Shown: positions 1 to 64,000 of the stretch, piece after piece
Numbering within the stretch: the first letter of the stretch is position 1
Layout: each line of letters starts with the position of its first letter
DNA from: Vezdaea acicularis
Lineage: Eukaryota
Direction: 5' to 3'
Assembly (NCBI GenBank): GCA_026025075.1
Contig: JAPEUI010000003.1
Location: 62,001 to 126,000, forward strand
DNA length: 64,000 nucleotides
Made by a program: the position numbers and the translations under genes
Notes under the pieces: model-generated
Told to the model about the DNA's origin: nothing
Database searches by the model: none
What the model saw: the letters and a program-made list of their open reading frames with translations, nothing else

Positions 1-1005
1 AAATATACGACTTCGTCGCGTCACGGAAGGAATTCGTTCGCTTCCGCCATCCAACTTATGCCGAGCCGGGGGCGAGGTGCCGGACCATCCGAAGGAAGAG
101 AAAACCAGCGCCGTGCGCAATGTACAACGCGCAATGACTCAGTCCATCTGTTGAGTGAACGTCACGTCCTCTGCGACATCAATTGTGGGTCTCGGCATTC
201 GACGGACATGCGCAGAGATTTGCGGATGCGGATCTGATAGGGCAATATACACGTGCCGAAGAGCGGCGAGTCGGCGGAACTTTCTCTAGCTCAAATCCCG
301 ACTCGAGCGGCATTGCGCACCCCACCTCGGTCGAATCTGGATAGTGGGGAGGGCCGGAGCTTTTTCCCAAGCAAACTCTCTCGTCCGGGCCACGCTCTTC
401 CATCCTTCCTTCGTCCAAACCTATCACTATCGTGTCATAGAGGTCAGTCACCGGCCTATGCGTCTTGCATATCCCGACTGCTGTGAGGGGCGCCAGACTT
501 GCGCATTGTCTTGAGGAAACGACCCTCTCCATTCTTCGCCATCCGTCGTCCCAGCTACCAATCTCCCTTCGTCGGCTATAAGCAGTCCCAAAAACCGCGG
601 ACAGGGTAAGCACCAGTGGTGAACGCCAAGTCCAGTCTGCCCTCCCTCCCAGGCGTGTTACTGGTCTTGGAGACTCTTCTTCCCGGAACGCGCGTTGGGG
701 TCCATCTGCTTCCACGGGCACGTTGCCGGATTTCGCTGAAACTACCCGTGGTTTTCACCTTCTGGGTACAGGGAACTTACTGGCACCACCACGACGCCCT
801 CTGAGGTCGGGAAACAGCAGCATCTTATCATTTTTTTTTATACCGCTCGCTTACAGGAAGGGCGTACAAACACCAAATACCGCTGCACGTACGGCTTGTT
901 GCATTTGTAATAGGACGCGACTGGCCCAGGCCTTTGACGCGAGCTTCTTAAATTGCATCATCGACAATCCTGCCGACCAATACTTTTTTAGAATCCTCGG
1001 CCACT

Positions 1006-3668
1006 ATGGAGTCTTCAGCAGAAGACTTCCTACCCCTCGAAAAAGAGAACAAGCATGGGGAAGGTTAGTCTTCTTGTCTCTCCTACCCTCACGTAAGAGC
1101 TTGGCTCGTCTGACTTTGCCTGACTTTGCCGTGTCATAGGTTACACTGAAGATACCGCGGAGAGCTCCAATGCCGACTCGGGAAAGCCGCCGACTGCGGC
1201 ACAACCTCAAGCCGTCCGGTTCAGTTCTTCTAATCAGGAAATTGAACCTTCAGAACCCTCTGAGTCTCTGAGAACTACCACTACTGACATTAATCACCCA
1301 ACGACGAACTCCGGGCTGTCAGAGGACGCACAGCAACAACTCAAAAGTCTGTCGCTCTCGTTGCAGAAGTCTCGAATGCATAACTTTGCTTTCGAACCTG
1401 TCTCATTGCCAGTGTCAAGGGTATGTTATTCATTTTGTTTACTGTACGATGTCCACGTTCTAGAGGCTCTCTTCGCGAACCTGTACATGCTTTGGGTCAC
1501 AAGTACCAGCGCAGCATTTCACTCCCAGCATCAAGATTTAAATACTCCCTAGAGCTATAGGTACTAACCTGTGCCACAAAGGTTCCATCGAACGAGTCCT
1601 CGTCGCACCCAGCTTCCCGCGAAGCTACCGATTCGCGCGCACTATCTCCTCTTGACAGTCCGTCACAATTACCGATGCATTCTCCTCCCATTACGCCCGC
1701 TACCACACGCTCTCAAGAAGCAAAGCCAGAATATGGTGAGATGAGTGTAGAGGCGTTCAGGGAAAAGAATGATCCCTCAAGCACTGCATCGTCGCTCCCT
1801 TCCTCGGATCAAATGTCTACCCGACCGACGTCAGTATCCGGAGACTCTGTGATGATGCCACCTCCACCTCAGCCCCGACATGTCCCAAAGTTCTCTATTG
1901 GACCAACTGGCGACTCTCTTCCAGCGTCGAGAGACCCAAGCCCAGACGGCAGATCGAGTTCTGGGACCACCACGCCATCCACTCGCCCATTCGCACCTGC
2001 AGGGGAGAAGGACGACCCTTACGCCAGAAGTAAAAGACCGCCTCAATCTCGAAATCTTGATAATATCGACCCGCGGTTCATTTTCGGCAGCGCAAAAGAC
2101 CATAGGCGGAGTCAGAATCTGACGTCTACCGGGCCTAAGAATAGCAGTACCTCGGACGTGAAGCTTCAAGTGGAACAGAATAGGCATTCCGGAATCTTTG
2201 GATTGGGCAAAGAGAAACTCCCAAATCATCTTAATGATGGAAGCAAGCATGGGTCAATGTCCGACTTAAAGCGGTTCTTCCGGCTCGGACACAAATCGAA
2301 ACGAACTCCGTCCCCTTCGTCGTCTCTAAAGTCCACCAAATCTGGCACACAAACCCCACCCCATCGCCAATCTCAGCCAGCGGTTCCGTTCGCTGACGAC
2401 CATGCACTGGAAAACAAATATGGCAAGTTTGGCAAGGTTCTCGGCTCCGGAGCTGGAGGTTCCGTTCGTTTGCTTAAGCGACCCGCAGACGGGACAACTT
2501 TCGCCGTGAAGCAATTCCGTGACAGACACCCCTACGAGACGGAGAAGGAGTATGCAAAAAAGGTGACTGCAGAGTTCTGCATTGGGTCTACCTTACATCA
2601 TGGGAACATTATTGAAACGATGGATATCATTCACGAAAGGGGGAAATGGTACGAAATCATGGAGTTTGCGCCTTTCGACCTGTTCGCTATCGTTATGACC
2701 GGGAAGATGACAAGAGAGGAGGTGGCCTGTTCTTTCCTGCAGATATTGAGAGGCGTCGCCTACCTTCATAGCGTGGGATTGGCCCATCGAGATCTGAAGC
2801 TTGACAACGTGGTTGTGAACGACAAGGGCATCATGAAGATCATCGATTTTGGGAGCGCGAGTGTTTTTCGATATCCGTTCGAGAACGATATCGTCTTGAC
2901 GTCAGGTCCGTATTACCCGCTCGGTACTAATTTCTGCGCTAACAATAACATGTAGGCATCGTTGGATCTGACCCCTACCTCGCCCCCGAAGTTTACGACC
3001 TCCCCAAATATGACCCACAGCCCACTGACATCTGGTCGCTTGCTATCATTTTCGCCTGCATGTCCCTCAGGCGCTTTCCCTGGAAAGCTCCCCGTGTCTC
3101 CGACAGCTCCTACAAACTCTTTGTTTCTCCGCCTTCCCCTGGACAGCCCATCGGCGAGACTGGAAGGCACATGTCAGAACCCCACGCTCATCCCAAATCC
3201 GCCCCAGACCTCCCATCCCAGAAAGCGCAGGCAGAAGCAGAAGGGGGTGGGGGATCTCCCGATGCTTCGCGCAACAGCACCCGCGACACGGAAGGCGGCG
3301 ATAAAACGCAGCACCACCACCATCACCACCACAACATAACCAACGAGTCTGCGCCGGCCGATGACCGCGTAGCTGCTCGATCTGCTTCCCAGAGCGAAGG
3401 CACGTCCTCGCAGACCATGACCATCAAAGGCCCCTGGCGACTCCTCAGGCTTCTGCCACGGGAAACCCGGAGTATCATTGGCCGCATGCTCGAGGTGGAC
3501 CCGCGCAAAAGAGCAAAGCTGGAAGAGATTTTGAAAGATCCATGGGTTAGCGAAACGGCGGTTTGCGTGCAAGAAGATGGCGGGAAGGTCGTATTGGCCG
3601 ATACTCATGTGCATACGCTTGAGCCGAGCTCTGGAGAGGGTCCCGCGCCAGCAGCTTCGAAGAAGTGA
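1006..3668 (+). CDS. SAT4: HAL family Ser/Thr protein kinase (Hal4/Sat4-like, ion homeostasis); 4 exons approx. 1006-1063, 1140-1420, 1582-2906, 2956-3668
   Basis: Kinase motifs [42 protein letters not shown] and IIDFG are present, and [12 protein letters not shown] appears after splicing. GT-AG introns with branch sites join the frames. The N-terminal VRFSS..EIEP and [10 protein letters not shown] segments are typical of filamentous-fungal Hal4. Confidence 0.9.
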
Positions 3669-4689
3669 AAGGCTAACTTTTTGGGGAGACATGGCTGAAG
3701 CGTGTGAAGAGCGCATTCATGGCTAGTGGAAGAGGCGTGTCGGATGGCGGCCGTAGTCGGGCGTTCATAAAGGTCAGGTCTGGTCCTACTTTTGTTCTGG
3801 CGCTGGGAGGATAGCATTTGATCGAGGCTCGGGGAGGGTGGGCTCTGGCTTGTGATACTCTCATGGTGTTTGATTATTATGAAAATCGGCGGCGGAATAG
3901 ACATTGTAACTGCTCTTGCGCTTTTGAGCGGGGAGCGCGCCCCATCACCGCGGGCAGAGGCTAGAAGAGCCCTCGTCTCCGATCTGGGCTGTATACACAC
4001 ATTCTTTTACTAGATGGTAATCGCGACTTGGACGTCACCAGTGACTGAATCCATTCATAGGGCTGCACATTCTAGCGGTGGATACAGTGTGCTTGACTAT
4101 GAATATGTTATCGCGAACGGCTTCAAGATGGACGAATTACACTTCTCGCATAATGGGAAGGGGCGTGGCGAGGTTAGGTCGGAAGCTACAAACACAGCAA
4201 TCGAAGATTAATCCCGATGAGACCGCAAAGCAGAAAATAACGATCCTTTGTATCTCAGCTCTTTGAAGACCCCATTGCCCAATACCCACCCCTTGGCTGT
4301 ACCCAAAAGATATGGACAATGGTGTGATAAGTTGGCCCCAACCAAGCAGTCAAGAGACAGCTTGTCTGTAGTAGTATTGCTTCCCCTTCAGCATTTCAGG
4401 AAAAAGGAAAAAAGTGCAGTTTCCAATCCTCCAATCAAACACTGGTTCCCAAAATATCACATGACCCAGCTAAGCGAGCCTTGGCAATTCGGGGGAGTCC
4501 AAGTCCAAGTCCTTACGGGCCTGCCTGGTGCTGTGCGTACCAGCCTCCTCCACCACCGCATATCAACAACCACCACCACCACCACAGCGGCGGCAGTGGT
4601 ATTCACCCACGATCGGTCGATTGACCACGCACGTATAAGCATTCTCTACACCTTCCCTTTTCTACTCGCTAGAAAAGTGAACATTCGCA

Positions 4690-5882
4690 ATGCCTCGTCT
4701 TCCAGCCTCCGCCGCGACGCCATCAGGTGGTACCCGCGGCCCGGGACGTCCCTCGCTGGGCGGAAAATCGCCGGCGGGAGGCGGTGGGAAGTCCTCTGCG
4801 CGTGGGAGGAAGGGGACGGGGATTCGTCGACACAGGTATGTTTTCTTCTCTTCCAGGCAGAACGTTCACGGGAGGGGCTTCTTTTGCTTTGCCTTGCTGG
4901 CTGGTGCGGAGGAGCAGGCGGGAATAGGCGCGTATAGACGCGTGAGGAAGTGCTTGGGGTTTGCCTTGGTTGGGCGGTTGGATGGGTTCGGCTAATGACG
5001 GGCCTGTACAGGAAGATTCCGAAGGATAATATTCGTGCGATTAGTAAGTGCCTCCTGTGAGATTTTTGTTCTTCGGGGTTGAGATTGCTGATGTTTGGAT
5101 AGCTAAGGGTGATATCCGGTAAGCTCGGCGAGTCTTGCAATCTTTTCCATCGCTCCGATTGCTATTGTTGTCCATCTGTACTGTGAAGCTCAAGGCCGAG
5201 CTCAAGTATATCCCCTAAAATTTAACTAGACGAGGTCTTAATAAATTTGGATTGGCCTATCTTTCTTTATTTGGTCCCATCTTGATTGGTGGACCAACCT
5301 CAAATTTCTCGCCTGACTTGGACTTGCCCAATCCGGCAATACGTTTTGGATTTATTTGTTTTAATTTGATAGGAAAAGCTGACTCTTCTTTCCTAAAGTC
5401 GTCTTGCTCGCCGTGGGGGTGTCAAGCGTATCTCGGCTGCTATCTATGACGATGTCCGTGGAGTGATCAAGAACCAGGTCAATGTTGTGAGTATACATTT
5501 GTCTTGTTACTTTACGGGGAGAGCTGATGCTGGCTTTTAGATTATGAGAGATGTCTGCATTTTCTTGGACCATGCCAACCGGAAAACCGTAACCGTGACT
5601 GATGTGAGTTTATCCTATCACAGAAAATGAAGTTCAGTGCTAATAAACCTTAGGTCATCTTCGCCTTGAAGCGCGTAAGTACTTTCCTGTATTCGGGGAT
5701 AAACCTAGAAACCCGCATCAAACTCTTAATGGCTAACCTCGCTTTCTACAAAAGATCGGTCGCCCCATCTATGGCACGTCTCCCCCCTCTTCCTCGGCTT
5801 ATGTCCACCTCACTAATATATCACAGGCTTCGACAGAGACACCTTCCACGAGCGCCCCAAGCGACGTCGTCCTCACGCCTAG
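4690..5882 (+). CDS. Divergent histone H4 variant (fungal hH4v/H4E-like), 146 aa; exons 4690-4835, 5012-5043, 5103-5118, 5399-5486, 5541-5603, 5654-5674, 5755-5773, 5827-5882
   Basis: The spliced product reads ...[103 protein letters not shown]. It is collinear with the canonical H4 core (RHRK..[25 protein letters not shown]...KRKTVT.MDVVYALKR.GRTLYGF). All 7 introns have branch sites and keep the frame. Confidence 0.9.
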
Positions 5883-6193
5883 ATCTCTGCTATGCACCCT
5901 GTCCGTCAAAGGCCCTTAACGAAGAGCTCATTCCCTTCCTCCCCTCTATCACACCTACCTCGCCTCTCTCTTCTTCAAACAATGTCCTGCGCTTGTTGGG
6001 TACAGCTTTAGTCGGGGCTAGAGAGGATCACGTGGCTTTGAACGGGGTTTTTTTTGCTGAGGCTTTGTTTCCGACTTCTTTCAACTTTCCTTCCTGAGGG
6101 CTGAGTTGCACGTGCTGGCCTGCCTGGATAGCGGGCTGGTTGGCTGGCGTTCGGGATGTTTCTGCAAAGCTTGGGCCATTGCTGATATCTGTG

Positions 6194-6224
6194 GCTTTGG
6201 CTTTGGCTCTGGCTTTGGCTTTGG
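6194..6224. repeat. (GGCTTT)n hexamer microsatellite, about 5 copies
   Basis: ggctttggctttggctctggctttggctttggc read directly from the sequence. Confidence 0.7.
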
Positions 6225-6922
6225 CGATGGAATGGGATGACATGGCATGGGGGATTCGTAGTAATTATGCTCTGGCTTACGGAATTTCACTCGTGATTAC
6301 TGCGTCATGCTTTGAAACCGAAACCTGGCCTGACTTTCCACAACCTATTTCCCCCCAAAGCGAAATGATCACAAATACCAGATCCGCACCACCAAAAACG
6401 CACATAAACTTTCCCTCCTCCCCACTCCCAGACTTCATCGCCCACAGCAATGAGCGTCACAAGCATCGTATCCTTCACTTGCAGATTACCCCCTTGAATA
6501 CAAAATGCGCATGTGAGCATTTACCCCGGTACTTCCACATGTCGTACCGTTCTTTTCCCCCTCGCTCTCTAGATAAAGTGCTGATATTAACTGTGTCTTT
6601 CTCATCCCTCCACTTTCTCATGCATTTTTTTCTGTTTTTGTGGGGGGGGGTTGTGATGGCACTATGAATAATGGTCTTGGCTTGTACTGGGTACTGAGGA
6701 TATCGGTTGGTTGTGGTTTGGGAGAGATTGGGTGTGCGGCGTTGGCTGGTTGGTGAGTGGGCGCTGGTCTCGAGAAAAGTCTAGCATCGTTTGTAGAGAA
6801 TAGAAGGGGTTCTAGTTCGTATACGCGCTGGAAACAGGTGCGGTGATAGATTTGTATGGATTTGCTATTCAACTGGTATCACCTTTTCCCTTCCACACCC
6901 CTCTTCCCCCCTACCCCCCCTT

Positions 6923-7891
6923 TCACTCCACCCCCTCACTTCTCCCCCCCTCCTCCACCGGCGGCGGCGCTGGTTCCCTGCCCACCCTCTCGCCCTTACT
7001 CTCCCCCCCGACCACCTTCGCCAAACTCTTCCTCGCCCGCTCCTCCCGGCCCGAAAAGCCCGCCATGAAGAGTCCGGGGAGCAGTTTCTTGCAGTTCGCA
7101 TGCTCCTTATCAAACACGACCTTGACATCACTTCGGCACCGCTCGCGCGCAAGCTTCACGCCTTCTTCCAGGAGCGCGCGACCGACGCCCGTCCCGCGGT
7201 AGCGCATCTTGACCGTCCACGCGCGCACGAGGACGGTCTTTGGGGCGGAGGTCTTATCCTCGTCTTTCGGTGTCGATGTTGATGCAGGTTGTTGGCTCTT
7301 CTTAGCCCCTTTCCTTGCGCTTCCACCCGCCGCCGTCGACGACGACGCAGCTGATGACGAGGCCGCGCCTGAGCCTGGCGGGAAGCGCAAGATCAGTACA
7401 CCGATGACCAGGTCGCCGTATGTGGTTACTAGGATATCATCGGCCTCTCCGCCGATACTGCCGCCTTCGGGCTTCAAGAAGCCCAGGTTGAGCTGCTCCG
7501 CGGCGTTGATGTAGCCGGCTGTGGCGCCGCGCACGGCGACTAGGCAGGCCATGCAGATGCCGGCGAAGGTCGTGAATATCAGGGGTAAGGAGGCATTTGT
7601 ACCGTCGTACATGATTGAGGTGAGGAAACCGAGGAGGCCGATGAAGAGGGAGAGGGAGAGCGGGTGGAAGATTAGGGCACGGCTGGCGAGTTGGCGTTGT
7701 TGGGCGATGCTGTCGGCGATCAGTTTGAGCGCGCTGATGATGGTTGTGGGTGAGGTGGCGAGGTAGGTGGAGAGGGGCGGGGCGGGGACGATGGGGACGG
7801 GCTCGGTGAGGGGGGTTGCGTCGGTGGTGGGTTTGGGGAGGGCGGAGGGGTGGGGTTGGGAGGGCGGTTGCGCGGTTGCGTCTTTAGCCAT
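6923..7891 (-). CDS. GNAT-family N-acetyltransferase with two hydrophobic (likely TM) segments, NAT8/camello-like architecture; 322 aa, single exon
   Basis: The acetyl-CoA motif A is VRAWTVKMRYRGTGVGRALLE. Hydrophobic stretches LSLSLFIGLLGFLTSIM and LPLIFTTFAGICMACLVAV lie N-terminal to it. Confidence 0.8.
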   Translation of the reverse strand: MAKDATAQPPSQPHPSALPKPTTDATPLTEPVPIVPAPPLSTYLATSPTTIISALKLIADSIAQQRQLASRALIFHPLSLSLFIGLLGFLTSIMYDGTNASLPLIFTTFAGICMACLVAVRGATAGYINAAEQLNLGFLKPEGGSIGGEADDILVTTYGDLVIGVLILRFPPGSGAASSSAASSSTAAGGSARKGAKKSQQPASTSTPKDEDKTSAPKTVLVRAWTVKMRYRGTGVGRALLEEGVKLARERCRSDVKVVFDKEHANCKKLLPGLFMAGFSGREERARKSLAKVVGGESKGERVGREPAPPPVEEGGRSEGVE

Positions 7892-8219
7892 TGTGGCGGT
7901 AGGAGGTGATTTGGGAGAAGGGGATGTAGAAGCGGTAGATGATATGTGATGGTTGAGGAGGAGAGAGTCGGTGGAAAGGCAGGCGGAGGTGGTGTGAGCG
8001 AGAGTGAGGTTGTGGGAGAGGGAGGTGTAAAACGCTAATGGCGGAGCGCGCTGTTGTTAGCAACGTTGCTCCTTCTTAACAAATTTGCGGAAAGGCGGAA
8101 AGATGTAGGAGCGTGTCCTGGCGATGAAGAAGAAGACAGAAGACAGGAGAAGAAAAAAAAGGGTAAGGCTGAGGTCTCGATGCGGCGGAAGAAAAAGCTC
8201 CAAGTAACAAAAAAACGTG

Positions 8220-8735
8220 TTACTCCGATGATTCTTCCCGACCTTCCCCATTCTCTCCGCCACAGAACCCATGCAGGTTAGGCCCCACAATTACAGAACT
8301 CCTGGTCTGCCTCTCCACCCTCGAAACACATGCTGGTTGGTTAAGGAAAAAGGTGCGCTGCTACTCACCAGCACCAGCCCTCCACCCTCCCTTCTCCGTC
8401 ACCTTCTCGACGACCTCGTTCAGGCCAATTCCCCTCTTCAATCCACTCAACAGACTCCGATCGGCTTCCCTCTCGTCCATGGCATCCAGACGGCGTTGCG
8501 CCCAGCAGACGACATCCTTGAAGTCGGCGGCCGCCCGGCGCATCCACGTTGTCCAGCCGGCCCCACGGATTGGCCGAGCGCTCTTCGTGGCTGGTGCGCC
8601 GTGGCTGTCTCTGCGGGACGAGAAGTGGCTTGAGCCGGTGTGGGGGCCCGCGTCGTTGCTGTTGGCGTTGGACGAGGAGGAGGAGACGAGGAGGTGGGGC
8701 GGGGGAATCAGTGGTTTGCGGTGATAGTGTCGCAT
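8220..8735 (-). CDS. Possible small orphan protein (2 exons, speculative)
   Basis: A 124-codon ATG ORF has a helical-looking core (WTTWMRRAAADFKDVVCWAQRRLDAMDERE) and ends at a GTGAGT donor. A CTTAAC...CAG acceptor would continue the frame to a TAA near 8220. No family recognised. Confidence 0.3.
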
Positions 8736-9625
8736 TGCTCGAAACGCTGGCAGAACAGTAGAAGAACGACCCTAAAGCCAAAGCAAAAGAAATCTCGAGA
8801 GCTTCAACATGCAAGAGAGCCTTGAGCACAAGAGAGGCCCTCTCTGGCGAAAAGAAGTCTAGGAAGAAAGGTTCGTCCTGACGTAGATATAGCAGGAAGC
8901 CAGCAAGCAGGCAAACTATTATGCTATCTAGCAGCGCAATTGTGCTATCGCTCTCGCGCGCGTCACATCCCCAAACGTCCTACAGCACGCCATGCCTCAT
9001 ACAAGCAAATGCGCGCGTGAGCGACCCAGTCCCCGGGCTGGAGCGACGCCAAAAGGATCGCAGCTGCTCACGCCCTTTGCACACATACAGATAAGTGAAT
9101 CTTCCATCCCCCATGGCAGGCTGTCGGGATGTCACCCCGGCGCTACCGTGGCTTGGACGCACGAGAGATAACGGCCGCGCCGCTGTTTCGCTGCTGCAGC
9201 CTTCGAGTCGAATGGGTGTTGAATGGCGGCATCCTTGTCACGCATGAGAGTCTAGACGGGTATAGAAGCAAGTAGGATTCTCAAAGTATGAAATGTTTAT
9301 TTTCGAAACCTAGAAACTATGCTACAATCTCATGGCGATCAATCTGCTTCGCCAAAAAACGGCACAACCGTGAGACAAAGAGGTGATCGATCCGAGGGGT
9401 ATAATCAGCCATCAGCCCTATGTAGCAACGCTGGAAGCCCCCCTTATACGCCAGTCCCCCGCTAGAGTAACAGCTAGAAAAGACCTCTTGTCGATAAAAG
9501 GAAAAGGTAAAAGTTGAAAGCGGAAGGCGGAAAGCAGATCGGCGCTGCACCATGAAAATGCTACAGAATGCAGTTGCACATACTCTTCGTCCAGATAGGA
9601 AAGAAAAAGGAATGCGGACCCTCGA

Positions 9626-12600
9626 TTATGCGGCAGCCTCTGCCATAATCTGATCCCCTTCATCTAGTAGGTTTGTGACGAAACCCAAATTCTGGATCAT
9701 ACTCTTCCCGTGCCCGACCAACAGTAGCTTCTCCGCGTTGGCTGGGAGGCCGAGATACGTCGGTGGTTCGCGCTCTGGGAGGCGGTTCACCCATCCTAGG
9801 AAGTCCTTCAGTCCCGTACCGGTTGGCGCAGTCAATCCGCCATCCACACCAGCTTCTCCATCTCCCTCTGCATCAGCAACACCATCAACGAGCTTGTGAT
9901 CTGTCTCGAAAGCGGCGGGAGTCATGAACCGAGCGACGAGGTCTGTGAGCTGTTGGAAATCGCTCTCGTTGTCGATCTTGCCGCCGTAAGTTTCTGTGAC
10001 CATGGTACGAATCATATCCCAGGGTAATTTTGAGGGCGAGACGTTGGAGCGCCCGCTGGCAACAGACTCCACCCATGTATCTATGATGAAAGCGGAACAT
10101 TCATACTATTACATATTAGAACTGTAGTATGTCTGAAAGACAGAGGATAGACTTACATCACTATCATTAAACTCCCAAAACCCCTTCCATCCGAGGCTAG
10201 GGGCGTACCGCAATCTTTCTTGGACGACGGCATGCAAGAATGACAGTAGAAGGTAAACCCTCGCCCGCTCGATCGGAGCTTTTGAAGCCCTTGTAGACAA
10301 GGACGATAGTGAATCTTTCATGTTCGCTCGTACGCCGGCCGGTTGTTCATACATCAGTACCCGAGAAGCACGGAGCAGATTGACAGGGATCTTCGGACTC
10401 GACTCCATAGACAGGAACAGTCTGAAATTCGCGTGGGGCTTGAGCGAATCCAGTCGCTTCTCCAAGCTCTGAAGCCAGCTCGGGGCCAGATGCACGTTCT
10501 TGACCAAAACCCATGACCCGTTCGCTGCAGCATTGCTGACAGCCTTGTCTGCACTCGTGAGGCCCTCGTTGGAGCCCATAGCGATATTGGTGCAGTGGGT
10601 ATGCATTCGCTCAACTAGGTTGTCGACTTTGTAACTTGCATCGAATCCGGGACTGGAGCTAAGTGCAATCGGAGTGCCAGCGGACACTTGTTCGACAATC
10701 TCCTTGAGATCACCACTGCCCTCAAAGAGGCCTTTCCCGAAGACGGCAGTCACAAACTTCTCTGCCGCAGGAACGAAGCGATCAAGACGGAACATTTTCA
10801 CAAGTAGGAGTGATCGAAGATGTTTGTCGAATGGCTCCGCATCTGATGGCGAGACGGTAGGAATAAAGTTCTCAGCCAGCTCTTCTGAGAGGAAGCTATG
10901 CCATTCATTCGCGGAGACTTTCTTGATGTAACCTTTGAAGATGGGAACACGCGAAGCTCTTAACATGGCTTCGTCTTTGCGCTGATGCTCTGTGGACACA
11001 TCAACACCTTCAAGGCCATCGTCGAGAATATTATCGATGAGGCCTTTGTCCATCTTGTAAGGAGAAGCTTGAGCTAAGAGCATTGCAAGAGTGATTCGAT
11101 CCTTCTGTAGAAGCCCAAGAGAAGTTCGCTGGTAAGTTGTCACGAAGAGGTCTTGAAGGATGATGTCCATTCGAGCAGAGTGGTGTCTTTCTGCTGCCAA
11201 GCGCTTGTTTCCATGAAGGACCGAGTTGAAGATGTTCACGAAGTATTGAAGCGAGAACTGGTAGAAATGGTTGAGGTGATGCAGCTGCTCAAGCACAGCA
11301 AAGACTGCGCTGCAGGATCGAGCGATAACATTGTACTGCAGGGTGATCTCCTCTACTTCCGTCATCACGCCTTCAGTTTCAGTCATCTTGGAAGATATCT
11401 CGGCTGCTTCTTTCTTCAATGTCTCCAGTGTTTCGATTACGTTGTCATCGTCGAGGATATTGCCGCGCGACTCGTTGAGCGCTTGAAGAAGTCGTTTCTC
11501 GAGTTGTCGAAGATGAATCTTAAACTCTCCTTGCAACTTGATGAGATTAGACCGCCGCTCATCGACGTCAGGCCGTTCGCACTTGAGAACTTCGTTGAGT
11601 GATTGCGTCTGCAGACTGCTTTGTGTCACTGTGAAATTGACGAACGTTGTCCGACTGCAGATATCTGGAGGGAAGGTGGCCGAAGGATCTCGTGTGGAAA
11701 GGTACAGCTTGAAAGCGGGCGAAAAGTCTATCTCTTGCTTGCCTAACTGAATGAGAACACGACCACCAGTCTTCTGATACTCCTTGTTTAGGACGTGATT
11801 CAAGACGGGATCCAGATGCTCGGCGTCTTGGATGAGGATGGGATTACCAAACCGTAGCGAGCTCTCGAGCTGCTTGGTGAAAGAATCATCCAAGAAACTC
11901 GTCACAGTCAGACGACGCTCCTTGCTCTCCTTTTGCAAGAACTCCGTGACTCGGCCAGACGGATCAATGATTAGCGGGTAGCGATTGAACCTCTTGAGAA
12001 TGATTGCATTCTCAGTGCAAAGATCATCGACTGGTAGCGAGTTTTCTTGCCACTCAAGCCGCTCATCCGCCGTCGAGAGGTACTCAGTGACAGGGTTGTG
12101 AGCCTTGTATTGGATGCCAGAGAGTGAAAGTTGTTGCAACCAGTCTTCTGTCATCGTCTTCCGGTATTGCTGGTCGTAAAGTCCACTGTAAGCCAGGAAA
12201 GCCGATGCAATCAAGACATCACCGACTAGGGTGCTAATCTGAGTCTCAAAGGTCTTGCTACCTTCCTCCCATCTTGTACGCTCTGAAGATAGGCTGTCGA
12301 GTAATCGAACGCTTCGATCGACCTTAAACTGTACGCGAGACATTTCGGTCTTAATAGCTTGCGTCTCGCTGATCAACGCAGCATATTCGCTCTTGTAGGT
12401 GGCAATGCTCTGCTCCAGGTTATTGATAGTGTTCTCGATGGCCAGTGCCTCTGCTTTTGTTTGGAGTGCTCGCTCTTCCAGCTGACCAACCTCATCTCGA
12501 AGAGGTCCAACGCGATCCAGAATCTCCGAGTAGTTGACCTGAGCCTCGACCCATTGCACAAGAGGACCGCAGGCTTTGCTTGCCCTGTTGACTTTCTCGA

Positions 12601-15600
12601 AGGTGAAGTCTTCTTTTGAAAGGAAGTCGTTGCGCATCTTGACACGATGGCTTCGCGTCATCTGCTTCTCGTTGTCGTACGTGACGATACTTCCGATAAA
12701 GTCATCCTTGCGGATGATACCTTGGATAGTCTTCCAGCTATCGACTTTGTGACCAAGAAGAGTACATACTGCCTCAAGCGCAAGCTTTACACCTTGCGGT
12801 GGGCTGCCCATCGATCTTACCTCGGTTAGATGTTGGCGTCGAATGTTCTGTACACTTTTCTGAGCCTCTAGGACTGCAGGTTCGGCATTAGCAAGATCAT
12901 TCAGAACAATCTCTTTTCGCTGTGCAACCTCCTCTTCCTGCTTTTCTAGAGCAGCCTGTACCTCTAGAGAGGTCGTTTTCCGCTGCTCGGCCTCTCTTTG
13001 GTCAGCAACCATACGTTGGAGCTTCTCATTCGCCTCGGCATCCTTCCTTTCGAGTTGATTTTTCTTGGACGCAAGACTAGCGCGAAGATCTCTGACTTTA
13101 TCAACAGTGTCTCTGAGTTTCTCCAGGCCAACGTTTAGATGGCGTTGCTGTTCTTCAAGGTCTTCACGCTTCTCATTGTATAGCTTGACGAACTGGGCGA
13201 CAAAATCGAGGAAATGCCGTGGAGTCAAATAAGTGACCTTGCCTTGCTGCTTCTGCAGCTTCAAGTTGAAACCGTGCAATGAGTAGTGCATGTACACCAT
13301 TGAATTGATAACAGTCTCACGGTGCGACGGCGGCAACACGAGATCGCGATAGGCGACAGGGATAGTGTCCGGAGGAGCAAAGTTTGGCCGGTCGATGTCG
13401 ACAGACTGTGTGAGTTCAGAGCCGACTTGGAACAAGGCTTGATCCGACCAATCACCAAACCAATTAAGAACACAACGGTTGAAAAGCGCAGGACTTGTTG
13501 CAGCTTTGGATGAGAGACCTTCTTCGGGAGGATTCATGGTGAAGACGACGTGGAGATTTTTAATGATCTGTTGCGTGAACCATTTGTATAGTTCTTCTTG
13601 AGAGTCGAGCAAGAGACCTTGCCTCTGAGCCCCTTCTTTGCAAGCAGTCATCAAAGATGCGAACTCATCGCCCTCAAAGAGACCTGGCACCTCGGCGTTG
13701 GCCAGCAGGGTGTTCATGCGTTCCAGGAAACCCGAGTCAAGGACATTCGATTCATCCATGATGAAGCAAACCTTTTCGCCCTTGCATCCAGTACGACGCA
13801 GGACATCTCGAAGATCGTCATCGAAGTCTTCTGCGGAGTATTTGCCATGGACCTTGATCTGGAAAACCTTGAGCCCATTCATCCAGGCGACAAATCGTGA
13901 TAGAGTGGTCTTCCCGCTACCGCTAACGCCAATGAGGATCAGATGGCCTTGGGGCTGACGGAAGACCCGATCAATCCGGAGGACATGCTCCAAGACGTCG
14001 TTGAACAGCACTAATGGTGTGTCGACTTCCTCTTCACAGAAGGTCTTGAGACGTGCTTTGACGAACTCGCGTAGTTGTTCTCGGTCGACAGGGACATAAT
14101 TCTTGGATAGCCAATTTGAATATAGGATTGGCCCGCCCAAGGCCTTCCCTTCGTCGATAGTAGGGAAGTGCTCCAAGGCGATGCGCTGGCTAGCTTCCTG
14201 AGTCCACTTGCGCTCATCTTCCGCAACAAGTCTGTCCTGGAAAAGGCGAAGGGCTTCGTGCGCCCAAATCCTAACCAGGCCCTCAACTGTAAGCGTCTCA
14301 AGTGGTCGAATAGCCTCATAGACGCCGCGAACCCATCGAGTAAGCTCACGTGGACTGTACACGTAGTGCGGTTGGATCTTTGGAGTAAAGCGAGCTTGTG
14401 ACTCCAAGTAGAACTGAACCATGGCCTTTGTGAGTGGGTCTGAGAATCCACGAAGGGCAGGAACGATCTTGAGAACTGCGTTGTTGAACGTGCTATAGAT
14501 CTGGAAGAGGGACAATTCTCCCGGATAATCAACCATGATTAGAGGCGCGTGCCGTAGGAAGCGAGGGCCCATAGGTGTACGGCCGGCATCGGTGGGAGGA
14601 TTGCAGGCACCAACAAACTGAATGCGGTCCAAGGTTACCCAAGTCTTGTCTGTTGTCCGCCAGAAGCCGTTCTGTTCCACAAGCTGGCGCAAAAATGAGA
14701 TTGCGCGTTGCGTTCCATACTTGTCGGGAGCAGGTAGGTTTATTTCGTCGCAGAAGATGACCAGCCAACGTCCGATCTGAGTCGGAGACAGTATGACGCC
14801 ATTCAGAGTCTTCTTATATTCGCAATACTGTTCGAACGTCTTGATAAGTAGATCTGGAGTGGTGGCACTCGAGAAATTGAGGCCTACGACCTCCATGTTT
14901 GGAAGCTTTCGGAGGGCGCTAAACAGCGTCATCGTCTTTCCAGAACCAGGGGGGCCACATAGCAGAAGTGGCTTGTGCTCAGCCAGCCACGAGTATAGTA
15001 CATCCTCATGTCGTACAGTGTCAAGGGTTGGGATGACCATGTCAGTTTGAGTGATTGAATGTGTGTTCACCTCGATTGTAGGCACTTGAGACTGCCATGA
15101 TTGCCACTCGGCTTTGGGCAAAGTTACGTCAAAGTCGATAAGAGATGTCGATTCTCCCGAGGAAGGCAAGCCGAATGTTGTTAAGCCCACGACGAAGTCA
15201 CCAAAGACCTTACGATCGCTAAGTGGGCAGTCGCCAGTGAGAGACCACACAAGCGCAAGCAATAGCTTCTTCGAAATGTAGGACTCGATCTGTTCAGGCT
15301 CAAGCGGGAAATCCACGTGCTGGATGTTATACTCGATCATGCTGCGGCAAGACTTGTTAAGTAGCGAGAAAAGTGTGTTGAGGACTCGAGCGACAGTATA
15401 TTGCATAATGTGGTTGAATCTACGCGATTCCTCAAGAGCCTTGCCGATGAAGTCGTCTGTCGTAAGGTAATGCTGAAGAAGATCAGCGCTTAAGGTCTGG
15501 ACAGCGAGAGCCTTGGCGGACGCTTGACCGGCTGCGACGTTGTCCTCATCGAGATCCTCGAAGACGTTTGATCTCAATGTGCTGAGATAGTTTGTGATCA

Positions 15601-18600
15601 TCATGTCTGGAGTGACAGTATCATCACTGAACCAAACCATGCCACATCGACTGACAGTTGCCAATGTTGCGTATTTCAGTGTCTCTACTTCAAACATGAT
15701 TCGCACGTTTGGTGGTAGATTAAGACGCTCTCCATTGGGTAGAGTCAATAATTTGTTGTCGTCTAGCACACTGTTGAGATTCTCAACCCATTCAGGGTCG
15801 ACGTCGCCATCGAATACAATCCAATGTCTCTTTGAATCCTCACCACGTAGGTTGTCTACGATCTTCCTCAGGATGCTTGTGAATAGACCGTCTGTCCATT
15901 CCCGAGTAGTGCTGTCAAGATTACCATATAATGCCTCTTTTGACATTACCTTCGAATCGATAACATGACAGACACCCTCGACACCCTCGACCCTTTGCAA
16001 AGCTTGCAGGAGGACTTTCCATGCCGCTGATTTGCCAGAACCAGAATCTCCCACCATCATCACACCATGGTGGATCGTCTGAATCTGGAAGAGCTGCAAT
16101 ATCTTGGTCATCCAGGTGTCGTTTACCACAAGATGTCGCTCCGCGGCGATACTTTGAATTGCTGTTTCCAATTCAGTCAAAGTTGCGGGAACATAGTCGA
16201 CTCCAGGGAAAGCCTCGGCCTCTATGGACTTCATGATCTCCACGTCGTCCTTGATGAGCTTGGGTGCGATAGTCTCACGAATGCTCTGAACGATGATTTG
16301 AGGCTCAACCTCTTCTTCAGGGCCAAGTTCTCCGCCATTACTGGTGAGGCGGAGACGCTTGAGACCACCAGAGCTGACCAGCACACTCTTCAACGCGCGT
16401 AGACCGAAATCGTAATGCGCTTGCTTAGAAAGCAAGGCTGCGCAGCGGTCGAAGAACGGCACTGTTTGTTTTGAAAGCTGCTTTGCTTGATTGAACCCCT
16501 GGGAGTAGAGCATGACTTCCGCGATAAGCTCCTTATCAGGCTTGGACATTGCAACACTTCGAAAGAGTTTCTTCAGATTGTCGGGAAGGTTAGAACGTCC
16601 TGCATATCCAGGGTTCATGGTAATGAAGATGCCAGTATCCTCATTCACCCTAAGCTGACGGCCCACGAGCTCGATTTGGACTTTGGGATCATCGACGCCT
16701 TTCTTTAAGCCCAGTTGGATATTCTGAACTTGCTGTGAGACAGCAGAGAGTATTCGCTCCTCTAATCTGTTGAACTCATCGAAACACCCCCAGGCACCGA
16801 CTTGACATATGCCAAGGAAGATACGACCCATAGCTTGAAAGTCGAATGTATCGTCGCAGCAGAATACCAACGTGAAACGACCGAGCTGCACACCTAACGC
16901 TTTTACAGATTCCGTCTTCCCTGTTCCTGCGGGGCCGTAGGGCGAGCCTCCGAGCCGTTGGCAGAGAGCTTGGGTAAGTGTGAGGAAGCAGCGATCGGTT
17001 AGAGGCGTACGAACGAGCCGTTCTGGAACACCAAGGTACTCGAAACCATAGTTGAGCAGCGCGTTTGCCATCTTAACATGAAGTCTTTGCAGATAATCGC
17101 CTTCTGCTTTGTAAACATAACGCATCTGAAGAAGCCACATGTAATGGCTTATGTTGCTGGCCTTCAAATTAATTAGCTTGTCAATGACGTCCCGTTGATG
17201 GACGCATTCCGTGATCAGATGCTCGCACTTCTTCCGTGCGATAGGCTCAAGATCTCCAAGGACAGTCGCTGCTAGTAGCTTCAAGATCTTCACCTCTTGA
17301 TCGTATAAAGCTGGTAAGTCGGAGCCTCCTTCATCAAGTGCGGCTTCAACAGCCATTGTCCAAACGACTTGGGTAGCTAGCACAACGACCTGGGCCGGAA
17401 AAGCGGCAATGTATTTGGCAAACTCAGCTTGATCAATCTCGTCCTCACCAAAGATGACCTCAAACTGCTCTACTGCTTCCGCAAGCAATTCAGCCAGAGT
17501 AGCTTTCATACTGTTCTCGAGCGCAGCGAGCCAATCATTTATCTTCGGAGTTTTGACGAGAGAAATCTCCTTCTTGAGTTGAACCTCTTCACCTTCCTTA
17601 GAAGAGAAGCCGGTTATGATAGAATCTTCAGTCATGACGAGACCAGAAAGCCCTGCAAACATCTTCTTGAAGTGCTTTGCGATTCTTAGTGTGTCATTGC
17701 TGTTCCCAATGATTTCCAAAAGGTCCTCATCGCCAACGAAATAGAATCTTGGAAAGGAGACACGCTCGCGCTCAAGATACTCTCCCAAAGCTTTCTGAAT
17801 CTTGTTGAGGAGCTCCGCGAGCCGCTCAAGAGATTTTTGAACGCCAGATATATTGAGCACATCAAGCACGAATGGCGACTTGTAGACCTTTTTCATGACA
17901 GCGTAGAATTCGGAGTTGATGTTCTGAAATCGGGATGACTCGATTGGGAGAAGGTGTTTGATATCTGCATTACCAGTGAAAACTCCTTCCAGGTAAACCC
18001 ATTGGCGCTGCACGTCTATCCACACGTCAAATAGGACGTGAACTCGATTGAGCCTATCTTCCCAAGAGGAGGCATCGTCTTCAAACTCCTTGTAGTACGG
18101 CGAGTGTCTCATTGCTTGCAGTGAGTTTAGATTCTCGCTACACTTTGCGAAAAGATCATCCCAGCCCCGGATTAAGCGGCACTTGTTCTGATAATTGACT
18201 AAGTCCAATGAGTAGTTGCTCCATGTCTCACGGACTTGCTTTAAGAACTCTTCGAGGGCCATCTCGCCTTGGGCTTGAGCAATGATATCGCGAATGATAG
18301 CCTCGGTTGATGAGAGGTTTAAGTCCCAGACGTCGCCCAATGTCATAGAGATTGCAGAATAGCGCTTATTGGGTTTTAACGCCTTGAAGATCTTAACCCA
18401 ATGCCGTTCCCTTACTGCTTCCGACTTCATCTCTGAAAGTAGTGGATTGACCTTCAGTAGTTGACGTAGTACGGTTTGGACATGCTCAAATGCAGCGTAT
18501 TGTCGCATTCGACTGGGCATTTCCTTGGTCATCTTGATCAGACCATCGAGTGACTGCCGGAGCTTTCGGGGCTGGACAGTAGTCCACAGTGCCTCTCTCA

Positions 18601-21600
18601 ATTCGTTCAGGCTTCTCCAGATGGTCGATAAGGCGGCCCAAACGGACTTGAAATCCTGTACTTCCTCAAGAACAGCTGAAAGCGCGGTATCGGGGCTCGG
18701 CGGTAAGTCGAGTGCCTCTTTTGCCTTGGAGACCATCTCCGAATCGGATCGAAGGCGAGTGAGTTGAGTTTCGAACGAGCTTAAAGTCGCTGATGCCTCT
18801 TCAGGGGCTATCGTGCCTGACACAGGCTTCTCTTGGCCCCATCGAGCGATGATCTCGGCGATCTTATCGCCAACCAGTTTATCCTCCGCCGTAATTTTGG
18901 CTTGCAGGGCGTCAGTCTGATCTTGTACGATCTTGCCTTTCCGTGTGAGGATATCATTCAAGGCATTCCACTCGTGGTCTATCTGCTCAACGTAGAGCCA
19001 GTCGGATAGAAACTGATATCGTTGGCGGTTTAATGTTGATTCCCCTTGTCTGAATAGATCGATCTCAGGACCCCAAGCCTTGACCTTCCGCTTGCTTTGC
19101 TGCACGATGGTGATGAAAGTGACAGCCTGGGCTGTAGACGATGCCTCCAAAGATAAGCCCTCAAGATCTCTTCTCGCTTTCTCAACATCCGCGTTGACAT
19201 CGCGCATCCGGTTACCAAGGCGTCCGGCAAACTTTTGAAGAATCTCATGTTGCCATTGGTCGTACTTGGCGTTCACTTTGGTTTGCACCTGCTCATAATC
19301 TATAGTGATGTTGCCGAAGGAGCGGCTGACCTCGGATGTGTCAAAGGTAGAGCGAGTTTTCCTAATTTCTTGCAGGAGCTGAAGCCACCGTGCGAGTTTC
19401 TCGCCAAGAGTGTCGTAAACTTGGTCCGACTGAAGATCCCAAAGCGATTGAAATTGAAGCCATTTGTCGACATAAGCGCCGATCTCTTGAAGCTTGCTCT
19501 CTATGGCATTGTAGACTTCAGTCAACTTAGCAGCACAGAGACCAGGCAGATCAGTAAAGCGTGTTTCAGCCTCACTAGAGCCGTTCAGACCAATCTTCAG
19601 CTCGTATCTTGAAGATTTGACCCTCTGCACGTTGCATACGATTCCAATCCATGCATGCAATTGAGTTACCCAGCTAGCCCTCGCGTACTCTAGAGGTGGC
19701 TCAAGGTAGATGACCTGATTTCGCATCGAAACCTCGTGGACGAGGCGTGGTAACTGAGGGTCAGAATCCAGGTTCGACTCTTTACCCTGAGTTTGGCTGT
19801 GGCGTTTTCGAACACTATCTTCGTTGACACCCTCATTCCGAGCATTCTGAAAAACGTGAATCCACCGTGATATTGCCTTGTCTAATCGAGCCAGGAGGAT
19901 CGCTTCAATACGTTTATTGACCTGCGTGACCCAATACGTCAAGTTTACGTAGTTTTCCAGGTTGAGCTGATCAACCGCGTTTTGAACAGTTTCCAGTCGG
20001 CTTTGGAAAGCGCCGGCACTGTACGCGCAAGTCTCTAGCTCTGCTAGAGCTTTCTGGACTGTCTCATTTACGACCCAGAGGGTGGTTGTCTTGCTCGAGA
20101 GTATCGAAACCGCGACCGCAAAATCTCGAACGAACTGGACATGCCTGCTCTCTGAGCGTCCTGACCCTGGCTGATCGATACTTCCATTTTGATAGCTGTA
20201 GTTTCGAATCGAGATATCATAGTAATGGACGAATGATTCCCATTTTAGGGGAATACCCTTCATGATAAGAGCTTGCACGTCGTTGTGATAGCCGCAAAGG
20301 AGAATGGACACATCCGACATCTCTGTGATGGATCGAGTGGTTGACTTATAGGTGTTCACGCTTTCCATGAGGCTCATTGCGTATGGATATACCCGCTTCG
20401 CCTCTTTAGAAGTATTGCTGATAGCATGTGGGACATTGTAGTTTAGCCACGTCAGGTTTCGGACTTCCTTGAAGAGCGTTGCAACTCGAGAATTGAAGTT
20501 GACGCTAATCTCCAACGCATTACCGGCTGCACGATTCCGTATTATCTTGAAAAGTCGTCCTTCTATTGCAACTTGCCTCGATGAGACGTCTTGAAGCCAT
20601 GCCTCAAAGATCGGTCGCGTGTCTAGCTTCTTTCGAAATAACTCGCTTTCGGCGCGCAGTTTTGCCCCTTCTGAGTGTACTGCCCAACTTCGACCGAGGA
20701 CGTCCTCCACCTTGCCCATATACTGGTCTAGCTGTCTCTCAATCTGTCGAACCCATATGATGGCACCAGCTGTTGGAGGAATGTCATGTAGATTGTCCAT
20801 CGCGGCTGCTTCCGAGTTACCATACTGTCTCTTGAAGCGCTCGTGTAAGTTTGCGATGTCGAGCTTTACACTGTCGAGAAGTTGTGCTTGGTATTCATTG
20901 ATAGCGCTGCGAATCTTCGGACGGACGAACAATGCGTTGAACTTTGAGAAGACGCGGAACATCTCGTTCGCGCCCTTTGCGGTCGCCAATCGATCTCGTA
21001 GACGAGCGATGATAGAGTTCTCTACTCGCGATGTCCGCTCGCTGTAATTGATCTCGGCCTGGACCCAGATCTGCGTGCCCTCTTCTGACACATCGAGCAC
21101 ATCAACATCTTTCAAGGCATTATATGCCTGCGCTACCTCCGCTACGGCATCGACATCGCCAATTTCCTCCACCAGCGCAACGCCATTCTGAACACCTTCA
21201 TCGCCATCAGCTCCACGAGCTTTCTTGGGGCCAAGCACGTTGACTATGGTCCGCTGAAGTTGCTCATGATTGACCCGAAATGTGTTCATATACTCAAGGC
21301 GAATCTGCGTTTGGATATGACGTCCGTTGACTTTGACTGGAATAAATTTCTCATTCCTCCGTCTCATGACTTCACGCGCAACATTTGTGAATTCTTTGAG
21401 GTGCTCATCCCAAGTTCGCCAGACACCATCAGCCTGCTCCATTAGTGCCTGAAAGTCCTTGAAGTCCAGATGCATCAATGTACGTCCATGAAGCAAGGAA
21501 TGAATCTGAGAGTCCAAGTCTGCAGAGATAGCTTCGACAAGGGGTAACGCTCGAGTGATAGGGTAGGGACATATTCGAAGCTTCTTGTTCAAGTGACTGA

Positions 21601-22808
21601 ATATGTCGTAAATGGCGTCTTGGACCTTTTCAAGCGAAGTCGCTGACAGGAGCTCATCTAGGGGGAAGTCTCGCATGAGCTGGTTATACTTCTGCACTTT
21701 TTCTGTTGCCTCTTTTAGGCCTGTATCCGCCGAAAAGCTGACTGTCGCCTGGAATCGCTTTGCATGCCGTAATATCTCAAGCGTGAGCTGTACGCCATCG
21801 CTACGTAACTTTTCCTCGATACCTTCCAGCGCAGATTCCATAGATAGCCAGAAGTTGATCTCCTGCGTTGCAGTACCACTTTCTGGATCCCGAGACATTT
21901 TGGTTATCCCCTGTATTGACTTGATCCATCCGTTGACTGTGTTCTGGAGACTATTGAGGAAGCTGCTGTCGGCCAATAGTGCTGGTGTCAAGAAGTCGAG
22001 TGTAGCCTTAGTCTTGCTGCCAGCAGCCTCGTCGATTGCATTTTGTACCATCGGGTGCAGAGGTAATGCTAGATCCGGGATCTCGATGTTTTGTTGCAGA
22101 TGTAATAGGCTGAGTTCGAGCTCGGCCATCTTCTTCTTTGCTCCAGGAATGCCCGCCTTAGCCTCCGTGTCAGCTTTGCTTCGGTTTCCGTTGACGCCAT
22201 CTTGACCTCTCGTGTATGCATCGAAGTATGGTGCAAGCGCCAGATGGACGACGGAATGGAGAACCTCAAAGGGTGAGACTGAGGACCCTTGGTTTGATAC
22301 GGCATTATTTAATAAAGCAAGACCAGGTAAGTTTATCACTTGTATCTGAGATGTGATGGGGATGGTGGGATCTATAGGTTGTGGCCGCTTCAGTAGCGCG
22401 ATTGAAGCGGCTGTAGTTGTGGAAAAGGATAGCTCTGACGCCAAGGCGTATATGTACTTTGTCCCTGACGCTAAAAGTTTATAAGAATGATGCTTTACGA
22501 GTGGGTGGAATCAGTCATTTACCTGATGCTTCCTCGGGGCCGTCGATGGTCTCCGTGGAGACAGCATCTTTCTGGACATAGAGAGCAACCTGGGTTTCGG
22601 AGGCAAACCTAGTACATCTCTGCACTGTGTCGGAATATCTCGATTTCGACAGTAGGCTTCCCGGACTCTCCAGATCCTTTCTCGTTGCCCCGAGCGTTAT
22701 CTGTAAAAGGCCTGAGAGGTAGTCGACCACTAGTGTTGGATCGATAGTGGGGAACGGGTTTGTGGTCGAGACCCCGTTCGCTGCCCCTGGAGAGAGGGGG
22801 CCCTCCAT
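9626..22808 (-). CDS. DYN1: Cytoplasmic dynein heavy chain (nudA/ro-1/DYN1), about 4359 aa; exons 22808-22523, 22470-10157, 10105-9626
   Basis: Four P-loops ([32 protein letters not shown]), the motifs CFDEFNR and [19 protein letters not shown], and the coiled-coil stalk are present. Two GT-AG introns restore one frame. Confidence 0.98.
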
Positions 22809-23129
22809 GGTGAGTCTTGCAGCAAGGTGAAAATGACTAAATCATCGTTCATTCGTCGTAAAGCCCGTCGTAGACTCGTGGGAAGAGGTTGTGGAACCGA
22901 AAACTTCCCCAGCGGACGTAAGGTTGTTGGTGGTGGTGTCGTTGTTGACGATATTTGCTAAGACGAGCCCTTCGGCAAAGAAAGTTCACGATGTCGCGTC
23001 GCTTGGGGGCCGAGCGTTGCGCGGCTGGGCTTTTTCACCGGCCGCAGCTATCGCACCGGGTACCGATAAGGACCCTTCATGCAGGCACGACATCCGCATG
23101 TGATAAACGATCTTCAAGCACCGCTACTA

Positions 23130-24615
23130 ATGGATACACGAGTTGCAGCACCGAAACCAACATGTATTGCAAGTACCCTCTCCACGTACCAATGCACCAT
23201 CTCCGAAAGCCACTGTCGAGAATTGGTAGAGGCAAATGGAGGCCAGGAGGATGAGCACAGAAAATTGCGGCCCTTGAGCGCCGAGAACGAGTCTAATTAC
23301 TTCCAGCAAGCGCAATGGTAAGTTAGAGACTTGAACCCCCTCCACTCCTGAAAAAGGATAGGTGAAACACATTTCTAGAGTGCTAATATCTCAAATCCCA
23401 GGTCAGCGGACGGAACAACCCTCCTGACAACCTCAGCAGACAACCGCATCCGAACCTTCATCGCACCCCCCGACCTTCTCGAGCCCCATCCCTCCCCCAT
23501 CCACCTTAAACCCTACACCATCACCTCACCCGGCGCACCAACCTACGCCCTCGCTCTCCACCCATCCTACACCCTCTCATCCCCCTCCAGCACACTCTAC
23601 CTCTCCTCCCACCCGTCCCACCCTCTCGCCCTCCGCTCCGCTCTCTCCCCCACCCTCCTATCTTCTTACCCCCTGATCCATGCTCCCACCGAATCCCACC
23701 TCGCCGCCTACTCCCTCCTCATCCCCCCTTCCGCCCCACACACATTCCTCGCCGGCCACACCAACGCCATCTCCCTCTTCAACCTCCACCGCCCCGGCGC
23801 CCCGCCCCTAGCCACCTACCCCACCATCCCGTCCGCCCGCAAAAAGCTCGTCGGCGGCGGCGTCGGCATGAAAGGAATCGTCTCCTACCTTGATCTCGCC
23901 CCCACCACCAATATCCTGGCATCAGGCACCTTCACGCGCTCTATCGGACTCTACGACGCTTGCGGCGCCGGCGACACTATCGCCGTCTTCGCTCTCCCGC
24001 CCGCGAGCGAGCTGGGTATCGGCGGGCAGGGCGTGACGCAACTTCTGTGGAGTCCATGCGGGCGCTATCTGTTTGTCGCGGAACGTGGGAGCGATGGGGT
24101 ACTCCTCTACGATATCCGGGGGACGGGCAGGCTCTTGGGCGAGCTGGTCGGGAGGCAAGCAAGGACGAATCAGCGGCTTGGAGTAAATGTCGTAGGGACA
24201 GATGCGGGCTTGGAAGTGTGGGCTGGAGGCATGGATGGCGTGGTTAGGGTCTGGCGGGATGCGCAGCTGGGCGAGGGGAGGAGGGAGGCGGCATGGAGTT
24301 TCCGGGCGGGGGATGGTAAGTCTTCAGGAAAGGGCGACAGTGCGATGACTTGCTAACTGGAGTGTAGACCCGATTTCGTCGGCGGTTGTTCATCCATCTG
24401 GATGTGTGGTTGCGACGTGCTCGGGGCAGAGGCAGCTGACGAGGCAATTTGCTGATGAAGACGAAGAATCAGAGTCCGAGGAAAGCGCGGAGGAGACGAG
24501 TAGTTCTGAGGCTTCGAGCTCGGTGTCATCATCATCCTCATCACCTTCCTCTTCTTCTTCTGGCAATCTGCTATCGGCTAGATTCGATAACACATTGAAG
24601 ATCTGGAGTCTCTGA
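23130..24615 (+). CDS. WRAP53: WD40 protein, WRAP53/TCAB1 (yeast Swt21)-like; exons approx. 23130-23317, 23402-24316, 24369-24615
   Basis: After splicing it reads NYFQQAQWSADGTTLLTTSADNRIRTF, GMKGIVS, GVTQLLWSPCGRYLFVAERGSDGVLLYDIR, RTNQRL and VHPSGCVVATCSGQR, and ends DNTLKIWSL. These match the TCAB1/Swt21 family. Confidence 0.85.
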
Positions 24616-24740
24616 TAAATCAAGCACCTTTCGCAAATATCTAACGGCTGAGTACGTGTAGTCAAGTCTCACAACAAAGAGATAGGCAATGTAGCCCCAT
24701 TCCAAACGATCGAAGATTCATTTCTGACTCCTTTCGAAGT

Positions 24741-27506
24741 CTAAGGCTGGTCCGCCTCCATCTCCATCTCCTCACCACCAGCCCGCCAAGCCCCATCAAT
24801 CGCGCATTCGACCCTCTGCAACACCTTCGCTCCACAGACCCCCTCAAACCGCGCCACCCGCTCCTCCTGATCCATGACCAAGAACCGCCTTAAACCCCAG
24901 TCCCTAGCATCCATCCCTTCCTCTGGGGCCCTCAGCTGAGCCAACACATACTGCGCTGCCCAAGCATTCATGCCCGCCTCCCTAAGGAACAGCTCCCACA
25001 AGGTCGTCTCCTCCAATAGCTCATAGTTCTCGTCTTTCAACGCATATTTGACCATCGACGCTACCGTCCACTGCGCGAGCTCAATTTCGCCACCGGGAAC
25101 GTAGATGACTTGTACGTCGTCGCCGCGGCCAATGGTAGAGATCTGGAGTTCGTTCAACGCTGCACATTCGTAGCTGTCCAGCTTCTCCCTTGCTAGACCG
25201 TCACTCGTACGGCCCTCAGAGACCAGCACAATCAACCTTTCGTACTTGGCCCCGACGCGCCAGATGCGGTCTTGGACGGGTGCGCGGACGGGCTGACCTG
25301 GAAGAGAACGCTGTCGGATCTGGGGCATAGTCGTCGAGATGAGCCCTGTGTTGGGCGAGATGGAAACATCGGCTTCGTCACTGAGCTTTGGACCGGTGGT
25401 AGAAGGATGTGAGGGGAATGCGGAGAAGTCGCGCTCGACGATGCAGGCGGTGGGGTAGAGGGATTTGATGTGGAACGTGAGACGCCGTTGGATGAGCAGC
25501 GTAGAGGAGAAGATGAAGGTGCAGCGCTCTGGTGGAGGTGTAAGGGATGGTTGCGGGACTGGTTCGCTAAGTACGGGTTCAGAAAGGATCTCCTGAGTTT
25601 CTGGACGTGATTTTCCGGCGTCGAGAGCTGGGAGGCCTGCATTCTGTACGGCTGGTAGAAAGTGGGGGCTTACTATTTCCAGTCTGGGCTTCTTCAAGGG
25701 TCCACCTCTGGCTACCAAAAAGTTGGCCAAAGAGTGGGATGCAGAAAACATCCCCCCCAGCAGAGAGGATCCGGACGGGATTTGAGACTGCCCGTTATGA
25801 GCTATAGGATTTTCACCTACTCCTTTTTTTGGCCCATTCTGTCCCCTTAGGAGGGTTCCCGCGCCGGATGTGTGCCCTTCATCATCTTCCAGCTGAAGCT
25901 CTCTTTTCTTCAGAAGGCTTCGAATGTCGTTTTGGGGCTCGAAATGTCCGGCCTCAAGGTCCTCTTCGTCATCTTCAAGTCCCTCGTCTCCTTCTCTCAC
26001 CATCCTCAATCCTTCAGGTTTCCAGACCAGATCCGAGCTATCAAGAGTTACGTTCGTGTCGGTGGAAATAGCATAAGATAGGAACGAATCGTCTTCCAAG
26101 AGTTCTTCATGTTCTCCAACATCTTGCAAGGCTCCAGGCAAGGGGTTCCATGGGACTTTCGTAGCCACGAGATTTGCTCCTGGCCAGAACGAATTACCCA
26201 GGATTGCGTCACCTAGGCGTGCCGTCTTTTCTTCATGGGCTTCTTGAAAGTCTGCTGCCCATGGTGGTGTAGGGAAGACAAAGTCTAAAATAGGTACAGT
26301 GACTCTCATATCCAATTCAGTGTCCGTGAGCTGTTCCCGCTCGATATTTTTTTCGATCCCCCCCGTCAAATTTGCTAGGCCTTGAAAGAAAGTATCGACA
26401 CATTTTTCATCTTCATCAGGCTCCGTGACTGGATTAAGAGAGGATGGTAAAACATTCTTCAATGCCTCATGAAAGGACGGTCTTTCCTTCACATCTTTCC
26501 AATCATCTGACGCTAGAGGTGTTAGTGGGCCTTCAACTTTGTGAAAGTTGCCCAGGACTCGAGGCTTTGGCGGTGATGAAACGAAGTCATTGATCTGCCT
26601 CAGTGGACTGTAAAGTCGCCCAAGCTCTTGTCCCGTCTCAAATTCCAAGGTTCTCGATGAATCGCCGCTGTTATGTCTAGTGTGCTGTGTAAAGCAAAGA
26701 GAGTCTCTCTCTGCAAGCGACTTGTCAATTGCTTCTAGTTGAGCAGCAGTCGGGCTCGTACGATCCGAGAGGGGCTCAAGACGGATTGGTGATGATGATG
26801 GCACAAATGGAAGGAACACAGGTGAACATGGCAGGAGAGGTGGAGTGACCAGTCCTATCAGAGGCTTCTGCTTTTGGTTTTAGGGGAATTGAAGCGATCC
26901 TGATGTGAAGGTGCTTACTCTTTGCTCTAACTCTATCTCGCTACATTCTATCTCCTGTTGAGTGCGGATGCATGGCTTTATGAAAGCCTGGAGAGACTTG
27001 AGAGTGTCCTTGGAGATGTCGAGCTTTTCCGAAGTGATTCCCCTATTGAGCTCCTGCCGAGCTTGGTCTACCCAGGGTGGCCATTCAACGTCTTCATCCT
27101 TCGAAGCCTCGACAATCTCAAATGGTATATTTGAATCTGCAAAGGTCGGCTCTAGGAGACCTCCAAAACTTCCGAGGTCGAGCTCATTGTCTGATCCAAG
27201 CAATGGTAGTTCCAGTTTCAGATCCCTAGTAGGTCTTTCATAGGACAAGTCTGGTGGTAGCCATTTCCCAGGTTTACAGATGCTACTAAGAAAATGGGCA
27301 GCTTTTTTGCTCACCGAGAGTCGCTCACTCTCTGTGAAGCCAACTGGCCTCGGAATCTCATACAAAGATGTGAAGTGGTGCGGCTCTTCTAATAGTGGGT
27401 GTAGTTGCCCATGTATTGCAAGGGCTTGGACAATTGTGTGATCCCTCGCAAGGCCATGAAAGCGTGCATATTCAATTAAATAATTTTCTTCGACACTGCT
27501 GCCCAT
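24741..27506 (-). CDS. Conserved fungal protein with a C-terminal XPF/ERCC4-like fold plus helical tail; candidate Zip2/SHOC1 meiotic factor; exons 27506-26919, 26867-24741
   Basis: Two long ORFs are joined in frame by a GTAAGC...CAG intron. The C-terminal IVERDF / EADVSISPNTGL / RVGAKYERLIVLVSEG pattern resembles the ERCC4 fold. The gene model is solid; the functional call is inference. Confidence 0.6.
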
Positions 27507-27832
27507 TTTTTCTAAAGTCAAACGATCTATGTATGAGGGACCGAGCTGGGTATGGCCGACGCAGCAAATCCTGATTTAGGGTTTCGCTGAAAGACGCCAA
27601 GACCGCACGCGCCCAGGTTTGTTATGCTATCTAGAGGCCCTCAACTCCCTCGCTCATGCTTGGTTGTTCACCATGAAAGGGTTTTTAATACAGAATGCGC
27701 AGGTGGGAGAGAGTCATTATGGCGCTTTGGGAAGTTTGTACAGACTCTATTCATTATCTACGCTCGCTTGTAAGGTCTAGCAATTTTGGGGCATCATCAG
27801 TACTTTTCGTCGCTCGTTCACGCTTGCAAGTC

Positions 27833-29137
27833 CTAGTCGTTGTAGTTTGACTGGCCGGATCCATCCTTGTTCACCAGTGGCAAGCCGAATTGTTGGTTGA
27901 GCTGCTCCTCTTGAGAAGTGCCGGCAGGGTCAAAAGTGGGACGCTCTCCATGGCAAGCTACACGGACGGCATGGCGTTGGTGCGGGGCAAAACCGTAAGA
28001 AGCCGAGTGGTTCTACTCATGAATTAGCCTGGATTGCATTACTGAGTTCGGGTCAACGCAGCATACCGAGATACGATTGTCCCAAAAGGCAACGTCGTTC
28101 TTGTTCCACTGGAAGCGCACATGAAGCTCTTGAGTAGTAGATATGATCTCGTTGAGGTATCGGATGATAGCGTCGCTCTCGGTCTTCGGTACGCCGACAA
28201 TTTTGGTCACGAAACCTGGGTTGAAGAAGAGTGACTTCCAGCCCGTCACAGGATGGGTTCTGACGAGCGGATGTTCAGTAATGACCGGGTCTCGTCGGAC
28301 TGGGCGACCAAGAGCACGGGAGCCTTCAGCTTGCATCTCAGCAGAGTGTAGGGCAGTCAAGGACTCGAGGTACGTCTGCATAGGCTTAGAAAGAGCATCA
28401 TACGCAGCGTACTGAGAGGACCACAGAGTATCACCACCACCACCTCGGGGTGGCCCGGAAAGCAACTTGAGCGAGGTGTATGACGGTGGTTGAAGCTCGT
28501 ACGTGACCTGGGTTACGTCAGCCTGACTACACAACCGGTCAAATGCCTCTCAACTCACATCGGAATGCCACAGGAAGGTAGGAGTGAAGTATGCACGCTG
28601 GTCCTTGGAGTTCTGGTTGGCGAACACCACATGCACGTCCTCCAAACCTTCCCTTCTCGGAACCGAAGTCGTAGCGTGCTTGTGGAGCTTCCCGAAGTAG
28701 CTACCCAGCTTTCGTTGAGCTTCGATGTCGAAATCATCCTGATTGCGGAAGAACACGACGCCTCTGGTGGCAATCAGGCGAGCGAGGTCGTTCTTCTGTG
28801 CGTCCGTGAGGCTAGTAAGTCGAATGCCATGAATCTCCGTACCAATCTTGGGATTGTAGTCGAAGACATCCGACGCTGCATCGAGGAGGTTGCGGAAGTC
28901 GGGGCTGCCATCAAGGGCTTTGTCGTGGTACGGCACCTCGGTGAGAGGCCCCCAATGAATGTCAGGAAAGGAAGGCTTGAGGTCTTCATACTCATAAGCA
29001 TTGGCATAGGATTGGACGGCTGTCATGCCTGGCACGTATTTGACAGCTTGAGGTTTCTGTACAGAATCATCACCCTTGATACTCTCCTTCTCGTAGTAAG
29101 TCTCGTTATAGAGAGGTTCTTGGAGGTATGGAGCCAT
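27833..29137 (-). CDS. TauD/TfdA family Fe(II)/2-oxoglutarate sulfonate dioxygenase (JLP1-like); exons 29137-28559, 28507-28067, 28012-27833
   Basis: Motifs PKIGTEIHG, RGVVFFRNQ, WHSDVTYE (HxD), GGGGDTLW, HPLVRTHPVTGWKSLF and WDNR..NH (distal His) are present. Confidence 0.92.
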
Positions 29138-32100
29138 GTTGAATGAACAAAGAAGCTGACTCGGAGTTGTACGATCGACCGAGTCTACTAGGCAAATGAG
29201 AGATGAATGAAGAATGTGGAAATCTTCAAAGACTTGTGTCACATTCGAATGATGATGTTGCAGAAAGAAATTTCTCTTAAATGCTACGGATGTACTGGGG
29301 GGTACCGCGCCATTTATATGGGAGATGGCGTTATTCGTCACGGACAAGCACACCATCGTCCGGTTCTTGAATCCTACCCGGAGGGCAACAAAATCACTCG
29401 ACGATCTTCCCGATTTCCCTCAAGCAACAGCGTGAGCGTCAACATCAGCGTCAGTGTTACTGTCAGAGTCAAGGCTAGACCATGAACAGTTCACGAATCC
29501 ATTCGGCTGGGCGACGGGGTGACGCCTTGAAAACCTAGATGATGGGACGGTTGCACACAGCTTGCATGTCGCCCTCTGCTTCAGGGTTTCGTCGGGCCAT
29601 AGCTGCTGGGCCATGTCCTTGTCGGGTGATCCAAGGCACGTTCGAGCCCGGGCAAAGCTGCAGAGTGTCCGGCCTGTGCATCGTCATCGTGGCGGGCTCA
29701 TCGACTTCGACCGAGTCGGCACCGGAAGGGGTACTAGCTACGGCGACGGTCGACAACGCGTGGACGAAGGAATGCACCTCGTCGTTGAAAGGAATGAGGT
29801 TGATGCCGGTTCAGATGGATCGATCACACGAAACTTTTGGCTGACGTTGGCGGAGGCAGGGTGTGTAGCCGCACGAGCCAGGCCACCCATGTCATCTATC
29901 CGCGGCGCCGAAGCCCATTCCAGGTGCAACGAGCTCCATCGGCGTCTACAATTGGCGCGTGAGGAGTTCCCCTGACCGATCCTAGTCGCAGGCGCAACGA
30001 TCTGTGGTTGGCGCACAATCCGCCGGCTCAATTGGGGATCACACCATATCACTCCCAGATCTCGCGACTCTGCTAACGCATGCAACAGACGCTGACCCCG
30101 CCAGGCGGTCTGTGTATAAGATCCTGGGGTGCTTGCTGCTACTGCCTGCTATTGCCTGCTGCTGCTTGCTTCACGATAGAGTTCGACAATTCCACAGTCA
30201 CCGCCTCTGCAGACGTCAACGGCCGCGACGAGGACGAACGCAGGCTGCCTGAAGGCGATTCCGACATTTCCCGTCCCATCAGAGGTCCCGCCCGAAGTGG
30301 AGTAACGCGGACACCGTCGGAGGATGCATCGAACCCGCATATATCTCTTGCCCTCACGCGCACGCTCGATGGCGAGGCCCATGTGCTATTGCTCATTACT
30401 TTGGCCCTTGGAGATGTCGAGCCGTAGGAGCCGGCCTCGATTCATCACATGGTCCCGACGACACGACGTCGTTGATGTCGCCAACGCCGCCACGACCCTC
30501 GACAGTTCGTCATGGACTGGATGAGAGAGCAGCACGATATGCAACCACCAAGGTCCGAGACCCCTCTCTCGACCGGCTTCTTCGCTAAGAGGTGGAGCTC
30601 TCTCCGCCCTTCGTCCTCTCGGGCCGCGCTACTACGCGAGCGTCCGTAGCGTGTGCAACCGCCGAGCGGCGTATGAGCTATCCTGGGACGCCATGCGCTA
30701 TGCACATCCCCGAAGAGAGCAAGTCAAGACGGCTGACCAAGCCCCCTCCAACCCCCTCCGATCCACGCCAAACGATGAACCCGGGAGACCTCCAATGCCC
30801 TCTTCAGTGTGGGGCCGGCTCACCGCTATCCCCGTATGCATCGTGCGCGGCCTAGAGGCACCATTGCTGCTCCTCCCTCCACACCAACGCCGAACAGCTG
30901 TCGTCATGGTGGACTGCTTAATCGCTCATCTCGACGACTTATAAAGTGAAGTGGTCGGACTGGACATCTGGCCATGCCTTCGCATCCACCGTCTCACGTC
31001 CCTCTCCCTTTTTTCTGTTTCTTCATTGTGTTCTGTTCGGTCCCGCTGGCTGCTCCAGCGGGCCCTCTCTCCTTGGGTGCGAGATTGGCTTTCGGGAGGA
31101 CGCTATCGGGCTTGCCTTGCATTGAATTTAATTTTCTCACACCATCATTTTTTGCCATCTTCCGTCTGGCACAACAGCTCGAACGCTGCAAGACAGGGCC
31201 GATGGACCTTCGCGAGCCACTCACATCGCGTCTGATTGGAGTCGATGCGTCGACCGGTGACGATAGTCATTCCAAGCCAGGACGCTTCCTCCACTTTGTT
31301 CAGGCCACCACCAACGTACGGCATCATTTAACGATGCCACGATGGCTTTTGCATCCTTTCAGGATGATGTTGTACGCTCCATGGCCGGATCACGCGCCCC
31401 ATTCATCTGCCCGCTCCTTTGCTTTGTGTTTTCGGGTCCGGGCTTGGCCGTTGCGCTTTCGTCGCTTGTGGGGAACGAGCTGCACCTCTTCTCGAAAGAA
31501 GACCGACCTCTTCTCCTCTTTCAGACGAGACGTGGTGAACGTGCTCAACGTTCAGAGGTTGGAAAGTGGCCACTGACTCGGATTTCCTGACTCGATCAGC
31601 TTGCGCCCAGAGTTCCAGCCCTTTTTCCGTTGCTCTTCAGCCTTTTGGCGCTAGCGAGACTATCTTTCCCTTGTTTATCTCTGCCAGCCTGCATCAGATG
31701 ATTTTCAACTTTACCACTCAACTCTCAGCTTGGCGACTATGTTTTTCGCCGCTAGAGGCGTAACGGAAATACAATCCACCTTAGCCATGCCCCGAACCTC
31801 GTGTGCGATTGTGACAACCCTTGAGTTGGGCATCACCCAGCGATACGGGCCGCTACAACATAAACAATAGTGCTAGGGTATCAGCTCGAATTACGACTAG
31901 CAGACCAACCGGATGTATGCTGAAATCTTCCGAAGCCAGGCTTCTACAGTCGTGGCCACCTTTTTGTAACTTCAACATGTGAATTTCTTAGTGCCATGGC
32001 GTATCTTGTCCAAGGACCGACCTGGCCTCATGAATTGTGGATCGTATGCCCTGAATAAGGCATTTTCAATAATGCGCCGCTGCGTACATATAGTATATAC

Positions 32101-32871
32101 GTGAGTCACAAGCTGGAAACGCCACAAACGGATCTGCATGAATGGTATGGTCTCTTGGTGAGGATCATCTGAGAGCCCTCAGTCAATCTCTTATCGCAAT
32201 ACCTACTTTCTTATCAAGTTAATTGGGGTTGTCAGGTTTGCGAAGGTCCATTACCCCTTATCTGAGCAATTAGTCTGTAGTGTCCTCAGAGAAGCCCTTT
32301 GCTCTGTCTAAAGATGGTATGATGGGGAATATTCCACTTGCAGTTGAGAATGAGCATCACTTCCCTTTCAAAATCGTGAACGTTAAGGAGTGTTTCTTTG
32401 AGTGCTTCTAAAAGTGACGTAGAACTTTCTTTACCTACTGGAAGTAAGGCTTTTATACCGTGTACATAGGATCCCAGACATTCATAACCGAGACACGCGT
32501 TAAGAGCTGTGAAGGTGAGAAGGCTTGGCGTTCGGCCGCATCGGCTAAAGATTAATGCGAGGGTACAAACCCCGTGTTGTGGCTAGTAGCCCAACAGTCA
32601 TAGCAACCTCCCTTATGAATAAGGAATTTGGGAGACCTTTTTGCGTTTGGAGTGTTATGAAAAGCTGGGGCATTATGAAAAGTTGGGGTAAGGGTATAGA
32701 GAGCACGGAAACGCTGAGAATAGAACGTCTAGTTCGAGGCTTGGTGTTATGCCCACAAGACGAGCTGGAGGGAAGATTTGGGTGAGCGACGAACAGTCAA
32801 CCAGCGGCAAAGAGGAGCCATTTTATATTGCATTCAACATTGTGCTGTCGATTAGAGAAATATCAGCTCCC

Positions 32872-33432
32872 ATGTCCAAGCCAGGAACCTGGGGGAGGAA
32901 GTTAGATATCTATATCTACTGTGACCCAAGAGCCGAGAGCTGCTACCGCCCTACCTCAGATGGGCAACCTCGTCACCTTCACTCGGACTGGAGGAACCAG
33001 AATGCCCCCCTTAGTCGCATCGATCTATCCACTGCTCCTACCACTGACTCACGGCGAGCAAACGGTGGTCCAATCCCTTACTCTCCGACTCGACCGTGGT
33101 GGGATTAAAACCCTCTCCACCCATCCGAATGATGCGGATTGGATAGGTGTATCACTCCCTACCCACCATCGAGAACCTCAGTCCAAATGCCGCGAACGGG
33201 CACGGCGTGTTATGCCGAACGCAGCTTTCTTCTCACCAACGCATGGGAATCTCAGACGCACTCTGTGCTTGCAGGACGTGAAGAAAAGGGGCAAACTGCG
33301 GCTTATGCCTATGCAACGGAAACGAAAGTTCGGGCCTTAGATGCGGAGACAGGGAGTGGCGATGGATGTGCTGAGTTCGTTCTCCTTGGTGAAAAAGGGG
33401 CGACGCGTGTAGAGGCCTGGGTGAACGCGTAG
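32872..33432 (+). CDS. Small hypothetical protein, 2 exons (intron approx. 33099-33146)
   Basis: The ATG ORF MSKPGTWGRKLDIYIYCDPR... can be spliced (GTGGGA...TAG) into the downstream ORF CITPYPP...RVEAWVNA*. No family recognised and the branch site is weak. Confidence 0.4.
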
Positions 33433-33670
33433 ACAGGGAAGCGGCAGTGTAGAGCATGGGATCTGTTTTCTAGGTCCAGGATCTCTACATAATAATGTTA
33501 TGATTCACGGCAATTAATCAATCAATACGTATTCTGCAAATGAGCGGCGCTCCTGTTGTAATTTTATTTGAGAACCTGTGACCAAACGCACGACCAGTCT
33601 CAGATTCCCACCCTGCGCCACACATGCAATCTCAAACCATCCATTGCACATCCCACGTCCCCACATCCCC

Positions 33671-35503
33671 CTAAAACGCAGGCATCTCCAACGCTGTAAC
33701 CTCCTCCCTCACGCCCCCAACTCTACTAGCCACGGCCAACAAGCCCCTCTCCAAATCCTCAAACACCATCCTAAGCACCACCAGCTGATCCTCCGCACCG
33801 TCCTGCGCCGAGCCGAGTCCACCTCTCCTCCGGGCCAGAGCTTGCATCTCAGCGAGCATGCGGCCCTCGACGACGCGGAGGTGCTCTTCGATTTCGCGCA
33901 TGCGCATGCCGTAGGCTGCGAGGAGCTGTTTCATGTCCTCGAGCTTGAGCGAGAAATATTCGATCAGGGAGCGGGGGACGTCGCCGTCTTCGCCGGTAGT
34001 GGTGGAGGAGGCGGTAGCGGAGGGGGTATTGCCGTTAGTTCGTGCATCTTTCGTCGGGCCAGTGCCGTTGGCGGTGCCGGGGGGTGCGGAGAGGGAGGCG
34101 TAGCCTGCGGGTAGGCGTAGGGCGTCTTGGGCTCTGAAGGCGAGTTTGGCCTCGGCGATGTCGCGGCGGAGGATGCCCTGTGCTTCGCGAACGCTGACGG
34201 CGTCGCCTTCGAGGGCGGCGGAGATGTTGGAGACTTTGCGGGCGACGAAGCTGACGTCGTTGGGGATGTTGGCGAGGGCGTCGGCGTGGGCGGGGGCGAA
34301 GACGGAGAGTTCATCCGAAAGGGTCGTTTGGGTGGTGATGTGTTCCTCTAGTAGGATGATCTGGGATTGGAGGTCGGGGTGGAGGTCGCTGAAGCGGGAG
34401 GTGGGGAGGAGGGTGGAGAGATTTATTTGTACGCCGGGAACGGTGGAGGGGGTGGGAGTGCTGGTTGATTGGCCGTAGCGTAGGATGGAGGGCGCGTGTA
34501 GGTGGGGAAACCAGGTTGTGGGTTGTGTAGAGAGGGAGGTTTGCGAGCCGAGGGATAAGGGGCCGATGGGTTGGTTGGGTTGTTGTTGTTGCTGCTGCTG
34601 TTGCTGCTGTGGTTGGCTTTGAGCAAAGAAGCCGGTGGTTGGTTGGGGTTGTTGCTGTTGTTGGTTCTGAGGTTGCCCGAAGATGCTCGTCGTGGGTTGC
34701 TGCTGCTGCTGCTGCTGCTGCTGAGGCTGCGGCTGTCCGAAGATACTGCCTGTATTTTGCTGCGGTTGGCTAGCTCCTGGATTGCGGATGAATTAGAGAA
34801 AGGTTACTTGAGACGGTGCACCTTGCAAAGCCGCAGCGGAAGATAAGTCAAATAGAGCTTGGAACAGGTACTAACCAAAGATACTGCTTGTCTGGGCTGG
34901 TTGTGAGGTGCCATTAGACTGCAGACTCCCAAAGAGACTAGTCTGGGGTTTAGCGGTGCCAAATAAGCCACCAGTATTGGATGCTGAGGTCATGTTCGTG
35001 CTGCCGAAAAGACTGGTGCTTTGAGGTTGGGTGGATGCTGCTGCTGTAGCTCCGAAGATATTCCCAGTCTGCGGTTGAGTTGAAGCGCCAAAGAGACTTG
35101 TTGTCTGTGGCTGGGTCGAAGTTGCTGCACCAAAGAGGTTTGTCGTCTGCGGCTGTGTAGATGCTCCAAAAAGACCTCCTGTAGATTGTGAAGAAGTCAT
35201 GGCTGTTGAGCTTCCAAAAAGCCCTCCTGTCTTTGCAGGTTCTGTTGTGGAACCGAAGAGATTTGTTTTCTGAGCTTGATTTGACGCCGAGCCGCCCCTA
35301 TCTGGACTGTTAGACTCATTTCTAGACTCTCCCCGGGAAAAGGTGTTGCTGCGTCGTCTGCTGCGGCCTCCCTCCCGCTCATCCATGGGAAGCGACGACA
35401 CCAGAAACACATAATGAAGGAACGCGACTTACATCAAAGAGTTCGCAGACGCCGTATTAATGCTTAGCCCTGCCGGTCCAGTGGCCGAGCGACCTAAAAC
35501 CAT
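33671..35503 (-). CDS. NUP49: FG-repeat nucleoporin Nup49/Nup58 (central channel); 3 exons
   Basis: It starts MVLGRSATGPAGLSINTASANSL, has many GLFG/SLFG/NLFG/SIFG repeats, then VPGVQINLSTLLPTSRFSDLHPDLQSQI and a C-terminal coiled coil (LEDMKQLLAAYGMRMREIEEHL...VASRVGGVREEV). Confidence 0.88.
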
Positions 35504-35732
35504 TTTGACTGAGCTATGTAAGGGGGGCCACGAAGGAATGCGCCGTTAATATGGAGGATGGCACAGGTCTCTGTCGCGAAATATTCCCTTGCTGTCACCT
35601 AGGCACGCGACGACGCTAAAGCGAACTAAGATTAGCGGCTCTGCGGCAAACCCCGTCTCTCGAATATCAGCCGAAAATGTAGTTTGCTATGGCTAGGTTC
35701 TCAACACCACAGTCCCTCGATGAGCTGCAAAG

Positions 35733-36895
35733 ATGGAAGAAGAAGACGATGACTTTTATGCTCCTGATGACGGGCAAGAGGAAGGTGTTTCGGCTGTGAA
35801 ATCAGAAGTGACTGGAGAGTCGAAAGTTGCTACTGCAGCGAACGAGCGTGGCGAGGACGACGAATTAGAGGAAGGCGAGGAGGAAGAGGAAGAAGAGGAG
35901 AGCGACTCTGTACGCGCTACTGACTTCACACCATTTTAAACGTGTTACTCATATCAGCTATAGGATATAGATATTATTACCGAGCGGAAGGACGAACCAC
36001 CACCTCCTCAACCCAAGTAAGCGAACGGGACAGTTGCCGAAAACACTTGCTAAATTGAGGCATCAGTCAAGCTGTGAGGTCCAGTGCAATCAGAATTGCC
36101 TCGGCAAAGGCTGGAGCCCCTGATCAAACTACCGGACCCAAGTCTATCAAAGCCGATCCGGGCAAAATACCCCCGCTAAAGTCTGGCGCGGATTTTCCTC
36201 CAGTGCGCACGTCAAAGATCGATGTCGATGCTAAACCAATTCATGAAGCTACAGGGAAGCCGATCACAAAAGTAGATCTCGATGCTGGTAAAGGCTTCTG
36301 GTAGGACCGGCATTAAAGTTGGCTAATTTTGCGAGCAGATTTTAAAGACGATGAGAAGCCTTGGCGGCGTCCCGGAACAGACACAACAGACTACTTTAAT
36401 TATGGCTTTGATGAGTTCACCTGGGCTAGCTATTGTCTCCGCCAGGACACGATGAGGGCCGAAATATCAGCCGAAAAGAAGCAGATGCAAGAATTTACGA
36501 CCATGATGGATATGGGAGGGGTACCACAGATACCTAGCATGCCAGGGGTGCCAGGAGCATCAAATCCAGGCGGGATGTCTCAGCTCCCTGGGATGGGAGA
36601 TATTCCTCCCGAGATGCAAGCTATGATGGCCCAGATGATGGCCCAAGGTGCAGACCCAAGCCAGATGGACCCAGCCATGTTTGCCGCAATGCAGCAGGCA
36701 ATGGTGGGTCAGGGCGGGTCTGGCTCTACTCAGGGGCAGAACTTTGGTGCTGCTCAGCAAGGCTTTAGCGGCCAAGGACAGAATCAGCAGCAGATGGGCT
36801 TTGGATATGACCAAGGGATGGGTGGGGATGGAAATAGAAACCGACAGGGTAATTTTGGGCAAAGGGGAAGAGGAGGTAACCGTCGGAATTGGTGA
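35733..36895 (+). CDS. FIP1: Pre-mRNA polyadenylation factor Fip1 (multi-exon)
   Basis: An acidic N-terminus runs into DSDIDII after splicing. The Fip1 motif KPWRRPGTDTTDYFNYGFDEFTWASYC is present, with an RGG-rich C-terminus. Confidence 0.93.
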
Positions 36896-38071
36896 GCGCT
36901 GTGCTTGCTTTCAGAAAGCTACCATTGAGAAGGTCCGTTTTGCCGCGTGATGGTCTGTCAAGCGGAATCAATCCAACCCTAGAATATTCGAGGCAATTTG
37001 TTGACTTAGAAAGGCGCCCCAACCATCCTCTATCCAAGCTCTCCGGAGAGTCCAGTCGCAGGTTATATAGCGCCAGCAGGGGTAGCATAGTGAGACTTGG
37101 TAGTCGAAGTGTTAAGCTCTCCGACAGCGCCGAGCCGCAATGCAGCGCTCCTGGTTTGACCGTTACTAAATACCTCGACAACAGCTGAAATCACATCTGA
37201 CTTGAGCGTGGCGGTCATATCTGGAAGCTTCAAAGCAAGAGAGATTCTGGGAAGCTATAGCTGGTGTACGGCCCGCGTCTGGAAATTATATATAAGCAAA
37301 TGGCGTCCTGAAGATGGAATTATCGAGCCTGCAAGAGGTCTTAGAGTTCCGCCTTGAATCTCGTGTGTATGATCTTGATTTCCTCTCACTCAAACTCAAC
37401 ACCGAGGCTGCTTCTGTTCTGTTGATATCGTGACATTTAAGCGAAAGGAGTCGGCGTTAGGAAAACAAGAACTTCATTCACACTTGGTCCTTGACCGGAG
37501 ATCTCGGGCTAGCCCATGGGCCGACTTCGGACATTCATCCCCGGAGTTGTGCCGAATATCACCGATATAACAGAGCATTCACTACTCAGGGGTCCCGAAA
37601 TCTTGCCGATTTCACATGTCTGCATTCACATAACCAAGGTCTTGCCGTTTCAGAACCTTCATTCATTTCTTGCTTCACTTTAGGGCTTTCGGAGCTGAGC
37701 TTCCTACTTATTCTTCTCCTTTATTCACACCCTCTTACCTTCCTATTCATTATTTTTACATCTTCACTAACTCTAAGATACGCTTAAGCATCTAGAGTTG
37801 TGATTGACGCCCTAAGCTTTACAGGTTTGTGAAATTTCCTGGCCATAGCGAACAAACTATTGATATCCTGAGAGCAAAAGATTAGTAAAGTTGCCTAGCC
37901 ATAGCGAACAAACTTTGAAGTGGTTACTGACCTTCACACTTCTATTAGGGGCACAAATTGTAACGAGTCCCTTCATAGAATTATGACCAACTAACTCACA
38001 AACCCGCAACTAGAGCTTGCAAATACCATTCCTCTAATAGAGTTAACGAGCTCTGGGCATTGATATCAGCA

Positions 38072-40269
38072 ATGTCGGGAAACCCAAATGAGGGAGTTCT
38101 AGCCGGGACTGATGAAGAACTATTCGACACTTTCACCGGCCAAACTCAAGAGAACAATCGCGAATCCATCCATCCCACTCTCGATAACATGAACTTTATG
38201 CCATATGAAGACGTACTAGGTAGCATTGGTGAGGAAGATCTATTTGGGGATATCAACCCTTCTCAAACTTTAGGACAGAATATTTTTCACGGTTTATTGG
38301 AACAGCCATATGGCCCTCAATTTGGAAAATCTCCTCAACATATAGATCCTTCTTTACTGGTCCAAACCAACTACGCTGTGCCGGTAGCAATTCCAGGGGC
38401 CTCACATCTTCACCCTCATGGTGATACTCTGGCTAGGAACCCACAACTTGCTTACTCTGCTCCAGCTGCCCCTTTTAATGACCCTTTTTATGGTGGTAAC
38501 CATGGACTGCTGAACTCTTCGACTCTGGGAAGTAATACTCTTCACGGCACTTTCTCTCCGGCTGGCTCGAGCATGGATCAGCCAGTTTTTAGCCCTGAGA
38601 TGGGTGCTCACGATTTTCCAGCCTTCGGCTTTATACAAGATATGGATTATACCACGACGTCATCGCGACCAACGTTGTTGTTAGAGGAGCCGCCGATCCA
38701 GCGTGTCAACCCACCAAAGGATGGCAGACAAACGGATGATGAGTACATCGAGATTAGCAGGAAATTTGTTCACCTCTACGCCGATTTTGACGCCGTTAAA
38801 CGTAAGCTAAATGAGATCAAGGGTATTCGTTCACAAGATATCCATGATGATACATATCCAACAACTAGTGAAGATCAACGGATGTATGTGAAACGGATAT
38901 TCTTGGCTACTCGAGATGGTCGAACAGCGAAGACTTTCAGGCAAGGAAGACCAGTGAATAAACAGCCGCAAGCCTACAACTTGTGTGTGTTGCTGAAAGG
39001 CAAGGACGAGGATGGTATACAGCTAAAATGTTGGGAATGGCTCGTGAGTTTGTACTTTGCTATTTGGGCATATTATTGGACATTTTTGACTTGGTTTCTA
39101 GAAAGCTCAAATGAAAGCCCACCAACGTGGAGCTCCATTCACAACTTTTGACCAAAATGCGGACAACAGCTTCGAATCACGGATTGAAGCCTTCTGCGAA
39201 GCGCTTCGGGTGAGTCTACGCCGGCCATGCACACCAGAGACAAGCTAACCCATGATAGACTCAAAAGGAGATTGCTAAACGGCTGTTGATCGCCCCTTAC
39301 CTGGTAGAAATTGTCGAGGACCCGGTCAAGCACACAAAGCGAGTTGCTTCAAACCTCGCAGTGAACAACAAGAAACAGGACGCGCTTCTAAAGGGCCGCC
39401 TCGTTCAGGCCAAGGAAAAAGCGACCCATTACGACGCATCAGTGGACGAGGATAACAGTGGTGATGATGAAGATGACGATGAACAGGCAGATCAATATCT
39501 GGAAGGCCACGTTCATGGTCGGTCTACTCGATCAACAACTAGCGGCAACGGTTCTCTTCACGTTCCTCGATCAAGTTCAGGCAGCCTAAAAACTGATATC
39601 TCGGAGCTGGCGCTGGATGACTCTATTATGAGCATACCTCGGGGTAGAAGTTTGAGAACAAGATCCGCGACAATACCGCGCAATCCTGGCACATCATCTC
39701 CTACGATGCCTCTTGGGGTAATAAAGCGCAGGCCAGCGGAACGCCGTCCTTCCAAAACGACCCGACAGCTATCAGCTAGTGATGGGTGCGGTCGTGGCAG
39801 ATCACCTTTCCTTGGTGACTTGCGCCGTCATCGATCAGAAAGATCCAGTCCCTTATCGCGCCAACCGGTTTTGGAAAGTTTGTCAGAGGGTGTTCGGCAG
39901 GATCTGTATCATGTTAATGACACAGAGACCATTCAGTTTAAGAAAGAGGGAATTGTGTACCGGCAAGAGCTATTCACTCACGGGGATATTCGCAACTTTG
40001 AAAACTTTGATGTCTCTGCTAGCAATAACAACACCTACACTGTTGAAGGTTTGGATGGGTTTTCAATTACAAATGGTATTCTTACATCTGCAAACGGCAC
40101 AAAATACTCTTTCTGGTATGAATATCCTCTCCTCGCAAGACTTTTCGATCTAGTTGAGATTGGCTGGATCCCGAACGGCATCAACCAGAAATATGAAGAA
40201 TGGTTGAATATCATTCAGGACATAGACTCTGTTACGAGTACTGTTGGTCCGGCGCTTCGGAGTTCTTAA
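38072..40269 (+). CDS. Uncharacterised fungal protein (about 690 aa; introns approx. 39044-39101 and 39210-39258; 3' end uncertain)
   Basis: Long ORFs are joined by GTGAGT...AG introns. The folded central block reads DDTYPTTSEDQRMYVKRIFLA...KCWEWL...FESRIEAFCEALR...APYLVEIVEDP..KRVASNLAVNNKK, followed by a Ser/Arg-rich linker. Confidence 0.7.
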
Positions 40270-40773
40270 TATCTAGAACAGTTATTGGACTAACGCATAG
40301 GGCGTCAAGGAAAGGACAGAGGTAGGAAGAGCTTTGTGCTCACTCTCCTCATTATCACTATCGACTTGCATTCGCATTAACATCTGCGAATGTCACCTCT
40401 ATTTCTTTATCATTAATATTATTCCTCTTGGTTAGCACCAAGGAACGGATAAGGCCATTAACACCAAACCAAGGCCGAGCGATGGGCGGGACCCCAACGC
40501 ATTCATTATTATTTCCTATTCTCTTTCCTTTTTCTATTTGGCTATTTTGCCTTCTACTTTTTAAACTGGACACCTCCATATTCTTACCCTGGGCTTTTTG
40601 GTACCAAAAATATAAAGGACGACGACTTCTTGGAAACTCCCGGAGTATAATGCCCTTTGGATTTTTGCGCCTCCGCTCGAATCATGTCAGGATATATACA
40701 AGGCATAGATAGCATGGAGAGCAATCCTTAGATTACAGCCTCATTTGCGCGATTGGCATGGATGGCGAATTTG

Positions 40774-41081
40774 AGCATTACGGCACTACGGCATCATGGC
40801 ATTATGGCATTATGGCATCACGGTATTACGGCATCATGGCACTACGGTATTATGGCATTATGGCACAACGGCATTACGGTATTACGGCATTACGGCATCA
40901 CGGTATTATGGCATTATGGCATCACAATATTACGGCATTATGGACTACGGCATTACAGCATCACGGAATTATGGCATCACGGTATTATGGCATTATGGCA
41001 TCACGGTATTACGGCATTATGGCACTACGGCATTACGGCATAACGACATTACGGCATTATGGCATTATGGCATTACGGTAC
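40774..41081. repeat. Tandem 8-bp minisatellite, consensus GGYAYYAY (GGCATTAC/GGCATTAT), about 38 units
   Basis: Units were parsed by eye (ggcattat, ggcatcac, ggtattac, ggcactac...). One unit is 7 bp. A partial 24-bp higher-order period is visible. Confidence 0.95.
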
Positions 41082-41161
41082 TTTGATTAGCTTTATCATA
41101 GGGATACCCATAGCGATGCATTCAAATACATTCATATCATCTTCTCCTATTGAGTCCTCTC

Positions 41162-41950
41162 TTAGTACCCTTTGCGCCTTATATTTGACCGAACAGCTGT
41201 GCTCTGCAAGAACTGCGATGAAAGAGCCTTCTGGCGAGAATACGGCTGGCTCCTACCATCTGCATACTCGAACGGTCTGTCACCTAACTTATGCCCTCGC
41301 CAAACTCTTGACTCCCTATTCCAGGGCTTTGGCTTGGGGCCCAACTTATCCGTGACTTGGTCCCAAAACCCTTGATACAACCTTTTCTTGACTCCAGCTG
41401 CCCCTGCAATAAAACTTTCCAAACAAACGCAATGATTATGACAGTAGCTCTCAATGTCAGACCTTGCCCCTGATTGTCTTGACCAGTCCCGGAGGATATA
41501 CGCCCACGCTTCTGGCCTTTGGACCTCCAGCATGGCGTCAAGGTCCGTATCAATCTTCTCTGTTCCTAATTCACCGTCCCGCTCGATCTTCCCATTCAAG
41601 CAGTCGAGATTAGCTCGCCAGCGCCCGTGGGCATATGTTGGGTTTGATTGCCAAGCATTGACATGCGTTGGGTCCTTAGTTCGGGTGAGGAGCTGGTGCT
41701 CCGTGGCACAGAGATCCACTAGGTCACGGTATTCATGGGGAATGGGATCCGACTGGTACGGATTGGCTGGATCTGGGGCATAATTTGCCAAGGTGAGCAA
41801 GTCAGGACTGGGCAGATCGCCGAAGCAGAGGATGTTGCGACTGAAGTCATCGTCAAGGGAAAACGGTTGCCAATCGCCGAAGGCAGAGATGGCGGCGTGA
41901 GCCCACCCGGTAGAGATCAAGAAAAGCCATGGGAAAGAGATTCTCGTCAT
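41162..41950 (-). CDS. Putative secreted cysteine-containing protein, 262 aa
   Basis: The N-terminus MTRISFPWLFLISTGWAHA looks like a signal peptide. There are six Cys, including YCHNHCVC, in a single ORF. Confidence 0.7.
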   Translation of the reverse strand: MTRISFPWLFLISTGWAHAAISAFGDWQPFSLDDDFSRNILCFGDLPSPDLLTLANYAPDPANPYQSDPIPHEYRDLVDLCATEHQLLTRTKDPTHVNAWQSNPTYAHGRWRANLDCLNGKIERDGELGTEKIDTDLDAMLEVQRPEAWAYILRDWSRQSGARSDIESYCHNHCVCLESFIAGAAGVKKRLYQGFWDQVTDKLGPKPKPWNRESRVWRGHKLGDRPFEYADGRSQPYSRQKALSSQFLQSTAVRSNIRRKGY

Positions 41951-42374
41951 ATCCTACAGCAATGGTTTGAGGAACTTTGGTAGGAAAACATGACAGATCT
42001 CATCCGTGCTAGCACAGACATCCATGGATGGAATTACACTCGAACGGGGGTGGAAATGCCTCATCCTGGAGATAAGGATACATGCACCTTGACTGACCTA
42101 TTTCTGCCAAGCAGAAATAGGTCGCTATCCGAGAGATCTATGCTTTAATTGCAGCACCGTAGATAAGAAAAATTAATTGAAGGCGTGCTGTGTGGTTGGA
42201 AATAAGAAACGGGATGCATTTGGCTAAAGGGCGGTACTAATTCCGCAAAGTCATCAGAAATCTTTCTCGGCCTTCATGACCTGAATCGATAACATCAACC
42301 GACCACGGACCAACTCCAAGACTCCCCTCCAGAACGTTAACTCCCCCTATGTTTCTTCCCGTCTAATTCCTAAA

Positions 42375-43631
42375 ATGTCCTCGAAGCCTTCCCCATCTGC
42401 TTCTACCACAGACCCTCCTCCACCATCCCGATTCACTTCACAAACTGCTACTGCCGAAGACCTTCTAAAGGAACAGACCGTTGGCTTAGTACACCTCTCT
42501 GACTTCCGTAAGCGGCGCGCCGACGCTCTAGAACAGAAGGAGCGTGAAGCGCAAGAAGCTTCCCGTGGATATTTCAAGAAGACGACCAAGGGCAATGGGT
42601 GGGAGACACCTGGCAGCAGTGACGGGTGAGTGAAGTCTGGAATGTCTACGAAACTGAATAGAGCTAATGGCAGAAGCACAGTGCATCGACGCCTCAAGAA
42701 CGAAGTGATGCCGACAAGGAGCGGCCAAAGAAAAAGCGGAAGAAGGTCTTAGCAGGGAAGCTCTCGTTTGGCACAGACCAGCTCGAAGACGAGGAAAGTG
42801 ACACCACAGCGCCTACGTCAACAGCGGCGAATTCGAAGAAGGCTTCGCCGGCTCCGTCGCGAACATCTACGCCTGAGGCTAGAACTAAAAGATTGGGTCC
42901 ATCTCCTTCCCTTCCTACATTTGCGCCGAAAGCTCTTACGAAGCGCGCTTTACTGGCGGAGGCTGCAACGAGGGAGAGTTTACGCCAGGAGTATTTGGCC
43001 TTGCAAGAAGCGGTCAAAGCGACGCCGATAGCAATCCCGTTTGTGTTCTACGATGGGACGAGCATACCCGGTGGAGTCTGTACGGTGAATAAGGGGGCAC
43101 AAGTATGGCTGTTCTTAGACCGGTGTAGGAAGGTAGGCGCAGAATTAGGGGTAGGGAAGGAAGGGGGAGGGAGAGGATGGGCGAGAGTTGGGGTGGATGA
43201 CTTGATGCTGGTCAGAGGCGACATAATTGTGCCACACGTAAGTTGAATGGTGCATCTCGTTACCTACAAAGTACCTAGCTGACCAGGCGTAACCGTAGCA
43301 TTACGAATTCTACTACTTCATCGTCAACAAGAATAAAGGCCCAACCGGCCAGCTCCTGTTTGATTACTCTTCAAAACCGACTCAGAACACGCCTGTCGAA
43401 CCCGCTCCTTTGATCCGAGGACCCAAGAAGAACGGCACCTTGACACCCCAGGCCGTTGACAGCATGGAGGGAGCTGGAGATGACCCGAATATTACGAAGG
43501 TGGTAGATCGTAGGTGGTACGAGAAGAATAAGCATATCTTCCCTGCCAGTACGTGGGAAGACTTCGATCCAGAAAAGGACTATGCGAACGCGACAAGGAG
43601 GGACACTGGGGGAAATGCATTCTTCTTCTAG
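42375..43631 (+). CDS. XAP5: XAP5/FAM50 family nuclear protein; 3 exons
   Basis: Motifs EDLLKEQTVGLVHLSDFRKRR, IPFVFYDG, VDDLMLVRGDIIVPHHYEFYYFI and KVVDRRWYEKNKHIFPASTWEDFDP are present. Confidence 0.92.
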
Positions 43632-44619
43632 TGGGAGGGATTGACTAGACCGCAGATCTAAATTCTTGTATTAGTTTATGTCAACAAGATTAGATATCAT
43701 ACATGTAATACTAGAATCATACAATGCTTCACTTCACTGACCACGTGAAGCCATAGGCCTCCTATAGCCAACCTGCCCGGCCAGAGAAGTAGTAGCAGCA
43801 CATACAGGAGAGAGCATAAGTAAGCACTATTCTTGAGCTGGGGAATCTGAATTGGCTGCTTTATGCCTGGAAAGGGCTACTCCAGCTATTTCAATAAACA
43901 ATACTTGATTCTGTAGCCTTCAATTCAGCCTTTTGCTGCCCAGACTCGGCACTTCTCTAGAATTCTACCGTTTGGTTTTTTGGGGGTATTCGTCCTCCAT
44001 GCAATCTCAGTTTCCTTTGCGTGCTAGACTCTCGCCAATTTAGTCCTGTTTAATCGCCTTGCTCCAGAAATTTCAACCCGCTGAGATCATTATCGAAGTT
44101 GCGGGTGCGATCTGAGCTGCCAGAAGACAGATACAGTTAAGAGGATGGTAATGAGGAGGAGGAAAACAGCAGTAATAGGGAGCGCGAAGAAAGGATATCC
44201 CAGATAGAGCCGGATAGTACCATTCAACAACCTCCCCTTTAGGGCTTCGACACCAAGAACTTATTCCAAGCTGACAAGAACCGCAAAAAGCCGAGATTCA
44301 CGGAGATTAACTAGACGCTTCGGCTCCTTACAGCGAGTCGGTTCTATACGGCCACCTTTTTGGGTACATTTGGGCAGGCGCGACATTGAATGGATTGATG
44401 AAGCTTTGGCAAGTGTACCAGAAACCAGCAGATGACTAATCTGCCTTGAATCTTCGGGTAGAGAAGGCGGCAAGAAGGCGTTTCTACTACAGGTAGACCG
44501 CAGATGACGGGATTATATGGATTCGAACTTGTCCCTGTGCCCATTTGATTGAATTGAAGGACGTTGTAATTCGAGTGGTTAACCTTGCCTAGCTTGAGCG
44601 CGCAATTGGTGGGTACTAT

Positions 44620-45619
44620 TCATTTCTTTGCGCCTTGGTTAAACTCCATACTGTATCCACCTGTCTTCTCGTCTTTGACCATGTTGAAGTTATTTGTTGA
44701 GAGTCCAAATGGCTTCAAGATCCCGTTTCCAAGCTGGTCGACAGTCAGCAATTAATTGCAGTAGGAAAAGTCTGAGCGCAGTAGGTCAGACCTCTTTGAG
44801 CTTGCCCATCATCTCCCCCATCTCCTTTTGCTTTGCCTCTTCTATCCGTGGAGGAAGAGATGCAAGCTGCCTTTTCACGATCTTGTCATCTCCGGTAGGC
44901 AGAGATTTCATAGATGATAGTGACTTATAATCTATGGACGTTAGGCTTTTGGGCGTATTGAAAGGGGCGGTGGTCCGAGTTTTACCTTCTTCTGCTGCTT
45001 GAAGTGCGGCCCAACCTCCGGTCTCACTCCGAGCTTTTGCTCTCCGCATCAAGGCCTTCATCCTTATACGCTGGACATCCTCGGGCTTGTGTTTCGAGCC
45101 ATGCGATGGAGGAGATAAGGCTTCAACGGGTGTTGATAAGCCATCGGTCACCACGGCAGCGTCTGCTCCTGTAACCTCGGAAATTCTCTCGCTCTGCTTA
45201 GTGCTGTCTTCCGGCTTTGGTTCTAGGCGATCGAGGCACTCAATAGAACTCGTAGCTGCGGTAATAGCTGCTTTCCAATCTTCGAGCTTCAGATGGCAAG
45301 CAGCAACATTACTTCGAAGGACAGCAATATCGTAATCCAAGTAGTTGGGGCAGACCGCGAGAGCTTCTTCATACTTCTTAATGGCCCCGAAATAATCTGT
45401 ACTTGCAAAAAGCTTATTTGCTTCACTTTTGTGCTCATTGGACTCGCCCAAGAATTCCTACATGTGATATAAGTGCTTCGTCTCAATAACGTTCATTGGG
45501 TAACTTACAGCTTCCCGTTCAGGACTAAATCTCAGACCCGTACTATCCTCCCCATTACCTCCTTTGAGCGCCTCTTCATCTGCACTGCTTATAACTATTG
45601 CTTCTGGACCCGAAGCCAT
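44620..45619 (-). CDS. TPR protein, TTC1-like co-chaperone; 4 exons
   Basis: It starts MASGPEAIV...RFSPEREA|EFLGESNEHKSEANKLF and has TPR helices (AVLRSNVAACHLKLEDWKAA, KALMRRAKA). The C-terminus [39 protein letters not shown] is the TTC1 signature. Confidence 0.87.
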
Positions 45620-46149
45620 CTAAAGGATCAATGCGGGTTGCAAGTGGCGGAAGGTCAACTGCTGGTTGAGACAATGGTATCCCATGAACCAAGGTGATAG
45701 ATTGCTGTCCGCGCGTAGAAGAAAATGTAGGTTTCAAGACGAACCACAGTCTCGGCACGTTTTTTCTAAACGCTGAGCAGTTTTCCGTCTTAACAAGCCC
45801 TTAATAGTTGCATTGAGACCGTTCAAACACTTATTTTAAACTACTTGGCATTGTGCACAGTCCTGAAGCCAAAATACCCTGATAACAATAATAAAATAAT
45901 GGTTTATTCACCGAACTGCGCTATGGGAAACTCTGTAGATCTTAAAATGATCTTAAAGTAAGTAGGATCTTTACGACAAATCAATGAAATATGATGCTAT
46001 AGCTTGACGGTTCTATTGCGTAAATTACCCGAGCTGCACCCCCCCCCCCCCTTCGGAAATATTCCGCGCCGTACAGATAGTTGAGCCTCGGCGGATTTCA
46101 AGTTAATTTGACACTCAACATATACAAGACCTCTACTTCTATTATCGTG

Positions 46150-47151
46150 ATGGCGCCTAAGACGGAGTGTGTTCTTCCCTCTTTAGAAAAAGATCATGCA
46201 ATGGCTAATTATCGTGCATTAGCTTTCCGCCTATACGAGCTTGCCTTTTCGACAATGACGGTCTCCTCATGGATTCCGAAGATATCTATTCGCTTGCTAC
46301 TAATATAATCCTTGACGAATTTGGAAAGCCAGAGCTGCCATGGAGTATAAAGGCCCAATTACAAGGTCGTCCAGGCCCGGAAGTGGGAACACCTTCAAGC
46401 TTCGTGCTACTGGGTCTCTAACATCTATTAGGCCTGGTCAGCGTTTCAAGGATGGGCTCAGCTACCGATTGGTGCCGAAGAATTCGACAAGAAGAATGTA
46501 GCTCTACAAATGAAGTTGTTCACCAGAACCAAGCTCCTCCCAGGAGTTATGGATCTTCTCACGACATTAACGAAGAAAACAACGCCCACAGTTCACATCG
46601 CATTGGCCACATCCTCGAGAACTGTTACTTTTAATATTAAGACAAATCACCTTCAGGAGGCCTTCTCCATGTTCCCAAAAGATCGGAGAGTTTTAGGAGA
46701 TGACCCACGGATCCCCAAAGGAAAGGGTAAACCTGCTCCAGATATTTATCTTATTGCACTGCAAACAATCAATGACGGTTTAGCAAGCGAGGGCAAAGAA
46801 CCTCCTATTAAGCCAGAAGAATGTCTGGTCTTTGAAGATTCCGTGCCGGGGATAGAGTCTGGTAGAAGGGCTGGCATGAGAGTAGTATGGGTTCCGCATC
46901 CTGGTCTATACAGCGTATATCAAGACCGGGAGAAAGAAGTATTAGCTGGCTATGGTGTCGACTACTCCCCTGAAGAGGGCAAAGAAGCCGTAGAGGCGGC
47001 CCAGGATGATATTGCCGGGAAGGAAAAGCGCACTGGGGTAAAAGTGAAAGGGGCGCCTGGATCTGTTGATGATGGGTGGGGGCAATACCTTCCAAATCTT
47101 GTCGATTTCCCATATGAACTCTATGGTATCAGAGTCAATGAGAGGCTTTGA
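46150..47151 (+). CDS. HAD-superfamily hydrolase, HDHD1/pseudouridine-5'-phosphatase-like; 3 exons
   Basis: The spliced N-terminus MAPKTDFPPIRACLFDNDGLLMDSEDIY carries DxD motif I. ALATSS, GKPAPDIY and ECLVFEDSVPGIESGRRAGM follow. Confidence 0.9.
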
Positions 47152-48143
47152 ATAGCGTAGAGAGCGAGGTTGGAGCAATTAGACGGATTAGGTAGAAGAC
47201 GGATCAAGTAGATTATAAAAACAAGAAGAATGATAATAGATCTAGATTAAAACCCTGAGTATCACGTTGTGTAAAAGCAAGGTTCACCTGTAGGTTGGTT
47301 GCCCATTGATGCTAATGCCAGTTTCCCGCTGGCTAACAGAGTATATAAAAGTTAGCTACGTGGTTTATTGACAGGTGGAGCCTTATGGAAATTGTTGTTT
47401 CTGAAACGCGGAAGTCCAAATGTAACGTTAACTGTTAGACTTGAGTTCCGCTCCTCACGCTCTTCTCCACCAAGCCTTTGTCTCCAGGGCCTGGAGTACC
47501 AGGACTTCCAGAGCCTTCTCTAGTTCCATGTCTCTTCAGCTTCAATATGAGCTACGCATTCCCCCTCTTCCTCGTCGTTCTGAGCTGCATGTTTTCTCCG
47601 GTGAAGACATAGATCCTATGCAATGCACAAGAGGATGAAGGCAATACAACAAGACTGTAAGCCCCGAGAGCTACGAAATGTGAACTTGTAGGACGCCAGC
47701 ATTATAAGGATGCTTCGAACCAAATGTTCCAGGAAATTCAAAAGAGGTGTAAGCTTTCATGAGCGGGATATGAAGGACCAGACCACGACTCCATCGTCTC
47801 CTTGAACATGAACGAGAGACTAGGAAAAGGTACTAGTCATTAGAAAAGGCACCAACAGCTTCACTTAACCCCACTTGAAGGAGTGCTATCTTAAAATTCC
47901 TCGATCATAATCAAACTACAGCCACTCATACTCAATGAAATTGCTGGTTTTGCAGGCTTACTGCGGTTGCGATAGGCTTGCCAACTGCCGATTGCCGATT
48001 GCGGGTTTAGACTTGGGCTCTCGACCTTAGCGGGAGATTTCTAGGCCTCACACAGGCGGGATAAGATTCCCGCACCAGCTCCAGAGGTTCACCGCCGTAT
48101 AGAGGTTTATCATTTGGCGCCGATAAGACAGAGGTGATCAGCA

Positions 48144-49716
48144 ATGGATCTTCCTCTCCGATGCAACTCCATGAGTTGTCGGAAACAATTGACTGACCAA
48201 GCAGTCGTGACAACCTGCAGGTACGGCTCCCAGATCACAGACTAGCCATGCGGACCGACCATTCTGTGCTCAGGACAAACCGCTTAACACATATAAATAG
48301 CCACATCTTCTGTGTTCCGTGCTCCGGCTCTTTGAACGGCAATGCTCAGCATGCGAATCATCGAGTCTGTCCTGCTTGTCAAGCAGAGCTCAAGAACCCA
48401 GATGATGCTACCCTAACTATGCTAAACCCAACCGAGGACTACAAGACAAGCGTATTGAGCGGGTTAAACCCCAGTATCATCGTTGAATGTGCCGGCAGGG
48501 CATTGAGCTTCTGGGCCTATCAGACGACTCAAGAACTGTCAGTTTGCGTGCCTTCGCTTCAATGTGAACTAGCAGTACCAATGTAATTGCAGAGCCATTC
48601 AAGAGCACAGGGAGAGGTCTTTGACCGATAGGTACAATACTCTGGATACTGAGATGAACAACATCATCCATGAGGCAAACACAACAATCACCAGCTTGCA
48701 GAAGCAACTGACAAGTGGGGCTCTGTGCTAAGTTATTTCACATATGCCTTGACTAATACTACAAGCAGCTCTGCAATTGGACCAAGAAAGTATTAAGAAA
48801 AAGCACCATGACCTGCTAGAAGCTTTTCGAGAGAAGAGTAGAAAGCATAATCAGACTCAAGAGCTGTATGATAAGTTGAAAAGGCGAACGCTTCTATCTC
48901 ATGTTAAAAGTGCTGCTTCCAATAGTGTCGACCAAGCACTCCATGATGCTTCAGCCCGAAGTAATCGTCACGCTGATCTGGGAGGAGATTCAGGGCCAAG
49001 TTATGGCTCAAGTGGTATACCATTGCCACAACGACAACGACCAATACTATTCCCTACAGATGATTTTTCAAAGCGGCATGAACGTAATTTGAGTGGGAAT
49101 GGTGGGGGAGCAAATGCCAGTATAGCACCTCCGGGTCGTAACTTTGGCTTTAATATTGGTAGTGCTTCGAACGATCCTGGCGGCCAGCGCTCTCGTGGGC
49201 AATGTAAATTCTTGGTTTGAGGCATTGTCACTGATGGCTGCATAGCGCAAACTTTAGGGCAGACCCCCTCTTCACACCGTCAGCGATTGCCGGTGCTTTC
49301 AACGAGAAACGGTCAGTTGGATCTAGAGAGGTCTGGCCTTCGTGATGAGGGATATATAAACCGACGAATGACTGCACAGTCACCCAAGCTTAGGCAACCG
49401 CTTTCTGGGCTCAACGGGAACCATCTAAATGGGTTTGGTAGCCCTGGGGTGCATGGCTACGGCCTGAGTGGGAGGGCAAAGGTCGGATCACACGATGGCA
49501 CAAGCATGGGCAATGTGGATTCAGGGCATGCTAGACTCCGAAGTCTGCACCTCTATTTAGCTTTCTTATCTACCTTCACTAACAATTTCTACAGCTGTTC
49601 GCCGGACTGGACTCTCAGGCGCTACTGGAACAAGCTCAGGTCCTTTGAATTCCCGTACTAATGGACTCGGTGCCGACGGAGGCCATGCTTATCCAAGCGT
49701 GGAGACATACTTCTAG
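48144..49716 (+). CDS. HEI10: HEI10/CCNB1IP1 RING E3 ligase (meiotic crossover factor); about 6 exons
   Basis: The spliced RING reads MDLPLRCNSMSCRKQLTDQAVVTTCSHIFCVPC...CPACQ, then LNPTEDYKTSVLSGLNPSIIVECAGRALSFWAYQ, a coiled coil and a disordered tail. Confidence 0.9.
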
Positions 49717-51037
49717 AGGATAGAGGATCAAGCAGCCGTATTGCTCTTCCATTTTGCCCCCCGCTACTGGGTTTACGTATGCTCCATCTCTCCTAACAGT
49801 CGCATGTAGCTGTGCCTTTCAATGATCATCCTCTATCTTCCAATGTGATGTGTGCCATCAGCCTTTGTTCGAGATGTACTGTCTCCGTCTGCCACCCGTT
49901 TTGCACTTTAATCGTCCTTGGAAAACAGCGTTCGCCATGAAGATAGCGCACTTTGAGTTCTCCAGACTGAGCCTCGCAAGGCGCAACTCTATAGGAGATG
50001 GCCTCGATTTGCTATGATACCCATTTGCACGCGTATAAACCCCTGGCTTGCGCACGCAAGCGGATATCCGGGCCGCAGAAACGCCAGCTAAAAGGTATAG
50101 GATGTCCGTATGTTGATTAAGAAGAGGTAATGCCGCTTTCATGATCCAGAAGGATCAGATTATTGCATAGTTCACTAGGTTGTCATGCGGGCTCGAGCAT
50201 ACTTTATGCTACGCCGCATATGCCCTACATCGCTAAGAAAGGACGCATGTCAAAGAGGACAGAAGGTGACATTGAATCTTCAGCGAGGCACAATGATTTT
50301 CTTTTTGAATCACATTTCCATCGTCTAGGTCGGATTCTAGAGTATATTAAATGCTCGACTCAAAAACGACGCCCTGGAGGCCATTAACGCCTCTACAACT
50401 AACCAGAGGAAAGAAAGCTAGAGTGACTTCAAAGCTAACAAAGTGCTCTACGCCAGTTGTCATGCCTGCCAAGACCTAATGAATATGATACTGATATGTT
50501 ATTGGCAGTAAGCGCAAGCGCGATGATGATAGAGACACTGTCAACGAAGACAGCAATGAGGAGACGTCAGATCCGGCTATTGAACTGTCCGAGATTGCCC
50601 TCATCCAGCTGTAGAATAGCAGTACTTCACTCTGTAACTTAGAATATAGTTTGGACGAGATAGGGTGCTTGTGCAACTCGCGATGTGAACTCGTTTGTCA
50701 TTTTTTGTTGATTTACACAGGCGCATCAGGCATTTATACTACTAGAATATCTGAGAATTTCTTGCCAGCCAGACTTTAGCAGGGGGAAATAGAACTCTTT
50801 ATCACTACATTTTCATGTTACGGACTTTCGTACAGTGAAAAGGGGTCGTAGAAGTCTTAACGATTTGCGAGCGCGTGCTGACTAAGTCCCGCTACCCAGA
50901 TGATGAGATGCGACGCGATTTACTTCTGGGTATTCGCCGAACTAGAGAAATTTCAAGAGCTGCCTAATAGACAGTTTCAATCCAGACTACCAACTTTCTA
51001 TAATTTCCACAAGCTGTACTACAGCATTTGAGATTTC

Positions 51038-52999
51038 ATGGCAAGTATTTTTGAGCAACCGCGAAATGCGGGTACACTTTGTAAGCATATATCAAAAGCT
51101 TGTGTGGCTAGCATCTACTGACATGAAGAAATAGTTCTCGGCGGGCAGAAAATAAGTGGTGCAGACATACGAGACCAAAACGGTATGCATGGGAGCCGAT
51201 TGATTTGTTTAATTGGGATCTGGCTAATGTTGGTGTAAAGTGCTGGCGACACAGGCTATTGCGAATGTCGTAAAAAGCTCTTTTGGGCCGTCCGGTCTAG
51301 ACAAAATGATGGTTGACGATATTGGGGTATGTTACGTGATTCTTGGGCATGGCATTCAGCTTATAGGGTATAGGATGTGACCGTTACAAACGATGGTGCA
51401 ACGATACTGAGCCTCCTCGATGTCGAGCACCCAGCGGGGAAGATTTTGGTGGACCTTGCACAGCAGCAAGACAAGGAGGTACGTAAAGGCGCACTCCCGC
51501 TTGAGCATACAAGCTAATCAGCTTAGGTCGGTGATGGAACAACCTCGGTCGTCATAATTGCTGCAGAGCTACTAAGGAGGGCGAATGAACTCGTGAAGAA
51601 CCGAATACATCCAACAACAATCATCACTGGCTACCGACTTGCCCTGCGAGAAGCCGTCAAGTACATGCACGAAAATATCAGCGTAAAGGTCGAGCACTTG
51701 GGACGAGAAAGTTTAATAAATATCGCAAAGACGTCTATGTCGAGTAAGATCATCGGTTCTGATTCCGACTTTTTCGCCAACATGGTCGTTGATGCTATGC
51801 AATCCGTCAAGTCAACAAATCTACAGAATGAAGTTAAATACCCAGTAAAGGCAGTCAACATCTTAAAGGCACACGGCAAGAGCTCCCTGGAGTCCGTACT
51901 CGTCAAGGGATATGCGCTGAATTGCACCGTTGCCTCGCAAGCTATGACTACGAGGGTGGTTGATGCGAAAATTGCTTGTCTGGATATGAATCTACAAAAG
52001 GAACGAATGAAACTTGGTGTACAAATAACCATTGACGACCCGAAACAATTGGAGCAGATCCGACAACGAGAAGCTGGCATGGTCATGGACAGAGTCAACA
52101 TGATCTTGAAAGCTGGCGCAAACGTCGTTCTGACTACGAAAGGAATCGATGATCTGGTGTTGAAGTTATTCATAGAGAAGGGTGCTATGGCCGTCCGTCG
52201 CTGCAAGAAGGAAGATTTACGGAGGATAGCAAAGGCAACTGGAGCAACCCTAGTGAGCTCGCTGTCGGACATCAATGGCGATGAAAAGTTCGAGGTCGCT
52301 TCGTTGGGACATGCAGAAGAGGTTGTACAGGAGAGGATATCAGACGACGAGTGCATACTAGTAAAGGGCACGAAAGTGCACACTTCTGCTTCTATCATTC
52401 TACGTGGCTCAAATGACTATCAACTTGATGAGATGGAACGGTCGGTACATGACTCGTTATCTGCTGTGAAGAGGACACTCGAGAGTGGCAGTATCGTGCC
52501 TGGCGGCGGTGCTGTCGAGACAGCTCTGCACATATACTTGGAAGAGTTCGCTGGTACAGTTGTAAGTACCTCAAGAAATCCTTTGGGCGGGCGGTGCTAA
52601 TATAGCATAAAGGGCTCTCGAGAACAGCTCGCCATTGGTGAATTTGCGCAGTCCCTCCTAGTAATTCCGAAGACTCTAGCTGTAAACGCAGCCAAAGACT
52701 CATCAGAGCTCGTCGCACAACTTCGGTCCAGACACGCTCTTAGTCAGCGCATCCAAGACGGTGAGGCTAACCAAGACGAGAAGACGGTTGCCCGGAAGAA
52801 GAACTATAAAAACTATGGACTGGATTTGATGAAGGGCAAAGTCGTCGATGAGGTCAAGGCCGGCGTTCTAGAACCCTCAATGAGCAAAATCAGGCAGCTG
52901 AAGAGCGCGGTAGAGGCTTGCATCGCGATTATGAGGATTGATACTCTGATCAAGCTGGATCCGGAACAGAGGGGGGGTGAGGACGAGCATGGCCATTAG
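51038..52999 (+). CDS. CCT1: T-complex protein 1 subunit alpha (CCT1); multi-exon
   Basis: Motifs [52 protein letters not shown] and [10 protein letters not shown] are present. Confidence 0.96.
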
Positions 53000-53146
53000 C
53001 GACGGCGCGTTTGGGCATTCACATTTGATGTCTTGTAGGACTATAAAATCTCGAGCATAGCGTAGAATGTCGTTGCAAAACATTACGGGTCTCTCCCCAG
53101 TCACAGATCTGAATGATTCCTAAGTTTATGCGAAGAATGGGCCACG

Positions 53147-53330
53147 CACCCGGTGAGCAAAATAGTTGTCACACCAAAAAACTAGCGAGGTATCTTACCG
53201 GCAAAATTGTTAGAGGGGGTACCTCGCTTCTGGTCGAAATGCAAGAGAGGTAAAGTACCCTACCACCCTGATTTGGTGAGGAGGTACCTCGCTTAAGCTT
53301 TGGTGTGACAACGTTTTTGCTCACCGGGTG
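53147..53330. mobile_element. MITE-like non-autonomous DNA element, 184 bp, with about 49-bp imperfect terminal inverted repeats and a CCACG target-site duplication
   Basis: The left arm (53147-53195) cacccggtgagcaaaatagttgtcacaccaaa... matches the reverse complement of the right arm (53282-53330) at 41/49, and 30/32 at the ends. The flanks carry ccacg at 53142-53146 and 53331-53335. There is no ORF. Confidence 0.75.
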
Positions 53331-53404
53331 CCACGCTAGACCAATTAGCGAAGCGAGAAACTTATGATTCATAAATTGTTTAGCGGGAGATTTTGTCACT
53401 TGCA

Positions 53405-53476
53405 GCCCATATAGCTCAGCGGTAGAGCGGAAGATTGCAGATCTTCAGGTCCATCGTTCGAATCGGTGTGTGGGCT
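53405..53476 (+). tRNA. tRNA-Cys (anticodon GCA), intronless
   Basis: Cloverleaf: acceptor GCCCATA/TGTGGGC, D arm GCTC-AGCGGTA-GAGC, anticodon arm GAAGA-TTGCAGA-TCTTC, T arm CATCG-TTCGAAT-CGGTG, U discriminator. T-tracts (Pol III terminator) follow. Confidence 0.96.
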
Positions 53477-54328
53477 TTTATCTTGCTTTGCCTTTTTTTA
53501 AAAGTTTGATAAGATTTGATTGTTTTTGATCCATACCACACGATTGCTTACGCTCTTCTCGACCTAGGTCCACAGAGACGGCGACCCTTCGTCTGCGACT
53601 CTCCTCTTGCGAGGCCAAAACCTTAATTTTCGCCGTCCCTGAAATGGACGGGTCCAATGGCTAAATCCAAGGATAGATTCCCGCACGGTTATGGTTCGTT
53701 CGGCACCAGCCCCCAAATGCAGGCCCAAGCAGATTTCCCCGGTGAAAGCCGTCGACCCAGTGCCCCCCCAGCTTCGACCAACCAGCGGTCGGCCGTCAAT
53801 TCGTACTCGGTTAAAAGTAAGCTTAACGACGCACCGTCTTCTGCACGCATCCCGGAGCTTTTATTGAATGGCATTCTCGAAGAGGTAATGCGGATCAACG
53901 GCCGTGCCCTGTCGTGCCCGCGCAGCAAGTTTGGGAAAGCTTGGCTGCGCCTTTTCGATCTCTTGGTGGGCTTGGTATCGGGTCTGGCCTTCTGCGTTAG
54001 GGGTGCGGTTCCTCGTGGGACAGTCCCTATTTGCTGCTCCCCGCTCTGTGGTGTTTGACTGTGCGGCTGCACTGCAGGTTAAACAGCGGGTGGACAATAA
54101 GCCTCATGTTCCTAGATGGAACTGGGCACTTGGCGTCACTTGGCGCTGCTGTTCGTGCTTTTCTTCTTCCCGAGTTCGTGGTTATATAGGATTGGGGTAA
54201 CCGCGAACGAGATTTCTCTTACTTTGTTTATTCTTGACTAGCTTGAGCAGAAAGGCACCCTTCTATTCTTTACTTTATCAAGAGTATTGATAATCTATTT
54301 ACTTCGAAGAGATCGTCACTCTTCCGAT

Positions 54329-55168
54329 ATGCGTTTCACCGCCCTCGCCCTCGGCGCTTTCCTTGAGCTTGTGGCAGCCATACCTGCCGAGCTCGAGCCC
54401 CGCGGTCCGTCTTCTCCTTCCCCCAATTCAGGAGACATATTCTGATAGGCCTCTAGCAACGACTTGCAACCACGACAACATCTACCGGTCCTTCGTGGTC
54501 CCGACGAATTCCATCTGCGCCAGCGCCTTCTGCAGCAGCTTCATCGCGACCCCTTTTCCAGCTGTGACGTCCGTCTTCCCATCCCTTACCCCTCCAGCCA
54601 AGCCAAAGCTAACCCCAACCCCGTTTTCAGCGCCGGCACCACCACAACAACCACCACCCTCACCCGCTCCATCTTCACAACCTCCACCCCACCCCCCGCA
54701 AAGGCCAAACGCCAAGCCGCCCCCAGCTGCACGACCTCCTTCCGCGTCGACTTCGACTTCTACGGCAGCTCGCGCATCTCCAGCGCCTGCTCCTGCATCG
54801 TCACCGCCCCCTCCTCCTATTCCGTCACAGGCACCACCACCATCCCTGCCGCCACCCAAGTCGTCACCTCAAAGACCACAGAGACGGACGTCTACCTGCC
54901 CTCGGGCTATCCCGTCTGCGGCATCCGGGGCTATGCCAGCCCCAAGAACCAAGATGGAGGGTTTGGCACCGGCGCAACCCCGGCGTACTGCCATCAATAC
55001 TGTCTTGATAACTCGGCCCCGCCGTATAGTGGCTGCGGCACGTTCAGCTACAACTCTGTCGATGGGACGTGCCAGACGTATAAAGGCCCGGCGACGTCGA
55101 ACGGGTTCCACGTGGATCCGAATAGTCCAAATATCTTCTATGATAACAGCTGCTCGGTCCCTTCGTAG
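54329..55168 (+). CDS. Secreted Cys/Thr-rich protein with a C-terminal PAN/Apple-like domain; 3 exons
   Basis: A signal peptide MRFTALALGAFLELVAA is followed by CNHDN..R..AFCS, a Thr-rich linker, a KR site and SRISSACSC. The C-terminal CGIRGY...CHQYC...CGTFSY...CQTY...FYDNSC Cys spacing resembles PAN/Apple domains. Confidence 0.8.
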
Positions 55169-55357
55169 AGAGCCAAAGTGGGGAAAGACAGAGATGAACA
55201 ACGGCAGGTTAAGGGATATATGGTATCGATGAATGCATGATTATCATGAAATGGGAAAACATTATTTATTCGTCGTAAACTTCTTACAAGACGTACTCGT
55301 GACCTGATATTGGGTCGGCTAGATTCCATAAATGAATGGTTGATTCTTCCCATATTC

Positions 55358-57174
55358 CTAGAAGTCCTGAGGCCAAGGAAATGATAGGGACTTGTACTTC
55401 ACCTTCCAAGAAAGCCTTTCGTTTGATAATGGCGTTCTGAACCCGAGGGTGGGAAGTGCAACTGGCTGTTCTCGTTCAAGAAAGACCGGCAGAGTGTATC
55501 GAATTTTCCCCGGTGCTGCCTCTAGAAGCATGCGTTTGAGCGATAGCCACTCATAGGTTCCCAAAGACCGTTTGAGATAATTTAAGTGCTCGTCCGTGAG
55601 AAATGCCAATTTGAGTTCTGCACAAAGATTGAGTGAAACCTGGAACCAATATCGGTCATCCCAGTGATACCAGATCGGGTCATCCGATGTTAGCACAGGG
55701 CATATTGGTATCCCGAGGACTTTCCGTGGGATTTGTCTGTGCATAAGCCAAGGAATCATCGACCGATTACCTGCTTTATCTAAAGTACTGTATATATTTT
55801 CCTTTTCGTCTTGAGAACTGCGCACACTTATCTCAACATGAGAAATATTAGACGCTGCCCGACTTCGCCCTTTATGCTCCTGCTTGAGCATTGACACTAT
55901 CGATTGTACACTCCTCTGTGAGCGTTTTGGAAGTCCTGGAGAGACGAGAGCAATCGTCTTTTCAGTCACCCGGGCCCAAACGTGTGCTAGGTCCTTCTTC
56001 GAAAGCTTCTTCTGGTCAGACTCCGAAAGAAGGTGGATCGGCTCTTTAGGCATGTGAATGACCAGTCTACCAGATCTGAGGTCTAGAGCTTGTATTGTGC
56101 AGCTTCTTAAAATAGTTTTAGTTAGGTTATTACATATTTCCTGTTTGCTGGCTAGTTTATCATTCAGAGCCGATAAAGCAGGAAGTTGGAGCGCGGCGGG
56201 CAAAGATCCCTTTTGGAGGAGGCTTCGGACCGTGTTACGGGGCGTCAGACTCGGATCGTCATTTGTGTGATCTTCTACCCAGGCAATACCATGATGTCGG
56301 CAAGTAGATATCAGCCTCTCTTTCTTAAAGTTGAGGAAAGGACGACAGATGTCCATTCCACATGTCGCGATGCCAATCTCAAAAGAGCTAGCGGCGCCGG
56401 AAGTAGGTCTTGGTAGCAACCACTCCTTCTCAATATCAAATCGATCTGCGATCATTTCTTCATGACTCTGCCTTGAAGTTTCGGCTTGGCAATCTTCGTA
56501 AACTCCGTGAATGCTTTGGCATTCAGGTATCCGGGTGCGAGGTACCAAACCTCTGAGGCCGAAGGCTCGATGACCCTTGGAGATTCGAAGAAGCATTGAC
56601 TCTGCGAGGTCGTCTGCGTGATGTGCTGCAAGCAAAGTCGAGGCCATATCATCTCGGCAAGCTTTGCCCAGAGCTTGATACCGAAGGGTACGGGCTTTTG
56701 TCTCAAAGCCTGACATCGTCATCGGATCAAGTCCACTCGGCCATTTCAAAGTAAGCACCGCCGATGTGACCCCTAGTTTGTCATTTAGTCTTATATACGC
56801 AATTTGATATTCAACTCATTCTCACCAATGTCGGAGAGGGTCTTCGCAACCCCCGCTGCTTCAGCTTCACTTCCCGGCCTTGCTCTATGATCGACTACAT
56901 ACGCCTTCACTTTGAGATTCAAGCGAGGATAGTCATTTGTCAAGTTGCGACAGAGGACCGCTAATGCCATCGAGTCGACACCGCCGCTGACGGCGAGGCC
57001 TGTGAATGTTCAGCGCGCGCTATTGCATGGGTTATAGGTAGACATGTACGAACCTAATCGATTGACTGTGCGATCTTTTGTAGAAGGCCGCCATATTGTC
57101 GTTAGAGCTCTATAGAACTCTGCTGAGCTAATTGGAGATATATCTGGGATCCGTATCAGCTGCTGAAACGTCAT
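55358..57174 (-). CDS. tilS: TilS/MesJ-like PP-loop ATPase (tRNA(Ile)-lysidine synthetase homologue), probably mitochondrial; 3 exons
   Basis: Motifs GLAVSGGVDSMALA, VDHRARPGSEAEA, ARTLRYQAL, AHHADDLAESMLLR, RPFL, WVEDHTN and RNTVR are present. Confidence 0.88.
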
Positions 57175-57366
57175 GCCATTAGGTCGAATATTAGCTGTTT
57201 AAGGGCGTAGTCGCTGCCGCAAAATAATTTGATCGGAACGAAGCGATCACCTTGAAACAACTACAGTCTGTCATAGACGTCATAACAACCATAATGTCGA
57301 CACCAGGCGCACCAACAAGTAAGTTGGAGCACCACTAAACTTTCCCAATCATGTAATTCGCATGAA

Positions 57367-58301
57367 ATGTCTTTGAGTCTCAAGTTTGACTCTCCATACG
57401 CCCGTGCTCTATTGGTATGCCCTGCCCCAAACCTACACGCTGAAGCGGCACTAAAAGCTAAAGACAGGCGGGCGGTGTAGCGGGTACCACTGTCGATCTA
57501 TCCCTCTATCCTATTGATACCTTGAAGACACGTCTCCAATCATCAAGCGGCTTCGCTCAGTCTGGCGGTTTCCATGGCGTCTACAAGGGCGTCGGAAGCG
57601 CCCTTGTGGGCTCTGCGCCCGGAGCTGCGTTATTCTTCGTGACCTACGAGCGTGCGAAAGGGTTTTTCAAGAACTTACGCGCTGCCGATGAGAAATTGGG
57701 AAGCGGACCTGGACGAGGTGTGATGGGAGATTGGAGTGAGCCTGTGGAGCATATGATGGCTGCTAGCATGGGAGAAATCGCGGCATGTGCTGTGCGAGTG
57801 CCAACTGAGGTGGTGAAGCAGAGAGCGCAGGCTGGGCAGTATGCAAGTAGCTGGCAGGCTCTTCGGCATATCTTAAGCCAGCGCCGCCTGATAGGGCTGA
57901 AAGGCGTTTGGAAAGAAATGTACCGTGGGTGGTCTGTGACCGTCATTCGCGAGGTTCCTTTCACCGTCGTGCAATTTCCTTTATGGGAAGGCATGAAGGA
58001 GTGGCGGAGGCGGAAAACTGGGAGGGACGGCATATCAGCTTTAGAGAGCGGGCTTTTTGGCAGTCTGGCTGGTGCTATTGCCGCAGGGATCACAACACCT
58101 CTAGATGTGCTCAAGACGCGGATGATGCTTGCCAAGGAAAAGGAAAATGTACTTCCTCTGTTGATGCAAATTGTGAGAGTATCTGGACCTTCAGCATTTT
58201 TTGCAGGGATAGGCCCGAGAGTACTTTGGATCTCTGCAGGTGGAGCGATATTTCTAGGGAGTTACCAATGGGCGTTCAATGCATTAGAAACGCTGAGGTA
58301 A
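57367..58301 (+). CDS. PET8: Mitochondrial S-adenosylmethionine carrier (PET8/SAM5); 2 exons
   Basis: Three carrier signatures are present: PIDTLKTRLQ, PTEVVKQRAQ and PLDVLKTRMM. Also GSAPGAALFF, REVPFTVVQFPLWE and PRVLWISAGGAIFLGSY. Confidence 0.93.
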
Positions 58302-58414
58302 CCCAAGTGCAGTTGTATATAGAGGTTATTACCATAATATTGTAAAAATTTGCAAGGGTGGCCTGCCAACGCCTTGTTATCGCAGCAAGTTCTCTACACC
58401 AAGCCCTCCCTATA

Positions 58415-61400
58415 TTACTGAGCTGCTTCTGGTGATGTAGCAGCGATCAACTGTACAGTAGCCTTAGACAATTCTTCGGCCTCCCGCCGCCTCCGTTCCG
58501 CAACTTCCTCTGGAGACAGCTCCCCAAGTATCTTCTTACGTCCATTATTTTTATAGTAGAGTAAGACGTCACCAGCATTCTTCCAAACATAAGCTCGTAG
58601 AGTCGCAAGGGTCATGGTTGGGGGAACAATCTTCAAGATTGATGAGCAACTTCATGTTGAGAGTATTGGGGACTAGACTAACCTGATCGTGGCAGTATAT
58701 TTCAAGGTAATCTTCCGGTTTAAGTGCGTTAGGGTCCGGTTTCTCCGGCTGAGGTTCAAGTCTTTCCGCAACATAACCACAAACCTTTCTCACGCGCAAC
58801 ATCCGATTTGCGTTCAAGCGTGCATTGCTCGGCTGTCCCGGTCTACGAAGGGTTAGCGGAACCTTGGAGGGACAGCGGCAGTCTTACCCATCTGCAGTGG
58901 CAATGCTAGGGAGCAGATCTCCCCAAGGATTTAGAACAAAGGAGACTTTCACCGGATCTTTGAGCGGTATTTGATTCTGCCTTTGCATTAGGGCATACGA
59001 GGAGGCTGAATCGTGGAGGAAGCCACTTACTCTCAACAACAACTCCGCTAACCAGTTAGGAGCAACTCTTTCAAGTGTATCTGCATCCGCACCGACGGAT
59101 CCTACCGTTCCTCGGTAGATGTCAGCAACGCCGCCAGAGTCTGGCCGATCTTCTTGGACAATGACGGTCGTGTATAATGGTGGTTTTAAGACGGGAGTCT
59201 CATTTGGTAGACTCGGGGTAATGCCACTCAGGATTTCTTGCCCAGGATGCTGCTGAAGTTGGTGCGCGTAATCGTTTTGAAGCCTTTGTATGCAGCCGAA
59301 AAAGCTCTCTTCGAGAGCATTCGCTCTCATATCTTGCTTCGAGCTCTCATCTGAGTCTTCCGACTTCTCGTCAACGGCAGCCGGCCTTGTTTCTGCTGAT
59401 GTTATCCGACTAAGCTTTTTTGTATTGAATGATGGCATTCTAAACTTCTTGCCAAATAACGACGTACTCTCTTTTACAGGATTATCCTTTTCGCCATCAG
59501 CGGACGGAACACTCCCTTGGTTGCTGGAATCTTCGCTATGATCGGTGTTATTAGGGGTACCTTTAGCGCCACCTTCAGCGGAGGGAAAGCTTTGCGAAGC
59601 GTTGTGGCCAGAACCAAAATAGTCACCAGTCCTGTCTGTAGACATACTCGGTTGGCTTGATCGGGAAAGTCGTTTATCGAGCTCATTATCCTCCTCCAGA
59701 GGGGGGGACAGATGGCTATCAGCTAGAGCGCCCTGTTGAGCCTGCGAGCCTGGAGTCATTACACCTATAGAGAGGCCTGGAGTCATGGGTGGATGATGGC
59801 CCCCGTTTAGAGCCCGAGGCGTTGTGGCCGAGTCAGAGAGGAGTGTACTAGCACTGTCCCAACCAGCCAAGGGTGTAGGTGGAATCTGGATAGAAGTGGG
59901 AGCTTTCCTGCGGATCTGCGAATCTGTGTTGTCTTTTAGAGATCTGCGGTAAAGTTCATCCCTCCTTATTTCTTCGTCAATCAGATTTGAAAAGAGATAA
60001 CGTAGGACCCATTTCCCGTAATTCACTGCTTGGTTTAGCTTCACTTCATAGTTCAACTTGATGAGCGGAGGGCATGTGAAAGACCGTATACTATTAAACA
60101 GACAGTGTACTTACATCTTTGATCGTCTTTAAAGTCAATATTTTCGTCTAACTTGAGCTCATCCGCGTACATTTCGCCGTCAAAGCACGAGTTTTCATCA
60201 AGTACACAAGCTAGACGTCCAGTCCGAGTGTCCACGGTGCACCAATTCGCAACAGACTCAAAGGTATTGACTTCTGGTGCGACATCTTCAAGGTGCCGCT
60301 TTCCAAATGACTGTAAGGGAATGCACTGGGAGTTTTTGAGTAAAAGAATTTCCACCAGTCAGGCTAGAGAGGGTTCACACCTTGAGTAAATCCCACATAA
60401 CGACCTCGCCTGCTGTATCAAGGGTGAGAACTCGTCTTCTATCATTAAGCATAATGTGTTTGATTAGACCATTCTGGCCTTCAATACATTCATCGGGTAA
60501 GCTGTGGGCTGGTGTTATCACTCCGTTATCAGCATCGACGACGCCTTCTGATGGCTTTCTACCGCTGACTGTTGAGTATGAAGTAGAGGTGTCAGCATCA
60601 TGGGAAAACTGTGTTGGAAAAACAGCGGTGCTCGAAAGACGGAGGTTAGCACTATGATGTATTTGTTTCTTGGGCATACCGGAACTTATGGAAGGGTTTC
60701 GGCGGGTATTAGAAGGGCTGGTCTTGTATCGCGATGTCGCACTTGAAGCTCGGTGATGATGCTGGTATTCTGGCGTACTAACAGTCCCCTCTGTATCAAC
60801 ATCTAGCCAACGATTAAGGCTTGAACTTGAAGTCGCTGTCCAAATGTATCCACCACTAGCAACAACTTTGCTAACACCATCGTGCTCCTGAAGCGCAGCC
60901 AGGCAGATGCCATCATCCATCTCAAGCGATCCTCGTACATCCGTTTTGGCAACGAGACCTGATCTGTCGCCTGAATAAAAGACTGAGAGCTGCGGATGAT
61001 CTGAGTAAAGGGACCATACGCTGTCATTGTGCATCGTGAGCGTATGTACACATCGTCCTGCAGCGACGGACCATACTTTTACGGTCTGGTCGGAGGAAGC
61101 AGTCATAATCATATCACCAGTTGCATTGATGAGCACATCTCGTATGTTGTCCGTGTGGCCAACAAATTTGGTGATTCTTTTTCCTGATCTTGGATCCCAG
61201 ACTCTTACTATGCTTTCCGGCCCCCCACTAGCAAGAATACCGCCCCCAACTGCAAGTGCATACACTGACCCTTTTTCAGTCCTTTCTTCCTGGTCAACCT
61301 CTATCTTAAGCTTCTGCCCGCCGCCATTCAAATCCCACATGTATATTTTGCGATCAAGGCCTCCTGAGGCTACCCAGTCGGACTGGTGGCTGGGCGCTTT

Positions 61401-61953
61401 GACACATTTGACGTAGTCGCTATGGAGCCCTATTGTCTGGGGAAGCATGTTATCATGTGCATTAGGCCTCCATAGTTTGACGGTAAGATCTGAAGATGCC
61501 GAGACCAGAGCGGAATTATCATGAGTTAAGAGTATGTCGTTCACCCAATGAGTGTGAGCTTGCATCTGTCGGCGGTTTGAGGAGGGCGCGCCAGAAACCT
61601 TGGAACCCGCATCTGACGGAGCTCTTGGATTTTCCAGAGATGTGTCTGGACCATGCTGAAGGTTGACGCCCAGGTCCCAAGAACAAATGAGCCCATCTCG
61701 ACCGCCCGAATACCTACTCTGCATGTAAGTGCAGCTCTCTGCCACGGACCTAGGTGGTATACGAACAAGATTGACTGGCTACTATCCACCGCAAGTCCGT
61801 TGACTCCAAGCCTATGCCCTGCCGGTAAATTTGGAAGCTGTAAGACTATTCATCATGTGTCAGCCCACTAAGTGCTGAGGAGCTGGTTAGAGCCCGAATT
61901 GCTCAAAGGCTTGACTGACCATAGCTCACTCTCTTACGCGTTTTGCGCGCCAT
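58415..61953 (-). CDS. WDR48: WDR48/UAF1 (Bun107/Duf1)-like WD40 deubiquitinase cofactor; multi-exon
   Basis: It starts [23 protein letters not shown] and contains [25 protein letters not shown] and [20 protein letters not shown]. The C-terminus has [13 protein letters not shown] and [12 protein letters not shown]. Confidence 0.92.
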
Positions 61954-62433
61954 TTAGGGGGGGGTTGTCCAAATTATGCAGCGCAAGCATTGGTCTCTAA
62001 GATATGACCATGGCTGCTAAAAAGAAACTATTCTTCACATGGACCGGTGTTGCGAAACGAACCCAGGTAAGATTATGAGCTTCACTCGTTCTATCAAAGG
62101 CAGTGCAACAGGCGCAAGACTGGCAATTAATCGTAAGACACATGAACAATTGCAATCATGGTTGTTTCTATAAATCACTGTAGTCTGTAGGAAGTTCATG
62201 GTCACAACATCTTAGAGCTTCAGTACGCTAGATATTAGAGTGCCTGGCGAATCATTTGCTATGAAATCGTAGCGGTCTCTATGTCTGTACATATTACGGT
62301 GGACTGTAAGACCCTACAATGCTTCATTGCCGAAATAATTTCTGTTACGTCTGGAATCTTCTTCGCTCTCGAAACCAAATACTTCAACACAATCCACCAC
62401 TAATTTCAGAAAAGACTCATATAAAACGGCACA

Positions 62434-62951
62434 ATGGTATTAGAACCAGAAGGACTATCAATGATAATTGCGAAAGCTAAATTTTCTGACTCTAGGCCTC
62501 CACCTCCCTACGATCCATCAAATCTCTTGCGCCTCTCCTGGACCGGATTCTGGTACAGAGAATCAAGGCGGAGACGAAGACTGCCGGCGGCATTTTCCTC
62601 CCTGAGAGCAGCGTCAAGGAGCTGAATGAGGCAAAGGTCCTCGCTGTTGGGCCGGGCGCCCTGGATAAGGACGGGAAAAGAATACAGCCTAGCGTTGCGC
62701 CTGGCGACAAAGTATTGATTCCTCAGGTTCGTCTCGCTCTCTACCTACAAGCAAAAGCTCTGCACAATCACCACCATATTTCGCACAGGACGCGATGCTG
62801 ATAATTCATGACTTTTAGTATGGTGGGAGTCCTCTTAAGGTTGGGGATGATGAGTATTCGCTGTTCAGGGATCATGAGTAGGTGTGCCTGTCTACCAACC
62901 TAACCCTGGCGCTGACAATCTCCAAGGCTATTAGCAAAGATCAATGAATAA
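62434..62951 (+). CDS. HSP10: Mitochondrial 10-kDa chaperonin Hsp10; 4 exons, the first coding exon being only ATG
   Basis: The spliced product is MASTSLRSIKSLAPLLDRILVQRIKAETKTAGGIFLPESSVKELNEAKVLAVGPG...PGDKVLIPQYGGSPLKVGDDEYSLFRDHELLAKINE*. Confidence 0.95.
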
Positions 62952-64000
62952 ATGTGTTGGGTGAAAAAGGATTTCAACATAATTGTATAAAGCTGTATTA
63001 CCATCGAAACAAGCGTTGACTTAGCATGAAGCCATATTGGCTCCGGAGGAGCGTGGGCCTTTCGACACTGTACATTCCATTGCAATAAAAAAAACTCTCC
63101 TCTCCTGATGTCGCTTTACAATTTGAACCAATCTTCAGATATCTGCTTTGCATACAGCTGACAGCGCTAGTCTGTGTTGATATCTTGATGCTAACCTCCA
63201 GTAGCTAACGTCCCGGTTATGGTTCATATGACATGGCAGCGCGAATCAGGATCATGTACTTTCTCCCTAATTATTCTACGTACAGTCAACCTGAGGTCCC
63301 GGAGAATCGCGCGACTTGAGAGATGAAGTGGTCTGTGCACAGGGACGGGAAGTCGGGTTGGCTTGAGGCTCTAGCGCGTTTCGGTCGGCCATCCGGCTCC
63401 ATATTTACGAGAATCGACACTTTTGCTCACCTGAACACGGGGTTATGCGCTCTTTATCAATTGCCTCTGCGTGGCCTCTGACAAGGTGTGAGTATGCGTT
63501 GTGGCGATTCGCGGCTCGCCATGTTGTGAATCTCGACAAGAAATAGAAAATCGAACTGCTCACGAAGGCCCCATAGGAGGACTGCAGTGTAAGGTCAGAG
63601 AGGGTATATAAAGATTACCTTGCGACTTTCAACGAACGGAATGTGCTGCCACGCGATAACTTCCCCTGTATCGTCTTTGGACGATGCCTCCAGCCCCGGA
63701 TGTTTCGCGCATAAAAGATGCGACCTCGCTTTCAGAGATCTCTTCTGACTAGCAGTGGCCTCTCAATCACGATACTTCTCAGTCCAAGCGCTCGTTGGTG
63801 TTTCTACAACACCAGCGGTGGCCACGCTAGCATCCAAGTCACGATCTGCTAATCGTAGGTGTGACTGCCCCTCCTTCAATCTCTAGCATGGCCCGTGCTG
63901 TTATAGATTACGATTTTCGGACATGGCTCGCCGAGAATAACGACCCTCAATCGAGAAACTATTGTGGCGAGACCCTCCTTGATAGACCAGAAACGCTATA

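Follow-up and report, generated by a model that had tools for sequence, protein, structure and literature searches.

The histone H4 variant hH4v of Neurospora is said to have been described first by Hays et al. in 2002. Its counterpart H4E occurs throughout the Pezizomycotina and is encoded by genes of a specific exon/intron structure (Flipphi et al. 2024, R Soc Open Sci, PMC10878826). According to section 2.1 of that paper, a phase-2 intron is followed by an exon 2 of 29-32 nt, a phase-1 intron, an exon 3 of 16 nt, a phase-2 intron and an exon 4 of 88 nt. Outside the Eurotiomycetes, a 63-nt exon is bounded by phase-0 introns, and the early-diverging classes and Lecanoromycetes carry an extra phase-1 intron 19 nt past the last phase-0 intron (PMC10878826). 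As described in the same text, the H4E of Aspergillus nidulans is nuclear and interacts with H3, and its deletion or overexpression produced no phenotype. Its authors proposed that H4E nucleosomes are less prone to regulatory modification, and they obtained no stable H4E phylogeny. In Aspergilli the gene, hheA, is flanked by nudA (dynein heavy chain) and svf1 (PMC10878826).

A possible function for this family has come from Neurospora crassa. A 2026 preprint (bioRxiv 10.64898/2026.08.11.744009) reports that H4v is found in MNase-resistant nucleosomes, that it complexes with H3 and ASF1, and that its deposition is strictly dependent on the ATRX orthologue SAD-6. The same preprint reports that H4v is needed for H3K9me3 and for small-RNA silencing of a perturbed array, and that it contributes partially to one RIP pathway. 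The Neurospora mechanism rests on this one preprint. The function of these variants had been called unresolved in a first-pass annotation of the DNA studied here; that description is now partly outdated, since SAD-6/ATRX-dependent deposition and a role in silencing are on record (10.64898/2026.08.11.744009).

The gene analysed here occupies positions 4690-5882 on the plus strand of the window, by which we mean the whole 64-kb stretch of DNA analysed, and it comprises eight exons and seven introns. Its source, Vezdaea acicularis, is a microlichen fungus. Vezdaea is placed in leotiomyceta incertae sedis in the NCBI taxonomy; its transfer to a revised Lichinomycetes was proposed in 2025 (PMC12238968). 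When the exons in Table 1 were joined by a script, they formed 441 nt in frame, encoding an H4-fold protein of 146 aa plus a stop codon. The H4-like pieces are spread over three plus-strand frames among the stop-to-stop frames listed for window positions 4300-6300. An in-frame stop immediately precedes the ATG, and the stop-to-stop frame of exon 1 begins at 4681. Introns 1-6 are of the GT-AG class with donors of the GTRAGY type (GTATGT, GTAAGT, GTAAGC, GTGAGT, GTGAGT and GTAAGT, in order). Intron 7 is a GC-AG intron with the donor atg/GCACGT. All seven introns end in AG, and each possesses a CTRAY-like branch motif 11-19 nt upstream of the 3' splice site. Thus, the eight-exon, 146-aa model drawn in the first-pass annotation stands as to its exons, including those of 16, 19 and 21 nt, which are real and in frame, but the donor of intron 7 is GC and not GT.

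Table 1. Exons and introns of the Vezdaea H4-variant gene (window coordinates)
Feature	Position	Strand	Description
Exon 1	4690..4835	+	146 nt; start codon and Gly/Pro/Arg-rich N-tail, to start of RRHRK patch; followed by phase-2 intron
Intron 1	4836..5011	+	176 nt, GT-AG, phase 2; GTATGT donor, GCTAAT branch-like motif 17 nt before 3' end, CAG acceptor
Exon 2	5012..5043	+	32 nt; published H4E exon 2 is 29-32 nt (PMC10878826)
Intron 2	5044..5102	+	59 nt, GT-AG, phase 1
Exon 3	5103..5118	+	16-nt micro-exon, encodes TKGDI; published H4E exon 3 is 16 nt (PMC10878826)
Intron 3 (longest)	5119..5398	+	280 nt, GT-AG, phase 2
Exon 4	5399..5486	+	88 nt; 13-residue H4 core motif and first half of helix 2; published H4E exon 4 is 88 nt (PMC10878826)
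Intron 4	5487..5540	+	54 nt, GT-AG, phase 0
Exon 5	5541..5603	+	63 nt; rest of helix 2 and loop 2; 63-nt exon between phase-0 introns published outside Eurotiomycetes (PMC10878826)
Intron 5	5604..5653	+	50 nt, GT-AG, phase 0
Exon 6	5654..5674	+	21-nt micro-exon, helix 3; 21-nt exon is the last phase-0-bounded exon in figure 1a legend (PMC10878826)
Intron 6	5675..5754	+	80 nt, GT-AG, phase 0
Exon 7	5755..5773	+	19-nt micro-exon, up to YG of YGF; published phase-1 intron 19 nt past last phase-0 intron (PMC10878826); absent from the deposited protein P0001
Intron 7	5774..5826	+	53 nt, GC-AG, phase 1; GCACGT donor, ACTAAT branch-like motif 11 nt before 3' end
Exon 8	5827..5882	+	56 nt including stop; F of YGF, then 16-residue extension with DxDT-aromatic motif and KRRR cluster

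The surroundings of these exons were searched in several ways. A tblastn search with canonical H4 matched positions 5400-5627, and no second H4-like sequence was found by tblastn elsewhere in the 64-kb window. Rfam families gave no match at E<=1 between 4400 and 6200, so the long introns hold no known snoRNA. In a Pfam scan of single exons, exons 1 and 4 gave no match, and the 21 residues of exon 5 taken alone gave sub-threshold histone-fold hints (CENP-S, E 0.015; CENP-T_C, E 0.19).

The translation of exon 1 is 100% identical to one NCBI protein, designated P0001 here (152 aa; 'MAG: hypothetical protein M1824_003409 [Vezdaea acicularis]'), which equals our spliced model over residues 1-122 and then enters a different reading frame. 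With P0001 as the query, 934 candidates yielded 725 relatives at E<=0.001. Most of the best 120 among these 725 relatives carry the name 'Histone H4' or are histone-fold proteins, have 110-230 aa and come from Pezizomycotina; proteins of N. crassa (P0047, 163 aa), Tuber, Xylona and Saitoella are among them. The alignments to orthologues run nearly end to end: model residues 3-143 align with the Trizodia protein (60%), 8-142 with that of Thelocarpon (62%) and 22-141 with N. crassa H4v (58%). The C-terminus of the model likewise fits the orthologue pattern YGFD-x-D-T-aromatic-basic. In a search of solved structures, all 60 matches listed were histone H4 chains, the best with an E value of 4.9e-27 over P0001 residues 31-123.

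The gene structure was compared with that published for the family. The internal exon sizes (32/16/88/63/21/19 nt) and the seven intron phases (2,1,2,0,0,0,1) equal those in section 2.1 and the figure 1 legend of PMC10878826. All seven positions and phases match, and every feature of the published H4E structure is present in the gene, as judged against the text of that paper and not the genomic DNA of orthologues.

Next, the model was scored on two profiles. The H4E-like profile contained 110 of the 118 matches listed, selected by a crude YGF/GFGG rule that left out five proteins ending in GFGG and three without YGF; P0001 and an insect protein (P0002) had been removed before the 118-match set was formed. 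For the canonical profile, translation of metagenome loci gave 36 distinct canonical H4 sequences, of which those with 100-105 residues were used. The model scored 190.6 bits on the former versus 116.3 bits on the latter. Core identity separates the two groups weakly, with a median of 65% to 99 comparable H4E-like matches versus 61% to 32 comparable canonical sequences. Among the 80 loci kept from metagenome contigs, 64 encode canonical proteins ending in GFGG and 16 encode other forms; L001 and L003 are the only H4E-like ones, and both are uninterrupted open reading frames.

We also computed a quick maximum-likelihood tree from 103 columns for the model, 33 matches picked to span classes and 28 canonical rows. 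All 28 canonical rows fall into a single clade (SH-aLRT 99) that excludes the model, which is found among the H4E rows; most inner forks of the tree are unresolved. The end branch of the model (0.38 in this tree of 103 columns) is of ordinary length for the H4E family. Cumulatively, intron positions and phases, profile scores, tree position and near end-to-end orthologue alignment all agree with the hH4v/H4E lineage to which the first-pass annotation had assigned the gene. With a probability of roughly 85%, in our estimate, the gene is an intact orthologue of the variant that ascomycetes carry, known as H4E (hheA) in Aspergillus and as H4v or hH4v (NCU04338) in Neurospora.

The protein combines an H4 core with divergent ends. 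Its N-tail has 46 residues before the R17-equivalent (median 48.5 in the 100 matches listed that were counted). This long Gly-rich tail holds three lysines, all in a Gly context, and six arginines, and it ends in the basic patch RRHRK. In a HMMER alignment to a solved H4 chain, read by eye, the lysine of GGGK aligns with K5, R takes the place of K8 and of K16, and K20 is retained. An R is found at the K16-equivalent in 39 of the 118 matches listed and a K in 60 of 118; this change to R is also noted in PMC10878826. The R at the K16-equivalent and the retained K20-equivalent of the first-pass annotation are both present in the RRHRK patch. Its description of the tail as free of the K5-K8-K12-K16 pattern holds for K8 and K16, but a lysine does align with K5 and the three Gly-context lysines remain.

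Within the core, the 13-residue H4 motif is present in the spliced product, as had been claimed. Loop 1 reads KGD here and in 78 of the 118 matches listed, versus KPA in all 36 distinct canonical sequences. The helix-2 stretch is identical to a solved fungal-type H4 chain at 13 of 32 positions (hand count), which makes 'heavily substituted', the term used for it earlier, a fair one. An alignment of 22 relatives (A1) has 24 invariant columns, and the model keeps them all. The basic C-terminal extension noticed at first reading is also there: 16 residues with a KRRR cluster follow YGF (median 11.5 in 110 relatives listed). The residue after YGF is D in 87 of those 110 relatives, and a basic cluster occurs in 47 of them. 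The GC donor of intron 7 is the sole feature unusual for the H4E family; the main text of PMC10878826 makes no mention of donor types or GC-AG introns.

We then asked how each modelled junction compares with its alternatives. For every intron, the alternatives were all GT/GC...AG pairs within 40 nt of both annotated splice sites, clipped to the flanking exons, plus intron retention, and the protein from each was scored in bits on the profile of orthologues. The modelled junction had the top score at all seven introns, against 172, 17, 154, 36, 12, 9 and 27 alternatives, respectively (427 in total). The next-best alternative for intron 3, for example, reached 41.6 bits versus 190.6 for the modelled junction. 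Intron 7 was the sole close contest.

GC splice donors are rare, and the modelled intron 7 depends on one. Excision through a GT donor at 5778 and an acceptor at 5836 would instead use a canonical GT-AG pair and keep the downstream frame. The resulting protein would have 144 aa and an unchanged basic end, with YGT in place of YGF-D-R. This pair is joint second-best among the 27 intron 7 alternatives, with 181.5 bits versus 190.6 for GC-AG 5774-5826. However, it costs the F and D of YGFD, which are invariant and at least 90% conserved, respectively, in alignment A1. It would also create a 23-nt exon and a phase-2 intron versus the published 19 nt and phase 1 (PMC10878826), and the G at +5 shared by the other six donors is missing from its donor, GTCTCC. 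We regard this form as quite improbable. The deposited protein P0001 poses a related question, as its gene model splices exon 6 straight to 5827 and omits exon 7, which leads to its frameshifted C-terminus. If this 152-aa protein were the true product or a major isoform, the variant would have a Ser/Thr/Pro-rich out-of-frame tail and no H4 C-terminal strand. P0001 is the annotation on deposit, micro-exons next to a GC donor are weak signals that might favour skipping, and the C-terminus of P0006 from Pycnora is aberrant in a similar way. By contrast, the profile score falls from 190.6 to 159.0 bits when exon 7 is skipped, and the conserved strand G-x-P-x-Y-G-F, whose columns are invariant in the 22 sequences of A1, is lost. 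The 19-nt exon and phase-1 intron belong to the published family structure (PMC10878826), and YGF plus an extension is found in 110 of the 118 matches listed. P0001 is therefore very improbable as the true product or a major isoform, and the aberrant ends of P0001 and P0006 probably reflect the same automatic-annotation error.

The 3' signals of the gene, namely the 19-nt exon, the GC donor and a competing GT donor that keeps the frame, could in principle act as a splicing switch. The H4 C-terminal strand contacts ASF1 and the H2A docking domain. Depending on such a switch, the product would be either an H4E competent for docking, with its basic tail and YGFD strand, or a form without the H4 C-terminal strand, made by exon-7 skipping or intron retention. 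If so, chromatin loading of the variant would be controlled post-transcriptionally. We consider this idea quite improbable.

In addition to the gene itself, its neighbourhood was compared with that of hheA. Dynein heavy-chain domains were found in a 4133-codon open frame at 10109-22510 on the minus strand, which runs on to about 9626. This dynein heavy-chain gene is thus about 3.7 kb from the stop codon of the H4-variant gene, with an unassigned pair of open reading frames between them. The upstream neighbour is a protein kinase, and the Svf1 family was not found among the 36 long open reading frames of the window scanned against Pfam. Conserved synteny with nudA and svf1 is published for Eurotiomycetes and Dothideomycetes (PMC10878826), whereas Vezdaea belongs to neither class. 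The dynein neighbour partly echoes the Aspergillus arrangement.

A role for the variant can be proposed from its relatives. We slightly favour the reading, based on the properties of two of them (A. nidulans and N. crassa, as given in the sources cited above), that it serves as a replacement H4 of low abundance, which an ATRX-type remodeller loads where chromatin is perturbed or repetitive. The variant would pair with H3 and be handled by ASF1. Binding to ASF1 would draw on the Y and F that are retained in the C-terminal strand. An ATRX-type remodeller, the orthologue of SAD-6, would then load the variant into a minority of the nucleosomes, outside the bulk assembly that is coupled to replication. 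Such nucleosomes would sit at perturbed or repetitive chromatin and help to nucleate H3K9me3 heterochromatin and silencing; canonical H4 would not be replaced. With R at the K8- and K16-equivalents, the tail would be non-acetylatable at those sites. Judging from sequence, this change would fit a compaction-prone or silencing-prone nucleosome. The suggestion in the first-pass annotation that the variant could form nucleosomes with a different modification code is in line with the discussion of Flipphi et al. (PMC10878826) and with the MNase-resistant nucleosomes reported for Neurospora H4v (10.64898/2026.08.11.744009). The C-terminal part, of 35 residues in the Neurospora protein (10.64898/2026.08.11.744009), has 16 residues here, so any function of that part may not carry over.

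The same change in the tail can be read in another way. An H4E orthologue could act independently of ATRX/SAD-6, for instance as a starvation- or temperature-induced replacement H4 whose nucleosomes are less open to tail acetylation. The proposal of Flipphi et al. on regulatory modification (PMC10878826), the two K-to-R changes and the much shorter C-terminal part would all suit such a protein. On the other hand, nitrogen withdrawal is the very condition that triggers SAD-6-dependent remodelling in Neurospora, according to the preprint (10.64898/2026.08.11.744009), so the ATRX-independent and ATRX-linked views may describe one pathway. Sites of the HGATAR type (GATA-factor) number 181 in the window versus 160 +/- 13 expected, and no excess was seen upstream of the gene, with 2 in roughly 1 kb before the ATG versus a window average of about 2.8 per kb. 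We hold an ATRX-independent role to be rather unlikely. A further reading takes the locus for an H4 paralogue that is decaying or has no function, on its way to becoming a pseudogene. The much-changed helix 2 and the absence of a phenotype after deletion of the A. nidulans orthologue (PMC10878826) are in line with decay. Against it, the frame is open through eight exons with splice and branch signals kept in all seven introns, the invariant columns of A1 are retained although its 22 orthologues come from several fungal classes, and the branch length is ordinary for the family. The H4E family has also persisted across the Pezizomycotina, as seen in the relatives found here and in the account of PMC10878826, and the Neurospora orthologue has a genetic function (10.64898/2026.08.11.744009). 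We give the pseudogene reading hardly any credence and retain that of an intact orthologue.

The H4E/H4v family is already in print, as are its gene structure and, more recently, a function, and the gene described here is ordinary for the family. The new points are minor: an intact member in Vezdaea, a GC-AG last intron and a faulty public gene model. The species may already be present in the supplementary list of PMC10878826. The presence in Vezdaea of an intact H4E/H4v, whose micro-exon structure is unusually conserved, carries little scientific weight. If the Neurospora result is true and H4v is the histone partner of SAD-6 (10.64898/2026.08.11.744009), an intact orthologue in a distant lineage would support an old, conserved role in genome defence. 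In practical terms, automatic annotation mis-models the 3' end of this gene in P0001, and probably that of the Pycnora gene in P0006 too; surveys of the family that use deposited proteins therefore obtain false C-termini.

Compared with canonical H4 (9lox_B, 1id3_B), the variant shares the fold core (E 5e-27), the 13-residue core motif, the RHRK patch and the YGF strand. Canonical H4 is a protein of 103 aa that starts with SGRGK and ends with GFGG, whereas the variant has 146 aa, neither of these ends and seven introns in its gene. The former has a SGRGKGGKGLGKGGAK-type tail and KPA in loop 1; the latter has a divergent tail, KGD and an extension past YGF. With Neurospora H4v (P0047, NCU04338), the identity is 58% over 120 aligned residues. 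Both proteins share the YGFD continuation, a long N-terminal extension and a gap-free core alignment to H4. They differ at the K16-equivalent and in loop 1, which are K and KPA in N. crassa versus R and KGD here. The unique C-terminal part of the Neurospora protein, as described in the preprint (10.64898/2026.08.11.744009), comprises 35 aa with an acidic end, whereas that of the Vezdaea protein comprises 16 aa and ends in a basic cluster. With H4E (hheA, AN12228), as set out in the text of PMC10878826, the gene has in common its seven intron positions and phases, its exons of 32/16/88/63/21/19 nt and the conserved core. Longer divergent N- and C-tails are likewise common to both (PMC10878826), and a dynein heavy-chain gene lies near the variant gene as it does near hheA in Aspergilli. 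The Vezdaea gene represents the non-Eurotiomycete form, with a single 63-nt exon in place of exons of 45 and 18 nt with extra codons, and with the extra 3' phase-1 intron (PMC10878826).

A very large gene in the neighbourhood of the H4E gene, the eight-exon histone H4 variant gene of Vezdaea acicularis, encodes a cytoplasmic dynein heavy chain and includes a single frame of 4133 codons without interruption. It is likely the orthologue of nudA, the dynein heavy chain gene that adjoins the H4E gene (hheA) in Aspergilli. Two ORFs separate the H4E and dynein genes in Vezdaea, and neither of them gave a Pfam match at E<=0.001. In a protein-language-model look-up, the first of these ORFs fell beside clusters of GNAT proteins (N-acetyltransferases) from ascomycetes (score 0.97), an affinity that we treat as a lead only. 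On the other side of the H4E gene, the coding sequence of the protein kinase gene is spread across two frames, indicating that this gene probably has one intron. Pfam searches on long ORFs revealed ordinary fungal housekeeping genes in the remainder of the window.

Features around the H4E gene and in the remainder of the window
Feature	Window position	Strand	Remarks
Protein kinase gene	1561-3668	+	directly upstream of H4E gene
GGCTTT-type hexamer repeat, short	~6187-6226	+	~300 nt 3' of H4E stop codon
First separating ORF	6923-8056	-
Second separating ORF	8365-8979	-
Dynein heavy chain gene, very large	9626-22510	-	DHC_N1, MT stalk, AAA_9, Dynein_heavy, AAA_lid_11
Housekeeping genes	24741-61778		DUF7102/SAM_6 protein; TauD dioxygenase (two pieces); Nup49; Fip1; XAP5; HAD hydrolase; TCP-1 chaperonin; PP-loop protein; mitochondrial carrier; WD40 proteins

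The H4E protein models deposited for Vezdaea (P0001) and Pycnora praestabilis (P0006) both end in C-terminal sequences unrelated to the YGFD C-terminus of the H4E family. In P0001, the aberrant C-terminus arises because the 19-nt exon is skipped in the model, and we suspect the same omission in P0006. Among the relatives of P0001, the second-best match by E-value was an 'uncharacterized protein' of 218 aa from the stable fly Stomoxys calcitrans (P0002). It matches many histone-fold Pfam families and is about twice as long as H4. The entry may represent an annotation artefact, or else an H4 model that is tandem or fused.

Uninterrupted ORFs for H4E-type proteins were found in two metagenome contigs, L001 (1172 nt) and L003 (1088 nt). 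The 142-residue product of L001 is identical throughout to the Tuber melanosporum protein P0059. As the Tuber H4E gene has a seven-intron structure according to Flipphi et al. (PMC10878826), both contigs look like spliced transcripts.
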